64,000 bases of DNA. It comes from Candidatus Saccharimonadales bacterium. GTDB taxonomy: Bacteria; Patescibacteriota; Saccharimonadia; Saccharimonadales; EFPC-124. The notes beneath the pieces are model-generated. The model was given only the letters and a program-made list of their open reading frames with translations, ran no database searches and was not told the origin of the DNA. The translations under genes were made by a program, and so were the position numbers. Each line of letters starts with the position of its first letter. Within the stretch, counting starts at the first letter, position 1. Positions 1-64,000 of this stretch are shown here, in pieces. The stretch is taken from assembly GCA_050730875.1 (NCBI GenBank), contig JBOHNX010000001.1, positions 141,827 to 205,826 on the forward strand, written 5' to 3'.

Positions 1-578
1 GCTACGATTCGGTTCATATCCCAATTCCACCGTACGACATTGGCATTGGCTGGCTGATACTCCCGTTATTTATCTTTATTGTGGTTGCAACCAGCAATGC
101 GGTAAACATTAGCGATGGCCTGGATGGCTTAGCTGGCGGTTTATCAGCAATGGCATTTGGTTTCTTCGGTGTTATTGCTTTGCTGCAGGGGAATGTTGGC
201 ATCGCTGGTTTCTGCTTTACGGTAGTGGGTGCGCTCTTGGCGTATCTCTGGTTTAACATCTTCCCAGCACGTTTCTTTATGGGCGATGTGGGCTCGTTTG
301 CCCTAGGCACGGCACTGGGCGTCGTGGCCATGCTGACAGACACGGTGTTGCTTTTGCCGGTCATCGGCCTGTTGTTTGTTGTAGAAGCCGGTTCGAGTCT
401 TATCCAAATTGCCAGTAAAAAGATTTTTAAACGTAAGATATTTCTTTCGGCACCGATTCATCACCACCTAGAGGCCATTGGATGGCCCGAAACCAAGGTA
501 ACCATGCGTTTTTGGGTGATTGGGCAAGTATGTGGCGCAATTGGCCTTATTTTAGCGCTCATAGGGGGCTACATTTAG
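1..578 (+). CDS. mraY: phospho-N-acetylmuramoyl-pentapeptide transferase MraY, C-terminal part (5' end outside window)
   Basis: The frame of ORF 81..578 stays open back to the window edge. It carries MraY signatures NAVNISDGLDGLAGG and FMGDVGSFALG. It is followed by ftsW-murG-ftsQ. Confidence 0.9.
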   Translation, partial: YDSVHIPIPPYDIGIGWLILPLFIFIVVATSNAVNISDGLDGLAGGLSAMAFGFFGVIALLQGNVGIAGFCFTVVGALLAYLWFNIFPARFFMGDVGSFALGTALGVVAMLTDTVLLLPVIGLLFVVEAGSSLIQIASKKIFKRKIFLSAPIHHHLEAIGWPETKVTMRFWVIGQVCGAIGLILALIGGYI

Positions 579-579
579 C

Positions 580-1842
580 ATGCGCGAAGCTGGCTCGTTA
601 GCACATGGGGTCCGACGACATCGTCCAGATGTGCTGATGCTGCTGTTTATGGCCATTTTGCTACTGCTTGGCCTGATTGTTATCTACGCGATTAGCCCAG
701 CGCTTACAGCGCGTATTAACGCCGCAGGTAACACCTTAGACCAAAACCACTTTATGTATCGCCAACTCATGTACTTGGCTGCCGGCGTATTGGCTTTTGC
801 CGTAACTGCACTGACGCCCCTTGGATTTTGGCGAAAAATACAGGGGAAGTTGCTGATAGGTGGCATTATTCTTGGCAGCTTGCCGTTTTTATTACAACAA
901 ACGCCTTTAGCGCTGTGTGCGAACGGTGCCTGCCGTTGGATTAACTTAGGCTTTGTTACGTTTCAGCCGGCCGAAGTTATAAAATTTGCGTTGGTTATTT
1001 TTTTGGCAAGCTTTTTAGCGGCGCGTATCCAGCAGGGGAAGCTGAATAATCTCAATCACACCTTAATCCCTGTAGGGCTTATTTTGCTCGCTGTGGCGGT
1101 GATTGTGATTGGGCTGCAAAAAGACCTTGGGACTGGCATTACTATTTTTTCCGTTGTTATGACGATGTTATTTGTTGGCGGGCTCGAGAGGCGATACCTC
1201 ACTCTAGCCGTTGGGGCGAGCTTATTGCTCGGCGTGGTGTTTACTGTTATTGCGCCGCATCGTGTTGAGCGCATTATGACGTTCTTTAACCACCAAAATG
1301 TTACCGATGATGGCATGGGGTACCATATTAACCAAGCGTTAATTGCTATCGGGAGCGGTGGCTTAACAGGGAAGGGCTTGGGGCAGAGTGTGCAGGCCTT
1401 TGGTTATTTGCCAGAAGCCGCGAACGACTCGATTTTTGCAATCCTGGCCGAGAAGTTTGGCTTTTTAGGGACGGTGGCGGTGCTTGCGTTGTTTGCGGCA
1501 CTGTTCTTACGAATCTTGCGTACTATGGATCACACGCCGAGCCCATACTTTAAGCTCATAGTCGCAGGGGTGTTTGGGTGGGTTGTATCGCACACTATTG
1601 TGAATGTTGGCGCTATGCTCGGTATTTTCCCGCTGACCGGTATTACGTTGCCGTTTGTGAGCTTTGGCGGCACAAGTCTTTTATTTATGTTGAGCGCTTT
1701 AGGTCTCGTTTTCCATATTTCCAGGTATACTAGTCATCGTACTGATATCGCTGAAACAGAAGGAGGGAGCGTTTATGACTATCGTGTGCGCGGGCGGCGG
1801 CTCGGGCGGGCACGTGACGCCGGTATTGGCCGTCCTGCATGA
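580..1842 (+). CDS. ftsW: SEDS-family cell-division protein FtsW/RodA
   Basis: 420-aa polytopic membrane ORF with FtsW/RodA motifs (FQPAEVIKF, NDSIFAILAEKFG, GITLPFVSFGGTS). It sits in the dcw position. It overlaps the murG start by 68 nt. Confidence 0.9.
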   Translation: MREAGSLAHGVRRHRPDVLMLLFMAILLLLGLIVIYAISPALTARINAAGNTLDQNHFMYRQLMYLAAGVLAFAVTALTPLGFWRKIQGKLLIGGIILGSLPFLLQQTPLALCANGACRWINLGFVTFQPAEVIKFALVIFLASFLAARIQQGKLNNLNHTLIPVGLILLAVAVIVIGLQKDLGTGITIFSVVMTMLFVGGLERRYLTLAVGASLLLGVVFTVIAPHRVERIMTFFNHQNVTDDGMGYHINQALIAIGSGGLTGKGLGQSVQAFGYLPEAANDSIFAILAEKFGFLGTVAVLALFAALFLRILRTMDHTPSPYFKLIVAGVFGWVVSHTIVNVGAMLGIFPLTGITLPFVSFGGTSLLFMLSALGLVFHISRYTSHRTDIAETEGGSVYDYRVRGRRLGRARDAGIGRPA

Positions 1843-2944
1843 ACTAAAACGCCATGACCCAGATCTAAAATCGTATTTCATAACCGACCGCAAATTTGGT
1901 CCGCAGGCTCATGAAATTATGGCCAAGGCACCATTCGAAGTCGAGCTGAAGCGGATTTACGCTGGTAAACTGCGTCGATACCACCGAGTTGCGTTGTGGC
2001 GGCAGCTTATAGATGTCCGCACAATGGCAAAAAACTTTGGCGATCTATTTCTAGTAGGTCTCGGTATTATGCAGAGCATAAAATTCATTATAAAGGTGAA
2101 GCCGGATGCGGTGTTTACCAAGGGTGGCTTTGTGTGTTTGCCGGTTGGCTTAGCCGCAAGATTATTGGGTATTCCTCTTGTTATTCATGACTCCGATTCG
2201 CACCCTGGCCTGACAAACCGTATTTTAGCCAAGCACGCTAAAGTCATAGGCACTGGTGCGCCGGTTGAACACTACCCGTATCCTAAGGGTCGCACGCATT
2301 ATGTTGGTATTCCGGTTGATCGAGCATTTCGTCCAGCTGACAGCAAAAAACAGCAGCAACTTAAGGCTGAGCTTGGTTTACACGATACAACTAAGCCGCT
2401 TCTTGTGGTTACCGGCGGCGGGCAGGGCGCACGCAACTTAAATCGAGCAGTAGTAAATGTAGCCAGTCAGCTGGTGAACAAACTCGCCATTTTGCACGTT
2501 ACTGGTCAAGGCAACTACAATGAGGTGCTGAAAGCAGCGCCCGAGCATGTCGACTACATTGTGAAGCCGTTTGTACCTGGGCTAGCAACGGCGTTTCGGG
2601 CGGCAGACATGGTTATTACGCGCGCTGGCGCTACTACTATGGTCGAGCTGGCTGCTGCCGCCAAACCTGTCATCATTGTGCCGCACCCTAACCTGGCTGG
2701 CGGCCATCAGCTAAAGAACGCGGCAGTATTTAAGCAAGCTGGTGCGGCAGTGGTGCTTGACGAAGACGAGCTTATTTTGCACCCGCTTCGCCTTAAAAAA
2801 GCAGTGGTAGAGCTCCTGGAGAAGCCAGCAGTGCGCGCAAAGTTGGGTAAGGCGTTGCACCGCTTCGCAAAGCCTTACGCAGCGCTTGACATGGCAGCGT
2901 TGATTGTCGAGGCTGCTTGTGTAAACAAAAAACAACGTGGTTAA
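1775..2944 (+). CDS. murG: UDP-GlcNAc:lipid I N-acetylglucosaminyltransferase MurG
   Basis: N-terminal GGGSGGHVTP loop and C-terminal RAGATTMVELAAAAKPVIIVP...GHQLKNA, both typical of MurG. dcw order supports the call. Confidence 0.93.
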   Translation: MTIVCAGGGSGGHVTPVLAVLHELKRHDPDLKSYFITDRKFGPQAHEIMAKAPFEVELKRIYAGKLRRYHRVALWRQLIDVRTMAKNFGDLFLVGLGIMQSIKFIIKVKPDAVFTKGGFVCLPVGLAARLLGIPLVIHDSDSHPGLTNRILAKHAKVIGTGAPVEHYPYPKGRTHYVGIPVDRAFRPADSKKQQQLKAELGLHDTTKPLLVVTGGGQGARNLNRAVVNVASQLVNKLAILHVTGQGNYNEVLKAAPEHVDYIVKPFVPGLATAFRAADMVITRAGATTMVELAAAAKPVIIVPHPNLAGGHQLKNAAVFKQAGAAVVLDEDELILHPLRLKKAVVELLEKPAVRAKLGKALHRFAKPYAALDMAALIVEAACVNKKQRG

Positions 2945-2958
2945 GCTACACTAGTACT

Positions 2959-3873
2959 ATGTTCTGGCGAAAACAAAAAGAACCCGTTCGACAGCCACGG
3001 CTTATGGCCGGGCAAGATGATTACGTGTTTCGACGGAGCCGGACGCTAACGGGCAGCGTGTCGTCGCAGGTTACTGCAACGGCAGAAAAGCGCGGGCAAC
3101 TGAAGACCGACCGGTTAAAGTTGCACGAGCTAAAGGCGCATCGCCGGCATGTGCTGCGGCTGCTCGGCGTGGTTTTGCTGGCCTTGGGCGTGATGGTGTT
3201 TTTGCTTGCGAATTTTATTGTTTCACCACAGATTGCCAGTGCAGAACCAGGCGTTCGCCAGGCTGATGCTTCGAAGTACCACCAAGCTATTTACACGTAT
3301 TTTGGTGATCATCCGCTGGAGCGTTTTGGGTTTGCACTGAATGCCGAAGAGTTTCAGGAGCATCTTAAGCAGTCGCACGATGAGGTGCGTAGCGTAACGG
3401 TTGAGCGTGATTGGTATGGTGGTGACGTGCGTTTTATTTTGTATTTTCGGCAGCCGCTTTTGGTGTGGCGGAGTGCGGGCCAGCAGTTTTATGTAGATAA
3501 TCAGGGTGTTGCGTTTGACTACAATCATTTTGTTGAGCCGACGGTGGCGGTGGAGGACCAGTCCGGTATTACACCGGATCAAGCTTCGGGGGCAGTGGCG
3601 TCTACCCGATTCCTTGGTTTTTTGGGGCGTACGGTGGGTGCGATTAACTCCTATAACAAGGGTAAGGTCGTTGCGGTTATTATTCCGCGGTCGACTCGGC
3701 AAATTGATATTAAACTGGAGGGTCGCGATTATATTATTAAGACGCATATCGACCGCGATCCCCTGCAACAGGCTGAAGATATTGCTAATGCACTCAAGTA
3801 CTTCGATGTGCATGGTATTAAGCCGCAGTATGTTGATGTGCGGGTGGCGCACAAGGCGTTTTATAAGAATTAA
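2959..3873 (+). CDS. ftsQ: FtsQ/DivIB-like cell-division protein (single TM + POTRA-like domain)
   Basis: ORF 2917..3873; the Met at 2959 (MFWRKQ) is the more likely start. It has a TM helix (LLGVVLLALGVMVFLLANF) followed by a POTRA-like segment (VRSVTVERDWYGGDVRFILYFRQPLLVW...YVDNQGVAF). It lies after murG. Confidence 0.7.
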   Translation: MFWRKQKEPVRQPRLMAGQDDYVFRRSRTLTGSVSSQVTATAEKRGQLKTDRLKLHELKAHRRHVLRLLGVVLLALGVMVFLLANFIVSPQIASAEPGVRQADASKYHQAIYTYFGDHPLERFGFALNAEEFQEHLKQSHDEVRSVTVERDWYGGDVRFILYFRQPLLVWRSAGQQFYVDNQGVAFDYNHFVEPTVAVEDQSGITPDQASGAVASTRFLGFLGRTVGAINSYNKGKVVAVIIPRSTRQIDIKLEGRDYIIKTHIDRDPLQQAEDIANALKYFDVHGIKPQYVDVRVAHKAFYKN

Positions 3874-3888
3874 GCGGATGACCCGACC

Positions 3889-4023
3889 GCTGCTTTTCGT
3901 ACTATTCCTTCACAGAGCAAATGTGCCCGCTCTTCCTTAACCAACTGAAAGCCCTGAACTACAGGGTTTCAGTTGGTTACTCCAGAGCTACGATCCTCTG
4001 TGAAGGAATAGTACGAGCGCAGC
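3889..4023. repeat. 135-nt nested inverted repeat (rod-like hairpin)
   Basis: 3898-3917 is perfectly complementary to 3996-4015 (20 bp). The helix is extended by 3889-3893/4019-4023. An inner helix pairs 3929-3933 with 3984-3988. The innermost helix pairs 3938-3956 with 3962-3979 (18 bp, one bulge, 5-nt loop). Confidence 0.85.
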
Positions 4024-4305
4024 ATATCCTGGGGTATGCGGAAGAGGGTAGGGCGGAGGAGCTTTACTTACTAGGAGTCGCAAAGCTAAAAAGCCTACGG
4101 CATCACCCGCTCGATGGATAACTTATTGCTTGTGTTGATTAGCGGCAGAAGCAGACTACTCCGCTGCTCTCTTTTATGTTCTAATTTTGTTCTTGCTTTA
4201 AGTTATAGACCCACTCCAATATCGAAAAAACTATATAAAAATATTAAATTCAAAAAAAGCAAATAGTGTAGGGCGGAGGGTGGTAGGGAGTCGTGAAAAA
4301 ATATT

Positions 4306-4527
4306 ATGAAAATACAAAAAAGCAAATTTGCAAATGCGACTGTGGAAAAGTCAAATTACGACATGGCACGTTTTATGGGGTGCTGCCAGTCGGCTGGCGA
4401 CCTAAGCCGGTCGACAGTACAATACAAGTTTAAATGTAGCGGTGCGCGTAGTGTAATTACAGCCACATTAACGCCAAACTCCCGGAAAACTCCCCTAGTA
4501 AGACGATGTACCAATCATCTTCAGTAA
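4306..4527 (+). CDS. hypothetical small protein (very uncertain; alternative 46-codon GTG frame at 4293..4433)
   Basis: This is the only ORF of at least 60 aa in the 955-bp gap. GGAGG/GGGAG motifs lie upstream (4276-4290). A perfect 11-bp hairpin (4532-4542/4559-4569) follows the stop. No recognisable family. Confidence 0.2.
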   Translation: MKIQKSKFANATVEKSNYDMARFMGCCQSAGDLSRSTVQYKFKCSGARSVITATLTPNSRKTPLVRRCTNHLQ

Positions 4528-4828
4528 AATAATGTAATGTCGTAAAAGATATATTGTGCGACATTACATCTATATTAAACTATGTACACTTTCATCCATC
4601 TTCAGCCACCAATTTTCTTGTGTTTCGTCTATGATTTTTATGGCTCCTCATTCTTCTACTCGCCCGGGCTGCGTTCTCGCTTTAAACGAGTCATTATGGT
4701 TGTTTGATTACTTTATGTAGATTCATTTTGACTGCTAAACCAATTAACAGGGGTCGACCTCTATTATCGAGTATTCGATAGATTGTGTTCGTATTTTGTT
4801 CGTTTTATTTCTGTATGATTATTACTCC

Positions 4829-7525
4829 CTAGCGTAAGCGAAGTACAAAGTCGTTGTCTTGTTGCTCTTGTTGGGGCTGCGGCTGTTGCTGTTGTGGAGT
4901 GGGGTTTTGAGTCTTAGAACCGCCTCGTTTGCGTCCGCGCGAACGGGAACGCTTGCCGCTACCTGGCGTTGCTTGCTGGCCTGATTGTTGCTGTGGAGCG
5001 GCTGGTGCGGGCTGTGGGGGCTTTTGCGTTTGAGCGGCGGGCGCTGTTGTGGGTTGTTTTGATGGTGGCTGTGTCTGTGGGGCAGTAAATCGACCAGACG
5101 CGGCGGGGATGAGAGTTTGTTTAATCACCTTCTGAATTTCGGCCTCAACTTCTGCCCGAGGTCGCGAGTAATGGCGACGTGTGTTTTCGATAATCTGCGG
5201 CGAGTAGTCATTTTGCGCGGCTGGGAGGGTTAGGGTGGTTGCAGAGAACGCCGGTGCCTTCTCTCCCCTAATGACCATGCTAATGACAAAATGTCGGTTG
5301 TGCATTTGCATGAGGTCAGCGGCTTCAAACTGCGGTTCGAACTGCTTAGAAAGCAGTGGCGCATCGTCGGGGCTGACCCGGAAGGAAATGACAGTACCAA
5401 CGTTCCCGAATACGGCATCGCGTACGGTATCGTTCATCTGTGAAATATATTGGTTGGCTACAGTTAGGTTAAGGCCGTATTTACGTGCCTCACTTAAGAT
5501 AGTTGCAAACGAATCGGTCGCGAAGTTTTGGAATTCGTCCACGTACAGGTAGAACGGCTTGCGATCTTCGATGTGCGGAATATCAGAACGGCTCATGGCG
5601 GCCAGCTGGATTTTGGTTACTAGGAACGAGCCCAGCACGGCGGCGTTGTCTTCCCCTACTAACCCTTTGCTCAGGTTCACGATCAAAATTTTGCCTTCGT
5701 CCATGATTTTACGGATGTTAAAAGTGCTTTTTGGCTGGCCAATGATGTTACGGATGATTGGATTAGCAGTAAAGGCACCCACCTTGTTAAGCACTGGGGC
5801 AATGGCTTCGGCAGCGAATTTATCGTTCCAGCTCGCAAATTCTACCGTCCAGAACTGGCGCACTACGGCGTCATCGACATATGTTAGGACCTCGTTGCGG
5901 AACTTTTTATCGGTGAGCATGCGGGTGATATCGAGTAGTGTTGTGTTTGGATAATCCAAAAGCGCTAAGATTGTGTAGCGCAAGATGTATTCCAAACGTG
6001 GCCCCCAACTTTCGCCGAACATGCGTTTTAGGACACCAATAATTTCAGAACTAATATTGTTCTTCATGGCTGGATTGATGACTTCCATCGGGTTGAAGCC
6101 AATCGGGTATGCTGTGTCTGCTGGGTTAAAGTAGATCACATCCTTGGCGCGCGACTGAGGGATAAACCGCAGGTTGTTAATGGCAAAGTCGCCATGTGGA
6201 TCGATAATGGCGAAACCGTGGTTATGGAAGACGTCGCTGAGTGCAAACAGCTCCAACAGACCAGATTTACCAGTACCGGTTTGGCCAATGATATACACGT
6301 GACGGCCGCGGTCTGAACGGTACAGGCCAAATTGCTGGTTAATCCCGCGGAAGTTCGTTAGACCGAACGCACTTATTTCGGCATCGGCCTCGACACCGAT
6401 GACAACTGGCAGTTTTGCAGGTGGTTCGGCTGTTTTTGAGCTTGCCCAGACGATGTTCGGTGTCTCCACGTTGGTGTGTGGTAAGTGGAAGACACTGGCG
6501 AGCTCTTCGATATTTAAAATGTAGCCGCGATCAATAAAGAACCGCGCACGATATTGCGCCAGGCCGTCGGGCGAGAACGAAGAGTTCTTCATCTGGAAGC
6601 CATTCAGGTTCGTACTGTTGAACTGTTTGAACGTACCAACAATCGCTTGCATGCGCAGTCGGGCGGTTTGTTGGCTGTTACCCAAATACGTCAGCCGTAT
6701 TTTTACTTGGTAGCCTAATTTAATGCTCTTCTTCTCTACTTCGGTGATCCGGCCTTTTTCGCGTTCGCTAATTTCTGCCGGGCCACTGCTGCCTTGATTT
6801 TCTGGTGGTTTCCAGAGAGCTTCAAGCGCACGCAGCAAATAATAGCCAAGACCACCGCCGAGGGCAGCACTACTGCTCCCTCCCCCACTCTTCGCACGGG
6901 CTGTGTAGCGACTGGCTTTGCGGTGCCAGTCATCCGAAATTGGGCGCGCCAATACCTGAATCCACATTTCTTCGCCGGTTTCTTCGAGTTTGGCTAGTGT
7001 AGCGGTCACGGCTGCTAAGGGGTCAACCTCGAAGCTCTGGAATGTTTTAATCGGTAGCACTTCGTTATCGATTAATGAAAGTTCAGCGGTATGCACAACC
7101 TGCTGTTTGATATCGCGAGCTGCGTAATCTTCTTCTGCAACATGAATCTGCACAGTTGGATATTGCGCGTAAATTTGGCCTTCAACAAAGTTTTGCAGGT
7201 ATGTCGGCACCCATACGTAAAAGCGTATGCGTTTGTCGATGGCGGCGATTTCAAAGCTGATGTGTTCCTGCAAGCCGCCCTGCGTGGCAAGCTCACGCTT
7301 CGAGCGCAAAATACCGTGCAAACTGGCGAACATTTGCTCGGCTGCCAGTTCTTGCTTCTCGTTTGTACGAGGGATCTCGAGGATTAATAGGGTGTGGTCA
7401 AGATCACGAACCACCTTAGCTCGACGGTTGTTCCGAAGGGCTAAGTAACCAAGGACTGCGGCGATTGGCAGCCAGATGTACCACTTGCTCAGCAAGCCGA
7501 AAATCAACGAGAGCACCACGTCCAT
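4829..7525 (-). CDS. membrane-anchored VirD4/TraG/TraD-like (FtsK-HerA superfamily) ATPase with P/Q-rich C-terminal tail
   Basis: 898 aa. N-terminal TM helix. Walker A YIIGQTGTGKSG. Walker B-like FYLYVDEFQNF. Coupling-protein-like LNLTVANQYISQ. The last ~110 aa are low-complexity P/Q/G/R. Confidence 0.75.
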   Translation of the reverse strand: MDVVLSLIFGLLSKWYIWLPIAAVLGYLALRNNRRAKVVRDLDHTLLILEIPRTNEKQELAAEQMFASLHGILRSKRELATQGGLQEHISFEIAAIDKRIRFYVWVPTYLQNFVEGQIYAQYPTVQIHVAEEDYAARDIKQQVVHTAELSLIDNEVLPIKTFQSFEVDPLAAVTATLAKLEETGEEMWIQVLARPISDDWHRKASRYTARAKSGGGSSSAALGGGLGYYLLRALEALWKPPENQGSSGPAEISEREKGRITEVEKKSIKLGYQVKIRLTYLGNSQQTARLRMQAIVGTFKQFNSTNLNGFQMKNSSFSPDGLAQYRARFFIDRGYILNIEELASVFHLPHTNVETPNIVWASSKTAEPPAKLPVVIGVEADAEISAFGLTNFRGINQQFGLYRSDRGRHVYIIGQTGTGKSGLLELFALSDVFHNHGFAIIDPHGDFAINNLRFIPQSRAKDVIYFNPADTAYPIGFNPMEVINPAMKNNISSEIIGVLKRMFGESWGPRLEYILRYTILALLDYPNTTLLDITRMLTDKKFRNEVLTYVDDAVVRQFWTVEFASWNDKFAAEAIAPVLNKVGAFTANPIIRNIIGQPKSTFNIRKIMDEGKILIVNLSKGLVGEDNAAVLGSFLVTKIQLAAMSRSDIPHIEDRKPFYLYVDEFQNFATDSFATILSEARKYGLNLTVANQYISQMNDTVRDAVFGNVGTVISFRVSPDDAPLLSKQFEPQFEAADLMQMHNRHFVISMVIRGEKAPAFSATTLTLPAAQNDYSPQIIENTRRHYSRPRAEVEAEIQKVIKQTLIPAASGRFTAPQTQPPSKQPTTAPAAQTQKPPQPAPAAPQQQSGQQATPGSGKRSRSRGRKRGGSKTQNPTPQQQQPQPQQEQQDNDFVLRLR

Positions 7526-7597
7526 ATTGCTTATCCCTTATTGTCGCATGGGAACGGCACCCAGCGCAAACAACTCTTTTGCGATAAGGCGCTCGGG

Positions 7598-8647
7598 CTA
7601 TTCTTTGTCTTCTTCTGCCAGTGCATATGTCGCCTTAGCCACCCGCTTAAAGCGCTGTTTGCCCTGGAGGTTGAGCAAGATAGTCGTTTCTTTCACCTGA
7701 CGGTGCTTGAGGACTCGACGAACAATTTCATCACGGTGCAATGGACCACCCTCTTTTTTGAGGATGTCGGTAATGATGTCGGCAACGGTACCCTTCTTAA
7801 AGCCCCAATCCTTGAGTGCGTAAATACCACGGCCAATCAACACAAAACGGCTGTCTTTAATGAGCTCGTTGTGAATAGCCTGGGTTGTAACATCTTTACG
7901 GCGGAAATCAGACTCTTTAATTGACTTCGCGATGTCGCTAAAGTGCATTGGTTTACCGTTTTCTTGTAGGACAACAAAAATTTTGTCGCGGATGTTTTTA
8001 GGGTTAACGGTTGGCCATTTAGTCAGACCCCAGTGGTCCTTAAGGTTGGCAAGCTCTTTGCTAACCTGTGCGAGCGCGCGGACGTGCGACGGGTGGTCGT
8101 GGTCAAGTTTTTGGTGCAGCTGCTCGATTGTCAGCGGTTCACCTTCTTTTTTGATGGTGCCGACAATGCTATCGACGTGCTTCTTGATTTGTGGTTCGTC
8201 GTGATATTCCTTAATGCCTACCGAGTGGTGGTAGCGGTCGCTTTCCTCGACGACAGTTAGGCGCGGTGCTAGTTCGGCAACAAATGCCACGTGAGCACGG
8301 TCGCGCTCGCTTGGCGCTTTGGCGATACGGGCTGCAAGGTCAGATACTTTGGCAACACGGCCAAGGTCATGCAAGTGACGGATAAGGTGTTTTTCGAGAG
8401 TGGTAATGTGTGGCAAGCTCTCTTCCGCGGCCAGTTTTAGGCGGATCATAATTGCCTTTTCCAGCTGGCGCACACGTTCGCGAGTAATACCAAGAAGCTC
8501 ACCAATTTGCTCGAGTGTTTCTTTGCGGTCGTACAAACCAAAACGACGCGCAATGATTTCGCGCTCTCGCTCTCGTTCTACTGTAATAAGGATATCCTTA
8601 ACAGCTGACTGTAAATCCACCGTCGCCGCTTCAGCGGTATCGCTCAT
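7598..8647 (-). CDS. sigma-70 region-4-like HTH protein fused to two HARE-HTH-like domains
   Basis: The segment REIIARRFGLYDRKETLEQIGELLGITRERVRQLEKAIMIRLK resembles sigma70 region 4. Two C-terminal modules end in DSRFVLIGRGIYALKDWG and QRFKRVAKATYALAEE, like the RpoE-delta HARE-HTH. The Met at 8647 has a GGAAAGG RBS (the ORF track starts at 8689). Confidence 0.6.
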   Translation of the reverse strand: MSDTAEAATVDLQSAVKDILITVEREREREIIARRFGLYDRKETLEQIGELLGITRERVRQLEKAIMIRLKLAAEESLPHITTLEKHLIRHLHDLGRVAKVSDLAARIAKAPSERDRAHVAFVAELAPRLTVVEESDRYHHSVGIKEYHDEPQIKKHVDSIVGTIKKEGEPLTIEQLHQKLDHDHPSHVRALAQVSKELANLKDHWGLTKWPTVNPKNIRDKIFVVLQENGKPMHFSDIAKSIKESDFRRKDVTTQAIHNELIKDSRFVLIGRGIYALKDWGFKKGTVADIITDILKKEGGPLHRDEIVRRVLKHRQVKETTILLNLQGKQRFKRVAKATYALAEEDKE

Positions 8648-8841
8648 ATAACTAACCTTTCCGGGGTTATTTTTTGCCTCAATGTTCATATTACTCTAAC
8701 ACAAATTACTATTGGTGTCAAATAACGAGGGTATAAGTTAATTATAGCATCAACTCGACGTTTTAGGTAGTCTCTGATGTGACAGTTTATAACTGTGGAT
8801 AAATAGTATAAGCGTAAGAGGTATGTAGGAAAATTATATAG

Positions 8842-9253
8842 AAAACGGGCTCTCGCGGTTGCAAGAGCCCTTATGGAGGGATGGCACCGGCCTAGGAAAC
8901 GCAGGCGGGCTCGGTCTCCCGAGGTGCGTACATCTAGGCCGGTGCCTGGCGTCGGCTGCAGTCTCCCTCAAGCCTGCCGACGCCGCGGTTCTCGTCGTCC
9001 CAATGGGCCCGAACATGACGAGAACCAGTGAGGCTGCCCATGAGTCCCCCCAGGCCCCAAGACAACCTCACGAAAGGACCACGCCGCAACGCTCGGGGGT
9101 GCAGCTGCGGCGTGGTCCAGCCTTTAGCCCACCGTAGCGCGCCGCGTCCCTGGGGAGGCCGTGCCTTCCGGATGAAGGTACGTCGCGTACGCTACGGTGG
9201 GGGCTTGTATCATTCGGCTGATTGCAGCCGAACAAGTTCACTATTAAGGTGTA
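8842..9253. ncRNA. unassigned GC-rich highly structured element (candidate ncRNA, strand unresolved)
   Basis: Seven or more long helices: 8883-8895/8934-8946, 8948-8956/8976-8984, 8987-8998/9015-9026, 9028-9033/9066-9071, 9076-9087/9107-9118, 9128-9139/9190-9201 and 9161-9168/9174-9181. A possible pseudoknot pairs 9048-9054 with 9149-9155. Two G.U pairs favour the + strand. A promoter (TTGATG-17-TATTAT, 9260-9288) and a terminator hairpin with U run (8847-8870) favour the - strand. No credible ORF. Confidence 0.55.
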
Positions 9254-9301
9254 CTATAAATAATAACTTAGTTTAGTAATTTCATCAACAGACCACCTCT
9301 G

Positions 9302-11602
9302 TTATTTGCGGGTGCGACGAGAACGAGCACTCTTGGCTGGCGCTTTGGCGAGGAGTTCTTTGCATTGCGCTAATGTGAGTTGCGCTGGTTCGATGTCTTT
9401 TGGCACTTTGACATTCTTTTTGCCATCGGTGATGTAAGGACCAAAGCGGCCGTTGAGGACTCTAATCCCCTCTTCACTGAAGTCGTGGATGGTCATTTTG
9501 GCACGTTTTTCGGCGTCTTCGGCTAAGAGCTGTTTAGCGGTTGCAAGGTCTATGGTCAGAGGGTCGTGCCCCTTAATTGAGACGTAACGTTTAGCGACGC
9601 GAACGTATGGTCCGAAACGACCAATGTTAGCCTCGATTTCTTCGTTGTTGTCGGTCAGGCCAACGACTCGGGGCAATTTAAGCAATTCGAGTGCTTGTTC
9701 GAGCGTAATTGTGTCGAGTGAGATTTCGGGCGGAATGGTAGCGAAGGTTGGTTTTTCTTCCTCCTCAGCTTCCCCTACCTGTACCATGGGGCCGTAGCGG
9801 CCAAAGCGGGCAGATACTTTACGACCGGTTTTGGGATCGGTACCAAGGGTTCGAGATTGCATAGCCTCGGCACGACTGACGCCTTCAGACTTTTCGACTG
9901 TTTTATGGAATGGGTCGTAGAATTCTTTAAGCATTTGCTGCCACGCTAGTTTGCCATCGGCGATGCCATCGAACTCTTCTTCGACTGTTGCGGTGAAGTC
10001 GTAGTCGATGATGTGTGGGAAGTGCAGTACCAAGAAGTCGGTTACGACTTTGCCGATGTCGGTGGGTACTAACTTGCCCTTATCGGTAGGAATTGGCTCC
10101 ATGGCCTGCTTGCGCTCAACTGCGCTAGCAGCTAGTGACAGGCGCACCACTTCCCGCTCGCCGCCAACGACGTCGGCTTTTTCAACATAGCCGCGATCTT
10201 GGATGGTGCTGATAGTTGGCGCGTAGGTACTTGGACGTCCAATGCCGAGTTCTTCGAGTTTGCGTACCAGGCTAGCTTCGGTGTAACGTGCGGGTGCCCT
10301 GGCGTAGGTCTGTTCGGCTTCGGCACTAACCAAATTGAGTTTGTCGCCGGTTTTTACCTCTGGCAATAAGCCTTCTTCTTTGGCTTCTTTACCTTCGGCA
10401 TAGACTTTTAAGAAACCGGGGAATTCGACAATCTCGCCCTTGGCTTCCAGCACGTCTTTGCTTTCGCTTAGGCCAATGGTGATAGTAGTTTTTTCGATCT
10501 TGGCTGGCGCCATTTGCGATGCGACGCTGCGCTTCCAAATAAGTTCGTAGAGTTTTTGTTGCTGGGCGTCATCGCCGGCTTGGCGGACGCTGGCGTTAGT
10601 GGGGCGAATAGCTTCGTGAGCTTCTTGGGCGCCGGCACTTTTGGTCGTGAATTTTCGGGTTTGCAGGTAGTTTTCGCCATACTCTTTTTTAATGAGCTCG
10701 GCCATAGCGCCAATTGCCAGGCTGCTGAGGTTAACCGAGTCGGTACGCATGTAGGTGATGTGACCATTTTCGTACAAGCGCTGTGCGAGCATCATAGTTT
10801 GCTTTGGTGAAAAACCAAGTCGGCGCGATGCTTCTTGTTGCAGTGTGCTGGTGGTAAACGGTGCGCTTGGGCTGCGCGTACCAGGCGTTTTTTCAACGTT
10901 GGCGATGCTGCATTCGCTCTTAACAAGTGCTTCGAGGAATGCCTGAGCTTCTGCCTCGCTTTCGTATTTAACCGGTGCCTCTGCTTTCAATTCCGTGCCG
11001 TCTTCAAGTGTCAGAAGTGCATTTACTTTAAAGCTGGTCTTGGCTTCGAAACCTTCAATCTCGCGTTCGCGCTCAACAATTAAACGCACTGCCACAGATT
11101 GCACACGGCCAGCGCTTAAACCTGTGCGGACTTTTTTCCAGAGGACCGGGCTCAGTTCGTACCCCACAATGCGGTCTAAAATACGACGCGCTTGTTGCGC
11201 GTCTACTAATTTAAGGTCAATGCTGCGAGGATTCTTTACCGCCGCTTCGATTGCCGGTTTGGTAATTTCATGAAAGACAATGCGCTTTGTGTTTTCGGGT
11301 TTGAGCTTCAGCGCTTCGCTTAAATGCCAAGCAATTGCTTCCCCTTCGCGGTCTTCATCGCTTGCGAGCCAGATGATATCGGCAGTTTTAGCTGCAGCGC
11401 GCAGTTCGGCAACCGTTTTCTTTTTATCTGGGCTTACTTCGTACTTTGGTTCGAAATTATTGGCGATATCAACGCTCATCCCCTTTTTAGGAAGGTCGCG
11501 GATGTGCCCAAAGCTGCTTTTAACGACAAAATCCTTGCCTAAATACTTGGCAATGGTTTTGGCTTTGGCCGGTGACTCTACAATGACTAGGTTCTTGCTC
11601 AT
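9302..11602 (-). CDS. topA: DNA topoisomerase I
   Basis: Toprim start MSKNLVIVESPAKAKTI...GHIRDLP. Also has SDEDREGEAI, a catalytic-region YITYMRTDS motif, and a C-terminal repeated RFGPY module. The likely start is 11602 (the ORF track starts at 11656). Confidence 0.95.
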   Translation of the reverse strand: MSKNLVIVESPAKAKTIAKYLGKDFVVKSSFGHIRDLPKKGMSVDIANNFEPKYEVSPDKKKTVAELRAAAKTADIIWLASDEDREGEAIAWHLSEALKLKPENTKRIVFHEITKPAIEAAVKNPRSIDLKLVDAQQARRILDRIVGYELSPVLWKKVRTGLSAGRVQSVAVRLIVEREREIEGFEAKTSFKVNALLTLEDGTELKAEAPVKYESEAEAQAFLEALVKSECSIANVEKTPGTRSPSAPFTTSTLQQEASRRLGFSPKQTMMLAQRLYENGHITYMRTDSVNLSSLAIGAMAELIKKEYGENYLQTRKFTTKSAGAQEAHEAIRPTNASVRQAGDDAQQQKLYELIWKRSVASQMAPAKIEKTTITIGLSESKDVLEAKGEIVEFPGFLKVYAEGKEAKEEGLLPEVKTGDKLNLVSAEAEQTYARAPARYTEASLVRKLEELGIGRPSTYAPTISTIQDRGYVEKADVVGGEREVVRLSLAASAVERKQAMEPIPTDKGKLVPTDIGKVVTDFLVLHFPHIIDYDFTATVEEEFDGIADGKLAWQQMLKEFYDPFHKTVEKSEGVSRAEAMQSRTLGTDPKTGRKVSARFGRYGPMVQVGEAEEEEKPTFATIPPEISLDTITLEQALELLKLPRVVGLTDNNEEIEANIGRFGPYVRVAKRYVSIKGHDPLTIDLATAKQLLAEDAEKRAKMTIHDFSEEGIRVLNGRFGPYITDGKKNVKVPKDIEPAQLTLAQCKELLAKAPAKSARSRRTRK

Positions 11603-11698
11603 GCTTGTTCGTTGGTTTCGATGCCTTATGGTACTGACTGTTCTATAAGAATGCAAGTAAGTTTTTATGAAAACTGTAAGATATTAGCGACATAGGTC

Positions 11699-11727
11699 TT
11701 GACAGCTTATGGTTAAAAGAGTATAAA
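11699..11727 (+). promoter_or_regulatory. near-consensus sigma70 promoter (TTGACA-17 nt-TATAAA)
   Basis: The -35 TTGACA is at 11699-11704 and the -10 TATAAA is at 11722-11727, with a 17-nt spacer. Confidence 0.6.
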
Positions 11728-11733
11728 ACTAAG

Positions 11734-12066
11734 ACAGCCGGAGTATATGTAGGACCTACATACACTCCGCGAACCTCTCGTTTGCGCTCTCCCTCGCGCA
11801 GGCGAAAACAAACATCCTCTCTATGGAAGAAGGCGGTCATGGACCCGGGTTTGGAGGGTTTCCTCCGACAAACAATGAATGGTAGTTGGCTTTTCAACAA
11901 ACCGACTACGCCTTCCCCTACTACTCCCACCGACGAGCCACCCACTCGCCAGCCCACTCGTCCTCAGGATGGGGTTCGGGCGGGCGGCCCACGTCGACTC
12001 ATCGCGTGGTGAGGAGCCCGGTTGGGGTGGAGTTCTTCATTGGACTCCACCCTGCCGGGTTTTTTA
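11734..12066 (+). ncRNA. orphan ~330-nt transcription unit: structured RNA or mRNA for a 57-aa P/T-rich peptide
   Basis: Promoter at 11699-11727. Strong intrinsic terminator at 12017-12059 followed by T6. Hairpins at 11740-11753/11755-11768 and 11882-11889/11902-11909 (the latter has a U.G pair valid only on +). C-rich tract at 11910-11965. A possible ORF at 11839..12012 has a weak AAGG RBS. Confidence 0.5.
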
Positions 12067-12148
12067 TTTGCAAGGATAAGCATTTATTGACACCTTGGCC
12101 AACCAGGAGTAAACCATAGATACTACAGCAGCGACCAGGAGTATACAC

Positions 12149-12415
12149 GTGGAAGAAGACGGCTATAACGGCAACCCAGTTTGGACAGAAGCAACTATTG
12201 AGCCCCCGAAAGGACAAGCGATGTACGATATGGTGGCAGATGCATGCCACGGAAACCGACGCAGCAATGGTGAGGTACGGTTTGACATTTTCGATGAAAA
12301 AGGGTGTGAAGTGAGAGGCTTTTGTTTAAGGGCACTTAAGTCAGCGGCACGATTTATAGATGAGAAACCTAAGGCTCATTCGGAGATTCTCCGGCGAGAG
12401 CATCGCAGATACTAA
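12149..12415 (+). CDS. hypothetical protein (88 aa, GTG start)
   Basis: An AGGAG RBS lies 7 nt upstream of the GTG. No recognisable domain. Its 3' end overlaps the dprA stop by 4 nt (convergent). Confidence 0.4.
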   Translation: MEEDGYNGNPVWTEATIEPPKGQAMYDMVADACHGNRRSNGEVRFDIFDEKGCEVRGFCLRALKSAARFIDEKPKAHSEILRREHRRY

Positions 12416-13272
12416 CGCAGCGTCCACTGGTTGCCACCCAACGCGCGGATTTTGCCAGTTACCTCTAGCATAGTGAGTGTTTGACTGAATGCTGCTGGCG
12501 TGAGTTTGCTTTGCACCTGTAGCTCTATTCCGTCACGTGTGCCGCTGGCAATCAAGGTAAGAATTGCTTGTTCTTCGGCGGTATTGCCTATTGGTAGTGT
12601 CGCCTGATTTTTTGGTTCGGTTAAACCAAGCTCGTGCAAGATGTCGCTGACGTCGGTTATTGGCCGGGCGCCCATTTTTATCAGGTTATTACAGCCTTCG
12701 CTCATGGGATTGGTAATGTTGCCGGGCACGGCCATGACCGGCTTACCCTGTTCTAGTGCAAACCCGGCAGTGTGCATGGTGCCGCTTTTGGCGGCAGCCT
12801 CTACGACAAGTAAACCATCGCTAATGCCAGATACAATGCGATTACGGGCTATGAAGTTAGCAGGATAAGTCGTGGTGCCTGGCTCGTATTCGCTTAAAAG
12901 CGCGCCGCCGCTTTCCATGATGCGCTGAGCCAACTTGCGATGAGATGCGGGGTAAATTTCGGTTACACTGCTTGGTAAAACCGCTATTGTTGTACCGCCG
13001 GCATCGAGCGCTGCTTGGTGGGCAATGGCATCGATACCGAGGGCTAACCCACTGACAACTACGACTCCCCTGCTCGCTAGCTCATACGCTAGCCGGTAGC
13101 CAATCTCTTTGCCGTACGGACTTGGTCTGCGGGTGCCAACAATTGCAATGGTTGGAATTCGGGTTTGAGGTAATTTTCCCAACAACCATAATCTTTTTGG
13201 ATAATTTGCAATATTTTTTGTAATCTGGAGAAATTCACTCTCATCTGGCGTTGTTTTATTGATTTTATGCAT
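12412..13272 (-). CDS. dprA: DNA processing protein DprA (Smf)
   Basis: DprA Rossmann-like core: VVSGLALGIDAIAHQAALDAGGTTIAVLPSS...SGGALLSEY...FIARNRIVSG. Confidence 0.9.
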   Translation of the reverse strand: MHKINKTTPDESEFLQITKNIANYPKRLWLLGKLPQTRIPTIAIVGTRRPSPYGKEIGYRLAYELASRGVVVVSGLALGIDAIAHQAALDAGGTTIAVLPSSVTEIYPASHRKLAQRIMESGGALLSEYEPGTTTYPANFIARNRIVSGISDGLLVVEAAAKSGTMHTAGFALEQGKPVMAVPGNITNPMSEGCNNLIKMGARPITDVSDILHELGLTEPKNQATLPIGNTAEEQAILTLIASGTRDGIELQVQSKLTPAAFSQTLTMLEVTGKIRALGGNQWTLR

Positions 13273-13290
13273 TTTTTATGTAGAAAAGTA

Positions 13291-13319
13291 TTGACACAAA
13301 CGAGCAGAAATGTTAAATT
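13291..13319 (+). promoter_or_regulatory. sigma70-type promoter (TTGACA-17 nt-TAAATT with TGT extended -10)
   Basis: TTGACA at 13291-13296 and TAAATT at 13314-13319. It is divergent from dprA. Confidence 0.55.
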
Positions 13320-13325
13320 ATCGCA

Positions 13326-13618
13326 TGGTGAACCTTTAAGAGGTTTCATCGCACCTTATACCCCCAAATTCTAACATTTACTACTTCGGTAGTGAATAGA
13401 GTTAGATTGCATGCAACGTGCGTCTTAAAGTTTCTACCCTCCACTTTAATCGCATCTTGATCTGAAATAAGATCATCAACATGCGTTGCGTGCAAACTAA
13501 TCCCTTTAACCGGCGGACCTCTTGTATTTTGTGAGGTGGGTCACGCTAATGCCCGAACGGGTGGGTTGAAGGGTAAAACGGCGCCAGGTGATGCCCACCC
13601 TTACCTGGCGCCTTTTTA
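13326..13618 (+). ncRNA. orphan ~290-nt structured RNA, unassigned
   Basis: Bounded by a promoter at 13291-13319 and a terminator at 13580-13589/13603-13612 plus T5. A 13-14 bp helix (13408-13421/13483-13496) has three U.G/G.U pairs that are valid only on +. It encloses two hairpins, giving a 3-way junction. A UUCG-capped hairpin lies at about 13366-13406. No ORF. Confidence 0.6.
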
Positions 13619-13634
13619 TTTGGACTAGTCTTAG

Positions 13635-13663
13635 TTGACAAAAGTGCAATTAATTGATATAGT
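13635..13663 (+). promoter_or_regulatory. consensus-like sigma70 promoter (TTGACA-17 nt-TATAGT)
   Basis: TTGACA at 13635-13640 and TATAGT at 13658-13663. It lies upstream of CDS 13758. Confidence 0.6.
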
Positions 13664-13757
13664 ATTGCTATGTTCTCTTGCAGTTGTTACAAGAAATTGC
13701 ACCATACATCGTCGCCTCGAGCAACCGCTCGGCGACATCGAGACAGAGGAGAATTAG

Positions 13758-14060
13758 ATGTCTGTCCAACTCCAGAAGCTTGCATTCAAGCTGGCCATCG
13801 GTTTTAGCCTGATGGTTTCGATGGCGATCTTCCTGCTGGTCTTCTCCCGCCTTCTGCACTGGAGCGTTGTGTGGGTGATCACTATCTTTGTGACCGTGCT
13901 TTTCGTCGGCGCCTATATTTTCTTCGCCGCCGTGGTGGAGGTTGCAGCTCGCCTGCGCTTCAATCCGGAGATGTTCGAAAAGAGGTCAAAAACTGATCTA
14001 TGCACCGGGTACGGCGGGCGCAGAGCTCATCTCCTCTGTCTCCCGCAACTAGAATTCTGA
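13758..14060 (+). CDS. small membrane protein (2 predicted TM helices)
   Basis: 100-aa ORF with a GAGGAG RBS 7 nt upstream. Two long hydrophobic segments. It has its own promoter. Confidence 0.6.
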   Translation: MSVQLQKLAFKLAIGFSLMVSMAIFLLVFSRLLHWSVVWVITIFVTVLFVGAYIFFAAVVEVAARLRFNPEMFEKRSKTDLCTGYGGRRAHLLCLPQLEF

Positions 14061-14084
14061 AATCTTCAGGCTTGTAGTTGCGGT

Positions 14085-14639
14085 CTAAACTTTATGCGTG
14101 TCGTGCGGGAAATCGCCAGCGGCGAATTTGTGCACGAGCTCGGCTACCTTTGGTGCCAGATCTTTTTGAAGTGTTTCGGATTCTTCTTTGCCTAGTCTAC
14201 TCAACACAAAATCTGCAGCGTCATTTCTAGGTGTGTGTTCGTTTGCAATGCCTATGCGGATGCGCGCGTACTCGCTGCCAATGTGCTGGCTGATGCTTTT
14301 TATGCCGTTGTTACCGGCGTCGCTGCCCCCTACTCGGGTGCGAACGGTGCCAAATGACAGGGCTAGCTCGTCGTGAATAACCAGGACGTCAGCGGCGCTT
14401 AGTTTGTAAAAATCCATGACTGCGCGCACGGTTTCGCCCGAAAGGTTATAGTAGGTTGTTGGTTTTACGAGCAGAATTTTATCGGATTTGAGTTCGGCGA
14501 TGTGCGCCTTAAATTTGTCCTTTTTAGTCCACTCTGCACCATGCACTGTGGCGATGATATCGCACATGGCAAAGCCGACGTTGTGGCGCGTGCCGTCAAA
14601 ATGGGCGCCTAAGTTACCGAGGCCGACGATTAGCTTCAT
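14085..14639 (-). CDS. pth: peptidyl-tRNA hydrolase
   Basis: [11 protein letters not shown]...TRHNVGF...GGSDAGNNGIKSI are typical Pth motifs. Confidence 0.92.
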   Translation of the reverse strand: MKLIVGLGNLGAHFDGTRHNVGFAMCDIIATVHGAEWTKKDKFKAHIAELKSDKILLVKPTTYYNLSGETVRAVMDFYKLSAADVLVIHDELALSFGTVRTRVGGSDAGNNGIKSISQHIGSEYARIRIGIANEHTPRNDAADFVLSRLGKEESETLQKDLAPKVAELVHKFAAGDFPHDTHKV

Positions 14640-15960
14640 CTCGCCTTCCCTTCTCTTCGCGGAAACTGAACTTTATTGTTGTGCCAGTGTAATCGAACCG
14701 TTCGCGCATGGCGCGTTCTAAGTAGCGTTTGTAAGACCAGTGCAAATAGCGCAGGTTGCTGCCAAATACTACAAACCACGGTGGATTTGTGTCGGTTTGC
14801 ACCATGTAACGCAGCTTGGGGTGCGTATTTTTGAGGCCAGCTGGTGGATGGCTGTGGACGCACTGTTGCAGGATTTTGTTGAGCTCGGCAGTTTTGAGTT
14901 CTTGGCGGCGGCGTTCGTCAATTTCGGATGCAAGGTCGAAAATTTTAGCGACGTTTTGTCCGGTCACGGCGCTGGTGAAAATAAGTGGCGCCCATGGCAC
15001 ATGCTGGAAGTCAAAATGCAGTTTCTTGGCGATTTCATCGCGCGAGTACGGCGTTTTGTCGTCGAGTGTGTCCCATTTGCTTATAACGATCACGATACCT
15101 TTGCCGGCTTCTTTAATAATGCCGGCGATTTTTTGGTCGAGGGCGGTGCTGAGCTCGTTCACGTCCATCAAAAGTAAACAAATGTCAGCTTGCTCGATGG
15201 CTTGCAGGCTACGCAGGACGCTGAATTTTTCGATGCCGACTTCAATTTTGCCGCTACGGCGGATACCGGCAGTGTCGAGCAGTTCTACATCGCGTTGATG
15301 GTAGCGCACACGCACGCGGTTTACATCGCGCGTGGTGCCCGCAACATCGGCCACAATTGCTTGCTGCTTGCCAGCCAAAGTGTTAAATAAGTACGATTTA
15401 CCGACGTTTGGGCGGCCGATCAGCGCAATGCGTAGAACATTGTCGTCCGGGATATCTTTTTTAGATGGAACGTCGGCTGCGATAGCTTCTAACAGTTCAT
15501 CTACGCCAGTGCTGTGCTCGGCTGAGGTACGGTAAATGTGCTTAATGCCGAGTTTCAAAAAGTCTTCGGTTGGCAGCGCGTCGGCTTTGTCGGTTTTGTT
15601 AAGCACCAGCTTAACCACCTTTTTAGATTTGAGCGCTTTTTTAGCAACGGTGCGGTCTTGGTCGGTCACCATGGTGGTGGCATCGACCACAACTAAAATA
15701 AGGTCAGCGGCGGCGCTGGCCTCTTCAATCTGTTCTTGAATGGTTGCTTCAAACTGGTCTTCGGGGTCCTTTAGACCCGCGGTGTCGACCAGCCAGAAGT
15801 TACGATCTTTAAAACCAACTTTACCAACCACCGGGTCGCGGGTAGTACCAGCTTCACGCGCAACAATCGCCTGCTGGTAGCCAACAAGGCGGTTAAACAA
15901 GCTAGATTTGCCAACGTTGGTCTGGCCAACAATAGCGACGGTCGGAAGTCGTTTACTCAT
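14614..15960 (-). CDS. der: ribosome-associated GTPase Der/EngA (two GTPase domains + KH-like)
   Basis: Two G-domains: [16 protein letters not shown]...DTAG, and [15 protein letters not shown]...DTAG...SKWD. Confidence 0.95.
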
Positions 15961-16195
15961 TAGGGTACATTATATCAGTTAAACGAGGTGCGAGCGGTTA
16001 GCCCGCACCTCGTTTCTGGTTGAAGGGTAACGAACCGGCTAATTATACCGCAGAAACATAATAAATAAAATAGTAGGCTAGTTAGTCAACTATATTTTGT
16101 AATAAGCAAAATTTGAGATGATCCTCCGGGCGACGCTATGCCGCCCGGAGGATCAAGTCACTCAGGTGGGAGTTGGTACGGGCGCCGGTTGCGAG

Positions 16196-16306
16196 CTACA
16201 CGGTGTCGTCGTCGACCAGAAGGTGCTGGTACGACGGGTGTCGTAGCTTTCGGATGACCGCAACCACTATGAGAGCGGCCACAATACCCGCGACGATCTT
16301 ACCCAT
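16196..16306 (-). CDS. 36-aa single-TM peptide
   Basis: Sequence MGKIVAGIVAALIVVAVIRKLRHPSYQHLLVDDDTV. A GGGAGGTG RBS lies 8 nt upstream. Own promoter (TTGCTA-17-TACAAT, about 16340-16368). A 13-bp hairpin terminator lies at about 16122-16160. GC-rich codons. Confidence 0.5.
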   Translation of the reverse strand: MGKIVAGIVAALIVVAVIRKLRHPSYQHLLVDDDTV

Positions 16307-16383
16307 TTTCTTACACCTCCCTTCAAGGAGATAGTTCCGAGCGAACGGGTGAATTGTACGATGAAATTTGCTTTTTAGCAATC

Positions 16384-17082
16384 TTATGGATTGCTGATTT
16401 CTTTGATTGAGCCCGGCTTCATGTTCTGGATGTGGTAATTGCCAAACTGGATACGGTGTAAACGTGTAACCTCGTAACCGAGTGCGCGGAAGGTGCGGCG
16501 GATTTGGCGGTTGCGGCCCTCACTCATAGTGACGAGCCACTTGGTATCGTCGCCTTCGCGTTGGCGGTCTAACTGCAGCCTACTAGGGCCGTCGTCTAGC
16601 TGCACGCCCATCTCACCTATCATTTGCCGGTGCAGGGGCTGTAGCGGCGCATCCAAGCTAACCTCGTACTTTTTGACCTTTTTAAATTTCGGATGCGTTA
16701 GTTGGTAGGCCAGGTCACCGTCGTTGGTGAGCAACATAATACCCGACGTATCTTTATCGAGCCGGCCAACGGGCTTGAGGTGGTGGTATTTTTCTGATAA
16801 CAAGCTGTAAATTGTCGGTGTGTCACCTTGTTGCCGCCGGCTAGAGACATAACCGGTTGGTTTATGAAAAAGCACATATAAAAACTGGGGTGCCTCAGCG
16901 CTATTTAAGACTTTGCCCTTTACGGCAACTTCGTCGCCGGGCCAAACGCGCGCGCCAAGTTCGGGCTTTTCGCCATTAACGCTGACTTTGCCTTTTTCAA
17001 TAAGCTCATCTGCCGCTCGGCGACCGATGCTTAAACGTTGCGCTAAAAATTTATTCAACCGTACAGGTTCGGGTGTTGTCAT
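16384..17082 (-). CDS. pseudouridine synthase, RsuA/RluB family (S4 + catalytic domain)
   Basis: N-terminal S4-like RLNKFLAQRLSIGRRAADELI. Catalytic GRLDKDTSGIMLLTNDG. Confidence 0.88.
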   Translation of the reverse strand: MTTPEPVRLNKFLAQRLSIGRRAADELIEKGKVSVNGEKPELGARVWPGDEVAVKGKVLNSAEAPQFLYVLFHKPTGYVSSRRQQGDTPTIYSLLSEKYHHLKPVGRLDKDTSGIMLLTNDGDLAYQLTHPKFKKVKKYEVSLDAPLQPLHRQMIGEMGVQLDDGPSRLQLDRQREGDDTKWLVTMSEGRNRQIRRTFRALGYEVTRLHRIQFGNYHIQNMKPGSIKEISNP

Positions 17083-17098
17083 TGAGTACTAGTATACG

Positions 17099-18043
17099 CT
17101 AGCTTGCCGGTGCGGGCGGAGTTGGGCTTGGTCCAGTTGGCGGTGTTGGCGGCACTGGGCGCGGTGGGACTGGCGGGAGAGGCCGAGGCGCAGGTGGTGG
17201 TGCCGGACTTTGTTGTGCTTGCGGTGGCGCACCTGGCGGCGTTGATGGTTTACTTACATTACCCTGCTGATCAATGGCAATGGTTGGTGCCGGACCACCT
17301 TGCTTAAGGGTATCCAGCTGGTTTTGCACGGCTGCCTTTTCCTCTGCAGTTGTAGCAACTTGTGGTTTTGGCGCGTTAGGGTCGTTACCTCCCTCTTTTG
17401 CCATTTCGCGGTCGAGCAGTTCGTTAATGTCTACTTGCTTAGTTGGGTCGCTAATAGGTTGAATGACGCGTTGCCGTGTTGACGGTGCAGCGGGTGCGCT
17501 AGAACGCACAGGAGGCATGCCGTGTGCGGGCATTGCCGGTTGTTGTGGCGCAGTTGCAGCGCTTGCCGGCGGCGGTTGCGGTCGAGGTGGCGCGTTTGGT
17601 GCTGGCGGAGGTGGAGGTGGAGACATGGGTGGCGCTTGTGCTGGTGGCGCGCTTGGGCTAGCTTTGACACCTGGCGAGTCCCCTAGCACTTCGTGCACGA
17701 CACGCACAACATCTTCAATGCCAACCTGTGATTTAACTAAGTAACGGTCGGCTCCCATTTGTTCGCCGCGCATGCGCTGATCTTCTGAACTGAGAGCGGT
17801 CATAACTATGACCTTTATAGTCCTAGTCTCGGTAGTCGAACGCAAGATATCTAACATGTCAAAACCACTGATCTTTGGCATCATAACATCAGTAATAATA
17901 AGCGCCGGGCGCTCTTTAATGGCGATTGCGAGCGCTTCTTCGCCATCACCTGCCGATACGATGTCGTACCCTTCGGCTAAAAGCCGTACGCCGTAAATTT
18001 CGCGTAGGCTCTTGTCATCTTCAACAAGCATTATCTTGGTCAT
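17099..18043 (-). CDS. response regulator: receiver domain + ~190-aa proline-rich tail, no recognisable output domain
   Basis: Receiver sequence MTKIMLVEDDKSL...IITDVMMPKISGFD...VMTAL. An AGGAGG RBS precedes the ATG at 18043. The remainder is P/A/Q-rich low complexity. Confidence 0.8.
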   Translation of the reverse strand: MTKIMLVEDDKSLREIYGVRLLAEGYDIVSAGDGEEALAIAIKERPALIITDVMMPKISGFDMLDILRSTTETRTIKVIVMTALSSEDQRMRGEQMGADRYLVKSQVGIEDVVRVVHEVLGDSPGVKASPSAPPAQAPPMSPPPPPPAPNAPPRPQPPPASAATAPQQPAMPAHGMPPVRSSAPAAPSTRQRVIQPISDPTKQVDINELLDREMAKEGGNDPNAPKPQVATTAEEKAAVQNQLDTLKQGGPAPTIAIDQQGNVSKPSTPPGAPPQAQQSPAPPPAPRPLPPVPPRPVPPTPPTGPSPTPPAPAS

Positions 18044-18079
18044 ATTGCCTCCTATTGTACGGGGTGTGGTCAAAAAAAT

Positions 18080-19705
18080 CTATAGCGCTTGTGGTTGAGT
18101 GGGATTACTAGTATTTTGAAGTGTCGTGGCTTGTTCGTTCGTGATGCGTGGTAGCTGCACCATAAAGGTGCTGCCCTTGCCATAGGTGCTCTTTACGGCA
18201 ATGCGGCCGTTGTTGGCTTCGACAAGGCGACGGCATATGTAAAGCCCTAAGCCGGTACCGCCAATTTCGCGCGTGTCAGTGTTGTCAACGCGATAGAATT
18301 TCTGGAATAAGTGCGGTACGTCTTCGGGCGGGATGCCGAAGCCGGTGTCGGTAACGCTGAGCGTAATGGTGGTGCTATCGCCGGTCACATCGACGGTAAC
18401 TGTTCCTTGCTTCGTGTATTTAATGGCGTTATCGATAAGGTTGTTCATAACCTCGCGTAGGTGGTCTTGGTCGACATTGGCGTAGTACACGGGCATAATT
18501 TGCCGCGGTCCATCGCGCTGTTCGCCGCCGGGCTTAAAGTGGAGGAAGATGTTCTTTTCGCGGGCCTTTGGCTGCAAGCTCTCGGTGAGGTTACGCATGA
18601 AACCAACTACATCTACCGGACCCGGATGGGCAATTAAGCGGGAATCCTCTGCTTTCGATACGGTAAGGAGATCCTGGAAGAGCCGCCCCAAGTGCTGGGT
18701 TGATTCGTGGGCCTTGTGTAAATATGCTTGGGCTTTCTCGTCGATGGTTGCTGTTTGCGGGTTCATGGCGAGCGCCAAGTAACCCTCGATTGCGGCTACT
18801 GGCGTGCGCATTTCGTGGCTGGCGGTGCTAATGAATTCGGCTTTTTGGCGCTCCTCTTGCTTTTCGGCGGTAATATCGCGGAAGACAGCAATGGCGCCTT
18901 TTGCCGGCACCGTATTGCCGACTGGCGAGACAACGAGCGATATATCTATTCTTTTACCACTTTTGGTGGTGAGCGAAAGATCGTTGGTAACGAGCGGCTT
19001 ATTACTTAAAAGTACTTGGCGGACTGGCGAAAAGTCGTCTTCGACCGGCTTGGCGTTTTGGTCGCTCAGCTTAAAAATCGAACGGTAGTCTAGGTTAACA
19101 GCGTCTTGCCTGGGCCAACCAAGCAACGTTTCGGCGGCCGGGTTTACAAGCTGAATGACGCCATTGCCGTCCACCACTAGTACGCCCTCGGCGATAGAAT
19201 TCACCACTATGTCAGACTTGCTGGCAACCTGCGAGAGCTGTTGCTCTAGCGCTGTGACCGCCTTCTGTTCTTTGGCGTCTTCTTGTTTCGACTTTTTATG
19301 CCAAATAAGGTAGCTCACCAAAATAGGCGCTTCGGTTATGAGTGTCATCTCAATAATCTGGTCAGCGCCAAACACCTTGCCGGACAAAAACAGCTCATAA
19401 AGTAAGTGGATGTTTGCAATGCTCAATAGCGCCAGCCATACGCCCCAGCCAAAAATGCCGGCAAACACACCAATGAGCAGCCACAAGGCGATGAACGGTG
19501 AACGCAAGCTGCCAGTTAGTAGAATGAGCAGTCCGGCAGTACTCGACGTCAATAAGTATGCCAGCAGACCAACGGTGTACGATGCGCTGCCTCGGGCAAA
19601 AATGTACGCTATAAGGCTAAAAATGCCGGTGATACCAGCGCCAATGGCCGCAGGCAGCGGCACGAACAGCGCGTAATCGCTTCGGCCAACTATCCAGACA
19701 CTCAC
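18080..19705 (-). CDS. sensor histidine kinase (multi-TM N-terminus, PAS, HisKA, HATPase_c)
   Basis: H-box FISTASHEMRTPVAAI, N-box NLIDNAIKYT and G-boxes DTGFGI...GGTGLGL. It forms an operon with the response regulator at 17099. Confidence 0.88.
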   Translation of the reverse strand: MSVWIVGRSDYALFVPLPAAIGAGITGIFSLIAYIFARGSASYTVGLLAYLLTSSTAGLLILLTGSLRSPFIALWLLIGVFAGIFGWGVWLALLSIANIHLLYELFLSGKVFGADQIIEMTLITEAPILVSYLIWHKKSKQEDAKEQKAVTALEQQLSQVASKSDIVVNSIAEGVLVVDGNGVIQLVNPAAETLLGWPRQDAVNLDYRSIFKLSDQNAKPVEDDFSPVRQVLLSNKPLVTNDLSLTTKSGKRIDISLVVSPVGNTVPAKGAIAVFRDITAEKQEERQKAEFISTASHEMRTPVAAIEGYLALAMNPQTATIDEKAQAYLHKAHESTQHLGRLFQDLLTVSKAEDSRLIAHPGPVDVVGFMRNLTESLQPKAREKNIFLHFKPGGEQRDGPRQIMPVYYANVDQDHLREVMNNLIDNAIKYTKQGTVTVDVTGDSTTITLSVTDTGFGIPPEDVPHLFQKFYRVDNTDTREIGGTGLGLYICRRLVEANNGRIAVKSTYGKGSTFMVQLPRITNEQATTLQNTSNPTQPQAL

Positions 19706-19874
19706 AAAATAAAGCGCAACTACAACAAAAGAGATTAGTAGCGTAATCTCACAAATGCGTCTGTACCAAAACGGCGAAATCGATCTGACCGGAGTTATAG
19801 TGCCCCCCTTACTAACGTTGTTCTAATTATGGCGTTACATAAGGATAAGCGTCAAGCTAGGTTTACAGATGTTA

Positions 19875-19948
19875 CAAATAAAAAAGCCTCCGTGCAGGAG
19901 GAAGATGTGCAGCACCCTTGGGGAGCCCGAAGGCTCGACCCAAGGGTG
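19875..19948 (-). terminator. tandem-hairpin intrinsic terminator
   Basis: Helices 19913-19921/19940-19948 and 19887-19891/19897-19901, followed on the - strand by a U6 run. It lies directly after the stop of the 19956 gene. Confidence 0.55.
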
Positions 19949-19955
19949 TCTTTTG

Positions 19956-20495
19956 TTACTGCTGCGCGGTGTTGTTCTGCTCCCATGGCGGGATCCATGC
20001 GTGCAGACGGAACCAGAACCGTGGCACGTTCTGCAGGTAGAGGGTGTACCGGTCAGGGAACTTCTCTCGAAGCTCAGGTTCCTCCTGGGTGAGGATGAGC
20101 CAGAGCTGGAAGATGATGAAGGCGATCAGCTCAAACACGACCCACAACGAGCCGGTCCAGAGTATCCACCCCAGCAGAATCAGGGCAACACCCGTGATCA
20201 TGGGGTTGCGCGAGTAGCGGTACAACCCCTCACAAACGAACTCTGTGATTGCATCCCACGGACCGAGTGACTCGCCTCGCCTGGTGAACGAAGCGATCGT
20301 CGTGATGAGCAGGAAGATCCCCATGATGAAGCTTGCCACTGTCACGATGCTGAGTACAACCCAGACAAGGCCAGTGGTGCCCCAAAGCCATCCCCACCAC
20401 CCGGCCGTCAGCATGCTTCCCCATGCAAGTAGTGGCGGTACTACACCAGCCACCATGATCGGCAATAGCAGTGCCCGTCTTTGCTTGCTGTTCAT
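19956..20495 (-). CDS. ICMT/PEMT-like membrane methyltransferase family protein
   Basis: C-terminal EGLYRYSRNPMITGVALILLGW matches the isoprenylcysteine/phospholipid methyltransferase fold. A GGAGGG RBS precedes the Met at 20495. Codons are visibly GC3-rich. Confidence 0.6.
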   Translation of the reverse strand: MNSKQRRALLLPIMVAGVVPPLLAWGSMLTAGWWGWLWGTTGLVWVVLSIVTVASFIMGIFLLITTIASFTRRGESLGPWDAITEFVCEGLYRYSRNPMITGVALILLGWILWTGSLWVVFELIAFIIFQLWLILTQEEPELREKFPDRYTLYLQNVPRFWFRLHAWIPPWEQNNTAQQ

Positions 20496-20635
20496 AGCTA
20501 CCCTCCGCAATCGAAAGTTTTGGGCATTGCTAATTATAGCAAAAGGTGTTGAAAATATCCCCCTTGCCACAAAAGAGAAGATTGTTGGCAAGATGTAACA
20601 TTAAAAGATAAATAATTGCAAGTTCGAGCGGCCTA

Positions 20636-21433
20636 CTACTTGCGCCTACCGACGATAGCGCCCATGCCTTCGTAACCGAACTCATCACCATCGGGCCGAG
20701 CCTCGTTTGACGCTGTGACGGAAAACGTTTGGATACTGCTAAGCTCGTATTTTGCTACTCGGAACACGTCTTCTTCGCGGATTGCGACAGCTGGGTAGCG
20801 TTCCCCCGCTGAGCCCCAGCCAGGATTCTGCTTTTTGTCTCTCATGTAAAGCATTGCTACCAAGCCGTTTCTAGCGATGGATTGGAAGAATGTTAAGCTT
20901 GCCTGCTCCCATTCTTGTTCATTACCTGTGAGCGACTCCGGACCGAAGCATGTGATTCCTATATCGTATGCCTTTTTTGGCAGATCGAAAATGCTTTGCT
21001 CGACGACTTCGCCAATCTTGCATGCCTTTAATGATCCGCCCGACCACTCTGGCCTGCATTTGCCGAGGTGCGTCTGGTGCGCTGCCCAGCCGCCCAGGTT
21101 ACCTTTTTTGCCCGCATTAATGACTTCTTGTGCATTTTGTACCTGTGGTTTGCCGTAATCTGACCAGTAGATCACGCTCTCGGCAGCATCGCGCATAAAA
21201 GGGGCTATTAGCGAAGGACCACGCACAACTCCGCCATTGCATGCGTCGATGCCCGTTTGTAACGACTCCAACTTAATGCCAGATTCGTCCCCCAGCTCCA
21301 AAAGAGCACCAATTGTAAAGCGCCCCAGGCAGCGATCTTCCCAGATAACTTTGCCCAGATATTGCTCGTAATATTGCGGGCCGAATTTATTCCAATTGAA
21401 TTGTTCGTTCCTTGTGCCAATAAGTGTGTGCAT
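20636..21433 (-). CDS. hypothetical protein, NNMT/PNMT/TEMT-like methyltransferase fold with degenerate SAM motif (tentative)
   Basis: Collinear by eye with NNMT-type proteins. FNWNKFGPQYYEQYL parallels FNPRDYLEKYY. IDACNGG sits where DIGSGP is expected. GITCFGPESL...LVAMLY parallels LSTLCLDAA...FLVI. Confidence 0.35.
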   Translation of the reverse strand: MHTLIGTRNEQFNWNKFGPQYYEQYLGKVIWEDRCLGRFTIGALLELGDESGIKLESLQTGIDACNGGVVRGPSLIAPFMRDAAESVIYWSDYGKPQVQNAQEVINAGKKGNLGGWAAHQTHLGKCRPEWSGGSLKACKIGEVVEQSIFDLPKKAYDIGITCFGPESLTGNEQEWEQASLTFFQSIARNGLVAMLYMRDKKQNPGWGSAGERYPAVAIREEDVFRVAKYELSSIQTFSVTASNEARPDGDEFGYEGMGAIVGRRK

Positions 21434-21483
21434 TGCTCAACAAATAGTAGGCAAGATCAAGCAAATAGCGTAAACTGTTCACC

Positions 21484-22278
21484 ATGTCGGACAGCACGAA
21501 CGGATTAATCCAGCAGTTGCAGTCACTGGGTTTGGAACCGGACGAAGTCAAAATATATCTAGAACTTTTAAGCGAGCCCAGCACGCATTTGCAGCTGAGC
21601 CGCTCGACTGGAATTAACCGCACCAAGGTGTATCGCGTTGTTGAAGAGCTCGAAAAACAGAGCTTAGTAACTCGCCGTACGGATGATAGGGGGACTTTTT
21701 TAGTGGCGTCGGACCCCGCAACGCTTGAAGTATCACTCGTCACAAAAGAGGAGGAGCTAAAACGCCAGCACGAGTTGCTCCACAGCCTAATCCCCACTCT
21801 GTCGCATTTGCAAAATAAAGATTCACGGGCATTTGTAGTGCGAACTTACGAAGGTCGTGCGGGTCTAAAGCAAATGTGCTGGCACGAACTAAAAGCTAAG
21901 GGCGAAGTTGTGGCGCTGGGGAATGGTACGATCGAACAAATTACTTCTGACGAGCGTTGGGCGCTGAAGCATCGAGAATACCAGATAGCTGCTGGTTATA
22001 AAACCCGTGACCTCGTAAACTTCGACTACACAAAAAATGAATTACCTGAACTCGCCAGCAAACAATTGCTTGCATCCGGTTTGTATAGTTATCGCATATT
22101 GCCAAAAGAAATTCTTACGTTCGATAATCAAACTATCGTCTATAACGACACCGTGGCTATTTACCACTGGAAACATGACCAAAGGGTTGGTGTCGAAATT
22201 ATCAGCCATACTTACGCCCAAATGATGCGCCAAGTGTTTGAGTACTATTGGGCGCTTGGTACAGACGGGCAGCTCTAG
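21484..22278 (+). CDS. TrmB-family transcriptional regulator
   Basis: N-terminal winged HTH: LGLEPDEVKIYLELLSEPSTHLQLSRSTGINRTKVYRVVEELEKQSLV. Confidence 0.7.
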   Translation: MSDSTNGLIQQLQSLGLEPDEVKIYLELLSEPSTHLQLSRSTGINRTKVYRVVEELEKQSLVTRRTDDRGTFLVASDPATLEVSLVTKEEELKRQHELLHSLIPTLSHLQNKDSRAFVVRTYEGRAGLKQMCWHELKAKGEVVALGNGTIEQITSDERWALKHREYQIAAGYKTRDLVNFDYTKNELPELASKQLLASGLYSYRILPKEILTFDNQTIVYNDTVAIYHWKHDQRVGVEIISHTYAQMMRQVFEYYWALGTDGQL

Positions 22279-22394
22279 TCTAGTTGCCAACCGGCAAAAA
22301 TGTTTTGAGGTCGGCGTTGAATTTTATCGAGGGCCACGGTTCGCATCCTTAGTAGCTTATAATGAAGAGTAGCTACATTAACTAGGAGAAAACC

Positions 22395-22808
22395 ATGCAA
22401 ACTCGGCTCAACCCGTACCTTAGTTTTCGCGATAACACTCGCGAGGCGATGGAATTTTATAAGACTGTGTTTGGCGGCGAGCTCACACTGAGCCCATATA
22501 AGGAATTCAACGCGTCGCAGGATCCAAGCGAGGATGACAAAATTATGCACGCTATGTTGGAAGCCAAAAACGGTATTACTTTTATGGCGGCGGACACGCC
22601 AAACGCCATGCAGTACACTCCTGGCACCAACATGAGCATGTCGCTCAGCGGCGACAACGAAGAAGAGCTCCGCGGCTATTGGGACAAGCTTTCCGAAGGT
22701 GCCACTATTACCATGCCGCTCGAAAAAGCTCCTTGGGGCGACACGTTTGGTATGCTAACCGACAAATTCGGTATTCAGTGGATGGTAGACATCGCGCCAA
22801 AAGCTTAG
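22395..22808 (+). CDS. VOC/PhnB-like (glyoxalase-fold) protein
   Basis: The N-terminus LNPYLSFRDNTREAMEFYKTVFGG and the C-terminus WGDTFGMLTDKFGIQWMV are typical of the PhnB/YjdN family. Confidence 0.7.
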   Translation: MQTRLNPYLSFRDNTREAMEFYKTVFGGELTLSPYKEFNASQDPSEDDKIMHAMLEAKNGITFMAADTPNAMQYTPGTNMSMSLSGDNEEELRGYWDKLSEGATITMPLEKAPWGDTFGMLTDKFGIQWMVDIAPKA

Positions 22809-22825
22809 GCACGTATAATTGAGAT

Positions 22826-23407
22826 ATGGCTCAGCCATACCGGCCGATGCAGCCAACCAAAACCGAGAGTCTGCCAGCTGGCAGTGAGTGGGTTTATGAG
22901 CCAAAACTTGATGGATACCGAATGCTCGCCTACACGTCGCTGCGCCGCATAGTACTGAGGACCCGATACGGCAACAACTTCACCGACCGCTATCCGCTAG
23001 TCGTCCAGCAATTGCCAGCTGCGCTGGGTGGACGCGAAGCTGTGTTAGATGGCGAAATGGTCGGATTTGACGAATCTGGCCAGCACAACATCCGGATTTT
23101 ACAGAGAAAAACCGCTCGGGTTGTGTACTTTGTCTTCGATCTTCTAGCGATTGATGACGTACCAGTAATTAATAGGAGATGGGAAGACAGGCATGGTTTG
23201 CTGGAAGAAATGTTTAAACGTCAGCCAAACGTAGATCTTTGCCCATATTTTGACGACCGCGACGCCGTGCTGCAAGCCACCGAGAAGCTAAATATGGAAG
23301 GCGTTGTCGCTAAGAAAACTCAGTCAATTTACAAACCAGGCAAACGTTCAAAAGACTGGCTGAAGTTTAAATTCCAGCCGCACCAAGGCAGAGCCTGGCG
23401 ACGGTAG
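22826..23407 (+). CDS. ATP-dependent DNA ligase adenylation (NTase) domain only, OB-fold domain absent
   Basis: Motif I YEPKLDGYR, motif III FVFDLL, motif IV EGVVAK and motif V DWLKFK are present. The ORF ends about 10 aa after motif V. Confidence 0.65.
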   Translation: MAQPYRPMQPTKTESLPAGSEWVYEPKLDGYRMLAYTSLRRIVLRTRYGNNFTDRYPLVVQQLPAALGGREAVLDGEMVGFDESGQHNIRILQRKTARVVYFVFDLLAIDDVPVINRRWEDRHGLLEEMFKRQPNVDLCPYFDDRDAVLQATEKLNMEGVVAKKTQSIYKPGKRSKDWLKFKFQPHQGRAWRR

Positions 23408-23770
23408 CTATCTTCCTAAGCGTTCCTTTAGCAAAAGCTTGACGACCTTTTCGATTAAATCGTACGGAATTGGTTTATCCAACGGGAACTGCAACGTCCC
23501 CTTCCCTTTTCGATACGGCGCGATCTCTTTTTGAAACACCTCGTCGCCAGCCGGCACCGGATACACGCTTACATGTTTTTCGTACCCCGCAAAATACGCC
23601 ACAGGCTTACCCTTTAGCTTAAACGTTGGAATGCCGTAGCTAATTACCTCCTCCGCCTCTGGTACAACACCGTGCATAACTCGTCGGATTTTTTGGAGAA
23701 TCTCCTGCGTGCTCGGCGGAAAGTTTTGTATGTATTCGTCGATGTTTTTGTATGGTTTCATTTCCACCAT
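23408..23770 (-). CDS. DUF1801 (YdhG-like) protein
   Basis: IDEYIQNFPPSTQEILQKIRRVM...ISYGIPTFKLKGKPVAYFAGYEKHVSVYP is the typical DUF1801 pattern. Confidence 0.7.
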   Translation of the reverse strand: MVEMKPYKNIDEYIQNFPPSTQEILQKIRRVMHGVVPEAEEVISYGIPTFKLKGKPVAYFAGYEKHVSVYPVPAGDEVFQKEIAPYRKGKGTLQFPLDKPIPYDLIEKVVKLLLKERLGR

Positions 23771-23794
23771 GAGTTTTATTGTAGCTAAGATGTG

Positions 23795-24274
23795 CTATCT
23801 TTTCTGTTTTTTGTCTTCGGGGTGAATGTCAACAGCTATCATTTCTACAATATGTGCGCTTCTGTCAATAAAAAAGAAGCCGCGATATGAACCTGCGTCA
23901 AATTCACTTAATTCAGCGTCGGGTGTTAGGCCGGAGGCGTATTTTTTATAGTGATTAGCCACTTTTACTTTTTTAACATCAAACGGAAGGTTGTACACAT
24001 CTTGTTCAGAAGAGCAGCGGCACATATTCTTATAGGCTTCAATCACTTTTCTTAGAGGAGCAGTCTTGGGTATTGTCTTACCTTGGCATAAATCATCTCT
24101 ATAAAATCTATGACCGATAGTAAAATTTTTCTCACCCTCGTCTTGGATGCTGTTTGACTGTGCGACGCTAGCGGGTAGCCTGACTGATGGGTCAGTCGCT
24201 TTGCGAGCGACTTCTTTGATTTCTTTTTGTAGTTTTCTACGTTCAGGCTTTGACAGTTTTGAGTAATCGGGCAT
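23795..24274 (-). CDS. putative toxin partner of Panacea antitoxin; C-terminus RelE/ParE-like
   Basis: It overlaps the upstream DUF4065 gene by 32 nt. The C-terminal GSYRGFFFIDRSAHIVEMIAVDIHPE resembles the RelE/ParE 'GDYRIIY..D....V.I..IGHR' strand pattern. Confidence 0.45.
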   Translation of the reverse strand: MPDYSKLSKPERRKLQKEIKEVARKATDPSVRLPASVAQSNSIQDEGEKNFTIGHRFYRDDLCQGKTIPKTAPLRKVIEAYKNMCRCSSEQDVYNLPFDVKKVKVANHYKKYASGLTPDAELSEFDAGSYRGFFFIDRSAHIVEMIAVDIHPEDKKQKR

Positions 24275-24713
24275 AGAAGCTCTTCATCAGATCAGGGTCA
24301 ATGGTGATACTGGTGCGCTCGTCTGTTTCGGCGTTTCCTCTAGCGGCTAGCCAGGGCTCTTCGTTGTGGGTCAAGGCTTCTAGATAGTCGGCATCAAACT
24401 TCCCATAAATTGCCCAGATATCTTCTAAGACAGCTTGTTCCTTAGCAGCTAGCTTGCCGACTTGCGGCTCTTCTGCGATGGTGTTGTAGCTATATTTTTT
24501 GTATTTGCTATAGAGAGTTCTTATGGCCGGTCCATGTATCCAAGCCTCTATAGGGTCAGTAAACAGGGGGTTGTCGTTAAATACTAAGTTCCACGCTTGG
24601 GCGTAGTAAACGAGTTTCTGTAGCTTTTTATTAGTTATCACCTTGTCTGCATCGTGAGAGGTTGCAATAAAATAATTAGCCACCCTCTGTAATTTTTCGC
24701 TTGGCTCATTCAT
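24243..24713 (-). CDS. DUF4065 / Panacea-domain (SocA/GepA-like) antitoxin
   Basis: ITNKKLQKLVYYAQAWNLVFNDNPLFTDPIEAWIHGPAIRTLYSKYKKY is the hallmark DUF4065 core. Confidence 0.75.
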   Translation of the reverse strand: MNEPSEKLQRVANYFIATSHDADKVITNKKLQKLVYYAQAWNLVFNDNPLFTDPIEAWIHGPAIRTLYSKYKKYSYNTIAEEPQVGKLAAKEQAVLEDIWAIYGKFDADYLEALTHNEEPWLAARGNAETDERTSITIDPDLMKSFYARLLKTVKA

Positions 24714-24886
24714 AGTAATTCAGTGAACTCCACCCTGCCTCCATTTGCAAGCTTAATTACTTTTATTGTACGTTTTACATACCTCTTCGTAAAGCTTATG
24801 CTACGGGCTAGTCCCGCGCTTTTCTTTTATCCTCTATAAGCTCCCGCAGTCGTATTTTGGAAACTGCTCTCGGTATTGTTCCGCTG

Positions 24887-24910
24887 TGGTGACCCATGGG
24901 GGCTCGAACC
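24887..24910 (-). other. degenerate copy of the tRNA-Glu 3' end (att-like remnant)
   Basis: tggtgaccc-atgggggctcgaacc aligns with tRNA-Glu 27561-27585 tggtgaccctatggggaatcgaacc. That is 22/25 matches in the same orientation. No 5' half of a tRNA is present. Confidence 0.6.
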
Positions 24911-24936
24911 GATTATGCGTGGTATAGTTATATTCA

Positions 24937-25260
24937 ATGAACAAAAAATCTTCGCTTATTATTCAACGCATTCTTCAGGTGATTGTCATCATCGCTTCTG
25001 TGGCGATGTTTCTAGCGGTTCTTTCGCCTTTGCTTGCATTTTTTGCCGCTTCCAGCGCAATGGGAGGTCATCCCCCGGGATATCTTAAGCCGCTGGTCTA
25101 CTTAGTGCCTATAACTCCTTATATTCTCCTAGCGGGCGCAGTAGCGTCGATTGTTTTGACTCTCATAAGACCAAAAGATGAGCTCACTACTCCTTTGCGT
25201 ATTTGGGGAGTTGTCATGTGTTTGCTAGCCTTTGGGCTGTTTACTTACTTTAAGTTCTAG
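24937..25260 (+). CDS. small membrane protein (3 predicted TM helices)
   Basis: 107-aa hydrophobic ORF. It is followed by the bidirectional terminator at 25270-25301. Confidence 0.5.
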   Translation: MNKKSSLIIQRILQVIVIIASVAMFLAVLSPLLAFFAASSAMGGHPPGYLKPLVYLVPITPYILLAGAVASIVLTLIRPKDELTTPLRIWGVVMCLLAFGLFTYFKF

Positions 25261-25269
25261 TTGAAGGAT

Positions 25270-25301
25270 CCCCAGGGAGCACATGCTCCCTGGGGATTTT
25301 T
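25270..25301. terminator. bidirectional intrinsic terminator
   Basis: Perfect 11-bp stem 25270-25280/25285-25295, with a T5 run on + and an A/T-rich flank on -. It lies between convergent genes. Confidence 0.7.
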
Positions 25302-25321
25302 GGGTTCTTCGGATCAATCAA

Positions 25322-27382
25322 TTACTGAACGGTCAGCAACCAGTCGGCCGCATGTTTTGTCCAAATGGACGCATACTGATAATGCGCACAGTTAGATCCA
25401 TCCGACAAGAAACATTGCTCGAAACCATCCCACGACGTAAAGTTACATATCGGGTCATTGGCTAGACAGTAGCTGGCTGTTTTTCCTGTCAGAGAGGGAG
25501 GCAGTTCGCGTGGGGGCAACCCCCCTGGCCCGGCCGGAGACGACCAAATACCATACAAGCTGGTATCGTATGTTCCTCGATTGAACGTGGATTGCGGGTT
25601 GAATCGAGGATCACCGAAAAGGACTATTCCGTGTATCTGAGCCTGGATCTCTGTAGGGAGCGCAGACGCTACATCTGCAGCGACGTGAGCTCCCTGACTG
25701 TAGCCGGCCAGAATCACATCCGTGGCTGGGCAGTCTTTGTGCAACTGCGTCAGATAACCCGTCAAGGCGTCCACGCCCGCTTTCACGCTTTCGCTGTAAT
25801 CAGCGGGGTAGCTCCTCTGGTAGGGATCAACTGGAACCGCCGGGTATGCCACTGCAGCAACCTGAAGCCCGCTGAGGCCGCCGGCAACCAGCTGATTCTT
25901 GAGATCCTGGATGGTTCTGCCGACTCCCTCGTATTCGAACGGGTTTTCCCCCGAACCACGCACTCCAACGAGCTGAGTGGTCGGGCATGTTACGGGGGTT
26001 GGCCCTATGCCCAGGGTAGCGCTTCTTGGGTAATCCAACCCCAGTCGTTGCAGCGGCACTGCGTACAAACTCTGAGTGCGACCCTGACAGCTAGAAGTGT
26101 CGGCGTTGGTGCAATATCCGATCGACAAGTACAACTTGTCCTGGGACAGAGCCCAGCTTGCGCCTCGGGCAAACCTCGTCGTCTGTTGAAAGTCGAACCA
26201 GTTCGTGTCGAACTGAGCAACCCTGCTCAAGTCTGGCCGTTGCAGTGTGAATTGCCAGCCACGCAGGATCTTGCTACCGCTCCTCCAGTTGTACTGCCTT
26301 GTGAGCAAGATGTTTCCATTTCCATCCGCTCTCACGATTGCCGGCAGAAAACTATTGGAGGTAGAGCCCAGATCGGTGAAGGTCCGATAATCCTCAGTAG
26401 TGCTCAGCGTCGAGCTGCGAACAGTGTAGCTGCTGTCGTTTGGCGTGTAAGAGAGAAGGACCGGTTGACCCGCGTCGTTGTACGCTACAACTGTTGCTCC
26501 ACCATTCGTGGTTGCAGTGGTGCTCGCGATGTTCCAGCACGACGACCAACTGAACTTGAAGATCCTGCCTGTTGTGGGAGTGTACTCTTGGAAGTTGATC
26601 GTTTTGTATCGGTTGACGCATGTGCCGCTAGAGCTCTGGAAGTCTTCCTGGAACACACGCCCATCGATATTCGCTGCACGAATCCAACCGCCCGAGCCCG
26701 CCTGTGAGAGATTGGTTGGCATGTAGTCGGATCCGTCATGCTTGATGTACCGAATGGTGCGGAGTGTGTTCTGCAGAATGACACCATACTGGTAAGCGCT
26801 GAACCATGTAACAGTTGCCTTGCCGAGGTTTTTCTCGAACAAAATACGACCAGTTGATGGGTCGATTTTGTTGAGGAAGTTGCCCGTCTGGCATTTGTTG
26901 TCGACAGAAACTGCGTACAGGTATCCGTCGACACCAACTGTCATCGATTTGAGTGCGCGGTCGACAAGCCCGTATGTGCTGCAGTACGATCGAAGGCTAA
27001 TCTCCCACGTCAACGTGGTGCCACGATATGCAACTACGGTATAACGCCCGCTCCTGTTGTCGGTATAACCGAATACCGTCCCATCTTTTGCGACGGCGCC
27101 CTGCGACCAGCACACGTATGTGTACTTTCCGGTGACCTGGGGCACAGTTGCGCTGATCGTGCCGTCTGGTGCGAAAGTCTTGAAGGCGGTGGAACCGGAG
27201 CTGGCGCAGTTGGCAGCGACAACGCTACCGTTTGCAGTCGACATGACGTAGTCGCTCTGCAAGTCGCTGGTGTCCTGTGGCCACGCGGGACTTACGGCTT
27301 CCGCAGGACTAATAGCCCAAAACGATTGCAGGAGCATGACGAGCACCGGGATGAGCAATTTGCGGCTTAACCCTTGCATCAC
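25322..27382 (-). CDS. secreted two-domain protein: ~430-aa unknown (beta-rich) N-domain + C-terminal cutinase-family serine esterase
   Basis: Signal peptide MMQGLSRKLLIPVLVMLLQSFWAISPAEA. The cutinase domain spans aa ~466-675 (LVGVRGSGE). The nucleophile elbow is GYSQGA (Ser codon at 25697-25699). Also has NDPIC and CAHYQY. A GGAAGGTGA RBS is present. GC-richer than its neighbours. Confidence 0.75.
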   Translation of the reverse strand: MMQGLSRKLLIPVLVMLLQSFWAISPAEAVSPAWPQDTSDLQSDYVMSTANGSVVAANCASSGSTAFKTFAPDGTISATVPQVTGKYTYVCWSQGAVAKDGTVFGYTDNRSGRYTVVAYRGTTLTWEISLRSYCSTYGLVDRALKSMTVGVDGYLYAVSVDNKCQTGNFLNKIDPSTGRILFEKNLGKATVTWFSAYQYGVILQNTLRTIRYIKHDGSDYMPTNLSQAGSGGWIRAANIDGRVFQEDFQSSSGTCVNRYKTINFQEYTPTTGRIFKFSWSSCWNIASTTATTNGGATVVAYNDAGQPVLLSYTPNDSSYTVRSSTLSTTEDYRTFTDLGSTSNSFLPAIVRADGNGNILLTRQYNWRSGSKILRGWQFTLQRPDLSRVAQFDTNWFDFQQTTRFARGASWALSQDKLYLSIGYCTNADTSSCQGRTQSLYAVPLQRLGLDYPRSATLGIGPTPVTCPTTQLVGVRGSGENPFEYEGVGRTIQDLKNQLVAGGLSGLQVAAVAYPAVPVDPYQRSYPADYSESVKAGVDALTGYLTQLHKDCPATDVILAGYSQGAHVAADVASALPTEIQAQIHGIVLFGDPRFNPQSTFNRGTYDTSLYGIWSSPAGPGGLPPRELPPSLTGKTASYCLANDPICNFTSWDGFEQCFLSDGSNCAHYQYASIWTKHAADWLLTVQ

Positions 27383-27560
27383 TTCACCTTCCGAAGGCTA
27401 GGGGGATGTTAAAGAACGAGCTGTTGTTACAGCCCCTTGCAGATCCGAAGAACCGAGTTAATTATACGTAACTTTGGGTAATGAGCAACAGAGATTAATT
27501 GATCACGTGGCTATTTGCTAGAAATCAAAACCACCCACGAGGGGTGGCTTGGATGTTCTA

Positions 27561-27635
27561 TGGTGACCCTATGGGGAATCGAACCCCAGTTACCAGGATG
27601 AGAACCTGGCGTCCTAACCGCTAGACGATAGGGCC
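27561..27635 (-). tRNA. tRNA-Glu (anticodon CUC), CCA encoded
   Basis: 75-nt cloverleaf GGCCCUA/UAGGGUC. Anticodon loop UUCUCAU. T-arm UGGGGUUCGAUUCCCCA. A terminator hairpin lies at about 27528-27545 on the - strand. Confidence 0.92.
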
Positions 27636-27684
27636 GGATTTAACTCGGGATATCGTACCACAACAGGGGCGGTGTGTCTACGCC

Positions 27685-28140
27685 CTATGCGGAGTATGCG
27701 ATGCCGTCGCGCTCGTAAGCTTCGCGTATTGCTTGGCGGATTTCATCTATTTTGTATTTTGCGAATTGAACACTTGGAGATTCAGTTTGTGGTTCGGGGC
27801 GGTGTACGTTGGTGTATTCTGCCGAGTGTCTTGGTTCGTAGTCGGAATTTGTGAAATAACCTTCTTGGCGCAGGGCAAGTGAACCAAACGAGCGAATATG
27901 GCGGCTAACTTCACCAACCAGTGCTTCACCGAGGTCGTAGCGATGATGTCTGCCTTGTTCTGCAACAACGTGAATACCTCGCAATGCAAGCATTGCAGTA
28001 TCGCGATACTCTTGATCGCGCAACGTTTCTGAAGGTGGATTAATTTCGCCCGCAACTACAGCTGGCTGCAAGCCCTGGACGTGTTCGGGTAGGGCGAACG
28101 GTGAAGATGAACGATAGTTGGCGCTATTTGTTCGGTTCAT
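27685..28140 (-). CDS. hypothetical protein
   Basis: 151-aa ORF with no recognisable motif. Confidence 0.4.
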   Translation of the reverse strand: MNRTNSANYRSSSPFALPEHVQGLQPAVVAGEINPPSETLRDQEYRDTAMLALRGIHVVAEQGRHHRYDLGEALVGEVSRHIRSFGSLALRQEGYFTNSDYEPRHSAEYTNVHRPEPQTESPSVQFAKYKIDEIRQAIREAYERDGIAYSA

Positions 28141-28180
28141 GTTGTGTTTTATTTTAACACAAAACAGTTAATATGACAAA

Positions 28181-28564
28181 CTACTCAGCTTTTTGGAGAG
28201 AGCCGATGATGTCGAGTAGTTTGCTGGGGGTTATATCGGCTTTAATAAGATAGCCGTCGGCTTTACTTTCCATTGCCATGCGCGATTCTTCGTCTTGGCT
28301 GAAGTTGGTTAGTACTAAGATGCGTGAATGCGGCACGAGGTCTTTATCGCCACGCAAGGCTTTTAGGATGTCGCTGCCGTGCTTTTCGGGCAACAAAATG
28401 TCGAGCAAAATTAGGTCGTACTGCTTTTCTAGTGCGGCTTTGAGGCCGGCTTCGCCATTTGTAACTAGATCTACCTGGTACCCAGCGTTGCGCAGGCTCC
28501 GGGCGTACATTTCGCCGATAAATAGGTCGTCTTCGATACAGAGAATTGTTGAAATTTGTGCCAT
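28181..28564 (-). CDS. single-domain (CheY-like) response regulator
   Basis: ILCIEDDLFI...LILLDILLPEKHG...LTNF...KADGYLIK are receiver motifs. Confidence 0.85.
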   Translation of the reverse strand: MAQISTILCIEDDLFIGEMYARSLRNAGYQVDLVTNGEAGLKAALEKQYDLILLDILLPEKHGSDILKALRGDKDLVPHSRILVLTNFSQDEESRMAMESKADGYLIKADITPSKLLDIIGSLQKAE

Positions 28565-28568
28565 AAAT

Positions 28569-30107
28569 CTACCTGCTAATCATCGCGTGGTTTTTAATCC
28601 ACCCTTCCGTGCGCTGGGTAATATCTTTTTCCTCATTATTACCGCTTTTTAGTTTGTCTGCAACGCTTGCGTAGGTTGGAACGGTAAAGCCAAAGGTCGA
28701 GCCCTCCCCTTCCTTAGAGCGTACCCAAATGGTGCCGCCATGGGATTCAACTATGGTTTTACAGATGTAGAGTCCTAGCCCAGTGCCCGAAACGGTCTGT
28801 TTAGAGCGGTGCGAACGGTAAAAACGATTAAACAGATTACTAACGACTGAGGCGGGCATGCCGATGCCGCTATCTTGCACAGTAACTTCGACAAATTTTT
28901 CCTTTGGCGTGGCACTAATGACCACTTCCCCGCCCTCGTGGCTATATTTAATGGCGTTGTCGATAAGGTTAGTCAGCACTTCGCTTAAGCTGCTGCGGTC
29001 GGCTGCAATGGTTGGGATTTCGGGCGGAATGTGGAAGCTGAGGCGGCGGTTTTGGGTTTTGGCGCGTAGGGCGAGGTCTGGGACCAGGGTTTCAATAACA
29101 TCGAGTATCTTTTCTTCGTGCAGGTGCACCTTAAGCGTGTGGCGGTCGTAGCGCGAGACGTTAAGGATGTTGTTAACGTAGCCAGAAAGTCGCTCGGCCG
29201 ATACTTGCAATCGATCGATGAGCGCTTGCTGATCGTCGGTAAGTTGGCTCCCTAACTCCTGCTTGAGCACCTCTAAATAGCCGCGAATGACGGTAATTGG
29301 GCCGCGCAACTCGTGCGCTGCCAGAGCGATAAAGTCCATGTCTTCTTGATCGTCGGCGTACTGCGCGGTGCGGTCGAACGCTACAAGTACGGCTTCGACG
29401 CCGGCGTTGTCATTCTTTTGGTAGTAGCCGGCGACGTCGAAGATGCGGCGACCTTCTTCGCCAGGTACTTTATCGGCCACGCGAATCCATACGTGACTAT
29501 CGCGTACTTTGTTGGCTTGGCAGTCGGCCAGCCATTTGGCGACGTCGTCGTTTTGTTCGAATATAAGGTCGAGCGCGTAGGTGCCATCTGGCGTGGCGCT
29601 GGCTGGTGCGGTTGAGTTAGCGTAGACTACCTTGCCGTCTTGGCCAATGGCTATCACACCGGCTGGGATGCTATCCACAATGTGCCGAAAGAAATCTGTT
29701 TGTGGAGATGTTTTAGCCGGCTGTTTGCCGTCTTCCGGGTATGATGCCACGGCAAGTTCATACACCGTTTGTACCATCTCTTTCAGGCCGGAAGCCGTAA
29801 AACGTTTGGCTCTAATGTCTGGCGGTGGCGTGACCACCGGGTCTTTCGATACATGCGCGATTGCTTGCGACAGCACTTTAAGCGGTTCGCTGGCGCGCTT
29901 AAATAGCATCGGCGCCACAATAGCGTTAATAATTACCAAGGCGCTGAGGCCTAGCGCGAAGGCAAGCAGCGGCTCGAGCCTCAGGACATCCCAGAATACC
30001 CAGGCGACGGTGCCCGCAGCAATTGCGCTTAAAATTTGCACCAGCATAAAAAACGGGAGCGTCGCATGGCGATATCGCTCAAAATACTCGTGGATTTTTA
30101 CTGCCAC
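28569..30107 (-). CDS. sensor histidine kinase
   Basis: H-box FIALAAHELRGPITVI, N-box NLIDNAIKYS and G-boxes DSGIGM...GTGLGLYICK. Confidence 0.88.
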   Translation of the reverse strand: MAVKIHEYFERYRHATLPFFMLVQILSAIAAGTVAWVFWDVLRLEPLLAFALGLSALVIINAIVAPMLFKRASEPLKVLSQAIAHVSKDPVVTPPPDIRAKRFTASGLKEMVQTVYELAVASYPEDGKQPAKTSPQTDFFRHIVDSIPAGVIAIGQDGKVVYANSTAPASATPDGTYALDLIFEQNDDVAKWLADCQANKVRDSHVWIRVADKVPGEEGRRIFDVAGYYQKNDNAGVEAVLVAFDRTAQYADDQEDMDFIALAAHELRGPITVIRGYLEVLKQELGSQLTDDQQALIDRLQVSAERLSGYVNNILNVSRYDRHTLKVHLHEEKILDVIETLVPDLALRAKTQNRRLSFHIPPEIPTIAADRSSLSEVLTNLIDNAIKYSHEGGEVVISATPKEKFVEVTVQDSGIGMPASVVSNLFNRFYRSHRSKQTVSGTGLGLYICKTIVESHGGTIWVRSKEGEGSTFGFTVPTYASVADKLKSGNNEEKDITQRTEGWIKNHAMISR

Positions 30108-31180
30108 TTTACGCTCCTTTCGGGAGTGTTGACGGTAATCCAGGTTTGGCCAGGGTTCAGCGCAACCGGCTTGCCGGATTTGTCATAAAATTGGATTTGG
30201 TCTTTGCGGTCCGTTTTGCGCCAAAAACCTTCGGTTACTGTGCCGTCCTGGAAAATGTAGACTTGGTTGTGGCCAATGGTGGTCATTTGTTCGCGGTAGC
30301 CATCTTCGAAACCGCGGTGCATCGGGACTTTCATGGCGATGACGACCTTCGGCATAACCTGCCCGCCCTCGCGGTCTTTATGCGGTGCGCCGCCAAGGTG
30401 GCGAACGTAGCTGTTAGTGGCTGCATCGTAGTTGTAGCGCACGTTATAGGTGGCGGATGAGACAGTAATGTCGACTGCAGTCGCGTTTGGTGGATTGACT
30501 GCGCCGTCTAACTTGCGTGGAAAGCCCGTGAATTTACTGCTGGTAAAACCTTTGGACTGATTAAGCGCGTCTAGTTTGTCGAAGTTGGTGTACACGTTGT
30601 GTGGTGCCGCGCGGTCGGTGGCACGCCAGTAGTAGCGGCCATTAAAGAACTGGTCGATATCTTTGTAAGTGCCGTTGCGGATTTCATTCAGGGCGTTTTT
30701 GCTGCCGCCGACGTGCGCTACTGCCGCGTCGAACGGCGCCAGCCAGTCAACGTAGTATGGGCGCAAGCTGCGCACTGGGCCGATTAATCCAGGGCGATCT
30801 TCTTGGTATAAGCAGAGCAAACGTGTAATGCCGCCTTCGGCAATGGCTTCGAACACGATGCCGGCGTTTTTGATGCCCGATTGTGGCCGAGCTGATGGGC
30901 TGTTTTCGATCATAATGGCCGTGACCTGGCGCTTGGTGGCGCCCTCGTCGGGCACTTCTACTCCAGTAAGTGGCGAGTAAAATTTTTGGGCAACGGCTAC
31001 CTGCTGTTTTGGCGGCAGTGGCACGCCATTTTCATCGCGCTCGACAGGTGGGAATAACATCGTGGCCGCAAGCAAGCCGCCAGCTACGATAATTAAAAAG
31101 CCGTTGATTGCAATTGCCGTAGTGTGGTGTCGGGCGGTCCAGCCGGTAAATCGTTGCCAGACCCGTTTAATACGTTCCAT
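30098..31180 (-). CDS. DUF3048 (YerB-like) membrane-anchored protein
   Basis: PLTG...VTAIMIENSPSARPQSGIKNAGIVFEAIAEGGITRLLCLY is typical of DUF3048. It overlaps the start of the histidine kinase gene. Confidence 0.7.
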   Translation of the reverse strand: MERIKRVWQRFTGWTARHHTTAIAINGFLIIVAGGLLAATMLFPPVERDENGVPLPPKQQVAVAQKFYSPLTGVEVPDEGATKRQVTAIMIENSPSARPQSGIKNAGIVFEAIAEGGITRLLCLYQEDRPGLIGPVRSLRPYYVDWLAPFDAAVAHVGGSKNALNEIRNGTYKDIDQFFNGRYYWRATDRAAPHNVYTNFDKLDALNQSKGFTSSKFTGFPRKLDGAVNPPNATAVDITVSSATYNVRYNYDAATNSYVRHLGGAPHKDREGGQVMPKVVIAMKVPMHRGFEDGYREQMTTIGHNQVYIFQDGTVTEGFWRKTDRKDQIQFYDKSGKPVALNPGQTWITVNTPERSVKWQ

Positions 31181-31308
31181 TGAGCTCGATTATAGCAAAA
31201 GCGTTATGAATAGATAGCCGTAAACGGTATTGACATAAGCATAATAATGTAGTATTTTGTATCGATTGAGTTAGCACAGTGTTAGCTCAACGGACGAAGG
31301 GTATTTCG

Positions 31309-31455
31309 ATGCTGAAGAAACTTCAGGAGATCATGACGGCTGCGATGGCCGTGTTGCTGACGGAGCCGAAGGTTGCCTATGCGACCACCACAACCGACCA
31401 GCGTCCGCGACGCTACAGTGGCAACCACCGCGCTGGCCGCCAGCTACGGATCTGA
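31309..31455 (+). CDS. hypothetical 48-aa peptide (uncertain)
   Basis: Promoter TTGACA-17-TATTTT at 31230-31258. Weak AAGGG RBS. A perfect 12-bp hairpin (31470-31481/31498-31509) follows the stop. GC-rich. Confidence 0.3.
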   Translation: MLKKLQEIMTAAMAVLLTEPKVAYATTTTDQRPRRYSGNHRAGRQLRI

Positions 31456-31517
31456 CGACACCTCGTCTCGCCGGCTTCCTCTGGGCTTCATGCTCACGAG
31501 GAAGCCGGCTCTTCAAT

Positions 31518-32936
31518 TTAGAGAACTTTTTTAATACGCTGCAGGGTTTTTTCTTTGCCGAGTACGTGCATGGTTTCGAACAGGCCTGGCGCGACATTGC
31601 TGCCGGTTATGACGGCGCGAATTAAGCCGAATAACAAGCCGGTTTTGGTGTCTAATTTTTCTACCAAACCGCGCATGCGCTTTTCGAGGTCGGCTTCGCT
31701 AAAATCGCTGTGCTCTAGCTCGGCAAGAGTAGTTTCTAGCATCTCGCGGCTTTCGACGCTCGAGAGTTTTTTAAGCTGTTTGTTGCTGGCGAATAACTCG
31801 TCGGTTACATCTGGTTCTTCGAAGAAAAAGTTTGTCAGTTGTAGCAATTCTGCCAGGAATTTTAGGCGTTCGTGCACTAGGCGCAGGACGTCTTTTTTGT
31901 AGGTGTCGTCAAATTTAGTCGCGCTTTCTGGCCAAAAGTCTTTGCTGCGCTCAAATAATTCGTCTAGGCTGAGCCGACGAATGTGTGCACCGTTTAGCCA
32001 CGTGAGGCGCTGCTCGTCTAGAATTGCACCACTTTTTTGTACGCGCTCCAGGCTGAATTTCTTGATGAGTTCATCAACTGTATACACTTCTTGCTCGGTG
32101 CCATCGTTCCAGCCGAGTGTGGCGATAAAGTTAATGAGCGCTTCTGGCAAGTAGCCTTCGTCGCGATATTGCAGAATGCTTTTAGCGCCGTGGCGCTTGC
32201 TGAGTTTACGCTTGCCGGTGGTGTCGAGCACGGGTGGCATGGTGGCGTTTATTGGCGCTTTCCAACCGAGCGCTTCGTGCACGGCAATGAATTTAGGGAT
32301 GCTACTGAGGAATTCTTGACTGCGGATGACGTGGGTGATTTCCATCAGATGATCATCGACAATGTGGGCGAAGTTGTAGGTTGCAAAACCATCGCTCTTT
32401 AAAATGATGAAGTCGTCGATCATCTCGGGGCCCATGGTTATCTTGCCCATTACGGCATCGTCCCAAGCATAGGTTTTGGGCTCTAACTTGATGCGCAGTG
32501 GCTGCGTGCCATCCCATTTTGGTGGGTTGGCTGGTCGGTGGTCGCGATACAAGAATGGTCGTTTTTCGGCCTGAGCTTTTTCGCGCAGCGCCTGGAGTTC
32601 GTGTGGGCTGTATGGGTCGGCGTAGGCTAAGCCTTTGTCGTAGAGCTCCTTGGCAAATTTTTTGTAGATGTCGAGGCGCTTGGATTGAACGTATGGTTCG
32701 TGCGGGCCGCCAACATCGGGGCCTTCGTCCCATGTGAGACTGAGCCACTGCAGGCTTTCTTTAATGTTTTGGGTGCCGCCTTCTACCTCGCGGGCTTGGT
32801 CGGTGTCTTCAATGCGCAGCAAAAATTGGCCTTTGCTTTGGCGTGCAAGCAGCCACGCAAATAAAGCGGTGCGCACTGCCCCGCCGTGCAATGCGCCGGT
32901 TGGGCTTGGAGCAAAACGTGTTCGAACGGTTTTCAT
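31518..32936 (-). CDS. gltX: glutamyl-tRNA synthetase
   Basis: The start MKTVRTRFAPSPTGALHGG carries the HIGH-type motif. The KMSKS-type motif is KLSKRHG. The ORF track extends to 33062 through the leader. Confidence 0.93.
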   Translation of the reverse strand: MKTVRTRFAPSPTGALHGGAVRTALFAWLLARQSKGQFLLRIEDTDQAREVEGGTQNIKESLQWLSLTWDEGPDVGGPHEPYVQSKRLDIYKKFAKELYDKGLAYADPYSPHELQALREKAQAEKRPFLYRDHRPANPPKWDGTQPLRIKLEPKTYAWDDAVMGKITMGPEMIDDFIILKSDGFATYNFAHIVDDHLMEITHVIRSQEFLSSIPKFIAVHEALGWKAPINATMPPVLDTTGKRKLSKRHGAKSILQYRDEGYLPEALINFIATLGWNDGTEQEVYTVDELIKKFSLERVQKSGAILDEQRLTWLNGAHIRRLSLDELFERSKDFWPESATKFDDTYKKDVLRLVHERLKFLAELLQLTNFFFEEPDVTDELFASNKQLKKLSSVESREMLETTLAELEHSDFSEADLEKRMRGLVEKLDTKTGLLFGLIRAVITGSNVAPGLFETMHVLGKEKTLQRIKKVL

Positions 32937-33095
32937 TACTGAATTAGTATGCCTAGGTTTTACTGTTCTGGCAAGGAAGGGACCCGCGAGCCTCGTCACC
33001 CGGTATCCCACCATGCTCAGACATCGCTTCGCGAACTCGCGCGGGAGCCCTCCGGGTGCCACTCGCGGCTGACGTAGGCTGGATATTCCGCCGAG
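32937..33095 (-). promoter_or_regulatory. GC-rich structured 5' leader of gltX (possible T-box-like element)
   Basis: 159 nt between the upstream stop and the gltX ATG. It contains AUGGUGGGAUACCGGG, which resembles the T-box core GGGUGGUACCGCG including a UGGU. Alternative pairings are possible (CCCGCGCGAG / CUCGCGGG). Confidence 0.35.
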
Positions 33096-34199
33096 CTACA
33101 AGCTTGTGGCGAGGCGTAGGATTTGGTCGGAGCTGAGGCCAGCTTTGCCCTCGACGGTATAGAGTAAGCCGCCGTTGGTCCAGGCCGCCTTGTTGTCGAA
33201 GGTGTAAACGGTGAGGCCGCGCTCTTGGAATGTCAGGTAGGTGTCGGTTTGCTTCATGACGTAGTTGTCGAGCAGAGCTTGGCTGTCCCACTTGCTGGCT
33301 TTTTGGGTCAGTTTAAAGCCTTCGGTGTTGCTGTTGGACTTGTACGCAACGGTAACTTCACCTGGTGCGTAGGTTATTGGGCCGTTTAGGCTGTAGCCGT
33401 CGGGCTTATAGCTTGGGAAGCTGGCAGCGATGCCGGCGCGTGATGCTGCAACTTTCATAGAGATATTTGGCAGGTTCATGTAGGTGATGTAGCCGCCCAA
33501 AACCAGCAGCGCGAGCGAGCTAGCTAAAATAGTGCCCAGGCGTGGCCGGCGAGCAAAAAAGCCTTTTTTCGCGTCCTTTGGTTCGTCGACTTCGGCTAGG
33601 CGCTCTTTAATAAGCATTTCTTTCAGTTCTTTGCTACTGTGCGCTTTTGGCTGCTCTGCCTGGCGCTTTGCGGCTTGCTTTTGCAGTACTTTGGCTACGG
33701 CAGGATGCAACTGTGTAGCTTTTTCGGCTGGCTCAACGACCTCTGGTTTGGCCGTAGTGGCCATGTCTGCCGCTAAGCGAGCTGGCTTGTTGAATGGCCC
33801 AAACCGACTAATAAGTGGGCTGCGTGCAGAACTCGCAGGTGCGGCTTCTGCTTCTGGCTTTTTGAGCGCTTTGCGGTATAACGTTTGTGATTTTTGTGGC
33901 TGCTGATGAATCGCCCGCGCGACGGCGTGGGATGGGCGCTCTAATGTTGCGGTAGCTGTTTTTGCAACTGGCGCAGCTGCCTGCGCGGTAGTTTTTACGG
34001 GAGGTCGCGTTGGAGTAACTGCACGGCTTGGACCGATATCGCTGAAAGCCTTCACAGGAGGCCGTTTTTGCACGACGGTTGCCTGTGCGGTTTGAGTGCT
34101 TGCTTTGACAATAGGTTTCTGAGCGGACTGCGATACCGGCATGCCAGTACTAGCATCATATAACCGCCCATTGATAGTAATAGTTGTCGCTTTTGTCAT
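33096..34199 (-). CDS. single-pass membrane protein, A/P/K-rich N-terminal region, extracytoplasmic C-domain
   Basis: 367-aa ORF. TM helix LGTILASSLALLVLGGYITYM. No firm family assignment. Confidence 0.5.
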   Translation of the reverse strand: MTKATTITINGRLYDASTGMPVSQSAQKPIVKASTQTAQATVVQKRPPVKAFSDIGPSRAVTPTRPPVKTTAQAAAPVAKTATATLERPSHAVARAIHQQPQKSQTLYRKALKKPEAEAAPASSARSPLISRFGPFNKPARLAADMATTAKPEVVEPAEKATQLHPAVAKVLQKQAAKRQAEQPKAHSSKELKEMLIKERLAEVDEPKDAKKGFFARRPRLGTILASSLALLVLGGYITYMNLPNISMKVAASRAGIAASFPSYKPDGYSLNGPITYAPGEVTVAYKSNSNTEGFKLTQKASKWDSQALLDNYVMKQTDTYLTFQERGLTVYTFDNKAAWTNGGLLYTVEGKAGLSSDQILRLATSL

Positions 34200-34371
34200 A
34201 CCCCTAAAGACGATCCCTCCGCCGCACTGTTTGTTTTGGTGCCCTCGTGTGCGTTGATCTAATTAATAATAGTAAAAGCATTAGGGCATCTAGGCAAGCA
34301 CTTTTCCACTATGTTTTGTTGCCTATTATCGTCAGAATGGTGACTGTGCTATATACTGATCATTAGATTTT

Positions 34372-35838
34372 ATGATCCACATCGATCTTTCTTCAAAACG
34401 CGCCAGGATGGCTCTTCGCTTCTTTACTTATGGCGTTATGACATTTGCCACTGTAACGCTTACCTCGCTCGCGATTCTATTTGCAATGGGTTACCGGTTT
34501 AACCAAGATAGCTTGGCCTTTGAACAAGGCGGTTTGATGCAATTCCGCTCAACGCCCGAAGGCGCGACTATTACGCTCGATGGCAAGGCCCAACGTTTTA
34601 AAACGCCAGGCCGCGCTAATGTACCAGCCGGTACGCATACGGTTGGCATGAGCCTGAATGGCTATCATGCCTGGAATAAAACTGTCTCGTTGCAACCTGG
34701 GCAGTTGCTGTGGCTTAACTATGTTCGATTTATTCCAACTTCGGTTACGACATCGCCCATTCGGTCGTTCGAGGCAATGGCGGGTGCGATGGCTTCGCCG
34801 GACCGCCGCTGGCTCCTGTTGCACGAGAAAGTCGAGCAACCTACATTTGCAATTGTCGATGTTGCCGACGAAAAAAATCCGCAATTTACCAACATCACTA
34901 TCCCCGATTCTCAACTAACTAAAAAAGATGACAAATTTGGTCAGTTCTCAATTGTTGAATGGGACTTGGGGTCGCGCTACATGCTTATCAAGCACCAGAA
35001 TGGAGACGTGACTGAATTTATCCGGATTGATCGCACGCGACCACAAGAAGCAACGAATATTAGCCAGCTTTTCCAGCTAAATATTATTGAGGCGCATTTT
35101 GCGGGTAGCACGCCGAACGTTATATACGCGAAAACAAGTGATGTGCTCCGCCGGCTCGATATTTCGGCAAGCAGTGCATCGGCAGCGCTTGTGACCAACT
35201 TACGCCAATTTGTTGTGTATGGTGACGACACCGTTGCGTTTGTAGCAGAGCAGGAAGAAACTGCAGGCAACCCTGCAAGCAAGCAGCAAGTAGTTGGCAT
35301 CTATGAGCGTGACGAAGCAAAGATTGCGCGTACATTCCCGCTCGATAATCCAATTCGAATTGCGTACGCCGAGTACTTCCAGCACACCTATTTGGCGGTG
35401 AGCGATGAAGCAGGCGTGACGCAACTTATCCGCGACCCTCAAACAAGCTCGAGCAAGCAAGTTACAAAGCTGGAGCTTGGCAAGCGTGCTGACTGGCTAA
35501 AATTCAGTAATAACGGCCGCATGCTTGTCAGCGGTAGTGGCAACTCGCTTTTGACCTACGACCTCGAGCTAAACGAAACCTACACAAAAACCCTCGACTT
35601 TGGTGTGCCAATTACCCAGCCACTTAATTGGCTCGACGATTACTACTTGTGGACTGATGCAGGTGGCCGCTTGCGCGTTGTAGAATTCGACGGCACAAAC
35701 GACCACGAAATTACTACTGTTGCGCCAGGCTACATCGTTAACCTAAGCCAAAACGGCCGTGCGCTGTTTAGTATCGACAAAAATACGGTCACAAACACGT
35801 TTGTGTTGCAGTCATCGAAGCTATTTATCGAAGACTAG
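34372..35838 (+). CDS. PEGA-domain membrane-anchored surface protein
   Basis: An N-terminal TM helix is followed by a PEGA-like segment (PEGATITLDGKAQRFKTPGRANVPAGTHTVGMSLNGYHAW). Confidence 0.65.
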   Translation: MIHIDLSSKRARMALRFFTYGVMTFATVTLTSLAILFAMGYRFNQDSLAFEQGGLMQFRSTPEGATITLDGKAQRFKTPGRANVPAGTHTVGMSLNGYHAWNKTVSLQPGQLLWLNYVRFIPTSVTTSPIRSFEAMAGAMASPDRRWLLLHEKVEQPTFAIVDVADEKNPQFTNITIPDSQLTKKDDKFGQFSIVEWDLGSRYMLIKHQNGDVTEFIRIDRTRPQEATNISQLFQLNIIEAHFAGSTPNVIYAKTSDVLRRLDISASSASAALVTNLRQFVVYGDDTVAFVAEQEETAGNPASKQQVVGIYERDEAKIARTFPLDNPIRIAYAEYFQHTYLAVSDEAGVTQLIRDPQTSSSKQVTKLELGKRADWLKFSNNGRMLVSGSGNSLLTYDLELNETYTKTLDFGVPITQPLNWLDDYYLWTDAGGRLRVVEFDGTNDHEITTVAPGYIVNLSQNGRALFSIDKNTVTNTFVLQSSKLFIED

Positions 35839-35841
35839 AAG

Positions 35842-37038
35842 CTAAAAGAAGAATTGCCACACTTGCTCGAAGAATGATTTACCGTCGCCGGGCAACTGAA
35901 CCTCTTGCTGGCTTGGCTCGCTAGGCTCGGTGGGTTTGCTCGCACCTGCAGGATCCGGGCTAATTTGCTCGGCAAAGACCAAAAGGCGTTTTAGCGCGGT
36001 TCCTGGCGGCGTACAAGTTATCAAGGTGACCATTGGCTTTTCTGCGCCAATTTGCAGGGCGTTAATTTCGTCTGGGTTGATGATTTTCTCTTCTGTTACG
36101 CGGTAAATGTAACGCTTGCCTTCGTAGTGCATGTAAAAGATGTCGCCTGGCTCCAGGCGGTCCAGCAGCACGAACACGAATTTGTATGCACCTTGGTTGA
36201 AAATATCGTTACTCGAGTGCCCAAGCAGCACTGTGTTACCAAACTGGCCAGGGACGGCGTTGGCGCCGGGCAATTTGTAGTGCACTGCCCCATCGCGCAA
36301 GGCAATTTGGATGGTTGCATCGTCGAGGGCGGTTTCGTTGTAGTTAACGGGCAAGTCGACGTTGATTTTAGGGATGATCAGGCGCGGCTCTGGCCCAACC
36401 GCAACGTTAGCGGTCGGGTCAACTAGTACGGCATCACTGCTAATGGCACCAGGGCTTAAGTAGGCCTTTACCTGGGCAACGAGCGTGCCGTTAAATTGCA
36501 AGAAGAGGAAACCTAAGCCGACTACCACGGCGCTCATAATTGGCACAAAGTGGTGGCTTTTACGTAACTGCTGGGCGCGTTGTTCTACTTTATTGCGCAG
36601 GTCGTCCTTCAGCCACTTAATATGCTTGGTTCGGCTCTCTGGCGTTTCCTCACCGCCGGTAATAATGCCATTGGTCTTTTCTTCTATTGGCGCTGCTGCT
36701 TCGGCAGCCTGGGTGTGATGGCTGGTTATTTTTTGACGCTCGGCGTGCAGCTGTTGCCAGTAGTATCGTTGATAATACTGTTGATAGTATTGCTGCCAGG
36801 CTGAATGGTAGTTGCGCCAGTCAAAGTTTTCTTGATGAGTGCGTTGGTAGGGGTTGGTGTGCGCTGCTTCACCCTCTTTTTTCAACTGATTTGGCGGATT
36901 CTGCTCGTAAATATGTTCGACTTGAGCACGCGCAAGCTCAGCGGCCCGCTGCTCTGGGTCGTTTGACGCTGTGTGCCGCTCGGGCACCTGTAAGTGCCTG
37001 TCGTCGGACGGCTGCTGTGCTGGAGTGTCTGTGCTCAT
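35842..37038 (-). CDS. sortase-family transpeptidase with Q/Y-rich N-terminal region
   Basis: Active-site His LLGHSS, catalytic Cys TLITCTP and one TM helix. Confidence 0.8.
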   Translation of the reverse strand: MSTDTPAQQPSDDRHLQVPERHTASNDPEQRAAELARAQVEHIYEQNPPNQLKKEGEAAHTNPYQRTHQENFDWRNYHSAWQQYYQQYYQRYYWQQLHAERQKITSHHTQAAEAAAPIEEKTNGIITGGEETPESRTKHIKWLKDDLRNKVEQRAQQLRKSHHFVPIMSAVVVGLGFLFLQFNGTLVAQVKAYLSPGAISSDAVLVDPTANVAVGPEPRLIIPKINVDLPVNYNETALDDATIQIALRDGAVHYKLPGANAVPGQFGNTVLLGHSSNDIFNQGAYKFVFVLLDRLEPGDIFYMHYEGKRYIYRVTEEKIINPDEINALQIGAEKPMVTLITCTPPGTALKRLLVFAEQISPDPAGASKPTEPSEPSQQEVQLPGDGKSFFEQVWQFFF

Positions 37039-37118
37039 AATTTATAGGTGATTCTACCTTAGAAATAGTATATAATACTCACGTACAATTCGAGCGGTTG
37101 CTCTTTCGTGCAAAATAT

Positions 37119-37205
37119 GCCGCGGTGGCGGAATTGGTAGACGCGCTAGACTCAAAATCTGGTGAGCATCTGCTCGTGCCGGTTCAAGTCCGGCCCGCGG
37201 TACCA
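37119..37205 (+). tRNA. tRNA-Leu (anticodon CAA), long variable arm, CCA encoded
   Basis: GCCGCGGUGGCGGAAUUGGUAGACGC D-arm. Anticodon loop CUCAAAA. T-arm CCGGUUCAAGUCCGG. Confidence 0.92.
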
Positions 37206-37210
37206 CAATA

Positions 37211-37240
37211 AAAAGCCTTACGTTTTTCGTAAGGCTTTTT
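37211..37240. terminator. bidirectional intrinsic terminator
   Basis: AAAAGCCTTACG/CGTAAGGCTTTT stem flanked by A and T runs. Confidence 0.75.
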
Positions 37241-37245
37241 ATTTT

Positions 37246-38148
37246 TTATGCCGCCTCTTCCTTGGGTAGGAGCAGTTGCACGACGAGGCCGCTCGCTGCA
37301 TTCAATACTGCCGTTTCTGCTGGGAGCAGCTGATTGTCGCGTGCTTCGTGGACCATGAGCGGTAGCAGCGCTGCATAGTCCTCTATTGTGATGTCTTGGA
37401 TATCGGGTTGTTTGTAACGCAGCCTTTGCTGGCGCCGCCTTATGTGTGTGACAAGGTCGTGTGCGTAAATGACCTTGATTGGCGGTTCATATTCCTTATT
37501 GGTAGGTGCAGTTTTGACTTCTCTGGGTATTTTGATATCTGGACCTATGGCGTACAGATCGTGATTCTTGGGTTGGATGTGCGACGCTTCCCAGCTGGGT
37601 GATGAGGGATACAACAGATATTTAGATTGCCGCGTGCGGGCCGAAAGTCCCATAAAAGCTATCTCTGCATACTGCGATGGAGGACAGAGCGCATCTGGCC
37701 TGTTGTCACGCTGGCTATATTCAATAACAGCGCCGAGTGTTGTGTATAAATTATCGAGATCCTCGGGGATTATCTCTTCCCTATGCGCTCGTTTTTTAAA
37801 CACTGGCAAATATGCGCACAGGATTGTGGCACCGAGGCGTATTGCCGGAGAAACCTCCCCTGCCCTTGCCTGCATGGGTAGCTGTAATAGCCGCGCCGCA
37901 TCTTCTAGGTGCAAGTCGCGAATTTCGTCAGAAACTCCGTTAGTCTGGCATAGCGCATAATCTACCTGCGCCCAGGCTGAAAGGTATCTGCCGGACGCAT
38001 TGGTGCGAAATTTGTACCGATCCATCGCCTCTAAACAAAAAGCGGCTGGCAAGTGTTCTGCCAGCCGCTGCATTTCGGGCCGAGTCGCGTGCGGGCCCGG
38101 CACTTCACATCCTTTGAATTTGCCGAGTTCTGCTGTCGCGGTAACCAT
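37246..38148 (-). CDS. hypothetical protein, PD-(D/E)xK-like motif, paralog A
   Basis: 300 aa. The core AEIAFM...SSPSWE...NHDLY-x13-REVK...KVIY aligns without gaps to the neighbouring paralog. Confidence 0.5.
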   Translation of the reverse strand: MVTATAELGKFKGCEVPGPHATRPEMQRLAEHLPAAFCLEAMDRYKFRTNASGRYLSAWAQVDYALCQTNGVSDEIRDLHLEDAARLLQLPMQARAGEVSPAIRLGATILCAYLPVFKKRAHREEIIPEDLDNLYTTLGAVIEYSQRDNRPDALCPPSQYAEIAFMGLSARTRQSKYLLYPSSPSWEASHIQPKNHDLYAIGPDIKIPREVKTAPTNKEYEPPIKVIYAHDLVTHIRRRQQRLRYKQPDIQDITIEDYAALLPLMVHEARDNQLLPAETAVLNAASGLVVQLLLPKEEAA

Positions 38149-38177
38149 TAGCGTTATAGTAGAGCATCATCTGGGGT

Positions 38178-39062
38178 CTAGGCAAGGGCTTTGTCTCGTT
38201 TTTGCTGAGTTTCGATCATGACAATAAGCTCGCGACTGGCAAGTGTGAGGATGTTCTGTTTTTTTCGGCTGCCTCTTTCTGAGAGCTCGTTTCGGATGAG
38301 TTTTGGCAAAAAGTCACCGTCACTAGCAGTTTGAGCACCAACGCGACTGCGTACTCTTGCGAGTAGTTCTTGGTAGTATATGACGACAACCGACTTTGCG
38401 TACCTGCGAGTGTTGGGGTGTCGATTGAATTTTACTTGTATGGGCACTTTGTCCATATCTTGAAGTAGATATAAGTCGTGGTTTAGTCGAACTATGCTGC
38501 TCTTCTCTTCCCGAGGAGAGGCTATCCATGGTATGTAGTTAGGGTCGCCGGTTCTAAGCAGGAGATACATTACTTCCAGCTCGGTCCTCTTGCCCTTAAT
38601 ATCTGATTTTTTCTGTGTTTTTTGTGGATCCAGCGCTAAGATTAGTTCGCCTAGGTCTCGAGATATTTCCAGTATATTTCCAGGAGTGATCGGTTCGCGA
38701 CTACAGCGAGCTCTAAAAAGCGGCTCAAAACACTTGATGGTGGCTGCTTCGGTTACGGGGAGTTCATCGAAGGTGTCTTTCGCCCTAAGTACTTCATCAA
38801 CAACCGCAAACGCTTCGTTCATCTGTTTTTCGACGAACCGGCTGTAAAATTCCTGTTCGTTTGCAGACAGCGCAAGGTCCAAGCATGCAAGCGCGTAACG
38901 AGTGCTTTGGTCACGACTGTTTTCGCGCGACTTATCGGCGTATTTACTAAGGCCGAGTACACAAAGTTGTTCAGAGATTCCGAGGGGGCCTAGGTAAGTT
39001 TTCTTATCGGGGCACGCGGCGCCCTGAAGGTCGGCCATGCATACGCCGCAATCACTACGCAC
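38178..39062 (-). CDS. hypothetical protein, PD-(D/E)xK-like motif, paralog B
   Basis: 294 aa with a GTG start and a GGAGGGG RBS. The core is TELEVM...ASPREE...NHDLY-x13-IQVK...VVIY. Confidence 0.5.
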   Translation of the reverse strand: MRSDCGVCMADLQGAACPDKKTYLGPLGISEQLCVLGLSKYADKSRENSRDQSTRYALACLDLALSANEQEFYSRFVEKQMNEAFAVVDEVLRAKDTFDELPVTEAATIKCFEPLFRARCSREPITPGNILEISRDLGELILALDPQKTQKKSDIKGKRTELEVMYLLLRTGDPNYIPWIASPREEKSSIVRLNHDLYLLQDMDKVPIQVKFNRHPNTRRYAKSVVVIYYQELLARVRSRVGAQTASDGDFLPKLIRNELSERGSRKKQNILTLASRELIVMIETQQKRDKALA

Positions 39063-39138
39063 GTCGTTCTACCCCTCCTGCCATTTGGACGAAGTGTAGC
39101 AGACGGAATATTCGTACGGCAAGCTCGGTTTACGAGGT

Positions 39139-39927
39139 TTATAAAAGGCTGGTCGTGAGAGCTTCGAACAATTTTTGCTGGTGCTGCGTGGCATAGACAC
39201 TGGCTTTGGCGGCGACGCTACCGCGCCAGATGAGCATTGGCTCGTCCCACGGCGTGCTACTTACCTCTCCATCTTTGGCGATGAGCAGCTGGTTTTGATG
39301 GAAAACCACCAGCGTACTTTGGTATGTCAGCGTGAATTTGTGCAGCGCCTCTACAAGGTGCAGCAGTTGCATGCTAAAGAGGACGGTTTTGGGATAATAA
39401 ACACTTTGAAAGAGTTTTTGCAGTTGTGCCAGTGTGACGATAAATATCGTTTTTTCATGATGCAGCAACGCAGGCCAAGCGGCTTTAATAAGATCTACTG
39501 CGTCGCGGGTAAAGATTGTGAGTTTATCGGGGAAATCACCAAGTAGCTGCTCGTAAACGATGGCGGTTTCGCTATTGCGGCCAGCATCGCCAATGAATAG
39601 TAACCCGTCCGCCCAAGCCGCGGCAGCTTTGAGTTGCGGCAGGGCGTCTTTGGTAATGCCGCCAGATGCGTTTGTGGGCACAAAGACGCAATCAAGTACA
39701 GTTGGGTCAATAGCTTTTTTGAGCGCGTCCGGCAACACGACGCGACACTCCCCTATGCCGGCTTTGGCGGCATCTTGGTAGGCCTGCGCAACCGCTGCAA
39801 AACCGTGGGCGTTGCCGCCGATGATCAGCAATTTTCCAGCTAGGGCTTTTTGCTCGGGCTTTTGCCACTCAATATCCGGGAAGAGTGGTTTGCCAGGTTC
39901 TTGCCGGTGCCAGTATTCGTGCATCAT
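39139..39927 (-). CDS. YjeF-C/carbohydrate-kinase-like protein (NAD(P)HX dehydratase-like, divergent)
   Basis: GKLLIIGGNAHGFAAVAQAYQDAAKAGIG...VLPDAL resembles the YjeF_C N-terminal pattern. The C-terminal motifs are degenerate. Confidence 0.4.
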   Translation of the reverse strand: MMHEYWHRQEPGKPLFPDIEWQKPEQKALAGKLLIIGGNAHGFAAVAQAYQDAAKAGIGECRVVLPDALKKAIDPTVLDCVFVPTNASGGITKDALPQLKAAAAWADGLLFIGDAGRNSETAIVYEQLLGDFPDKLTIFTRDAVDLIKAAWPALLHHEKTIFIVTLAQLQKLFQSVYYPKTVLFSMQLLHLVEALHKFTLTYQSTLVVFHQNQLLIAKDGEVSSTPWDEPMLIWRGSVAAKASVYATQHQQKLFEALTTSLL

Positions 39928-39929
39928 GG

Positions 39930-40727
39930 CTAAATATCGAGCGTTATGCTCACTGGGCAGTGGTCCGAGCCCATAACATCGGCATGGATTTCGGCTGCTT
40001 TTACTTTATCTTTCAGTGCGTTCGAGACTAAAAAGTAGTCGATGCGCCAACCAACGTTGCGGGCGCGGGCGTTGGCCCAATGGGTCCACCAGCTGTAATG
40101 GCCGTTGCCCTCGGTAAAGATACGGAAGGTGTCAGCGAAGCCGGCGTCAATAAAGTTCTGGAAGCCCTCGCGTTCTTCCTTGGTGTAGCCTTTTTTGCCT
40201 TCGTTCGGCTTTGGTCGAGCGAGGTCATCTGGCGTGTGGGCAACGTTGAGGTCGCCACAAAAAACAACCGGCTTTTTCTTTTCTAGCTGCTTGCAATAGG
40301 CCAAAAAGGCTGGATCCCAATGCTTGTGACGCAGTGGAATTCGGCTAAGGTCGTCCTTAGCGTTCGGCGTGTAAACTGTCACCAAATAAAATTTCTCATA
40401 CTCAGCAGTAATAACGCGGCCTTCTTTGGCGGAATCACGCGTTTGTTCATCTACAAATTTGTATTTTTTTGCGAAATCTTCTGGAAAGCCATTAATAATG
40501 GCCAGCGGTTTGATTTTGGTAAAAATCGCGGTGCCGCTGTAGCCCTTCTTTTCGGCCGAATTCCAATATTCCTCGTAATCAGGCACGTCAATTTCCGCCT
40601 GACCTTTTTCGGCTTTGGTTTCTTGCAGGCATAGAATATCTGGCTTATGTTCTTTTATAAATGGCAAAAAAGTTTCTTTTTTAACGACAGCTCGAATACC
40701 GTTTACATTCCACGAGTAAATCTTCAT
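39930..40727 (-). CDS. xth: exodeoxyribonuclease III
   Basis: MKIYSWNVNGIRA...LCLQETK...GDLNVAH...SDHCPV. Confidence 0.93.
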   Translation of the reverse strand: MKIYSWNVNGIRAVVKKETFLPFIKEHKPDILCLQETKAEKGQAEIDVPDYEEYWNSAEKKGYSGTAIFTKIKPLAIINGFPEDFAKKYKFVDEQTRDSAKEGRVITAEYEKFYLVTVYTPNAKDDLSRIPLRHKHWDPAFLAYCKQLEKKKPVVFCGDLNVAHTPDDLARPKPNEGKKGYTKEEREGFQNFIDAGFADTFRIFTEGNGHYSWWTHWANARARNVGWRIDYFLVSNALKDKVKAAEIHADVMGSDHCPVSITLDI

Positions 40728-40839
40728 GAGTTTAGTATACGATAGTATTGACTAAGCATAACTTCATTACATAATTATAGCAGTCATTTGCACCCGGCTG
40801 TTTTATTTTTAGACGCTTTAGGGTTAGACTAAGCGTGAT

Positions 40840-41553
40840 ATGAAGGTTACCTACAAACGAATTTTATTAAAGCTTTCGGGCGAGCAGTTAGCTGGCGATG
40901 GCGAAAACGGTATCGACACCACATTGGTGGAATGGATTGCACAAGAAATTAAAGAAGCTACGGCGGTTGGTGCCGAAGTTGTCGTCATGGTCGGTGGCGG
41001 TAATTATGTACGCGGCGCGCAAATTACTGGCGGCGGTATCCAGCGCGTTACGGCCGATTATATGGGCATGCTCGGTACGCTCATTAATGCGGTGGCGCTG
41101 ACTGACATCTTCAATGCGAATGATCTGCCGGCGCACGTCCTGACCAGTATTCGTGCTGACCAAGTTGCGGACGATTACACGCAGCGCCGGGCTAACCACC
41201 ACTTGCAAAAAGGTCGCGTGGTGATTATCGGCGGTGGTATTGGCCGGCCTTACCTCACTACTGACACGGCGGCTGTAAGCTTAGCGTTAGATCTTGATTG
41301 CGATGTGGTCTGCAAAATTACTAAAGTCGATGGCGTTTACGACAAAGACCCAGAAAAATTTGACGATGCTAAGCGCTACAAGCAGCTCACCTTCCAGCAA
41401 GCAGTCGAGGACAAGCATGTGCGCGTGATGGATAAAGCCGCGCTCGGTCTGGCCATGGAATATGGCAAGCACATAATTATCTGCGACCTCCACCGCGACG
41501 ATAACATCAAGCGAATCGCCCTGGGCGGATCAGTCGGTACACTTATCTCGTAA
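40840..41553 (+). CDS. pyrH: UMP kinase
   Basis: YKRILLKLSGEQL...VVMVGGGNYVRG...MGMLGTLINA...TKVDGVYDKDP. Confidence 0.93.
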   Translation: MKVTYKRILLKLSGEQLAGDGENGIDTTLVEWIAQEIKEATAVGAEVVVMVGGGNYVRGAQITGGGIQRVTADYMGMLGTLINAVALTDIFNANDLPAHVLTSIRADQVADDYTQRRANHHLQKGRVVIIGGGIGRPYLTTDTAAVSLALDLDCDVVCKITKVDGVYDKDPEKFDDAKRYKQLTFQQAVEDKHVRVMDKAALGLAMEYGKHIIICDLHRDDNIKRIALGGSVGTLIS

Positions 41554-42007
41554 GCGCTTTGCTTTCGCGCTCTTGGTCGCGGCGCTTAATTGCTTCGCGT
41601 TTGTCATAGCGCTTTTTACCTTTGGCGGTAGCGATTTTGAGCTTTATAAAACGCGTACGAGTCGTCATGCTTAAAGGCACAATGGTTAGCCCTTGGTCTT
41701 TCGCGGCCATAATTTGGGCGATTTCTTTTTTCTTTGCCAGCAGTTTACGAGGATGCGTTTCGACAGCACGGGTTGTTTCCCCTGGCTTAGTGTGTAAAAC
41801 CGAAAAAGATGCATTGGTAAGCCACAGCTCGCCATCTTTGAGGGTCACATAGCTGCCCTTTAGGCTCACTTGCCCCGAGCGCGCAGCTTTAACCTCGCGG
41901 CCGCTCAGTACAATCCCCACGTTAAATTCATCGTGCAGTTCATAATCGTACCGCGCGCGTCTATTCAAAATTAACGAATCTGGTTGTTTCTTTGGCTTTT
42001 TTGCCAT
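41543..42007 (-). CDS. smpB: SsrA-binding protein SmpB
   Basis: NRRARYDYELHDEFNVGIVLSGREVK...LHPRKLLAKKKEI. Confidence 0.92.
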   Translation of the reverse strand: MAKKPKKQPDSLILNRRARYDYELHDEFNVGIVLSGREVKAARSGQVSLKGSYVTLKDGELWLTNASFSVLHTKPGETTRAVETHPRKLLAKKKEIAQIMAAKDQGLTIVPLSMTTRTRFIKLKIATAKGKKRYDKREAIKRRDQERESKALTR

Positions 42008-42137
42008 AATGATTCCATTGTACGCTAAAACTAACAGAGGTCATAATAATATTGACTTTATTGTAAAATAATATTATAATTAGTCGATTTCTCAGACAAA
42101 CCTGCCTGGGGAAGTTCTTCACAACCTACGAAGGGGG

Positions 42138-42806
42138 GTGGACCTCGTGTCCACCGCAGAAAAGCTGGGTGCGCTGCCGGGCTTCGGATGGATGGTCAAC
42201 CTCCATCCACTCGTGGGCATTCTGTTCATCGTGGGTCTGACCCACGGTGGCATGTGGGTGATCATGATGTTGGAGGAGGGCTTCATCGTACGCAGCGTCA
42301 TTTGGCGCTGGGCACGGGGTTATCAGGCATGGTTGTACGGCGATGTCGCACTGGCGCTGGCCTTCGGGCTCGCGTTAGTAGGCGTTCGATCGCTACCATC
42401 CTCGACCGACAGGCTGTACCAGAACGTGTGGGTCCATGTAGGAATCCTCGCGCTTTGGCTACTGGTCGGTGCGTGGCGATGGTCATTCAATGACTACAAC
42501 GCCTACACCGTGGAGCAATCCGCCAGCCCCAGCAAGTTGTACCACGACCTGCTGTTCCCGCTCATTGGGTACCTGCTGTCGGCGGCACTTGTGCCTTTGC
42601 TGGCTCCAACCAACTGGTGGAGGGGGCATGCGGTACAGGGTATCGCGACCATGCTTTGCATTGTCTTCATCGGCCTGTGGGTGTGGTTCGGCATCGGTGA
42701 CCAGAGGGACTCCTGGAAGGCGGAACACGCCCACCCCAAGGATTTCACCTGGCCAGTCAGCCGACTCGTCGGGAAGTACATCGATCCGCTGCTGCGCAAG
42801 CCGTAG
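42138..42806 (+). CDS. hypothetical polytopic membrane protein, GC3-rich
   Basis: 222-aa ORF with a GTG start and a GAAGGGGGGTGG RBS. It has 5-6 hydrophobic helices. Its codon usage is clearly GC-richer than the flanking smpB and GT genes. Confidence 0.55.
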   Translation: MDLVSTAEKLGALPGFGWMVNLHPLVGILFIVGLTHGGMWVIMMLEEGFIVRSVIWRWARGYQAWLYGDVALALAFGLALVGVRSLPSSTDRLYQNVWVHVGILALWLLVGAWRWSFNDYNAYTVEQSASPSKLYHDLLFPLIGYLLSAALVPLLAPTNWWRGHAVQGIATMLCIVFIGLWVWFGIGDQRDSWKAEHAHPKDFTWPVSRLVGKYIDPLLRKP

Positions 42807-42885
42807 GTTTGGGGTCGTCCACCAAGGTAGAAATACCTTAGGCGGGCGGCCCCTGTTTTAATTCCGTGCTACAATGTGGGTAATA

Positions 42886-43908
42886 ATGTCCAAGAGACTC
42901 AAGATCAACATGATCTCGGAGAGTGTGTTTACTGTCCAGGGTCATGGGGTGCATACAGCGTTTTTGGAGACGACTCAAGCCTTAAAGAGCAACAAGGCTG
43001 TGAGTGTCGTGGTAAATAAACTGCGCAAACCGGCGGATATTACCCATATTCAGACGGTTGGTTTTTACGCCCTGTTCCATTTGCTGTTTGGTCCTGGCAA
43101 AAAAGTAGTGTCGGCGCACGTGGTGCCGGATTCATTTGTCGGGTCATTTATTGGCGCAGAGCGCTGGTATCCGATTGCGCGGTGGTATCTGCGCTTCTTT
43201 TATAACAAGGCAGATTTACTGCTGGCTGTTTCGCACATGGTGAACGATGTGCTGCTCAATGACCTTAAAGTAAAGCCGCCAATCACGGTGGTCTACAATT
43301 CTATCGACACGAGTCACTATAAATCGACTCGAGCCCAACGTGCTGCGGTGCGTAAAAAGCTCAAAATCAAACCAGAAGACTTTGTTGTTATGGGCAGCGG
43401 CCAGATACAGCCGCGCAAGCGCTTCGGTACGTTTATTGAGACCGCCAAAAAAATGCCACAATTTAAGTTTATTTGGGTTGGCGGTATTCCGTTTAAGCAA
43501 TTGGGCGCCGACTATAAAGAACTCAGTAAACTGATCGAATGCGCACCGGAAAACGTCACAATAACAGGCGTTGTCGACCATAAAAAGATGGCGCGCTATT
43601 ATCAGGCGGCTGACGTGTTTTTCTTCCCATCGGTGCAAGAAACATTTGGGTTATCGGTTGTCGAGGCAGCTGCTAGCGGGCTGCCTATTTTAGTGCGTAA
43701 CATTTCGGATTACGATGATACATTTGGCGATTTAGTGCGCAAAGCCGACGAAGATGAGTTTGTAGCAATCCTCAAGAAGCTCCAAGCAGACAAACAGTTT
43801 TATCAAGATGCTAAGAAAGACGCCCTTAAGCTAGCGCAGCGCTACGACAGCAAAAAAGTCTGCCAGCGCCTGTGTAATTACTACGAAGAGTTGCTTAGAA
43901 AAGATTAA
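42886..43908 (+). CDS. GT4-family glycosyltransferase
   Basis: C-terminal FFFPSVQETFGLSVVEAAASGLPILV (EX7E-type GT4 motif). Confidence 0.8.
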   Translation: MSKRLKINMISESVFTVQGHGVHTAFLETTQALKSNKAVSVVVNKLRKPADITHIQTVGFYALFHLLFGPGKKVVSAHVVPDSFVGSFIGAERWYPIARWYLRFFYNKADLLLAVSHMVNDVLLNDLKVKPPITVVYNSIDTSHYKSTRAQRAAVRKKLKIKPEDFVVMGSGQIQPRKRFGTFIETAKKMPQFKFIWVGGIPFKQLGADYKELSKLIECAPENVTITGVVDHKKMARYYQAADVFFFPSVQETFGLSVVEAAASGLPILVRNISDYDDTFGDLVRKADEDEFVAILKKLQADKQFYQDAKKDALKLAQRYDSKKVCQRLCNYYEELLRKD

Positions 43909-44966
43909 CGATTTTGGTTAAGTTGGTAGCGCACGACTTCCCATATCCGGGGGTCGCCGTTTATTTTGCGCCAATACCACCATTCTGCGCCCCATAGGTC
44001 AATGCGTTGGATATCGAGCTGTCGAGCGAACTTGAAGACTCTTGGTATTTGTGTGATGCTCATCGATTTATCCTGTTCCGCAATGCTCAGCAAGCTAGTG
44101 TCGTATGGCCCCCACGGTTCCATTTGGAGTTCGTGAATCATGATTGGTCGGTTATGCATGGCTTTGATGACCGCAGCCCGCAAACGGTGGTACCAGATTG
44201 GTGTTGGGTAGGTCACGTAACCGGCGGGCGGGACTTTATCGTTCCAGATTATGCGGTACACCGAAAAACCGTATTCGTCAGGCACTGGTTTGCCGAGCGG
44301 CAGGCCGTGTTGGTCGCTGAGGCTCATGATGATCTTGTGGTTTGGATCCCACTGCTTCAGAAGAGCGAATTCTTCAATCAGTCGCTGACGGTCTGGCGGG
44401 TCGCAGGTACCAAACCAGTTGTTCATGCCCTCGTTTTCTAATTGCCAACTGTCGAGTGCCGGATGGTTTTTATATCGCTCGGCCACTATTTCCATGTAGG
44501 CATATAGCGCTTGCTTCCATTCGTGACCGCTGAGCTGATCGGCCCAGGCTGGTTGGTGGCACTCTGGCCAGCGTGGTTGGCGTAGACCCATACCGAGACT
44601 TACTTTTGCGCCGCGCTTGGCGGCTTCGTCCATCTGCCAGTCTAAGCTTTCAAAGTCGAACTCCCCTCGCTCCATTTCGTGCAGGTCCCAGTAACTCATA
44701 AGGCGAAATCGGCGTAGCTGTAAATCGTCGAGCAGCGCTTGAAAGTTTGCCTTCCAATCGATGCCTAATTCCTGGGCGCGTTTTTGTGAAAAGCTTGCGC
44801 CATAATCAGGGTTTTTGATAGGTGTAAACACAAAGGCGTTAAGAAGCGCAATAATCACCAATAGGGCCGCCAGCGTACCACCTGTAAAGATGAGAACACG
44901 GAACCACAGCTGCGACCACAGCGTAGTCAAAAAAGGGGTCTTGAGGTTTTTTGTGTTTTTTGCCAT
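43905..44966 (-). CDS. membrane-anchored clan GH-A (TIM-barrel) glycoside-hydrolase-like protein
   Basis: N-terminal TM helix. WQLENEG is acid/base-type NE. IHELQMEPWG is a candidate nucleophile Glu. Confidence 0.5.
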   Translation of the reverse strand: MAKNTKNLKTPFLTTLWSQLWFRVLIFTGGTLAALLVIIALLNAFVFTPIKNPDYGASFSQKRAQELGIDWKANFQALLDDLQLRRFRLMSYWDLHEMERGEFDFESLDWQMDEAAKRGAKVSLGMGLRQPRWPECHQPAWADQLSGHEWKQALYAYMEIVAERYKNHPALDSWQLENEGMNNWFGTCDPPDRQRLIEEFALLKQWDPNHKIIMSLSDQHGLPLGKPVPDEYGFSVYRIIWNDKVPPAGYVTYPTPIWYHRLRAAVIKAMHNRPIMIHELQMEPWGPYDTSLLSIAEQDKSMSITQIPRVFKFARQLDIQRIDLWGAEWWYWRKINGDPRIWEVVRYQLNQNR

Positions 44967-45046
44967 TTTGCCTTAGTCTACCGTAAGCACTATCAAAACG
45001 CTAGATAGCAGCGTGAAAAGCGTATCTCTGTTATACTCAAAGTAAT

Positions 45047-46333
45047 ATGAAAATTGGCATTTTTACAGATACATATCGGCCGTCAGTCAATGGCGTCGTC
45101 TACGTCACAGAGATCCTGCGGCGTAACTTTGAGGCGCTGGGACACGAAGTATATATTTTTGCGCCCGCCGCAACATTAAGCAGCAAGAGCGACGATGACC
45201 ACATTATTCGCTTCCCCGCCATTTCTGGTGTCGTGTATGAAGAAAGCAATCTCTCGCTCTTCTTTCCGCCAATTGTCCTCAAACGGATTAAAGAGCTGGA
45301 TTTAGATGTCTTTCATTTTATGGTACCAGGCCCAGTTGGTCTAATGGCAATTTACGCCGCGCACAAGCTTAACAAGCCGGTCGTTGCCGAATACTGCACT
45401 GATTACTTTGAATATGTCGAACATTACCCAAGTGCTATCCCAGGTATTATCGCTCTTGGGCTGACGCTTCCCTTCACATTCAAGGTGTCGCCAAGCGAGC
45501 TGCTGAGCATGCTAAAAGCTGGCCGGCCACGTATTGGCCTGGGCAAATGGAGCCAGGGGCTGGTTAAAAACCTGCTGACAGTTATTCATAGCCACTGCGA
45601 CGCCGTTATTGCACATTCGCGTAAAAGCGCCCATCAGTTAGAAAGCTGGCAGAGCGAAAATGATCGTTATCCTATTCATATCATTCCAACCGGCGTCGAT
45701 CCTTTACCGCAACCCAACAAGGCTGAGCTTCTTGCATTTAAACAGCAATGGGGTATCGGGCCGCAAGATGAAGTGGTGGTGTCGATTAGCCGCCTGAGCT
45801 CCGAGAAAAATCTTGATATGTTGATCGATATGATCGCCGAATTGGTGAAAGAGCGCCCCAATGCCAAGCTGATGTACGTGGGCGACTTTGACTACCGCCG
45901 GGTTTTGGAAGAAAAGGCGCAAAAATCGCCTGTAGCTGATCGCATTATCTTTACCGGAAAACTACCGCGCGAAACGCTTGGTGTTGTCCACGCGAGTGCT
46001 AAGGTACTGGCGTTCCCATCTTTAACAGATACCCAGGGGCTGGTTCTACACGAAGCGGCACAATCGGGCTTGCCAATTGTGATGATTGACCAAGAAGTGA
46101 CCGAAGTTGTGCACAATGGCGAAAACGGCTACTTCTGCCAAAACGATCCGGCCGATATGGCTGCAAAAGTCGCGGCAGTTCTAGCCGACGGCGAAAAGTA
46201 CGAGCGCATGAGCAAAGCTAGCCGCAAAATTGCCAAAGAATTCTCAGAACAGAAACAATGTGAAGAAATAATAGAAATTTATGAACGAATTAGCGCCAAA
46301 ACTACATCTGAAGCGGCACAGCTTTCAGTATAA
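45047..46333 (+). CDS. GT4-family glycosyltransferase
   Basis: MKIGIFTDTYRPSVNGV N-terminus. C-terminal FPSLTDTQGLVLHEAAQSGLPIV. Confidence 0.8.
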   Translation: MKIGIFTDTYRPSVNGVVYVTEILRRNFEALGHEVYIFAPAATLSSKSDDDHIIRFPAISGVVYEESNLSLFFPPIVLKRIKELDLDVFHFMVPGPVGLMAIYAAHKLNKPVVAEYCTDYFEYVEHYPSAIPGIIALGLTLPFTFKVSPSELLSMLKAGRPRIGLGKWSQGLVKNLLTVIHSHCDAVIAHSRKSAHQLESWQSENDRYPIHIIPTGVDPLPQPNKAELLAFKQQWGIGPQDEVVVSISRLSSEKNLDMLIDMIAELVKERPNAKLMYVGDFDYRRVLEEKAQKSPVADRIIFTGKLPRETLGVVHASAKVLAFPSLTDTQGLVLHEAAQSGLPIVMIDQEVTEVVHNGENGYFCQNDPADMAAKVAAVLADGEKYERMSKASRKIAKEFSEQKQCEEIIEIYERISAKTTSEAAQLSV

Positions 46334-47153
46334 CGGTTTCACAACTGTTTATTGGCGCGCCGAAAACGGTGCGCCCCCGCTCATTTTGTTGCATGGTCTT
46401 ACGGGTAATCACCTAGGACTTTTGTGGTTGGCGCAGCAGCTCCCACAATATGATGTGATTGTGCCTGACATCCCCGGGCATGGCGAATCACCAGTGCCGG
46501 ACCAGTCAGCTACGATAGACGACTTAGCCGATTGGCTTAAAGTTTTTGTGCAGCAATGGCCAGATGCTGTTATCGTTACTCATTCTTTTAGCGGTGCAAT
46601 TGCGTTGCGGGCGCTGAAGGATAATCCGGATTTGGCTTCACGCTGCGTGCTGCTGAACCCAGTTCCCCAGGTCAGCTTGCTGTCGCGTGCCTACCGCTGG
46701 ATGTTGCAACACTCCCCTGCGTGGGCTAGCCTTCGCATCGAAGCGAGCCCGCTGGTGCAGTTCATAAAGCAGCGCTATATTGTTTTGCGCCGCACGCCGG
46801 AAAACATGGCTATTTACGACTATCTTAAATCTAATGGTACGAATGACGACGAGCATGTTGGCTATTATTTGGCGCTCGGTGCGCACCTGGAAGATCCGAT
46901 ATTTCGCGAACCGCTTGGCGCGTGTGCTTCTAAAGTTTGGTGTGTTGTCGGAAGTAGCGATGCAGCAGTGAGCCGTTCGGGTATTGAGTTACTACGGAGT
47001 ACTTTTGGCGAGAACCATGTGCTCACTTGCCTACAAACCGGCCACCTTATGCCAATCGAGGCGCCAGCTGATACGGCCGGACTTATTGTGCAGGCATTAG
47101 ACGCGTCGACCGAAGAAGCATCCGAACCCGCTACAGAGCATGCTGCGGTTTAA
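46281..47153 (+). CDS. alpha/beta-fold hydrolase
   Basis: PLILLHGLTGNH oxyanion region, HSFSG nucleophile elbow and C-terminal GHLMPIE. Confidence 0.75.
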   Translation: MNELAPKLHLKRHSFQYNGFTTVYWRAENGAPPLILLHGLTGNHLGLLWLAQQLPQYDVIVPDIPGHGESPVPDQSATIDDLADWLKVFVQQWPDAVIVTHSFSGAIALRALKDNPDLASRCVLLNPVPQVSLLSRAYRWMLQHSPAWASLRIEASPLVQFIKQRYIVLRRTPENMAIYDYLKSNGTNDDEHVGYYLALGAHLEDPIFREPLGACASKVWCVVGSSDAAVSRSGIELLRSTFGENHVLTCLQTGHLMPIEAPADTAGLIVQALDASTEEASEPATEHAAV

Positions 47154-47713
47154 AGATCGTTGCTTCGCCAACGCCCATCGTTTAGTTTAGGCTGACATAC
47201 AGCCCAGAGGCCGCGTTTGGCATCCTGCGCATCTGCCTGCGAGGCCGCAAAGTCGGCTTGTTTTTGGAACTGGAATGATAAGTAAGCAAAACCGTAACCT
47301 TCGGTAATTAGCTTTTGGTTCAGAAGCGTACCGTCCGTTAAATAAACATAGCGTAATAACCGGTTGTAGCGGTCGCGGTTGTTGCCGATTGGGTCGGCCT
47401 CCAGCCGCACAGGCTTACCTTCTACCGTGCGTTTTGTGAATTCGCTGGCCTCTGGGCCAAAGCACTGTACGGGCGAACTCGGATGGTGGGTTTCAGGCGT
47501 ATCGACGCCGATAAGGCGGATTCGCTCACTCGCGCCGTTCATATCAACAGTAAACGTGTCGCCATCCGCAACTTCGGTCACGCGGTAGTAACCAGGCTGC
47601 ACCGGTGACTCGGGGATAGGAGGATTCGTGATGGCCTGGTAGCCAAAAACAATGAGCAAAATGATAATGCTGATAAGCGCGCTAACAAGTTTGGTCGCCT
47701 GCCGTTTGGTCAT
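47150..47713 (-). CDS. membrane-anchored thermonuclease (SNase family)
   Basis: VADGDTFTV...RLIGVDTPETHHP...DRYNRLLRYVY. Confidence 0.85.
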   Translation of the reverse strand: MTKRQATKLVSALISIIILLIVFGYQAITNPPIPESPVQPGYYRVTEVADGDTFTVDMNGASERIRLIGVDTPETHHPSSPVQCFGPEASEFTKRTVEGKPVRLEADPIGNNRDRYNRLLRYVYLTDGTLLNQKLITEGYGFAYLSFQFQKQADFAASQADAQDAKRGLWAVCQPKLNDGRWRSNDL

Positions 47714-47756
47714 GTATCTATGGTAACTAAAAAATGCTCCGGGTGGAGCCTTTTTG

Positions 47757-48125
47757 TTAAGACGATGCTGCTAGTCTTTCGGGATCGAATGCAATGCCAC
47801 CGAGCGCGCTGAGCGTTTCAGGTTGTGGTGTACCGTTAGGCTTTTCCGTGCCGTTTAGTTTGAGGACCTCCGAGCCTAGTTTGTGAATTTTACCATTATG
47901 GCCATTTGATTTGGCAAGTTCTGGTACACGATCAGGTATTTTGCTTACGACAAATGCCCCATTCTCCCAGCCGTATGTCACTCGGGGCGCAGTCTTTGTT
48001 TCAGAGCCGGTTACAATGCTTTGGTAGTCAGTAATGACGGATTTGATAGTTTGGCCGTTATACTCGCATTCTGGAAGCCACCCGTATGGCGAATCAGGAT
48101 GCGCAACCCTGCTTGGAAATGCCAT
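47757..48125 (-). CDS. hypothetical protein
   Basis: 122-aa ORF with no recognisable motif. Confidence 0.4.
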   Translation of the reverse strand: MAFPSRVAHPDSPYGWLPECEYNGQTIKSVITDYQSIVTGSETKTAPRVTYGWENGAFVVSKIPDRVPELAKSNGHNGKIHKLGSEVLKLNGTEKPNGTPQPETLSALGGIAFDPERLAASS

Positions 48126-48287
48126 GACAAATAAATGCCCTTTCGTTTATTAGCCCGTCGTGAAAAAGCGCGGCGAGATTTTTATGAAACTGGAGCCTAT
48201 TTTACTCCTCTCGTTTGGACTGTCAACTATAATTATGTTGTAATAATAAAAAAGAGACACATCACAGGTGTCTCTTTGCATAGCAAT

Positions 48288-48857
48288 TTAGTAATCGATG
48301 CCTTCGTTGGCGAGGAATTTTTCGTCGTAGTGGTGTTTTATTTTGGTCATGTTGGTGGCGATATCGACTTTGGGTAGTAAGCTTTGCGGGAAGTGGCGGC
48401 CGGTGAGACAGAGGCTGGTTTTGGGATGACGTTTTGTGAGGAGGTCGTCTAATTCTGGTTCGTCCAGTAGGCCGTCGCGCGCTGCATTGTTGATTTCGTC
48501 GCAAATTACGAGGTCGTAGTCGCCGCTCGTGGCAGCTTCCAGCGCGAATTCGTATGTCTTTTGAGCAGCGTTTTTATGTTCTTCTTCACTAACCTCTTTA
48601 GCGCTGAGCTCGCCAGCGTTAAAGAAACCTTTGCCGCCCTTGTAGAATGTCAGTTTATTTTTAAATACTGGTTCGATCTTGTGGATGAAAGTGTGTTCGC
48701 CGACTTCCCAGTCTTTTATGAATTGTACGTAGGCGACCTTCCAGCCGCGACCTAATGCGCGGCACATCAGGCCGATTGAGGCACTGGTTTTGCCTTTGCT
48801 GTCGCCGGTGTAAACGACAACGACGCTGTCTTTGGTTTTATAATCTTCAAATGCCAT
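48288..48857 (-). CDS. cobA: cob(I)yrinic acid a,c-diamide adenosyltransferase (CobA/BtuR/CobO family)
   Basis: VVVYTGDSKGKTSASIGLMCRALGRGWKVAYVQFIK...DLVICDEIN...LCLTGR...KHHYD. Confidence 0.85.
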   Translation of the reverse strand: MAFEDYKTKDSVVVVYTGDSKGKTSASIGLMCRALGRGWKVAYVQFIKDWEVGEHTFIHKIEPVFKNKLTFYKGGKGFFNAGELSAKEVSEEEHKNAAQKTYEFALEAATSGDYDLVICDEINNAARDGLLDEPELDDLLTKRHPKTSLCLTGRHFPQSLLPKVDIATNMTKIKHHYDEKFLANEGIDY

Positions 48858-48869
48858 GTAACTCTTAGC

Positions 48870-49592
48870 CTAGCGCGGCAGCAGTGATTGTTCAAATTGC
48901 GAAATCGGGTCGTAGATGCCTTGCTCTACCAAATAAGCCTGCACTTGTTTGTCGAGACCGGTGGCTACAAAGATGCCGACTGCGATAAAAATGATACCAA
49001 GCGCGCGGCGGAACCAACCCTTTGGATTGGCGGCCCACTGAAGCTTAGTAACTAATTGTTGCCCTAGGATCGCAATAAGCAGGAGTACGAGCGATAAACC
49101 TATCGCATATGCTGCAAGGTAGCCTAGCCCGACTGCGAACGATGCTGGCAGAATGCTTGCCACCACAAAGGCATAGGTCGGACTGCAGCTACTGAACACT
49201 GGCCCTAACGCAGCACCGGTTAAGATTTCGCCGCCTAAGCCCTTTTTGCGTCCGGCCTGGCCAAGTAATTTGCTTGAGGTGAGGTTAAGCCTGGCGCCAA
49301 TTCTCTCCCATATGCCCGGGATTAAAAATGCTAAACCAAGTAGGACGATGATAACGCCAGATACGATCTGCCACACGTAAGCTGGGATACCAAGTAACGC
49401 AGTACTAGCTTTGAGTAGCAGTGTAAAAGCAACCACTGATACCGCAAGGCTGCCGGTGATAACAAATGGTTTGCGCCAGTTTCGTTCTTCGCTGACAGCC
49501 GCCCCACCAACGACAATTGGTAGCAGGGGCAGAATACACGGTGCTAAAACTGTCAGTGCACCGGCCAAGAACGAAAAGATGAGTAGCTCCAT
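48870..49592 (-). CDS. ccdA: cytochrome-c-biogenesis/thiol-disulfide transporter CcdA (DsbD family)
   Basis: FLAGALTVLAPCILPLLP, a second Cys in FSSCSPTY, and 6 TM helices. Confidence 0.85.
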   Translation of the reverse strand: MELLIFSFLAGALTVLAPCILPLLPIVVGGAAVSEERNWRKPFVITGSLAVSVVAFTLLLKASTALLGIPAYVWQIVSGVIIVLLGLAFLIPGIWERIGARLNLTSSKLLGQAGRKKGLGGEILTGAALGPVFSSCSPTYAFVVASILPASFAVGLGYLAAYAIGLSLVLLLIAILGQQLVTKLQWAANPKGWFRRALGIIFIAVGIFVATGLDKQVQAYLVEQGIYDPISQFEQSLLPR

Positions 49593-50056
49593 TACCTACC
49601 TAGTGCGTCCAGTACGGTATTTAATGAGGGGTCATCGTAGGCAACAAATTTCTTTACTAGGTTACCCTGCGCGTCGACTTCCACAACTGTGGTTTGCAGC
49701 GTGACACCGTATTTCTGTTTGAGTTCGTTCGAGCTGTCGTAGTCTACTTTGAATATTGTCATGCCTGAGGGCACGCCTTGTTGCTCGATGCTCTGTTCAA
49801 GCTGGCGACACTGTGGGCACCAGGCAGCATGGAAGAATAGAATACGGCGTCCTTCGGTTTTTGAAAAATCGGCTTCCGAATAAGTTTTGTAGGCTCCGGC
49901 TTGCTGCGCAGGCTGCTGAGGGTCAGGCGTCGACGTTTCTTGCTTTTGTGGTGTCTGTGGTTGCTGATTTTGCTGGCTGGCAACGAGCGCGTACGCCACG
50001 GCGGCAGCAATTAGGAGAACTATAGCTACTACGACTACCCAAACACGTTTATTCAT
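49592..50056 (-). CDS. membrane-anchored thioredoxin-like protein
   Basis: FHAAWCPQCRQLE (CxxC motif) with an N-terminal TM helix. Confidence 0.8.
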   Translation of the reverse strand: MNKRVWVVVVAIVLLIAAAVAYALVASQQNQQPQTPQKQETSTPDPQQPAQQAGAYKTYSEADFSKTEGRRILFFHAAWCPQCRQLEQSIEQQGVPSGMTIFKVDYDSSNELKQKYGVTLQTTVVEVDAQGNLVKKFVAYDDPSLNTVLDALGR

Positions 50057-50089
50057 ATAAGCATCCTTTTACTGCATTTATTGTAGCAG

Positions 50090-50641
50090 CTACTCAGCGT
50101 TCCGCCTTTCTTTCCAGACGTAGAGCATGGCGCTAAGGGTAAGACCCACTTCCTGCATTTGTGCCCCATTTGCCGATTGGAGCGCTGCCGCCACCGCGCG
50201 GGCAAGGTCGGCACGTTGTTCTTCATAATCATCGAGGAGGAAGAATAATTCGCGCCGTAGCTCTTTGGTTTCTGGATCTATCTGGTCATTCGAGCCCAGG
50301 AGGTTCTGCTTTACCCAATCCTCGCCAGCCGCTTTCAAAGTTTCTAGTGCCAGAAGACGCTTTTTGCGCGCTTTTGCACCTACGACACTTGCTTCGAATG
50401 CCGTCTGCAGTAAGTCGCCTCCGCTAGGTTTTGATTCGAGACCTTGGAGCTTAGCCTTTATGTAGTTATCAATTGCTTCATCACTAAGTTTTGTATCGAA
50501 TAGCGCAGCTTCCCCATGTGTCCTGAGAGCTTGCTCTGCTTTTTCTGTAATCGAAATAACCTCTGCGCCTTTTGGCGGCTCTGGAGCATTAGCAAACTCT
50601 CCCACCCTGTTTTCGTTTTGGTGGTTATGCGGCTGGCTCAT
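50090..50641 (-). CDS. hypothetical protein
   Basis: 183-aa helical ORF with no recognisable motif. Confidence 0.45.
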   Translation of the reverse strand: MSQPHNHQNENRVGEFANAPEPPKGAEVISITEKAEQALRTHGEAALFDTKLSDEAIDNYIKAKLQGLESKPSGGDLLQTAFEASVVGAKARKKRLLALETLKAAGEDWVKQNLLGSNDQIDPETKELRRELFFLLDDYEEQRADLARAVAAALQSANGAQMQEVGLTLSAMLYVWKERRNAE

Positions 50642-50650
50642 GGTTCCCTC

Positions 50651-50935
50651 CTATTGCGCCGTAACTTTGTCGGCTAATGCTTCGTCGATTTTTTGCCTAT
50701 CAAAACCGACAATTACTTTATCGCCAATCGTAATAATAGGTGTTACCGCTTGACCAACGGTGTTCACAATGTACATGAGTGCTTCTTGGTCGACGCTCAC
50801 GTCGCGGTCGGTGTAGCTAATGCCTTTTTGGTCGAAATATTCTTTGGCCATGTGACAAAACGCGCAGGTAGGGCTGGAATAAATAACTACTGCGTGGCCT
50901 GCATTTGCTGGTGATGCTTGTTGTGAGTTCGTCAT
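50651..50935 (-). CDS. glutaredoxin/NrdH-like redoxin
   Basis: VVIYSSPTCAFCHMAKEYFDQKGISY...VTPIITIGDKVIVGF. Confidence 0.85.
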   Translation of the reverse strand: MTNSQQASPANAGHAVVIYSSPTCAFCHMAKEYFDQKGISYTDRDVSVDQEALMYIVNTVGQAVTPIITIGDKVIVGFDRQKIDEALADKVTAQ

Positions 50936-50971
50936 AAAATAACCCTTTATTTAGGTCTTATTAAAAGTATA

Positions 50972-51178
50972 TCAGGTTTGGCGGGTAAGATGCCAGCCGC
51001 GACAGCCCGCCTGACAGCGGTAGACGCGCAGCTCTACTCCTGGGCTTAATAATTCTTGCTCGGTTTTAACAGCTTCGGCTTCAGTTTTTGAATTGTAACG
51101 CCGTTTGCCACCGCACATGCGGGCAGGTTCGGGCATAGTGATATGACGGCGACGGGTCATGATTTTAGTATAGCCCAA
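50972..51178 (-). CDS. small Cys-containing (zinc-finger-like) protein
   Basis: MCGGKRRYNSKTEAEAV...RVYRCQAGCRGWHLT. The start is ambiguous: TTG at 51178 with a GGGGAG RBS, or ATG at 51160. Confidence 0.45.
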   Translation of the reverse strand: MGYTKIMTRRRHITMPEPARMCGGKRRYNSKTEAEAVKTEQELLSPGVELRVYRCQAGCRGWHLTRQT

Positions 51179-51277
51179 ACAGTTGCACTCCCCTAAAGAG
51201 TTGGTATACTAGCTAAAAGAAGATGAAACAGCGTCAGTCACGGCCGGTTATTGTTCAATATGCGTCGGAGGTATCCG

Positions 51278-52138
51278 ATGTTTAATTTTTTTGCGTCCGC
51301 TGAAGGTCCTGGCGTTCCCCTTGCTGCAGAGCCTGTAGTCCATCTTGGCCCGTTAGCTATCACGAATTCAATGTTGTTCGGTATGATTACTGCCGTTGCG
51401 GTACTGGTGTTATTTGCGATGGCCGCTCGCCGTACTAGCCTACGACCGAAGTCTAAATTTGCTTTTACAATCGAAACGGTTGTTGAGTTTCTACTTAATA
51501 TCGCGCAGGAAAACTTTGGTGGCGACCGTAAAAAAGCCCTCAAGCATCTACCACTTCTTTTGACCCTCTTTACCTTTATTTTGATTAGCAACCTCTCGGG
51601 CTTGCTCCCCGGTGTTGGTACGGTTATGACTCAAACACCCGAGGGCGAAGTGCCGCTGCTGCGTGCCTTCACGACTGACCTTAATGCGACGTTGGCGCTT
51701 GCGGTCCTTAGTATTGGCTTGGTGCAGTTCTATGCTATTAAAGAGCTTGGTATCCTCGGCCACCTCAAGCACTACTTTACCGACAAGCCATGGAACCCAA
51801 TGAACCTGTTTATTGGCCTGATTGAGGTTATGGGCGAGTTCATTCGCATCCTAACACTCAGCATGCGGTTGTTTGGTGTTATTTACGCTGGTGAGGTGCT
51901 GCTGCACGTCATTGGCGAGCTGGCCGGCAACTTTGGTTGGGCGGCTACCATTCCTGTATACCTGATGGAGATTTTCTTTAGTGCCATCCAGGCTTACCTA
52001 TTTGTGATGCTCACTACCGTATACCTCAGTATTGCCACGTCGCATACCGACGAGGCGCATCCGGTTGGTGAGGATGAAGCAGAACATTCGCGCGCCCGAG
52101 AACCTAAACTGGCGGCCGCGGATGCTAGCGTTAAGTAA
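51278..52138 (+). CDS. atpB: F0F1 ATP synthase subunit a
   Basis: A GGAGG RBS lies 6 nt before the ATG at 51278. Has the conserved LSMRLFGVIYAGE motif. First gene of the atp operon. Confidence 0.9.
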   Translation: MFNFFASAEGPGVPLAAEPVVHLGPLAITNSMLFGMITAVAVLVLFAMAARRTSLRPKSKFAFTIETVVEFLLNIAQENFGGDRKKALKHLPLLLTLFTFILISNLSGLLPGVGTVMTQTPEGEVPLLRAFTTDLNATLALAVLSIGLVQFYAIKELGILGHLKHYFTDKPWNPMNLFIGLIEVMGEFIRILTLSMRLFGVIYAGEVLLHVIGELAGNFGWAATIPVYLMEIFFSAIQAYLFVMLTTVYLSIATSHTDEAHPVGEDEAEHSRAREPKLAAADASVK

Positions 52139-52158
52139 AAAATAAGGAGTTACATTAA

Positions 52159-52377
52159 ATGCAAGAAATCGATCCGAATCTGATCAAAGGTCTGACCATC
52201 GCCGTTGGTGCTATCGGCCCAGCAATTGGTGTTGGTCTTATCGGTTCTTCGGCTGTGAAGTCGATTGGCCGCAACCCAGAAGTACAAGGTAAGGTGCTCT
52301 CAGCTGCCTTCATTATGGCTGGTTTGGTCGACGCCGTACTCGCCTTCGTGCTATTGATTGTCTTCACCACAAGCTAA
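52159..52377 (+). CDS. atpE: F0F1 ATP synthase subunit c
   Basis: 72-aa hairpin proteolipid: GAIGPAIGVGLIGSSAV...RNPE...MAGLVDAV. Confidence 0.9.
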   Translation: MQEIDPNLIKGLTIAVGAIGPAIGVGLIGSSAVKSIGRNPEVQGKVLSAAFIMAGLVDAVLAFVLLIVFTTS

Positions 52378-52394
52378 GTTTAGGTTTTTAGGAA

Positions 52395-52937
52395 GTGCAA
52401 AACATTCTAGGACAATTTGCAGAAGCTGAAGCCTCTGGCGGTATTGCCGCCTTGGGGCTTAACTGGCAGTCGTTTCTGTTCCAGCTGATCACTTTTGTGA
52501 TTGTACTGTTGATTCTGCGTCAGTTTGTCTTTAAAAAGCTGGTTACCACGCTTGAAGACCGTCGCTTGACGGTCGAAAAAAGCATCGAACACGCCGCCGA
52601 GACCGAAGCAAAGCTGAAGCAGGCCGAAGAGAAAATCGCCAAGATGCTCGCTAGAGCCCGCGACCAGGCCGACGAAGTTGTTGGCGCAAGCCACAAAGAA
52701 GCTGCTGGCATCGTTGAAGCTGCGGAAAGCAAGGCTGTAAAACGTGCCGAGCACATCGTAAAAGAAGCAAAAAGTCAGATGGACGTCGAGATTACCAAAG
52801 CTCGTGCTGCTCTGAAGGCCGAGACAGCTCAACTTGTCATGGTGGCGACCGAGCGCATTATTAAAGAGAAGCTCGATGCCAAAAAAGATGCTGCGTTAAT
52901 TGATGATGCACTCAAGGGTGCAAAGGAGCGCGCGTAA
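52395..52937 (+). CDS. atpF: F0F1 ATP synthase subunit b
   Basis: One N-terminal TM helix followed by a long charged helix. Operon position supports the call. Confidence 0.85.
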   Translation: MQNILGQFAEAEASGGIAALGLNWQSFLFQLITFVIVLLILRQFVFKKLVTTLEDRRLTVEKSIEHAAETEAKLKQAEEKIAKMLARARDQADEVVGASHKEAAGIVEAAESKAVKRAEHIVKEAKSQMDVEITKARAALKAETAQLVMVATERIIKEKLDAKKDAALIDDALKGAKERA

Positions 52938-52940
52938 ACT

Positions 52941-53339
52941 ATGGCTAAAATTTCGCGTCGTCGACTCGCCCGAGAACTCGTCCGTGTACTGAAAGAACAG
53001 CCCGAGCGTCGGCGTGATATTGTGCGCCAAACAGCTGCGTATCTTATCGATACAAAGCAATCTGGTCAAGCGCACTTGTTGGTGAACGACATTGCTGACG
53101 AGTTGATGCAAACAGATGCGCACTTGGCAGCCGAAATCCGTTCGGCCTTCCCGCTTACCCAAAACGCTCGTCAGAACATTACCGCTACCCTGAAGCAGCA
53201 GACTGGAGCTAAAACAGTCGAACTGAGCGAAGAAATAATGCCAGAACTCTTGGGCGGCGTGGTGGTGCGCGCACCAGGATATGAACTCGATGCCAGCGTG
53301 CGTCGTCAGCTTAAGCAAATTACCGGAGGAACAGCATGA
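52941..53339 (+). CDS. atpH: F0F1 ATP synthase subunit delta (short form)
   Basis: The call rests on operon position and the C-terminal [22 protein letters not shown] (OSCP-like). At 132 aa it is shorter than usual. Confidence 0.75.
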
Positions 53340-54859
53340 TATCAGTAAAAGAATTGTCTGCAGAGCTGCAAACAGCCATTGAGCAGCTGCAGGCCGAGCA
53401 AGGTCTCGAAGAAGTCGGCATTATTACCCGCGTTGGCGATGGTGTGGCTTGGGTGTATGGCCTGAAAAATTGTGGCTTTAACGAAGTCCTAGAAATCGAA
53501 GGCTTGAACGGCCAAACCGTTCGTGCGTTCGCATTGAACTTGATGGAAGACGAAATCGGCGCCGTACTCCTTGGCGACGACAGTCTTGTGCAAGCTGGTG
53601 CGCGCGTTCGCTTGAGCGGTTCGGTTCTTAAAGTGCCAGTCGGCCCAGAACTCCTTGGCCGCGTGGTTGACCCGCTTGGTCGTCCGCTCGATGGTGCTGG
53701 TCCGATCAAGGCTAAGGCTGAGGGTGCTGTTGAGCGCTCTGCACCAGGTGTTATGGACCGCAAAAGCGTGCACGAACCACTGATGACCGGTTTAATGGCT
53801 ATCGACACCATGATTCCAGTTGGTCGTGGCCAACGTGAGCTTATTATTGGTGACCGCCAAACTGGTAAGACTGCCATTACTATCGACACCATGATCAACC
53901 AGGCGCGTGGGAAGTCTGGCGTTATCAACGTCTACGTTGCCGTTGGCCAAAAGCTGAGTAAAGTCAGCCGTATTGTTGAGCGCCTCAAGGCAGAAGGCGT
54001 GATGGACCAAACTATTGTGGTTGCTACCAGTCCAGCTGACCCAGCATCACTTCTCTATCTCGCACCATACGCTGGTACTGCTATGGGTGAATACTTCCGC
54101 GACAACAAACAGCATGCTTTGGTGATTTACGACGACCTTACCAAGCACGCTGCGGCGTATCGCCAGATGTCACTCTTGCTTCGCCGCCCACCAGGACGCG
54201 AGGCGTACCCTGGTGATGTTTTCTACCTCCACTCTCGCCTGCTCGAGCGCGCAGCTAAGCTTAGCGACAATCTTGGTGCTGGTAGTCTTACGGCCTTACC
54301 GATCATCGAAACCCAAGCCGGTGACATTTCGGCATACATTCCGACTAACGTGATCTCGATTACCGATGGTCAGATCTTCCTCGAAACCAATCTGTTCTAC
54401 CAGGGTATTCGCCCAGCTATTTCGGTTGGTCTATCGGTTTCTCGTGTGGGTGGTGCCGCCCAAACCAAGGCCGTTAAAAGCGTGAGCGGTAGCTTGCGCC
54501 TTGACCTTGCCCAGTTCCGCGAGCTTGCAGCGTTTACCCAGTTCTCAACCGACCTTGATGCCGAAACCAAGAAGCGCATTAATCGTGGTCAACGCCTGAC
54601 TGAGCTGCTCAAGCAGCCACAATACAGTCCAATGAGCGTTTGGGAACAAGTTGCTGTGCTATTGCCGGCGACCGAAGGTGTGTTCGACACTGTACCAGTA
54701 GAAAAATTGCACGATGTTACCCGTGCCTTGCTTGCTGAATTGTGGGCCGACCACAAGGACGCGATGAAAGAGCTCAGTAAGGGCGACAAGCCAAGTGACG
54801 ACGTTAAGAAACTCGTCCTGGATGCCGCTAAGAAGATTGCAAAGGGGTACGAGAGCTAG
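53336..54859 (+). CDS. atpA: F0F1 ATP synthase subunit alpha
   Basis: [17 protein letters not shown] Walker A. Typical alpha motifs throughout. Confidence 0.96.
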
Positions 54860-54862
54860 CGT

Positions 54863-55725
54863 ATGGCTAATACAACCGCGATTAAGCGCCGCATTGGTTC
54901 GGTTAAGAACACTCGCCAGATTACCAAGGCTATGGAGCTGGTGGCGGCTTCGCGTATGCGCAAAGCGCAGGAAGCAACCCTGAAGAGTCGCTTATTTAGC
55001 CAAATGGCGCGTGAGCTGTTGACTCGTCTAAGCCAGCTGACCGACATCAAGCAGTACGAACTGTTTGCCGAACGACCCGTAAAAGCCCGGCTTATCGTAG
55101 TTATTACAAGTGACCGTGGTTTGGCTGGTGCATACAACTCGAATTCGCTTAAAAAATACTTGGGTGAGCTCAAAAAAGATGGCGACGAAAAGGTAAAAAA
55201 CTACACTATTTGCGTTGGCCAAAAGGCGGCACACCTAGTTGCAAAGCTCAAAGACACCGAGGTCGTTGGCGTGTACCGCGACTTTCCAGATGAGCCGAGC
55301 GCAAATGACCTGCAGCCTATTGTTGGCACCGCGCTCGAAATGTTTATAGACGGCCGTGTGGATGCTGTGGACGTTATCTACACCCACTACTTCTCGAGCA
55401 TTCGCCAAGAGCCAACTGTGCAGCGTTTGCTGCCAGCCGGTTTTAGCGAAGCGCCCGTCAGCCCAGAGCTGCGTCTGGCAACGTTCGAACCATCTGCCGA
55501 AGCGGTGCTAGAAAACGCAACTCGCCGCCTAATTGAAGTGCAATTGCTCCAGGCGTTACTGGAGTCAATCGCCTCAGAGCACTCTATGCGCATGCTCGCC
55601 ATGAAGAATGCCACCGACAACGCGAACGAGCTTGTTGATGACCTAACGCTCGAATATAACAACGCCCGCCAAGCAAGCATCACCCAAGAATTAGCCGAAA
55701 TTACCGGCGGCGCGGAGGCACTGAA

Positions 55726-55729
<4 letters not shown>
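54863..55729 (+). CDS. atpG: F0F1 ATP synthase subunit gamma
   Basis: IKRRIGSVKNTRQITKAMELVAASRMRKAQ N-terminus. C-terminal NARQASITQELAEI. Confidence 0.93.
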
Positions 55730-57346
<1,617 letters not shown>

Positions 57347-57474
57347 GGATGGAAATGGGCGCTCGTATAATTCTTTGGAGGCACCTCGGAAGCACAAAAT
57401 GTGCTATTCAAGCACATTTTGTGACCCGCACGTGCCGAGAAAGAAGTTATACGAAAAGCCCCAACAAATAAACC

Positions 57475-57921
57475 ATGCTAAATCTAGAATTAGTAACACT
57501 ACACGGGCCAAAGTTCCAAGAGGAAGTCTACGAAGTTATTTTGCCGACGGCCGATGGAATGATCGCGGTGTACCCGCACCACATGCCACTAGTTTCGCAG
57601 TTGGTGTCGGGTGTGATAAGTGTGCGCCGCAAAAAGTCCGACGTCAACGAGCAGGTTGAATACTTCGCTACCAACGGCGGTGTCGCCGAGATTGGCAGCG
57701 AAACCGTTCGCGTGCTGGTTGACGAAGCCGACCACGCCGAAGAACTGGTTGAGCAAGAAGAGCAAGCCGCACTCGAGCGTGCCAAGCAGCTCAAGGCTGA
57801 AGCCAAGGACGAAGTCGAGCTGGAACACGCGACGACACTTGTCGACCGCCAGGCAGTCCGCCTAAAAGTTGCTCAACTCCGCCGTCATCGCGGGCAAAAA
57901 CATATTCCATCTTCGCAATAG
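57475..57921 (+). CDS. atpC: F0F1 ATP synthase subunit epsilon
   Basis: The N-terminal beta-sandwich pattern LELVTLHGPKFQEEVYEVILPTADGMIAVYPHHMPL is followed by a helical tail. Confidence 0.88.
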   Translation: MLNLELVTLHGPKFQEEVYEVILPTADGMIAVYPHHMPLVSQLVSGVISVRRKKSDVNEQVEYFATNGGVAEIGSETVRVLVDEADHAEELVEQEEQAALERAKQLKAEAKDEVELEHATTLVDRQAVRLKVAQLRRHRGQKHIPSSQ

Positions 57922-57930
57922 GTCAGGTGG

Positions 57931-58887
57931 CTAACCCGCCAAAATTGCTGCTGGTTGTAAGAGCCGACGTGCTTCGTCGATAGACTTCGTGTCCATTAGC
58001 TCGGCACGGAGTTCGTGCGCGCCTGGGAAGTCGCGGATGTAGATTTTAAAGAAGCGCTTCAGTGGCGCGTACGGACGCGAATCGTCCCAGGTCTTCTCCC
58101 ATAAATCTAAGTGGAAATTGAGCAGCTCGAGCAGTTCTTCCCTGCTGTGCGCTCTCGGTTCTTTTTCGAAACAAAATGGATTATGGAAGATACCGCGGCC
58201 GATCATAATGCCATCGACGCCGGTTTCTTTAGTTTTTTGCAGGCCATCTTGGCGGTCTACGACATCGCCGTTGCCAATGATTAGAGTCTGCGGTGCAATC
58301 TCGTCGCGCAGTTTTACGGCTTTGGCAACCTCTTCCCAGCGGGCTGGTACTTTGCTCATTTCTTTTGCGGTGCGTGCATGAACAGTCAGGGCTACAATAT
58401 CCTGTTTTAGTAAGAAACTAATCCATTCTTCGGTTTTTTGGTATTTAAAACCAACGCGAGTCTTAACGCTAACCGGTAAACCACCTTCTTTGGCAGCGGC
58501 AATTAGCTCAGCTGCGAGTGGTGGGTTTTCAATCAACGCTGCGCAACTACCCTTTTTAGTAATTTGCTTGTCCGGGCAGCCCATGTTGATGTCGATACCG
58601 GCAAAGCCCATTTCTTTCAGACCTTTGGCCATTTGGGCAAAGTTTTCGGGGTTAGTGCCCCAAATTTGTGCCACCATTGGCTGCTCGTCCGGCGTAAATA
58701 GCAGGCGCCCACGTGTACTGTGCTCACCCTTGGGGCTACAATAGCTAGCCGCATTGGTAAATTCAGTAAAAAACACGTCAGGACGAGCTGCATTTGCCAC
58801 GACATGACGAAACACCGTGTCGGTCACGGCTTCCATTGGGGCAAGCACAAAAAATGGTTTGGGCAGATCCTGCCAGAATGATTTCAT
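57931..58887 (-). CDS. dus: tRNA-dihydrouridine synthase
   Basis: FVLAPMEAVTD...GIDINMGCP...VSVKTR...LTVHARTAKE. The likely start is 58887 (MKSFWQ); the ORF track starts at 58926. Confidence 0.88.
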   Translation of the reverse strand: MKSFWQDLPKPFFVLAPMEAVTDTVFRHVVANAARPDVFFTEFTNAASYCSPKGEHSTRGRLLFTPDEQPMVAQIWGTNPENFAQMAKGLKEMGFAGIDINMGCPDKQITKKGSCAALIENPPLAAELIAAAKEGGLPVSVKTRVGFKYQKTEEWISFLLKQDIVALTVHARTAKEMSKVPARWEEVAKAVKLRDEIAPQTLIIGNGDVVDRQDGLQKTKETGVDGIMIGRGIFHNPFCFEKEPRAHSREELLELLNFHLDLWEKTWDDSRPYAPLKRFFKIYIRDFPGAHELRAELMDTKSIDEARRLLQPAAILAG

Positions 58888-58964
58888 CTTATCCTTATTA
58901 TAGAGAAACCCCGCCCGGTTGCACATCGTTGTACAAACCGAGCGGGTGCTTAGTCCCCGAGGGG

Positions 58965-59102
58965 CTAGTTCGTGTTGTTGTTCTGGTTCGTTTCAGTCGA
59001 CGGTTTCTGACCCTGCATTAAATCGCGGGCTCGTGTGGCGGCTTGGGCTTCTTGGGTTGCTACCCTTTTGTCGGGTTTCCCCTGCCCGGTCGACTTTGCC
59101 AT
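58965..59102 (-). CDS. hypothetical hydrophilic 45-aa protein
   Basis: MAKSTGQGKPDKRVATQEAQAATRARDLMQGQKPSTETNQNNNTN. A GGAGGGGTGG RBS lies 5 nt upstream. Promoter-like TTGACT-17-TAACAT at about 59176-59204. Confidence 0.45.
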   Translation of the reverse strand: MAKSTGQGKPDKRVATQEAQAATRARDLMQGQKPSTETNQNNNTN

Positions 59103-59318
59103 TTTTCCACCCCTCCGGTAGGTTTGGGGACAGTGTTTTCTGCCGCGTTCGGTAGTGAACACGACAATTAACCATGTTACACATTATGTATGTATAAGTC
59201 AACCCTCCAACAGATATAAAGCGTCTTCCACAACATACGAATCTCGTACATTCTGAAAGACGGACAGGCGTGAACTGTAGTGCGAGGGGGGAAGCCAACG
59301 ACTTCCCCCCTCGCATCG

Positions 59319-59471
59319 CTACTCGTGCACCTTGCCGCAAGCATGACACTGCCACGGATCGGTGAGCTTGCCTCCGGTGAGGTAGTTGGTTGTACCGCAC
59401 TTGGAGCAAGTTGTCTTGATGGGATTGGTAGATCCCGTTGCTCTGTCCTTGCCGTAACGGCGATTCGTCAT
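59319..59471 (-). CDS. 50-aa zinc-ribbon protein (CxxC...CxxC)
   Basis: MTNRRYGKDRATGSTNPIKTTCSKCGTTNYLTGGKLTDPWQCHACGKVHE. Has a GGGGTGAG RBS. Begins 41 nt after tRNA-Pro. The stop is followed by a 13-bp G/C hairpin (59284-59296/59304-59316). Confidence 0.5.
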   Translation of the reverse strand: MTNRRYGKDRATGSTNPIKTTCSKCGTTNYLTGGKLTDPWQCHACGKVHE

Positions 59472-59512
59472 CGCCAAGTTACTCACCCCTTCGATCGAAT
59501 CTGACGACAACG

Positions 59513-59584
59513 TCGGGCTGGCCGGATTTGAACCGACACCCTTCCCATCCCAAACGGGAGGCTCCACCGTTGAGCTACAGCCCG
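59513..59584 (-). tRNA. tRNA-Pro (anticodon UGG), CCA not encoded
   Basis: CGGGCUG acceptor stem, GCUCAACGGUGGAGC D-arm, anticodon loop UUUGGGA and T-arm GUCGGUUCAAAUCCGGC. Confidence 0.9.
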
Positions 59585-59805
59585 GGTGAGGAGTTGGCGG
59601 ATGATCCTTTGGCGGGGCTCTCGGATGGGCCACCATTTAACGCCGCGGAATTGGTCACGTAAGCGCAGGACATCCTTTAGCGTTAAGGGTTCCGCGTAGC
59701 CAACTCCTCCAGTTACGGGTCGGCTGTGTTAGGCCGAGTACCGTAACTTCCAAAAAAGCTTGTTCACGCCTGTCAATGTGCGGACCTTCTTTGGAGAAAG
59801 CCAGC
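59585..59805 (-). ncRNA. ~220-nt structured leader co-transcribed with tRNA-Pro, unassigned
   Basis: Promoter TTGACA-16-TACAAT (59812-59839, - strand). An 11-bp long-range helix (59588-59598/59700-59710) abuts the tRNA 5' end. Further helices carry G.U pairs that are valid only on the - strand (CCAAAGAAG/CUUUUUUGG, UGGUGG/CCGCCA). Confidence 0.45.
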
Positions 59806-59895
59806 TCATTTATTGTACAACTATTAGCAAAGGTGTCAAGATTTGGCACCCCTGAACAAGCGTCATTGGTTGTTCAGGGGTGGAAGCATTATTGA

Positions 59896-60048
59896 TTACC
59901 CGTTCTTGTCGTGCTGTTTCTTGAGCCTGTCTCTCTTAGCTCTGAGCCTATCGGCCTCCTTTTTGGCGGCCTTGGGGTTCTTGGCTGCCGGACTTTCCAG
60001 GATTTTGATTTGCTGGTCAAGCGCAAAGAGCTTACGCAAAAAACCCAC
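59896..60048 (-). CDS. 50-aa basic helical protein (GTG start)
   Basis: A GAGAGGAG RBS lies 8 nt before the GTG. Sequence MGFLRKLFALDQQIKILESPAAKNPKAAKKEADRLRAKRDRLKKQHDKNG. A hairpin at 59847-59882 follows the stop. Confidence 0.45.
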   Translation of the reverse strand: MGFLRKLFALDQQIKILESPAAKNPKAAKKEADRLRAKRDRLKKQHDKNG

Positions 60049-60115
60049 AGCAAATACTCCTCTCGGACGAGTGAGCACGGATGTCGCTTTGCTTCATTCC
60101 TATGCTAAAAAGCGC

Positions 60116-63100
60116 TTATGCTTTTGTCAATTCCAAAAGTAAGTCTTTTTCGAATTGCTGGATGCCTTTAGAGTTGGGGTCGTACTGACTGGTGTCGGGG
60201 AAACTAAGCTGCTGGATGTGACGCCATACTGCTGTGAGTAGTTGCTTAAATTCGACTAACTCCTCGTCGGTAAATGTTAATTCGAGCTGATGCAGCTGCC
60301 CATCTGGGTCGGCTTCGATAAACTCCAGTACGCCACGCGTGACGGTGTAATTGCTAAAGTCGCGCGAGTTTTCGACCAACAGTTTATAAAGCATGAGCTG
60401 CTGTTTGTATTTGTGCAGTTTAATTTTTTCGAAGTCGGTGCCGGCGCGCCAACTGTTGAAGGCTTTGCCGGTTTTATAGTCGACTACTGTGATGGTTTTA
60501 TTGGTTTCGTCAATTTCCATTACGTCGATGGCACCGGTTAAGCGAACGCCATCGATAACCACGTTTTGGGCAGCAAAACTGCGCTCGGCTTTGTGCTCTG
60601 GCTTAAAGCGGTCGTAGCGGGCACCTAAGTATGTTTGCAAGACGTCGCTTCCTTTTTCGAACAAATACATGAAATCGCGTTCGCTTAGGCGAGCTTGCTG
60701 TAGCTGGACGTCGTAATCGTGTAAGACGTCTTCCATTGGGCGGCGTTCGCCCGTGGCACTTAAGTGCGTTTGTGCGCGGTGCAGCACGGCGTGGATGGCA
60801 TGGCCAAATACCTGATGCGGCGTCATGGCCTGTGGGAAGCGCAGCAGATTTTGCAGTAGGAAGGCTTGTGGCCCGCCGCGAGAAACATCGAGGAAGTTAT
60901 TTAAGTGTGTGGCGCTGAGGCAGTATTTTTCGAGTACTGGTTTTAGGAGGACTTCTTGTTTGACTTTCGGCAGGCTTAAGTGACGTTGCTGCCAGCCGGG
61001 CGTTAAATGCTCGATGTTTGCTGTGCCGTTTTGCTCGTGCAAGCTAGGCTGCAGGCCATGCAAAAATTCGGCCAGGATGCTTTCTTTGCCGTTTGAATCG
61101 TGCGTGTACGCGGTGAGGAGCAGATGGTGCTTGGCGCGCGTCATGGCTACAAAGAACAAGCGTAGGCTGTCATCGAAGCGCTGGCCGGCTGGTTCGATTG
61201 GCATGTTGTATGGGAAGCTCAGCTGCGAGCCTGGCTTGCGGGCGCGCCGTCCCCAAATTTCGTCCTGACAACTCAGTACAAATACGGTGTCGAATTCTAG
61301 TCCCTTGGCTTTGTGGGCGGTCATGAGCTCTACCCCGCTCACATCGTCTACATGCTGGGCGGTGTCAACGATTGGCGTGTTGGTCCGTTTGTGGAGTTCG
61401 ACAAAATCTACAAAGTCGCGTAGGTGCAGTGTTTCGCCCGGGTGGTAATCGGCCAGTGCTTGGCGGATGGTGCGCAGGTTGCTGAGTAGCGTGAGGTACT
61501 CGTTGGGGTTATCCTGCAAGCGCTTGCCGTTAAAGTAATGGGCTCGGTATGGCGAAATGAATTCTTCGGCCGGGCCGTGCTCGCGCGGGGGTTCGGCATC
61601 GACATCGGTTTCGTTGGGTAATTGCGATTCGTTGCTGCCGATCAAAATGTCCAACATGGTTTCCAGTGGTTCGTGCAGTGCCTGGTGAGAGGCTACAATT
61701 AGTAGCTCGGCAATTTGCCGCAATTTGCCGTCGGATTCAATCATGACCTCGAGCCACATGCGTCGCTGCTTGTAGGAGTCAATTGAAAGTTGCCAGAGGT
61801 CCGAAGTTTTGAGATTCCAGAATTCGTAGCTCAAAAGCTCTGGTAGTAATGCTTCTACTAGGTCGTAGCGTTGTTCACTCAGAAATACTATAACGCCCGC
61901 GAGCGTTATGAGTTCGCGGATATGGGGGCTTTCCAAGACGTTGCTGCGGCGTTCGTAATTAACTTTTAGGTTGGCGGCATGTAGGTAAGGCAGCAGCTCA
62001 ACCAGTTGTCTGTGGTGGCGAGCCAAGACTGCGATTTCGTTTGGTAGCGTGCCGGCTTTGATGCGCTCGGCAATTTGCGTGGCAATCCATTCGTATTGGG
62101 CTTCGGGGTCGGCAAATTGGTGGAGTTCTGGGTGACGGTCTACGAGCGTGTTGTGGGCGGTTAGCTCTTTGCTAATGTGCCCAAGTGTGGTTTCTAGCCG
62201 CTGCTCACCCTGCGTAATCACCTCACGGGCTCTTGAAAGAATTGGCTTGGTCGAGCGGTAATTGTCGGTCAGTGTGACAATGGTGGTGCCGCTGTAACGC
62301 ATGGTGAAGTCGAGGATGTTACTGAGCTCTGCACCTTGGAACGCGTAGATTGCTTGGTCGTCATCTCCCACTGCCAGTACATTTGGTCGGCCTTCGTTCA
62401 CCGGATTTTCGGCGAGCGCACTCAACAAGCGCAGCTGGGCGCCGTTGGTGTCTTGAAATTCGTCGACCATGAGGTACAGGTATTGTTCTTGCAGGTTAAA
62501 GCGAAGTTCGGGCGTGGTTTCGAGCGTATGGGCGACCATGCTGACCATGTCGTCGAAATCAAATAATTCGTGCTCGATCAATTTCTCGCGGTAGAGTTTG
62601 TAGATTTTAGCAAGCGCGCGCAGTTTTTTGGCGCGCGTACGGTCTTTAAAAACAAACTCGCCGGCGCGGTTTTTCTCTAACCAGCGATTGCGCCAGGTGG
62701 TTAGCGGTGTGGTTTTGCCTGAGGCCTCGGCGTCGCCTACTGCTTTGGTAAATTCGTGGCTGCAGAGTTCGCCCAATGGTTTTACAAACTCAAGTTCGAG
62801 TGGTTCCGACTTAAACTTTGCAAGCTGCTCGGCGATGCCGCTAAAGCGTGGGAAGTCTTTTTTGCTGAAGCGAGCAGCGAAGGCTTCGGCCAAGTGCGGT
62901 TCGGCGAAATCGCAAAATGCTTGGTTGTGCTCGATGACGGCCAGGAGTTCATCTGGCAGTAAACCGGCACGCTTGAGGTGAGAAATTGCCCTTTGAGTGT
63001 CTTTGAGGGCCGTGAATTCATCGTTCATGGTCTTGGCGAGTGGGTTGTTGTGCGGCAATGTGCGGAAGATTTCGCGCAAAATCTCGTAACTAGCTAGTTC

Positions 63101-63445
63101 GTCGGCTGGCGAAAATCGCGCACCATTATAAAAGTATTCGGGGTAATGATTAATAATTTCGGCGCCAAAACTGTGGAAGGTGTGCACGGCCACCTTGTTG
63201 CCATCTGGACCCATGAGGCTAATCAACCGTTTGCGCATTGCCTGGGCGGCCGATTCGGTAAACGTCAGACACAAAATGTTATTAGGTGCGGTGTCGGTTT
63301 TTTGGACGATGTTAGCCGCACGCATGCTCAGTAGCTGCGTTTTACCGGTACCGGGGCCCGCCACAACGAGCACTGGGCCCTCGATTGTATCGACAGCCTG
63401 ACGCTGTGCAGCGTTTAACTGTTTGTACCCCTCCTTAAAACTCAT
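60116..63445 (-). CDS. UvrD/PcrA-type SF1 helicase fused to C-terminal RecB-like PD-(D/E)xK nuclease
   Basis: Walker A VVAGPGTGKTQLL, motif II MVDEFQDTN, and a C-terminal GAIDVMEID...VVDYKTGK nuclease motif. Confidence 0.88.
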   Translation of the reverse strand: MSFKEGYKQLNAAQRQAVDTIEGPVLVVAGPGTGKTQLLSMRAANIVQKTDTAPNNILCLTFTESAAQAMRKRLISLMGPDGNKVAVHTFHSFGAEIINHYPEYFYNGARFSPADELASYEILREIFRTLPHNNPLAKTMNDEFTALKDTQRAISHLKRAGLLPDELLAVIEHNQAFCDFAEPHLAEAFAARFSKKDFPRFSGIAEQLAKFKSEPLELEFVKPLGELCSHEFTKAVGDAEASGKTTPLTTWRNRWLEKNRAGEFVFKDRTRAKKLRALAKIYKLYREKLIEHELFDFDDMVSMVAHTLETTPELRFNLQEQYLYLMVDEFQDTNGAQLRLLSALAENPVNEGRPNVLAVGDDDQAIYAFQGAELSNILDFTMRYSGTTIVTLTDNYRSTKPILSRAREVITQGEQRLETTLGHISKELTAHNTLVDRHPELHQFADPEAQYEWIATQIAERIKAGTLPNEIAVLARHHRQLVELLPYLHAANLKVNYERRSNVLESPHIRELITLAGVIVFLSEQRYDLVEALLPELLSYEFWNLKTSDLWQLSIDSYKQRRMWLEVMIESDGKLRQIAELLIVASHQALHEPLETMLDILIGSNESQLPNETDVDAEPPREHGPAEEFISPYRAHYFNGKRLQDNPNEYLTLLSNLRTIRQALADYHPGETLHLRDFVDFVELHKRTNTPIVDTAQHVDDVSGVELMTAHKAKGLEFDTVFVLSCQDEIWGRRARKPGSQLSFPYNMPIEPAGQRFDDSLRLFFVAMTRAKHHLLLTAYTHDSNGKESILAEFLHGLQPSLHEQNGTANIEHLTPGWQQRHLSLPKVKQEVLLKPVLEKYCLSATHLNNFLDVSRGGPQAFLLQNLLRFPQAMTPHQVFGHAIHAVLHRAQTHLSATGERRPMEDVLHDYDVQLQQARLSERDFMYLFEKGSDVLQTYLGARYDRFKPEHKAERSFAAQNVVIDGVRLTGAIDVMEIDETNKTITVVDYKTGKAFNSWRAGTDFEKIKLHKYKQQLMLYKLLVENSRDFSNYTVTRGVLEFIEADPDGQLHQLELTFTDEELVEFKQLLTAVWRHIQQLSFPDTSQYDPNSKGIQQFEKDLLLELTKA

Positions 63446-63573
63446 GCATTTATTCTAGCAGTCGCTTCCCATTTTTCACATCTATTTTACAGAGATGGCG
63501 ATGTAAAAAGTACTTGCCTTAGTTGTAACGAGCGCGCTATGCTTAGCTCATAAGACAATTGGAGGGAAACAAT

Positions 63574-64000
63574 ATGGCTTTGCAACAACTAGAAGAAAAA
63601 CTCAACGAGTTTTTCGTAACAAAGGCACCGTTCCAGCTACCAGAGAACGGTAAGAAAGTGCTCGTGCAGCTTTTGCCTTGGCTGACGTTAATTGGTGGTG
63701 TGCTTTCACTGTTTGCTGTTTGGGGTTTGTACCAGCTAGCAACGTGGGCAAACAGCGTTTCGATGTGGGCAAACGAACTTAACCGTGCTTACGGTACGTA
63801 CGGCTATCCAACCACAGCTGCAGCGGTTGGTCCGGTTGTATGGCTAAGCCTTGCGTTAATGTTGGTTGTAGCTGTACTGTACTTTGTTGCTTTCCCGGCG
63901 CTACGCGCCCGCAAGAAGAGCGGTTGGAACATCTTGCTCTGGGTAGCACTGCTTTATGTCGCGGTGGCTATTGTAAACTTGTTCATGGACCAACAGATTG
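63574..64000 (+). CDS. hypothetical membrane protein, 3' end outside window
   Basis: A GGAGGG RBS lies 7 nt before the ATG at 63574. The frame is open to the window end. It has several hydrophobic helices. It is absent from the ORF track because no stop lies within the window. Confidence 0.55.
   Translation, partial: MALQQLEEKLNEFFVTKAPFQLPENGKKVLVQLLPWLTLIGGVLSLFAVWGLYQLATWANSVSMWANELNRAYGTYGYPTTAAAVGPVVWLSLALMLVVAVLYFVAFPALRARKKSGWNILLWVALLYVAVAIVNLFMDQQI

Follow-up and report, generated by a model that had tools for sequence, protein, structure and literature searches.

The dcw cluster in the 64,000-nt stretch of DNA from a Candidatus Saccharimonadales bacterium analyzed here (the window) comprises mraY, ftsW, murG and ftsQ, and a long, nearly perfect palindrome follows directly behind its last gene. 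A sequence-only reading had set this palindrome at the place where ftsA and ftsZ would be expected and had left open whether it is an RNase III substrate, a hairpin active as single-stranded DNA or a 6S-like rod. What, then, is this hairpin, and has it anything to do with the way in which the cluster ends? We regard it as one copy of a lineage-specific, non-coding palindromic family (~105-170 bp) of the MITE/REPIN-like kind and not as a dedicated cell-division RNA, a reading to which we assign a probability of roughly 0.6. The coordinates of the features on which this view is built are collected in Table 1.

Table 1. Features of the hairpin behind ftsQ (copy B), of its short relative in the atp operon (hp3) and of their flanks; positions are those of the window.
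Feature	Positions	Strand	Remarks
FtsQ-like gene, last of the dcw cluster	2959..3873	+	100% identical to P0001 (Candidatus Saccharimonadales MAG protein); homologues named FtsQ by JGI; L001 10001-10915
Whole copy B insert, ~160-170 nt, from the ftsQ stop to the G-rich GGTAGGG motif	3874..4043	+	Absent from six relatives (alignment A3)
Left direct repeat GCGGA (TAAGCGGA with the ftsQ stop), possible target-site duplication	3874..3878	.	Read from the sequence
Rod-like nested hairpin (copy B)	3889..4023	+	RNA z about -10.6 to -12.6, DNA z -12.3
5' basal module GCTGC-TT-TTCGTA, made up of the closing helix, a small asymmetric loop and the first part of the long helix	3889..3901	+	Conserved in 3/3 copies
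Core shared unchanged by copies A and B, 5' half, ACAGAGCAAATGTGCCCGCTC; covers the 11-nt strand of the internal loop	3912..3932	+	Invariant 21-column run, alignment A2
Apical bulged helix with 5-nt loop; tip AAAGCCCTG...CAGGGTTTC conserved	3938..3979	+	Lower part differs between A and B, always compensated
3' half of the invariant core, CTCCAGAGCTACGATCCTCTGT	3980..4001	+	Invariant 22-column run, alignment A2
3' basal module TACGAG-C-GCAGC, partner of the 5' module	4011..4023	+	Conserved base
Right direct repeat GCGGA (TATGCGGA)	4036..4040	.	Read from the sequence
Left direct repeat AAATAA flanking the hp3 insert, includes the atpD stop	57341..57346	.	Read from the sequence
hp3-carrying insert	57347..57464	.	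Gene calls for L036 and L037, alignment A5
hp3, short-form member, 105-nt rod hairpin	57357..57461	-	Fold -52.4 kcal/mol, z -8.15; ssDNA z -8.5
Right direct repeat AAATAA flanking the hp3 insert	57465..57470	.	Read from the sequence

The inverted repeats behind ftsQ sit where they had been placed from the sequence alone, and the outer arms proved to be complementary at 21/21 positions (3897-3917 versus 3996-4016), with a second pair of arms (3929-3953/3964-3988) nested within them. RNA folding of positions 3880-4035 gives one rod of -83 kcal/mol (shuffle mean -38.4; z = -10.55), and none of 200 shuffled sequences folded as well. Folding also reproduces the closing helix 3889-3893/4019-4023, the GCTCT/AGAGC helix, the bulged apical helix and the 5-nt loop that had been noted earlier. 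One element of the earlier description needs correction: instead of a single asymmetric internal loop, the rod contains three interruptions, namely a basal asymmetric loop (UU versus C), the 11/7 loop, which is partly closed by four weak pairs in the MFE structure, and a loop of ~4x4 nt below the apical helix. The use of ssDNA folding parameters yields the identical rod (Table 1), and the fold is about equally strong on both strands, so that the strand of the element cannot be assigned from folding energy.

To place this hairpin in its genetic context, we compared the locus with those of eight distinct lineages fetched through homologues of FtsQ, the next-best of which are only 66-69% identical to the protein encoded in the window. 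In seven of these eight lineages, ftsQ is followed by a non-coding block of 600-790 nt, past which the opposite strand encodes a DUF8128/TrwB-type ATPase and a sigma70_r4/HARE-HTH protein, in most cases with a 198-aa gene in between; the eighth lineage (L018) retains the non-coding block and has other genes downstream. No FtsZ signature was found in the window or in the 372 kb of fetched loci. The dcw cluster does stop at ftsQ without ftsA and ftsZ, as had been observed. Describing the hairpin as lying where these two genes would be expected is misleading all the same, since all relatives examined have ftsQ and then the conserved non-coding block. That the relatives keep the same order behind ftsQ means that a cluster ending with this gene is normal in the lineage and not an anomaly tied to the hairpin.

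The neighboring genes offered several observations in their own right. The ATPase gene on the minus strand of the window (4829-7525) encodes a protein of 898 aa with TrwB/TraG-D/HerA-type domains, and the versions found in the relatives also carry DUF8128. It always adjoins a dif-like site (see below) and the end of the dcw cluster, and might be the FtsK-like DNA translocase of the lineage. Neither the window nor L013 has the 198-aa gene that, in most relatives, lies between the ATPase gene and the non-coding block.

A low-stringency blastn search uncovered a second copy of the hairpin (copy A) at positions 2397-2533 of L001, a Logan contig that reaches 7 kb upstream of the window. Copy A is 82% identical to the hairpin behind ftsQ (copy B) and has the same orientation; it is located 7.5 kb upstream of the latter, just outside the window, where the stop codon of an NTP-transferase gene precedes it and the promoter region of mraZ follows. 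Its predicted fold is that of copy B, with a rod of -79.6 kcal/mol (z -8.8). Copies A and B hence bracket the dcw operon from mraZ to ftsQ in the same orientation, and both lie 8-16 nt after the stop codons of co-directional genes. Their likeness continues beyond the rod to about position 4043 (ATGCGGAAGA).

The way in which the two copies differ is informative. Among the 51 predicted base pairs, ten are changed on both sides with pairing kept, while not a single pair is changed on one side only and none is broken; in addition, one base pair has been deleted on both sides, again in a compensated manner. Columns that differ between A and B make up 20 of the 102 paired and 10 of the 37 unpaired ones. 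At the divergence of the two copies, about 16 one-sided changes would be expected under independent mutation, and the finding of none argues that pairing has been actively maintained. No difference between A and B is seen at the ends (GCTGCTTTTCG / CGAGCGCAGC), in columns 26-46 and 94-115, which form a central module, or at the tip of the apical helix. The significance of the invariant runs of 21-22 columns is modest, as ~0.18 such runs are expected by chance at 22% divergence, and this core is not kept in the short copy described next; for these two reasons, we do not rely on a conserved core.

This third copy (hp3) was detected by a local inverted-repeat scan and through shared termini recognized by eye, and was then checked with a regular expression; a covariance model (R1) built from copies A and B matched only its two training copies (copy B also through the overlapping contig L001) and missed it. 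hp3 occupies the spacer that separates the stop codon of atpD (57346) from the start codon of atpC (57475), and its orientation is opposite to that of copies A and B. Read as its reverse complement, it starts with GGGGCTTTTCGTATAAC and ends with AAAGAATTATACGAGCGCCC, and it has the base GCTTTTCGTA...TACGAGCGC in common with copy B. The architecture of the base is that of copies A and B as well, in that a closing helix of 4-5 bp is followed by a small asymmetric loop and then by a long helix starting TTCG/CGAG; where the outer helix departs from that of copy B, the changes are compensated. All three copies (3/3) possess common terminal inverted repeats of the form GCTTTTCG(TA).../(TA)CGAGCGC; in the 81 kb of this genome that were analyzed, the exact GCTTTTCG...CGAGCGC pairing is confined to these hairpins.

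With three copies in hand, one may ask whether the palindromes could stem from faulty assembly or from a chance inverted duplication restricted to one strain. Such a concern is natural for a genome that is a MAG and for which both assemblies derive from the same sample; nevertheless, copy B has the identical sequence in the NCBI MAG window and in the independent Logan assembly, three diverged copies possess a common base, the asymmetric internal loops are identical in copies A and B, and an artefact would not give compensated divergence. We consider this explanation barely credible.

Comparison of orthologous loci shows the sites without the element. In six relatives the GGTAGGG motif stands directly after the ftsQ stop codon, while the window has ~170 extra nt first (3874 to about 4043); the hairpin after ftsQ is absent in all eight relative lineages, and the ~170-nt gap is shown directly in six of them. 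A corresponding picture emerges at the atp operon. In L036 and L037, the closest relatives as judged by AtpD (87-88% identity), atpD and atpC are 2 nt apart or overlap, compared with a spacer of 128 nt in the window. Removal of the hp3 insert together with one AAATAA gives GACGTAAAATAAACCATG, the compact junction GACGTAAAATAA-ACCATG, which matches that of L036. The relatives with empty sites are distant (FtsQ 66-69%, AtpD 87-88% identical), and at this distance the comparison shows gain in the lineage of the window or loss elsewhere, not recent movement. No family member was found in DNA from the relatives, either by the R1 model (about 290 kb) or by a regular expression combining the termini with a hairpin (258 kb).

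Both inserts are flanked by direct repeats, which measure 6 bp at hp3 (AAATAA) and, at copy B (GCGGA), 5 bp if exact or 8 bp if one mismatch is allowed. These repeats are short, one of them lies in an A-rich context, and copy A lacks a clear one. The assignment of GCGGA as a target-site duplication of copy B is suggestive only, as copy A has a similar ATGCGA at that place, so that the motif could be part of the element instead.

The sequence-only reading had proposed that dispersed copies would make the hairpin a MITE/REP-type repeat, and in this regard the outcome is positive: three related copies are present in 81 kb, and relatives have empty orthologous sites. The same two findings leave a dedicated or housekeeping ncRNA without support. 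Hence, among the options that had been left open, a mobile hairpin active as single-stranded DNA survives, a dedicated RNA does not, and membership in the IS200/IS605 group is not shown.

A gene for a small RNA tied to cell division, be it a 6S-like rod or another regulatory RNA, would account for the very stable structure and for the compensated changes between two copies. Yet the element occurs in several copies, one of them a short variant that lies inverted in the atp operon, and is conserved in no relative examined; no promoter-like site was called, and no Rfam family matched even at E<=10. For the window as a whole, searches at the Rfam gathering threshold returned three tRNAs only, while relaxing the threshold to E<=10 over positions 3700-4900 brought up nothing but chance matches of the miRNA type. 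Nearly perfect helices of 20 bp are unusual for 6S RNA, which requires a large open bubble at its center. We therefore view a dedicated small RNA gene as very improbable. The open reading frame at positions 3921-4121 was considered as a gene for a small protein and rejected; its counterpart in copy A stops after 11 codons, and it has no Pfam match.

A more serious competitor is an RNA hairpin that serves the host as a 3' stabilizer, an RNase III site or a U-tract-independent terminator/insulator at both borders of the dcw cluster, perhaps as a domesticated repeat. The placement of copies A and B, in the same orientation, 8 and 15 nt after stop codons and on either side of mraZ...ftsQ, is what such a function would lead one to expect, and so are their perfect helices of 20-22 bp, which RNase III accepts, and the compensation of all stem changes. 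This proposal has difficulty with hp3, which is reversed and lies between atpD and atpC, two genes that are translationally coupled in relatives and between which a terminator would be harmful. It also has to contend with the absence of the element from every relative examined, though the surrounding non-coding block is conserved. Moreover, no U-tract and no terminator-like signature are found at the hairpin copies, in line with the earlier statement that copy B is not an ordinary terminator, while U-tract terminators do exist in this genome (e.g., 37207-37243 in the window), and the two strands fold equally well. On balance, a function for the host appears unlikely to us.

The family as we see it comprises three copies at three unrelated loci in 81 kb, or ~1 per 27 kb, in a genome whose contig measures at least 556 kb. 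To look for further members, we scanned GTDB representative genomes (the source genome is not among them), JGI metagenomes and viral contigs for exact matches to two 19-nt strings invariant between A and B; no further member was recovered, and chance matches were confined to planctomycete coding DNA and a gut contig. A gapped pattern of the termini gave four chance matches in viral contigs, none of them a rod hairpin, and blastn against phage and plasmid collections gave no match. With no further member in these public scans, the family is defined by three sequences. No transposase, HUH/RAYT protein or other candidate mobilizing enzyme is encoded among the about 50 ORFs of the window, and the literature that we searched yielded no account of such repeat elements in Saccharibacteria.

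The non-coding block downstream of copy B (4046-4828) deserves a separate description. This block of ~600-780 nt lies between the convergent ftsQ and DUF8128/TrwB ATPase genes and is conserved at the DNA level in relatives whose FtsQ proteins are only ~66% identical. Pieces in common are ACTACTCCGCT..CTAAGTTCGWATTTTGTTCTA, with a similar TGTTCTATTTTTGTT at the far end, GGGAGGYGTGAAAAA..CATGAAAA..AAATTGCAAA..TGTGGAAAA, and AAAAGTCCCCTA; G-rich GTAGGGCGGAGG motifs recur at positions 4048-4059 and 4267-4279. A small ORF in the block (4306-4527) is not conserved as a protein, and the block has no Rfam match. At positions 4537-4564 it contains an invariant 28-mer, ATGTCGTAAAAGATATATTGTGCGACAT, composed of ATGTCGTAAAA-GATATA-TTGTGCGACAT, an 11-6-11 layout like that of a dif/Xer site. 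All close relatives have the 28-mer downstream of ftsQ, and so do 17 IMG/VR contigs with FtsQ proteins of only 28-39% identity. In one locus (L031), an inovirus-like element of 5.4 kb with genes for a Zot-like ATPase and a rolling-circle replication initiator lies between a full (2062-2085) and a partial (7497-7520) copy of the site. This is the arrangement expected when a filamentous phage has integrated at a site of the Xer/dif type, and the 28-mer hence appears to behave as a site at which Xer-exploiting elements integrate. Throughout the window, GC skew stays positive without a flip, which leaves a replication terminus at the dif-like site unsupported; our literature search yielded no paper on dif sites of Saccharibacteria.

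The variable middle of the conserved block is itself a place where palindromes are found. An indel distinguishes L002 (7140-7200) from L003 and L004, near-identical strains with the same FtsQ protein; in L002, a perfect hairpin (CACCGTGGCTCAA...TTGAGCCACGGTG) owes its 5' arm to this indel, and the arm is missing in L003 and L004. L015 has a different perfect hairpin of 24 bp at the place of the L002 indel. These cases suggest that palindromes arise or turn over readily in the middle of the block, possibly by template switching.

The dif-like 28-mer lies 520 nt downstream of copy B, and inovirus-like elements integrate at it in distant relatives. One could therefore take the rod, which folds well as ssDNA, for a recombination or replication site left by an integrated element (attC-like, a folded attP of the CTX type, or an sso/oriT-like site), maybe tied to the dif-like site. 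None of the copies is accompanied by cargo genes, however, and they occupy three unrelated loci; their similarity to the arms of the 28-mer does not go beyond 5-mers, attC cores (GTTRRRY) and a nearby integrase are lacking, and collections of viral, phage and plasmid sequences contain no match. This origin strikes us as improbable. Two specific candidates of this kind were discarded: a CTX-like folded Xer attP, given that the element has no likeness to the arms of the 28-mer and that its copies do not sit at the dif-like site, and an integron attC, since ends of the type GCTGCTTTTCG/CGAGCGCAGC contain no R''/R' core sites (RYYYAAC/GTTRRRY), no integrase is encoded nearby and there is no array.

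How does a MITE/REPIN-like palindromic family, our preferred reading, compare with known systems? REPINs are REP doublets that form hairpins and are mobilized by RAYT transposases, and they follow a pattern in which the ends are conserved and the variable interior stays paired (Bertels and Rainey, 2011; PMC3116915). The hairpins studied here resemble them in being extragenic, non-coding and symmetric over roughly 100 nt, in forming one long ssDNA or RNA hairpin, in showing compensatory interior changes, and in occurring, as REPINs usually do, as dispersed single copies. They differ in that no RAYT is encoded in the 81 kb sampled, in that their ends are not recognizable REP sequences (REPINs have a 5' GTAG; no terminal GTAG is present here, and CTAC occurs only inside the A/B core), in their number (three copies in 81 kb versus tens to hundreds), and in their greater length (137-139 nt) with conserved asymmetric internal loops. 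Furthermore, REPINs have been described mainly in Proteobacteria and in some Cyanobacteria, whereas the host here is a CPR bacterium.

The likeness to MITEs consists in dispersed, small (105-170 nt), non-coding copies with common terminal inverted repeats, in size variants with the same ends, in short flanking direct repeats and in presence or absence at orthologous sites, here of distant relatives. In contrast to known MITEs, the elements resemble no known family in sequence (searches of Rfam, phages and plasmids gave no match) and have no parent IS in the window, the length of the target-site duplication is inconsistent across the three copies, and the stems vary with full compensation where the terminal repeats of classical MITEs are conserved in sequence. 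Among bacterial MITEs with long terminal inverted repeats, the Correia/NEMIS elements of Neisseria and the ERIC/IRU elements of enterobacteria come close, being non-autonomous palindromic insertions of 100-170 bp at gene ends and inside operons. These elements are co-transcribed and form long RNA hairpins, and those of the Correia type are cut by RNase III. The ends of IS200/IS605 elements, which the sequence-only reading had named, and PATEs (palindrome-associated transposable elements) are comparable in their dependence on hairpins, in their activity as single strands and in needing no long target-site duplications. Each of those elements, however, has a pair of short subterminal hairpins that are separate from one another, and inserts on the 3' side of a fixed tetra- or pentanucleotide; the element studied here is a single rod, no motif is common to its three 5' flanks and no TnpA/TnpB gene is found nearby. 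Membership in the REPINs or in any named MITE family is accordingly not established, there being no mobilizing enzyme among the ORFs of the window and no consistent target-site duplication.

Two further systems could be set aside. An intrinsic terminator would share the position of a stem-loop right after a stop codon; the stem is ten times longer here, and the missing U-tract together with the location of hp3 inside the atp operon rules it out. TIGR arrays, considered since they are known in CPR bacteria, consist of tandem units with two alternating repeats of 8-12 nt and 9-nt spacers, or of tandem box C/D stem-loops, beside a Tas gene encoding a Nop-domain protein (PMC12045711); the element is a single rod without tandem units, and no Nop-domain gene lies nearby.

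For a MITE/REPIN-like family, a plausible course of events can be outlined. The element would be, or would have been, copied as a folded single strand by an enzyme that is encoded elsewhere in the genome and recognizes the base of the hairpin; in this reading, each copy is an insertion at the very end of a gene. Only lineages competent to form the hairpin would propagate, and under this model of copying every change in the stem would come to be compensated; templated repair within the palindrome may be an alternative source of compensation. Transcribed within the flanking operons, the element would simply form a long RNA hairpin, either 3' or intercistronic, which could incidentally affect the processing or stability of the mRNA without being needed for dcw function. 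A bolder version of these ideas posits a CPR-specific class of hairpin replicators or structured modules, in which the base (closing helix, UU/C loop and TTCG/CGAG) is the site of a single-strand-specific enzyme, and in which copies A and B have been co-opted as a boundary of the dcw cluster, e.g., as an RNase III site or insulator that sets transcript ends; we judge this version to be rather unlikely.

The hairpins thus seem to form a family that is itself new but belongs to a well-known type of selfish or co-opted DNA. If so, even the tiny and tightly packed genomes of CPR bacteria host such palindromic DNA, which is tolerated at stop codons and even between atpD and atpC, and the fully compensated divergence of copies A and B offers a clean natural example of selection, or of templated repair, acting on the fold of a nucleic acid. 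For genome annotation, the hairpin would then not be entered as a cell-division RNA; the lack of ftsA and ftsZ behind ftsQ is the usual state of the lineage.

Several minor observations concern other parts of the window and its flanks. The NTP_transferase gene that precedes copy A (L001:1571-2390, upstream of the window) is broken up into a pair of overlapping ORFs of 141 and 142 aa, and its counterpart in the relative L011 is a single gene of 275 aa; the split may reflect a frameshift, a pseudogene or a sequencing error. Upstream of mraZ (L001:2560-2660, L011:2560-2660), a conserved motif (TTTTTCCCCAGAAWTGTGGAAAA) is accompanied by tandem repeats of the GTGGGTAG type, and these motifs may be MraZ operator boxes. 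A minus-strand gene at positions 24243-24713 codes for a SocA/Panacea-domain antitoxin-like protein and overlaps an upstream ORF of 159 aa without a Pfam match; the two are a possible toxin-antitoxin pair. A non-coding stretch of ~370 nt between the sigma70_r4/HARE-HTH gene and topA (8845-9215) is GC-rich (~67% versus ~50% for the genome) and contains several strong hairpins, with 110-nt windows that fold to -63 kcal/mol at the strongest; it is not conserved in the relatives and has no Rfam match, and may be another lineage-specific insertion or a structured RNA. Finally, ~7-10 kb beyond the end of the window, L016:1-2700 encodes a large serine recombinase (Resolvase and Recombinase domains) and a Replic_Relax protein, with a YcaO/nitroreductase gene (L016:5350-7527) between this region and the window end; the region is probably an integrated mobile element adjoining the window.

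What the first reader, a model, noticed from the sequence alone, without database searches (positions are those of the whole stretch)
4024..4828. About 800 bp of gene-free, motif-rich DNA between convergent genes, downstream of the VirD4-like ATPase
For a compact genome this gap is very large. It contains three kinds of repeat or hairpin. (a) A 12-mer GTAGGGCGGAGG occurs twice (4048-4059 and 4268-4279). It reads as SD-like on + and as anti-SD-like CCUCCGCCCUAC on -. (b) An A-tract direct repeat AAAAATATTA...CAAAAAA(A)GCAAAT occurs at 4237-4264 and 4297-4327, about 60 bp apart. (c) Local hairpins lie at 4048-4107 and at 4532-4542/4559-4569 (perfect 11 bp). There are two competing small ORFs. 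One is a Cys-rich 46-codon GTG frame at 4293..4433 (MKKYYENTKKQICKCDCGKVKLRHGTFYGVLPVGWRPKPVDSTIQV). The other is the 73-aa ORF at 4306..4527. The region could hold one or more ncRNAs, a micro-protein gene, or a cis-acting DNA site (ter/dif-like, or a transfer-related site given the adjacent coupling-protein-like ATPase).
Basis: seen in the sequence. Interest (0 to 1): 0.6.

Follow-up and report, generated by a model that had tools for sequence, protein, structure and literature searches.

The report
Chromosomal Xer/dif-type recombination site of Saccharibacteria
The gene-free gap holds a 28-bp recombination site of the kind bacteria use to untangle their chromosomes, in a sequence version found so far only in the tiny CPR bacteria, and filamentous phages insert at that same site in relatives.

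Summary
The gap is larger than stated (3874-4828, 955 bp) and lies between the FtsQ-like gene that ends the cell-division cluster and a VirD4-like ATPase.

It is a 28-mer, ATGTCGTAAAA-GATATA-TTGTGCGACAT (4537-4564), built like a dif site: 11-bp imperfect inverted arms around a 6-bp centre.
- It occurs once per contig in 3 Saccharimonadales genomes, at least 120 metagenome contigs and 18 IMG/VR contigs.
- A Xer-family recombinase gene is its neighbour in 13 loci.
- In relatives, filamentous prophages without an integrase (Zot-like ATPase, rolling-circle Rep) sit between the intact 28-mer and a second site. That site keeps only the centre and right arm.
- A 4,058-bp circular phage-like genome carries the same partial site.

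The best reading is a Xer/dif-type site that phages exploit. In Saccharibacteria it is flanked by conserved DNA: GTTC-N7-GTTC boxes on both sides, a DnaA box, and A-tracts.

The small ORFs are not conserved. There is no Rfam match and no covarying RNA helix. The first GTAGGGCGGAGG copy lies in a window-specific 260-nt insert.

Main caveat: GC skew does not change sign at the site, so it does not map to a skew-defined terminus.

The parts
2917..3873 (+). 318-aa FtsQ-like last gene of the ftsW-murG cell-division cluster; left border of the gap
   Evidence: ORF. No Pfam or NCBIfam hit. Homologues sit at the same position in 37 loci, ending 324-540 nt before the core in typical loci.
3874..4135 (+). 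Window-specific insert of about 260 nt. It holds a long hairpin (about 3889-4024, with 21-bp perfect outer arms 3897-3917/3996-4016) and the first GTAGGGCGGAGG copy (4048-4059).
   Evidence: Absent from L001-L003. Inverted repeats. RNA fold -110 kcal/mol, z = -7.3. No other copy in the window.
4156..4175 (+). Pyrimidine tract, complementary to the purine tract at 4265-4291
   Evidence: Complementarity within one sequence is stronger than between sequences (permutation p = 0.004).
4177..4192 (+). Left GTTC-N7-GTTC box (TGTTCTAATTTTGTTC), a tandem direct repeat with an 11-bp period
   Evidence: Present at -300 to -440 from the core, on the + strand, in nearly all Saccharibacteria loci.
4225..4264 (+).
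   Evidence: Conserved across about 35 Saccharibacteria loci.
4265..4291 (+). Purine tract containing the second GTAGGGCGGAGG copy (4268-4279)
   Evidence: A G/A-rich tract is present in all Saccharibacteria loci, but its sequence varies. Complementary to the pyrimidine tract and to the C box.
4292..4327 (+). CGTGAAAAA plus the second AAAAAAGCAAAT copy. This conserved DNA overlaps the starts of both small ORFs.
   Evidence: The ORFs themselves are not conserved.
4341..4349 (-). DnaA-box consensus (TTTTCCACA on the - strand)
   Evidence: TT[AT]TCCACA lies at -170 to -340 from the core on the - strand in about 40 Saccharibacteria loci. It is mirrored at +178 to +347 on the + strand in 16 loci of the Xer-adjacent lineage. 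It is the only such box in the gap.
4487..4520 (+). CCCCT box and GACG..AATCATCT block upstream of the core
   Evidence: CCCC(T) is enriched at -60 to -20 or at +40 to +80 from the core. Conserved. No conserved helix found.
4537..4564 (+). Core 28-mer ATGTCGTAAAA|GATATA|TTGTGCGACAT: the proposed Xer/dif-type recombination site (left arm 4537-4547, centre 4548-4553, right arm 4554-4564)
4786..4801 (+). Right GTTC-N7-GTTC box (TGTTCGTATTTTGTTC), in direct orientation to the left box
   Evidence: Present at +180 to +305 on the + strand in most Saccharibacteria loci. In L035 both the core and the second site are followed by such a box at +223/+225.
4829..7525 (-). 898-aa VirD4/TraD-like ATPase (HerA/FtsK-superfamily P-loop); right border of the gap
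   Evidence: Pfam TrwB_AAD_bind, DUF87, TraG-D_C. NCBIfam TraD-type, below the cut-offs. 66-85% identical and syntenic in Saccharibacteria loci.

Best explanation
The gap carries the chromosome's Xer/dif-type site-specific recombination site.

Shown:
- A 28-bp core (4537-4564) has two 11-bp imperfect inverted arms around a 6-bp centre.
- It occurs once per genome and is conserved far beyond its surroundings.
- In relatives it is the insertion point of filamentous prophages that carry no integrase.

Inferred mechanism:
- A host Xer-family tyrosine recombinase binds the two arms and exchanges strands in the GATATA centre. This resolves chromosome dimers or catenanes.
- Filamentous phages carry a partial copy of the site (own left arm, identical centre and right arm) and use the same enzyme to integrate. 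That leaves an intact core on the dcw (cell-division gene cluster) side and a hybrid site at the far end.

More tentative:
- The roughly 360 bp to the left and 250 bp to the right of the core, conserved in Saccharibacteria, may be accessory DNA that controls the reaction, as in plasmid cer/psi sites. This DNA includes direct GTTC-N7-GTTC boxes on both sides, one DnaA box, A-tracts and purine/pyrimidine tracts.
- In this window the site is empty; no prophage is inserted.
For: (1) Architecture. The arms ATGTCGTAAAA and ATGTCGCACAA (reverse complement of the right arm) match at 9 of 11 positions, with a 6-bp centre.

(2) Conservation. The core is identical in 3 genomes found through MurG at about 60% protein identity, differing only at 2 centre positions, while the flanks diverge. 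At least 120 distinct metagenome contigs and 18 IMG/VR contigs match the arms exactly. Nine variants of the three free centre bases were seen among the metagenome and genome loci.

(3) Copy number. There is one copy per contig, including 11 contigs of 333-973 kb.

(4) Similarity to classical dif. A profile built from 46 published dif sites (Kono 2011 supplement, PMC3025954) ranks the core 3rd of 128,000 positions in the window, in the same register and orientation. By my in-register count it shares 16-18 of 28 positions with E. coli, B. subtilis and an acidobacterial dif. Validated archaeal dif sites share 14-18 of 28 with the bacterial consensus (PMC2958812).

(5) Recombinase. A 310-322-aa Xer-family recombinase is the neighbouring gene in 13 loci. 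Its scores are XerD 244.5 and XerC 244.4 bits, both below their cut-offs, and XerA_Arch 222.4 bits against a cut-off of 220.

(6) Prophage junctions. In L134, L136, L137, L139, L140, L141, L096 and L035 the intact core is followed 2.2-5.9 kb later by a second site in the same orientation. That site has exact GATATATTGTGCGAC but an unrelated left arm. In the IMG/VR prophage loci the DNA between the sites encodes a Zot-like ATPase (phrog_197), a rolling-circle Rep (phrog_3419) and small coat-like proteins, and no Xer-like recombinase. The shorter L035 insert carries three ORFs; none looks like an integrase, and the two tested had no PHROG match.

(7) Free phage genomes. The complete circular 4,058-bp record MH616791.1 (Rep, coat protein, Zot) carries ATGTCAAGATATATTGTGCGACAT. 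L128 is a 3.9-kb contig made only of phage-like genes and holds the exact 28-mer.

(8) Extra half-sites. Ten extra copies of ATTGTGCGAC were found against about 1.7 expected by chance, and all ten are on the core's strand.

(9) Flank swapping. Three types of right flank alternate exactly at the edge of the core among oral Saccharibacteria strains.
Against: - GC skew at 4-fold degenerate sites does not change sign at the core. The strand term is +0.34 left and +0.15 right in Saccharibacteria, and -0.46 left and -0.51 right in the Xer-adjacent lineage. The window's cumulative skew rises through all 64 kb. So the site is not at a skew-defined terminus within the DNA available, unlike classical dif.
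- The profile score against classical dif is only 2.2 bits. Genuine sites score 18.6-40.6 bits, and the hallmark GATAA/TTATG inner arms are replaced.
- No xer gene lies in the 64-kb window. The rest of the genome was not available.
- The invariance of the arms in the metagenome and viral sets is partly built in, because the search pattern fixed 21 of the 24 bases.
- The + strand hairpin is more stable than the - strand one (-8.0 against -2.6 kcal/mol) through T·G pairs. This would also fit an RNA or single-strand role.
- The accessory-sequence idea rests only on conservation and fixed spacing.
Confidence: 0.75

Rival explanations
1. The core is only a phage or mobile-element attachment site, used by some recombinase other than the host Xer. 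It has no role in chromosome dimer resolution.
For: The direct evidence for recombination comes from prophage junctions. The site is not at a GC-skew switch.
Against: The core is kept unchanged in most loci that carry no prophage, this window included. A pure attB has no reason to be conserved this strongly. The prophage loci contain no Xer-like recombinase. A host xer gene adjoins the site in 13 loci.
Confidence: 0.1
2. The conserved gap encodes a structured non-coding RNA on the + strand, for example the 3' UTR of the dcw operon. The core would be a protein-binding hairpin, and the pyrimidine, purine and CCCCT tracts would form long-range helices.
For: The + strand hairpin is favoured through U·G pairs. 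The tracts are more complementary within a sequence than between sequences (p about 0.004-0.005). The CCCC(T) box is strand-specific.
Against: No Rfam family matches. The core stem never covaries, and RNAalifold finds no other conserved helix. Partial copies keep one arm plus the centre, which makes no sense for a hairpin. The DnaA box flips both strand and side between lineages. In some lineages the whole intergenic space is only about 100-180 nt. The upstream gene differs between lineages, and in one lineage it is on the opposite strand.
Confidence: 0.07
3. The region is a replication-control locus: a replication origin, a terminator, or a DnaA-titrating site like datA or DARS. The DnaA box, A-tracts and repeats would be its working parts, and the core a binding site for a replication protein.
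For: A conserved DnaA box lies about 200 bp from the core in two lineages. In the Xer-adjacent lineage CGTGAAAA repeats resemble iterons. The DNA is AT-rich.
Against: There is only one consensus DnaA box, and the window holds no more matches to the box pattern than chance gives. Genes converge on the site instead of diverging. Skew shows no sign change. In a closed Saccharibacteria genome the origin was placed between dnaN and dnaA (PMC6031116). Lineages with short gaps lack the box entirely.
Confidence: 0.05
4. The gap encodes a micro-protein: the 46-codon GTG ORF or the 73-aa ORF.
For: A GGGAG sequence lies 4 nt upstream of the GTG at 4293. The first roughly 20 codons overlap conserved DNA.
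Against: tblastn against about 120 related loci gives only E >= 0.04, restricted to the conserved DNA block, and both overlapping frames score alike. In L001 and L002 the block is read in another frame with an early stop. No Pfam hit.
Confidence: 0.03

Closest known systems
Classical bacterial dif / XerCD (E. coli, B. subtilis; 28 bp)
   Same: 28 bp arranged as 11-6-11 with partial dyad symmetry. AT-rich centre (GATATA against TGTATA or TATATA). One copy per chromosome. Used by filamentous phages that lack an integrase. 16-18 of 28 positions are identical in register.
   Different: The conserved inner-arm motifs GATAA and TTATG are replaced by TAAAA and TTGTG, and the outer GTCG/CGAC is palindromic. 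The profile score is far below that of true dif sites. The site is not at a GC-skew switch. FtsK/KOPS control is unknown.
Single-recombinase Xer systems: XerA/dif (Archaea), XerS/difSL (streptococci), XerH/difH (Helicobacter)
   Same: A divergent dif sequence. A single Xer-like gene lies next to the site in one lineage, as in the XerS, XerH and crenarchaeal XerA modules. That recombinase passes NCBIfam's XerA model. Archaeal dif sites also have conserved flanks (PMC2958812).
   Different: In Saccharibacteria the recombinase gene is not adjacent. The site sequence is unrelated to difSL or difH. No activity has been tested.
IMEX: integrative mobile elements exploiting Xer (CTXphi, VGJphi, TLCphi of Vibrio; Xanthomonas and Neisseria filamentous phages)
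   Same: Inovirus-type gene sets (Rep, Zot, coat) without an integrase. They are integrated at the dif-type site, in tandem arrays, with an attP that copies only part of the site. An intact site is rebuilt at one end.
   Different: The hosts are Saccharibacteria (CPR). The site sequence is different. Dependence on Xer is inferred, not shown.
Plasmid cer/psi sites with accessory sequences (ArgR/PepA; ArcA/PepA)
   Same: A Xer core with about 200 bp of conserved flanking DNA. The flanks carry tandem direct-repeat boxes with an 11-bp period, like the ArcA box GTTA-N7-GTTA (that comparison is from my own knowledge).
   Different: The boxes lie on both sides of the core and on a chromosome. The binding proteins are unknown. 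The role of the DnaA box has no precedent that I know of.

Membership tests
dif / Xer chromosome dimer resolution site | 28-30 bp: two ~11-bp imperfect inverted arms separated by a 6-8 bp central region | tested here: met
   ATGTCGTAAAA | GATATA | TTGTGCGACAT. The arms match at 9 of 11 positions.
dif / Xer chromosome dimer resolution site | Single copy per chromosome | tested here: met
   One match in the 64-kb window. One per contig in 120 metagenome contigs, including 11 contigs of 333-973 kb.
dif / Xer chromosome dimer resolution site | Sequence match to the classical dif consensus | tested here: not met
   A profile from 46 published dif sites gives 2.2 bits (3rd best of 128,000 positions, correct register). 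True sites score 18.6-40.6 bits.
dif / Xer chromosome dimer resolution site | Located at the replication terminus (GC-skew shift point) | tested here: not met
   Coding strands converge on the site: 84-98% on the + strand to the left and 70-84% on the - strand to the right. But skew at 4-fold sites keeps its sign on both sides in both lineages where it can be measured, and the window's cumulative skew has no extremum. Only 4.5-12 kb of left flank was available.
dif / Xer chromosome dimer resolution site | Cognate Xer tyrosine recombinase encoded by the genome | tested here: inconclusive
   A Xer-family gene adjoins the core in 13 loci. None is in this 64-kb window. The rest of the genome was not available.
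dif / Xer chromosome dimer resolution site | Strand exchange within the central region | tested here: met
   Indirect evidence. Prophage ends and a free phage genome share exactly the centre plus right arm with the core and differ in the left arm.
dif / Xer chromosome dimer resolution site | Activation by FtsK and oriented KOPS-type motifs | not testable with these tools
   This needs a whole chromosome and experiments. TM7x has a gene annotated as ftsK (PMC10768705).
IMEX attachment site | An element without an integrase, bounded by the site and a degenerate copy in direct orientation | tested here: met
   Met in relatives L134, L136, L137, L139, L140, L141, L096 and L035. Not in this window, where the site is empty.
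Single-recombinase xer-dif module (XerS/XerH/XerA type) | Recombinase gene adjacent to its site | tested here: not met
   Not met in the window or in the Saccharibacteria loci. Met in 13 loci of another CPR lineage, at 260-900 nt from the core.
cer/psi-type accessory sequences | About 150-200 bp of flanking DNA bound by accessory proteins that impose resolution selectivity | tested here: inconclusive
   Conserved flanks with GTTC-N7-GTTC boxes at fairly constant distances, copied together with the site in L035. No protein or topology data.
Known structured RNA families (Rfam 15) | Match to a covariance model, or covarying helices | tested here: not met
   No hit at E <= 1 in 3400-5300 and none at gathering score in the gap. 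Only the invariant core hairpin is predicted.
oriC | Cluster of DnaA boxes, skew switch from - to +, diverging genes | tested here: not met
   One box only. Genes converge. No skew switch.
oriT / conjugative transfer site | A nic site with a cognate relaxase and T4SS genes | not tested
   No relaxase was looked for beyond the neighbouring genes. The core also occurs without a VirD4-like neighbour.

The most novel reading that the evidence does not exclude
CPR bacteria may resolve chromosome dimers in a plasmid-like way, at a site that is not at the skew-defined terminus. A single XerA-like recombinase would act on a CPR-specific dif. The selectivity that FtsK/KOPS provide elsewhere would come from conserved accessory DNA on both sides of the core: direct GTTC-N7-GTTC boxes for a response-regulator-type protein and a DnaA box about 200 bp away. 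This would tie dimer resolution, and phage integration, to DnaA or the cell cycle. The neighbouring cell-division genes, and possibly the syntenic HerA/FtsK-superfamily VirD4-like ATPase, could take part.
Probability: 0.2. Interest if true: 0.8.

Novelty: new variant of a known kind. Interest (0 to 1): 0.62.

Why it matters
- It would give the large and poorly understood CPR/Patescibacteria group its first defined dif-type site, a 24-28-bp marker that is single-copy and can be searched for in any assembly.
- It identifies where integrase-less filamentous phages insert in Saccharibacteria. That explains the prophage arrays of oral TM7 and offers a natural, recombinase-ready landing site for genetic tools in these hard-to-manipulate organisms.
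- The off-skew position, the flanking boxes and the DnaA box suggest that control of Xer recombination differs from the FtsK/KOPS model. This can be tested in the Saccharibacteria strains that are now transformable.

Tried and rejected
- Rfam on the gap (E <= 1) and on the whole window: only a chance miRNA-like hit on the core hairpin and three tRNAs elsewhere. ARAGORN found no tmRNA or tRNA in the gap.
- Promoter and terminator scan: no more sites than in shuffled sequence.
- oriC idea: only one DnaA-type box in the gap, and the window holds no more than chance gives.
- KOPS-like reading of TGTGGAWAA: rejected, because the other copies in the window do not point towards the core.
- Small ORFs: no conservation.
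- A helix for the GACG..AATCATCT block: not predicted by RNAalifold.
- Palindrome extension beyond the 28-mer: only weak covariation at positions 2, 4 and 5.
- L096 against L028 as a clean occupied/empty pair: the boundaries did not fall at the core, so it was not used. L096 is explained better by the prophage pattern seen later.
- Exact look-up of the FtsQ-like protein: not on record.
- BLAST of the core against phage and plasmid collections: chance-level hits, except for MH616791.1.
- Search for an OmpR-type regulator in the window: only one receiver-domain protein without a recognised DNA-binding domain.
- Literature: no paper in the library holds the motif string, and none on dif in CPR was found.
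Full report
**Context.** The window comes from a Saccharibacteria (TM7, CPR) genome. Its MurG finds three Candidatus Saccharimonadales/Saccharibacteria MAGs at about 60% identity. The finding lies after the end of the cell-division cluster: mraY fragment, ftsW 580-1842, murG 1775-2944 and a 318-aa FtsQ-like ORF 2917-3873, all on the + strand. To its right, on the - strand, are a VirD4/TraD-like ATPase (4829-7525), a protein with sigma70 region 4 and a HARE-HTH domain, topA and dprA.

**Observation.**
- The gene-free gap is 3874-4828 (955 bp).
- It is not an accident of this genome. The three relatives keep the same gene order and a 650-710 bp gap.
- Aligning the four gaps shows blocks of identity in otherwise diverged DNA.
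- The first roughly 260 nt (3874-4135) are unique to the window. They hold a very stable long hairpin (z = -7.3) and the first GTAGGGCGGAGG copy.

**The core.**
Each has one match, including 11 contigs of 333-973 kb.
- IMG/VR gave 18 more contigs.
- Read as DNA, the site is ATGTCGTAAAA | GATATA | TTGTGCGACAT (4537-4564): 11-bp imperfect inverted arms matching at 9 of 11 positions, around a 6-bp centre. This is the layout of dif sites (PMC5357621).
- Caveat: the pattern fixed 21 bases, so the invariance of the arms in these sets is partly by construction.
- Independent support comes from the three genomes found through MurG. They have the identical block and differ only at two centre bases.
- Further support comes from the unconstrained outer positions, which follow R-T...R-Y, and from the nine variants seen at the three free centre bases.
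- A profile of 46 published dif sites (PMC3025954 supplement) ranks the core 3rd of 128,000 positions in the window, in the same register and strand. Its score is only 2.2 bits against 18.6-40.6 for true sites. By my in-register count it shares 16-18 of 28 positions with classical dif, which is the range reported for validated archaeal dif sites (14-18 of 28; PMC2958812).

**Link to a recombinase.**
- Clustering the neighbouring ORFs of all loci shows that in 13 loci the adjacent gene, 260-900 nt away, is a 310-322-aa tyrosine recombinase.
- It scores about equally on the XerD and XerC models (244 bits, below their cut-offs) and passes the archaeal XerA model (222.4 bits against 220).
- Adjacency of recombinase and site is a hallmark of single-recombinase Xer systems (PMC5357621).
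- No xer gene lies in the 64-kb window.

**Evidence for recombination at the site.**
- Extra copies of the right arm plus centre (ATTGTGCGAC) occur 10 times near cores, against about 1.7 expected by chance. All ten are on the core's strand.
- Most of the IMG/VR contigs are chromosome fragments of oral, low-GC Saccharibacteria. They have murG and the FtsQ-like gene to the left of the core and phage genes to the right.
- In six long contigs (L134, L136, L137, L139, L140, L141), and in L096 and L035, the intact core is followed 2.2-5.9 kb later by a second site in direct orientation. That site has exact GATATATTGTGCGAC but an unrelated left arm.
- In the prophage contigs the DNA between the sites encodes a Zot-like ATPase (phrog_197), a rolling-circle replication initiator (phrog_3419) and small coat-like proteins. 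There is no Xer-like recombinase.
- Three kinds of right flank alternate exactly at the edge of the core among strains, and they follow one another after successive sites. This indicates tandem arrays.
- A complete circular 4,058-bp record, MH616791.1, is annotated with a replication protein, a coat protein and a zonular occludens toxin. It carries ATGTCAAGATATATTGTGCGACAT: the same centre and right arm with a degenerate left arm.
- L128 is a 3.9-kb contig made only of such genes and holds the exact 28-mer.
- This is the pattern of IMEX elements, which integrate at dif using the host Xer. attB x attP rebuilds an intact site on one side and leaves a hybrid on the other.
- Prophages in oral TM7 have been reported (PMC7739484). 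I found no mention of their attachment site in the passages read, and no paper in the library contains the motif.

**What does not fit.**
- Genes converge on the core over at least 10 kb on each side. Coding sequence is 84-98% on the + strand to the left and 70-84% on the - strand to the right. That looks like a terminus.
- Composition says otherwise. I separated a coding-strand term from a strand term using 4-fold degenerate sites.
- In Saccharibacteria the strand term is +0.34 to the left and +0.15 to the right. In the Xer-adjacent lineage it is -0.46 and -0.51.
- The window's cumulative skew rises through all 64 kb, and the atp operon lies on the G-rich + strand.
- Closed Saccharibacteria genomes show ordinary bidirectional skew with the origin at dnaN/dnaA (PMC6031116).
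- So, within the DNA available (4.5-12 kb to the left, 60 kb to the right), the site is not at a skew switch. This feature of classical dif was tested and not met. I therefore call the site dif-type in mechanism, not a member of the classical XerCD-dif family.

**The rest of the gap.** Across about 35-50 Saccharibacteria loci the core sits in a conserved frame. From left to right the frame contains:
- a pyrimidine tract;
- a TGTTCTATTTTTGTTCTA box (window 4177-4192);
- an A-tract/ACTATAT/AAAAAAGCAAAT block (4225-4264);
- a purine tract (4265-4291, holding the second 12-mer);
- CGTGAAAA and a second AAAAAAGCAAAT (4292-4327);
- a DnaA-box consensus on the - strand (4341-4349);
- a CCCCT box;
- the core;
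- about 220 nt further on, a second GTTC-N7-GTTC box in direct orientation (4786-4801).

Three points follow from this frame.
- In L035 the core and the second site are each followed by a box at the same distance (+223 and +225), although the spacer DNA differs. This ties the box to the site.
- The DnaA box recurs in the Xer-adjacent lineage, but mirrored: on the + strand, about 200 bp to the right. That argues for a function at the DNA level and against a single-strand RNA motif.
The first 12-mer copy is part of the lineage-specific insert.

The purine tract is more complementary to the pyrimidine tract and to the CCCCT box within a sequence than between sequences (p about 0.004-0.005). I cannot explain this. 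I read the frame as accessory DNA for the recombination site, by analogy with cer/psi. This step is inference.

**Rivals.**
- Structured RNA: no Rfam hit, no covariation, and half-site copies that make no sense for a hairpin.
- Micro-proteins: not conserved.
- Origin or terminator: a single DnaA box, converging genes and no skew switch.
- oriT: the element also occurs without the VirD4-like neighbour.
- A pure phage attachment site unrelated to dimer resolution cannot be excluded. But it does not explain the conservation in loci without prophages, nor the adjacent host xer gene.

**Verdict.** The gap is a real, conserved cis-acting region. Its centre is a Xer/dif-type recombination site in a CPR-specific sequence variant, empty in this genome and used by filamentous prophages in relatives. 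This is a new variant of a known kind. The odd position relative to skew, the paired boxes and the DnaA box are the parts most worth following up.

Noticed in passing
window 3874-4135: A roughly 260-nt insert found only in this genome. It has a 120-140-nt near-perfect hairpin (21-bp perfect outer arms; RNA fold z = -7.3) and a partial duplicate of the purine tract. It could be a MITE-like palindromic element, an sRNA or a terminator. No other copy exists in the window.
   Followed up: partly
window 4829-7525 (-): The VirD4/TraD-like ATPase (it also hits the HerA central domain DUF87) is 66-85% identical across Saccharibacteria, much more conserved than MurG (35-60%), and is nearly always the first gene to the right of the core. 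No other T4SS gene was identified among the neighbours checked (sigma/delta-like protein, topA, dprA). It might act as a DNA translocase at this site.
   Followed up: no
window 1-64000: Gene orientation and composition disagree. About 72% of the genes to the right of the core are on the - strand, yet the + strand is G- and T-rich at 4-fold sites on both sides, and the atp operon is on the + strand. Either many genes are on the lagging strand here, or the skew is not driven by replication.
   Followed up: partly
L134, L136, L137, L139, L140, L141 (IMG/VR); L096, L044, L028: Oral low-GC Saccharibacteria carry one or more tandem inovirus-like prophages (5-6 kb; Rep, Zot-like ATPase, pIII-like protein and small coat-like proteins) directly to the right of the core. 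Three prophage types are exchanged between strains.
   Followed up: partly
L142 (MH616791.1, 621-640) and L128: A 4,058-bp circular record filed as a plasmid from a mouse sample is an inovirus-like genome with an attP-like partial core inside its rep gene. L128 (3.9 kb) is a similar phage-only contig with the exact 28-mer.
   Followed up: partly
L010-L123, Xer-adjacent lineage, +180 to +300 from the core: A conserved module of TTATCCACA, two CTATATCA repeats 10 nt apart, and two CGTGAAAA..TATAGGA repeats about 21 nt apart. It looks like iterons beside a DnaA box, and lies between the core and a DUF5656 membrane-protein gene.
   Followed up: no
L034 -454, L039 -692, L091 -329: A shortened core-like site, (A/G)TGTCAA(T/C)ATTGTGCGACA, lies 40-200 nt upstream of the xer gene start. 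It may be an autoregulatory binding site.
   Followed up: no
L046 and L067, -300 to -80; L031, L083, L090, -100 to -20; L057 +852: Clusters of additional direct or inverted core-like sites and half-sites next to the core. Some have two left-type or two right-type arms. L057 has them between two paralogous genes of about 160-190 aa. These could be small Xer-dependent modules or invertible segments.
   Followed up: no
L113/L117, -553 to 0: A partial site (ATTGTGCGACAT) and the full core bracket a 146-aa predicted membrane or secreted ORF. This is a minimal cargo flanked by sites.
   Followed up: no
window 26837-26852 (-): A third GTTC-box-like sequence (TGGTCGTATTTTGTTC, one mismatch) lies inside or near the 25322-27382 gene region.
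   Followed up: no
window 7598-8689 (-): A 363-aa protein combines a sigma-70 region 4 with a HARE-HTH domain like that of the RNA polymerase delta subunit. It is syntenic with the VirD4-like gene in Saccharibacteria (57-81% identity).
   Followed up: no

Follow-up and report, generated by a model that had tools for sequence, protein, structure and literature searches.

What kind of genetic element is the GC-rich tract that separates topA from a gene for a sigma-like protein in a soil Saccharimonadales (CPR) bacterium? The tract, at positions 8842-9253, belongs to a 64-kb stretch of DNA that is called here the window. Its setting is that of the core chromosome, with mraY/ftsW/murG, der, pth and dprA in the neighborhood and topA followed by the sigma-like gene and a T4CP-like gene. 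The element lies directly between topA and the sigma-like gene, on the strand of both, and a second assembly carries an identical copy of it; the 349-aa sigma-like protein is likewise 100% identical to protein P0001. GC content in 200-nt windows over 8900-9199 reaches 0.67-0.68, as against 0.39-0.45 in the flanks, 0.508 in the whole window and approximately 50% in the genome, which bears out the GC-rich island described in the first-pass annotation. No further copies were found elsewhere in the 64-kb window beyond chance 10-13-mers for any helix arm, and there are no direct-repeat families within 8800-9300. A GC-rich spot at 17.1-17.65 kb was considered as a sister element and rejected, as it is unrelated and forms part of a low-complexity ORF; the idea of a replication origin was also dropped, with a lone perfect DnaA box (8794-8802) and a GC skew that shows no switch.

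The dense helical folding previously noted for the tract is readily reproduced, with perfect inverted repeats of 9-13 bp and a fold z of about -9 against shuffled controls. The minimum free energy (MFE) of the minus strand is -234.3 kcal/mol (z -9.5; 0 of 100 shuffles equally good) and that of the plus strand -215.6 kcal/mol (z -7.5), and across runs z ranged from -8.8 to -9.5 for the minus, or sense, strand and from -5.4 to -7.5 for the antisense strand. Among the four longest helices initially reported, the 13-bp helix 8883-8895/8934-8946 is perfect and the 12-bp helix 9128-9139/9190-9201 was found as described. The other two exist with altered lengths: the supposed 12 bp of 9076-9087/9107-9118 extend to 13 bp (9076-9088/9106-9118), and those of 8987-8998/9015-9026 comprise 10 perfect base pairs (8987-8996/9017-9026), becoming 12 only via a G-T pair of the plus strand.

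A scan recovered, on the minus strand, both the promoter (9260-9288) and the terminator (8847-8870) of the original description. The promoter begins 14 nt past the topA stop and would place the start of transcription at approximately 9250-9253, while the terminator is located approximately 190 nt upstream of the sigma-like gene. The first-pass annotation had also pointed to G·T pairs in two helices that form on the plus strand only; these are real, yet as evidence on the strand they are outweighed. The strand of the putative gene is resolved as minus, which is favored because the promoter and terminator are found there, the minus-strand fold is more stable by 19-22 kcal/mol, and it contains 16 G·U pairs versus 10. 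The resulting feature map, with a predicted transcript of seven hairpin domains and a terminator hairpin, is given in the table.

Features of the topA/sigma-like gene slot in the window, listed in the order of transcription (minus strand); transcript features are predicted.
Feature	Position	Strand	Description	Basis
topA	9302..11656	-	Toprim, Topoisom_bac, 3x Toprim_C_rpt; upstream neighbor	Pfam
Sigma-70-like promoter	9260..9288	-	-35 TTGATG (9288-9283), 17-nt spacer, -10 TATTAT (9265-9260)	promoter scan
Predicted primary transcript	8838..9253	-	~415 nt; seven GC-rich hairpin domains, then terminator hairpin	fold, GC profile
Hairpin H1	9204..9236	-	CUUGUUCGGCUG-CAAU-CAGCCGAAUGAUACAAG; 5' hairpin, least GC-rich of the hairpins	fold
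Domain H2	9128..9201	-	12-bp closing helix 9190-9201/9128-9139 around two small hairpins; includes CCCCAGG at 9155-9149	inverted repeat I3, fold
Hairpin H3	9076..9118	-	13-bp perfect stem; loop with C5 run (GCACCCCCGAGCG); contains palindromic CAGCUG	inverted repeat I2, fold
Hairpin H4	9028..9071	-	GUGAGGUUGUC...GGCAGCCUCAC; apical CCUGGGG at 9054-9048	fold, sequence
Hairpin H5	8987..9026	-	10-bp perfect stem; palindrome GGGCCC in loop	inverted repeat I5, fold
Hairpin H6	8948..8984	-	GGCGUCGGC...GCCGACGCC, loop UUGAGGGAGACU; 9-bp stem 8948-8956/8976-8984	inverted repeat I8
Domain H7	8883..8946	-	13-bp perfect closing helix; inner hairpin with GAGA (GNRA-type) tetraloop cap	inverted repeat I1, fold
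C-rich tail	8871..8882	-	AUCCCUCCAUAA; single-stranded, unpaired in MFE fold	sequence, fold
Intrinsic terminator	8840..8870	-	10-bp stem 8847-8856/8861-8870 (7 G-C pairs), 4-nt loop, then GUUUUCUAUA	scan
Sigma-like gene	7598..8647	-	349-aa product, sigma-70 region 4 + HARE-HTH; downstream neighbor	Pfam

Two long-range pairings had been suggested between loops and distal segments, and for both the complementary strings are present. CCCCAGG of the plus strand at 9048-9054 complements CCTGGGG at 9149-9155, which would connect the apex of H4 with H2. UCCCUC of the C-rich tail (8881-8876) complements GAGGGA of the H6 loop (8969-8964) and forms a candidate pseudoknot; its tail partner, first given as GGAGGGA at 8874-8880 opposite TCCCTC at 8964-8969, was one base off and is properly GAGGGA at 8876-8881. 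This 6-bp pairing is the only loop-loop pairing that joins segments left unpaired in the MFE fold. Statistical support did not follow, as 8 of 500 loop shuffles yielded loop-loop complementarity of at least 7 bp and neither pairing is individually significant.

The organization of this locus can be followed across relatives, here the fetched loci that keep the gene order of topA and the sigma-like gene, with identity measured on the sigma-like protein. Pfam assignments and synteny across these relatives define a conserved slot, bordered on one side by topA and on the other by the sigma-r4/HARE-HTH gene with its own conserved promoter region upstream. In all fetched loci with a sigma-like identity of at least 80% (L083-L089, L091, L167-L177), the topA strand carries a GC-rich element devoid of ORFs; only L082 departs from this, its slot containing an orphan ORF. 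These elements are hairpin-dense, span 0.4-1.3 kb and exceed the genome by 10-15 points in GC. In all three relatives scanned (L167, L170 and L086), the element ends at an intrinsic terminator of the topA strand, approximately 150-190 nt ahead of the next gene. A promoter-like pair of hexamers is visible by eye right past the topA stop in most orthologous loci, with -35 elements read by hand as TTGCAT, TTGCTT, TTGTTT or TTGACT, a spacing of 16-17 nt and a TA-rich hexamer, and is unclear in L172; the promoter scan reported a site at this position in L086 alone, and with another -35 hexamer. Sense folds reach z values of -9 to -19 in 10 of 11 elements, L172 standing at -4.4 (the ten relatives range from -4.4 to -18.9), and sense z is stronger than antisense z in all 11, with the sense MFE below the antisense MFE in nine. 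Conservation in relatives thus divides, in that locus, strand and foldability are kept and the sequence is not. The window's copy shares the family's position, promoter, terminator, GC enrichment and sense-biased foldability.

Occupancy of the slot is patchy. Roughly 25 of 55 metagenome loci in which both flanking genes were located have an empty gap of 170-300 nt, and others carry protein genes there; unrelated content in the slot of other lineages includes a pilin-like gene and an orphan ORF of 430 aa. On an evolutionary timescale the element is dispensable. Its patchy distribution also bears on the possibility that the tract is a cis-acting part of an mRNA, either a topA 3' UTR or terminator-insulator or a leader/attenuator of the sigma-like gene, as its direction and its position directly between the two genes might imply; read-through from topA would take in the element because there is no separate topA terminator ahead of it. 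We consider such a role improbable, since the element has its own promoter-like site past the topA stop with comparable hexamers in most relatives, its terminator falls some 190 nt short of the sigma-like gene, and many relatives manage without the element, the sigma-like gene keeping its conserved promoter region even there. Moreover, L175 carries tandem units, each with its own promoter and terminator.

We then asked whether base pairing itself is under selection. In an alignable subfamily of five members, 50 of 125 consensus pairs carry compensatory double changes, the long-range closing helix being among the compensated pairs. The ratio of G·U to A·C is 75:23 in the sense orientation versus 40:36 in the antisense orientation, and the consensus energy is -141 versus -126. 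The paralogous modules of L175 behave alike, with 96% of pairing kept, 9 of 21 pairs doubly changed, none of 500 shuffles as good, and a G·U:A·C ratio of 9:0 sense versus 0:3 antisense. Slot RNAs can be aligned only where the sigma-like proteins are 90-95% identical, and the window's sigma-like protein is at most 85% identical to that of every other locus in the collections searched; the covariation evidence therefore comes from other lineages, namely the five-member subfamily and L175, and not from the window's copy.

These patterns weigh in favor of an RNA over a cluster of DNA palindromes, which could form cruciforms acting on supercoiling, replication or recombination, or could arise by quasi-palindrome (template-switch) mutation with no RNA function. 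Several properties are in keeping with the DNA-level reading: the stems are mostly perfect over 9-13 bp, as quasi-palindrome correction could produce, both strands are far more foldable than shuffles, content turns over rapidly with tandem duplication, and the adjoining gene encodes topoisomerase I. However, a strand-specific excess of G·U is unexpected for DNA hairpins, as is a sense MFE below the antisense MFE in most elements, and the structure is bracketed by a promoter and a terminator on one strand, with same-strand terminators in each of the relatives scanned. We accordingly rate a purely DNA-level function as quite improbable. A transcribed yet functionless or selfish insert, in which neutrally drifting GC-rich DNA with hairpins of mutational origin occupies an insertion-tolerant slot, would account for the unrelated slot content of other lineages, the absence of primary-sequence conservation and the loss of the element from many lineages. 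To this explanation we also assign a low probability, as neutral drift would erase helices and yet strong folds persist in all but one of the elements examined, compensatory changes are frequent, and a GC content so far above that of the genome argues against mutational equilibrium.

The tract does not appear to encode protein. ORFs of 51-92 aa occur in several frames, as expected at such GC, and the earlier statement that none is credible stands: in tblastx of the tract against orthologous elements no match had an E-value under 0.02, and a search of 5.8 billion proteins with a cutoff as loose as E<=10 retrieved no relative of the 92-aa ORF. Plasmid and phage collections likewise contain no match to the element. 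These results weigh on the suggestion that the tract is a decayed gene in GC-rich DNA gained by horizontal transfer, an actinobacterial host being one possible donor, for which its GC content resembling that of Actinobacteria, the presence of short ORFs and the uptake of foreign genes by the slot in relatives could be cited. We hold this to be highly improbable, because consecutive perfect hairpins with a z of -9.5, with a promoter at one end and a terminator at the other, would not be expected of such a remnant, and neither a protein homolog nor a tblastx, plasmid or phage match emerged.

Nor could the tract be assigned to a recognized RNA class, in agreement with the first-pass annotation. 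The full set of Rfam 15 (4227 families) was run on both strands, RNase P, tmRNA, SRP and 6S RNA included, and at gathering thresholds it returned three tRNAs elsewhere in the window and nothing in the tract; at E<=10, a search of 8700-9400 (701 nt) gave only noise, the best match scoring 19 bits against a 104-bit cutoff. Thirteen orthologous loci yielded no Rfam match at E<=0.1, including to OLE, GOLLD, ROOL, HEARO and raiA. ARAGORN runs on the window and on L082, L083 and L086 were negative for tmRNA, and RF00010, RF00011 and related RNase P covariance models found no match in the tract. The RNase P strings CR-I (GAGGAAAGUCC-like), CR-IV and CR-V (ACAGAA..CGGCUUA) are absent from both strands with 1-3 mismatches allowed, as is the T-loop motif from the tract with mismatches allowed. 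SRP RNA and 6S RNA were rejected in addition on the fold, a chain of seven hairpins rather than one rod. Literature searches on whether an ncRNA at the topA locus had been described in Saccharibacteria or Patescibacteria turned up nothing relevant.

The resemblance to RNase P RNA and tmRNA raised at the outset therefore holds for size (about 350-420 nt), high GC in a moderate-GC genome and possible long-range pairings, and fails at the defining motifs and models. CPR genomes are known for odd RNAs, and an extremely diverged universal RNA (RNase P RNA, tmRNA, SRP RNA or 6S RNA) missed by models could have this size, this GC-richness and such pseudoknots. Universal RNAs, however, keep invariant cores, and the window RNA fails every defining test that was run and belongs to a locus with the opposite evolutionary behavior: unalignable between close relatives, 0.4-1.3 kb in length, tandemly duplicated and missing in many relatives. 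This most improbable of the explanations is already largely refuted, and the window RNA would not be a catalytic housekeeping RNA.

The link between the window's own copy and the slot RNAs of relatives is difficult to draw from primary sequence. A shuffle-calibrated Smith-Waterman local alignment against eight orthologous elements gave z <1, and the only signal from blastn, nhmmer, tblastx and Smith-Waterman searches against orthologous slots came from the conserved promoter region that precedes the sigma-like gene. Among GTDB contigs, with one genome per species, the nearest topA proteins are 55-61% identical and their loci have neither a GC island nor similarity to the element, a distance too great for the comparison to be informative. 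The only part of the window RNA with a detectable relative elsewhere is H6. A covariance model built on three paralogous modules of L175 (R2) scores this single 37-nt hairpin at 18.5 bits, with rough E-values of 0.0027-0.015 depending on search size, and it is the best match outside L175 in approximately 1.28 Mb searched on both strands; the second best lies within the RNA element of L171. A likeness of H6 by eye to the 'CCUGAGGGGU' hairpin, conserved in the alignable subfamily, was set aside, since a model of that hairpin (R1) gave 10.9 bits, E=1 and rank 5. Homology of the window RNA to the family is thus suggested by position, by organization and by one 37-nt hairpin with a rough E-value.

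Taken together, these observations make it reasonably likely that the tract is a real, transcribed gene for a structured ncRNA of the topA-slot family. Positions 9253-8838 (approximately) of the minus strand would constitute an independent gene for a highly structured, GC-rich ncRNA of about 415 nt, driven by a sigma-70-type promoter just past the topA stop. Its transcript would fold into seven consecutive GC-rich hairpin domains, possibly joined by two pairings of G-rich with C-rich loops, and end at the intrinsic terminator ahead of the next gene. It probably belongs, as the local member, to an undescribed family of large ncRNAs that is fast-evolving and restricted to one clade, a group of soil Saccharimonadales in which the family occupies precisely the slot between topA and the sigma-r4/HARE-HTH gene. 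Selection would keep base pairing on the transcribed strand and hardly any primary sequence, and both hairpin modules and whole units would duplicate in tandem; such a regime would make orthologs unalignable below approximately 90% identity of the flanking protein.

We also lean toward the broader proposal that these elements form an undescribed class of hyper-structured RNAs of 0.4-1.3 kb beside topA, with near-neutral sequence turnover under retained pairing, tandem duplication of modules and genes, and repeated loss or replacement of the gene, the window RNA being one divergent member. Such a pattern fits diversifying or arms-race pressure (host interaction, defense or decoy) or a pure structural scaffold, and is not the one that a conventional ribozyme or riboswitch would show. 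The RNA may act in trans as a stable folded particle, either as a protein scaffold or sponge or as a regulator through exposed C-rich loops and a CCUCC tail resembling an anti-Shine-Dalgarno sequence, a mode of action loosely comparable to that of multi-hairpin regulators; we offer this specific mechanism tentatively and regard it as unlikely to be correct as stated. A CsrB-like sponge was considered and rejected, as GGA occurs at about chance level by hand count, and the bias toward CCUCC and C-run loops is weak and confounded, the excess of unpaired C-runs possibly reflecting no more than the ability of G to pair with U as well as with C.

CPR/Patescibacteria have tiny genomes, and 0.4-1.3 kb of GC-enriched, highly structured and, it appears, transcribed non-coding DNA is unlikely to be idle in them because it is costly to maintain. 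In full-text literature searches, no account of large clade-specific ncRNAs from this group came up. If real, the topA-slot RNAs would extend the few known classes of large bacterial ncRNAs by one, with an atypical evolutionary signature of retained structure, unconstrained sequence and duplicated modules. Covariance-model and alignment pipelines are blind by design to this signature, so more such RNAs may hide in metagenomes. The conserved slot offers a simple handle for gathering hundreds of examples, and a slot-wide collection would allow tests of conserved helix number, loop composition and the 3' C-rich tail, while partners of the RNA could be approached in cultivated Saccharibacteria or through heterologous expression.

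As clusters of intergenic hairpins downstream of a gene, the topA-slot RNAs recall REP/BIME elements and TIGR/CRISPR-like arrays. Those elements are defined by a repeated consensus unit, either dispersed in the genome or arranged as direct repeats, whereas each hairpin of the window RNA is unique, with no direct repeats and a single copy in 64 kb. TIGR guide arrays, as described in PMC12045711, comprise tandem direct repeats with interspersed spacers and an adjacent effector gene. No Tas or Cas gene is present near the element, whose neighbors are topA and the sigma-like HTH protein.

An analogy may also be drawn with RNAIII of S. aureus and CsrB/RsmX-Y-Z, which are chains of independent hairpins with C-rich or otherwise motif-bearing loops, fast sequence evolution, variable modules and tandem gene copies. 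The CCUCC tail and C5 loops of the window RNA and the module duplication of L175 are reminiscent of these regulators; in contrast to them, the window RNA has no repeated loop motif, its stems are much longer and more GC-rich, and no CsrA, Hfq or agr context is found nearby. This likeness would point to a possible mode of working, and the window RNA does not appear to be a member of either group.

The topA-slot RNAs are an object of the same kind as OLE, GOLLD, ROOL, raiA and HEARO, large 'ornate' bacterial ncRNAs whose function is at best recently probed and which they resemble in a length of several hundred nucleotides, many helices and a GC content above that of the genome, and as free-standing, lineage-restricted, non-coding units that drew attention as long GC-rich intergenic regions. 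The established families retain sequence cores and are recovered by their Rfam models. The topA-slot RNAs, in contrast, are almost without conserved primary sequence between species, vary threefold in length and duplicate in tandem at a fixed chromosomal slot.

The tract at 8842-9253 of the window, located between topA and a gene for a sigma-like protein, is a sharp GC island, with a GC content of 0.67-0.68 across 8900-9199 (200-nt windows), 0.39-0.45 in its immediate flanks and 0.508 in the window as a whole. The helices listed for it in the first-pass annotation are real and were recovered as inverted repeats; no direct repeats are present in the element, and no part of it recurs within the 64-kb window. 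The minus-strand MFE is -234.3 kcal/mol (z -9.5), which none of 100 dinucleotide shuffles equaled, and that of the plus strand is -215.6 kcal/mol (z -7.5). Both of the proposed loop-loop complements are present as well, 9048-9054 with 9149-9155 and 8964-8969 with 8876-8881, the second one base away from where it had been placed, although taken singly the two are statistically not compelling.

The scan identified a promoter-like site and an intrinsic terminator that share the minus strand and exactly frame the folded region, confirming the earlier assignment of both signals. Folding favors the minus strand over the plus strand by 19-22 kcal/mol, with 16 G·U pairs versus 10; the two G·T pairs previously described as specific to the plus strand do exist but are outweighed. 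Collectively, we infer from these sequence signals a minus-strand transcript of ~415 nt extending from ~9253 to ~8838. That the tract instead represents palindromes at the DNA level conflicts with the G·U excess on the sense strand of the relatives' elements and with the transcription signals.

Features of the element and tRNA genes of the window
Feature	Position	Strand	Detail
Inverted repeat	8883-8895/8934-8946		13 bp
Inverted repeat	9076-9088/9106-9118		13 bp
Inverted repeat	9128-9139/9190-9201		12 bp
Inverted repeat	8987-8996/9017-9026		10 bp
Inverted repeat	8948-8956/8976-8984		9 bp
Terminator stem	8847-8856/8861-8870		
Sigma-70-like site	9288-9260	minus	TTGATG-17-TATTAT, 14 nt past topA stop
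Canonical intrinsic terminator	8870-8840	minus	10-bp stem (7 G-C pairs), then GUUUUCU
Predicted transcript order		minus	from the fold: hairpin domains H1-H7, single-stranded C-rich tail AUCCCUCCAUAA, terminator hairpin
tRNA-Glu-CTC	27561-27635	minus	
tRNA-Leu-CAA	37119-37205	plus	
tRNA-Pro-TGG	59512-59584	minus	

The RNA is described by no Rfam 15 family. With all 4227 models applied to both strands at gathering thresholds, only three tRNAs were returned in the window, all outside the element, and E<=10 over 8700-9400 yielded only noise; the earlier reading of a structured RNA that fits no recognizable class is supported. No tmRNA was found by ARAGORN, leaving the three tRNA genes as the sole Rfam or ARAGORN matches in 64 kb, and in the element neither a T-loop nor any of the RNase P strings CR-I, CR-IV and CR-V turned up, even with mismatches allowed. 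Rfam families likewise gave no match in 13 orthologous loci, plasmid and phage collections gave none to the element, and full-text literature searches for such an RNA returned nothing relevant. Every test for a diverged universal RNA was negative, and the evolutionary behavior of the element is opposite to that of such an RNA. Several frames of the element contain ORFs, 51-92 aa long, as expected at such GC content, but none has any support: tblastx against the orthologous elements returned nothing, and the 92-aa ORF found no protein homologue. A gene remnant derived from horizontal transfer finds no match either, with protein or nucleotide similarity absent and the fold z of -9.5 against it.

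Judged by the relatives of topA and of the sigma-like gene, the window belongs to Candidatus Saccharimonadales (CPR). The surroundings of the element are core chromosome rather than an island: mraY (a fragment), ftsW and murG lie on one side, and the minus-strand order is pseudouridine synthase, der, pth, dprA, topA, element, sigma-like gene and a T4SS-coupling-protein-like gene. Over 8.9 kb, element included, the sequence recurs with 100% identity in an independent assembly (Logan SRR27067773). The sigma-like product, of 349 aa, contains sigma-70 region 4 and HARE-HTH domains. Its longest ORF (363 aa; 7598-8689, minus) starts at 8689, and in the identical NCBI protein as in every relative the start lies 14 codons further in, at 8647, which adds 42 nt to the intergenic region implied by the ORF list. 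A perfect DnaA box (TTATCCACA, 8794-8802, minus) is positioned ~150 nt upstream of this gene, within ~130 nt of sequence that the whole clade conserves, and is also present in the related loci L086, L087, L089, L168, L170, L171 and L175; with no other perfect box in the window and no switch in GC skew at this point, it looks regulatory rather than like oriC. GC content also rises, to as much as 0.69, at 17.1-17.65 kb, inside a low-complexity 324-aa ORF (17099-18073, minus) with G/C-rich codons; this second stretch is unrelated to the element.

Orthologous loci were gathered by scanning metagenomes with the sigma-like protein as query and by exact-protein look-ups. They share the gene order dprA, topA, slot, sigma-like, T4CP, and the slot between topA and the sigma-like gene tolerates varied insertions. 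An AT-rich gap of 170-300 nt is all that is present in about 25 of the 55 metagenome loci with both flanking genes located, while more distant Saccharimonadales harbor protein genes, such as a type IV pilin-like ORF (N-terminus KGFTIVELLIVIVVIGILAA; L126 1954-2748, also L129, L132, L135 and L149). L082, among the closest by sigma-like protein (85%), has an orphan 430-aa ORF (3538-4830) with no Pfam match. All other fetched loci with sigma-like identity of at least 80% (L083-L089, L091 and L167-L177) carry, on the topA strand, a 0.4-1.3 kb element that is rich in GC and devoid of ORFs. In most, a promoter-like pair can be read by eye right after the topA stop (-35 TTGCAT, TTGCTT, TTGTTT or TTGACT, 16-17 nt, TA-rich hexamer); no good pair is readable in L172, and the promoter scan called a site only in L086, with a -35 hexamer different from the one read by eye. 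The intrinsic terminator ending the element on the topA strand was confirmed by scan in L167, L170 and L086. Sense-strand fold z ranges from -9 to -19 in 10 of 11 elements tested (L172 is weaker, at -4.4), is stronger than antisense in all 11, and is accompanied by a lower sense MFE in nine. Upstream of the sigma-like gene, at 8690-8800 (minus), are two conserved promoter-like sites, TGCTATAAT and TTGACAC-17-TAGAGT/TACAGT, kept even in relatives without the RNA element. A cis-acting UTR or leader is less likely given the element's own promoter-like site, the independent conserved promoters of the downstream gene, and the dispensability of the element among relatives.

Five distinct elements of ~650 nt each are alignable (L083, L086, L087, L088 and L091), and of the 125 pairs assigned by RNAalifold, 50 keep pairing via changes on both sides, including the long-range helix GGGGGA...UCCCCC that closes the core. 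Among the consensus-pair cells, 75 are G·U and 23 A·C in sense; folding the reverse complement gives 40 and 36, and the consensus energies are -141 versus -126 kcal/mol; this strand asymmetry fits RNA and would not be shown by a DNA cruciform. The same subfamily (L083-L088 and L091; e.g. L086 4100-4830) displays strongly conserved motifs GAGGGGUACAUA, GACACGCCUCCGU, CGGUCACCGUCGAAG and CAGGGGAUGU, and a candidate pseudoknot, GAGGGGU/ACCCCUC, that covaries in L083 as GAGAGGU/ACCUCUC. A tandem RNA-gene lineage is represented by BAND20 soil metagenome scaffolds (L175 1-1540, also L176 and L177). L175 has at least two tandem RNA units, every one of them equipped with a promoter and with an identical terminator (GAGCCTATGGGCTCTTTTT); L089 likewise has two (1508-3000). 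Four copies of a two-hairpin module occur in L175, 67-82% identical where BLAST aligns them; over the paralogous copies pairing is kept in 96% of cells, and double changes affect 9 of the 21 pairs, a result reached by 0 of 500 shuffles, with G·U to A·C of 9:0 in sense and 0:3 in antisense. A neutral or selfish insert is hard to reconcile with the maintained helices and elevated GC content.

The window's element shares no recognizable primary sequence with any other: local-alignment z was <1 against eight elements, and blastn to orthologous loci matched only the promoter region of the downstream sigma-like gene. Element RNAs are alignable only at 90-95% flanking-protein identity, with the similarity of L170 and L171 (93%) discernible by eye alone, and no available locus exceeds 85% identity to the window's sigma-like protein; at the pace at which this family changes, the lack of an alignable relative of its element is expected. 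A covariance model from three L175 modules, searched against ~1.28 Mb on both strands, found its best match outside L175 in hairpin H6 of the window (8948-8984, GGCGUCGGC...GCCGACGCC; 18.5 bits, rough E 0.0027-0.015) and its next best, at 14.1 bits, also within an RNA element, that of L171. A second model, from a look-alike hairpin of the alignable subfamily, scored 10.9 bits (E=1) on the window and is not relied on. Family membership is therefore indicated by the slot and strand that the element occupies, its framing by promoter and terminator, its extreme foldability and a single short hairpin.

The window harbors a promoter- and terminator-framed, hyper-structured, GC-enriched tract in a slot where relatives' RNAs are under strand-specific structural selection, and it is probably a real RNA gene of the topA-slot structured-RNA family. 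As a large structured bacterial ncRNA it would be a known kind of object; its way of evolving would be unusual, and RNAs of this type have hardly been explored in its phylum. The RNA would be free-standing, stable, compactly folded and trans-acting, with selection retaining helices rather than sequence and modules prone to duplicate within the family, properties that suggest a partner scaffold or sponge, or a multi-hairpin regulator, rather than a ribozyme or riboswitch core. The regulator would act through C-rich loops that are exposed and through the 3' tail with its CCUCC. These mechanisms are advanced with considerable doubt, and a function as scaffold, sponge or regulator is a guess: GGA occurs at about the chance rate (hand count), no partner gene is evident, and the bias towards unpaired C-runs is confounded because G pairs with both C and U. 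The closest analogies for the proposed multi-hairpin mode of action are RNAIII and CsrB/Rsm-type RNAs.
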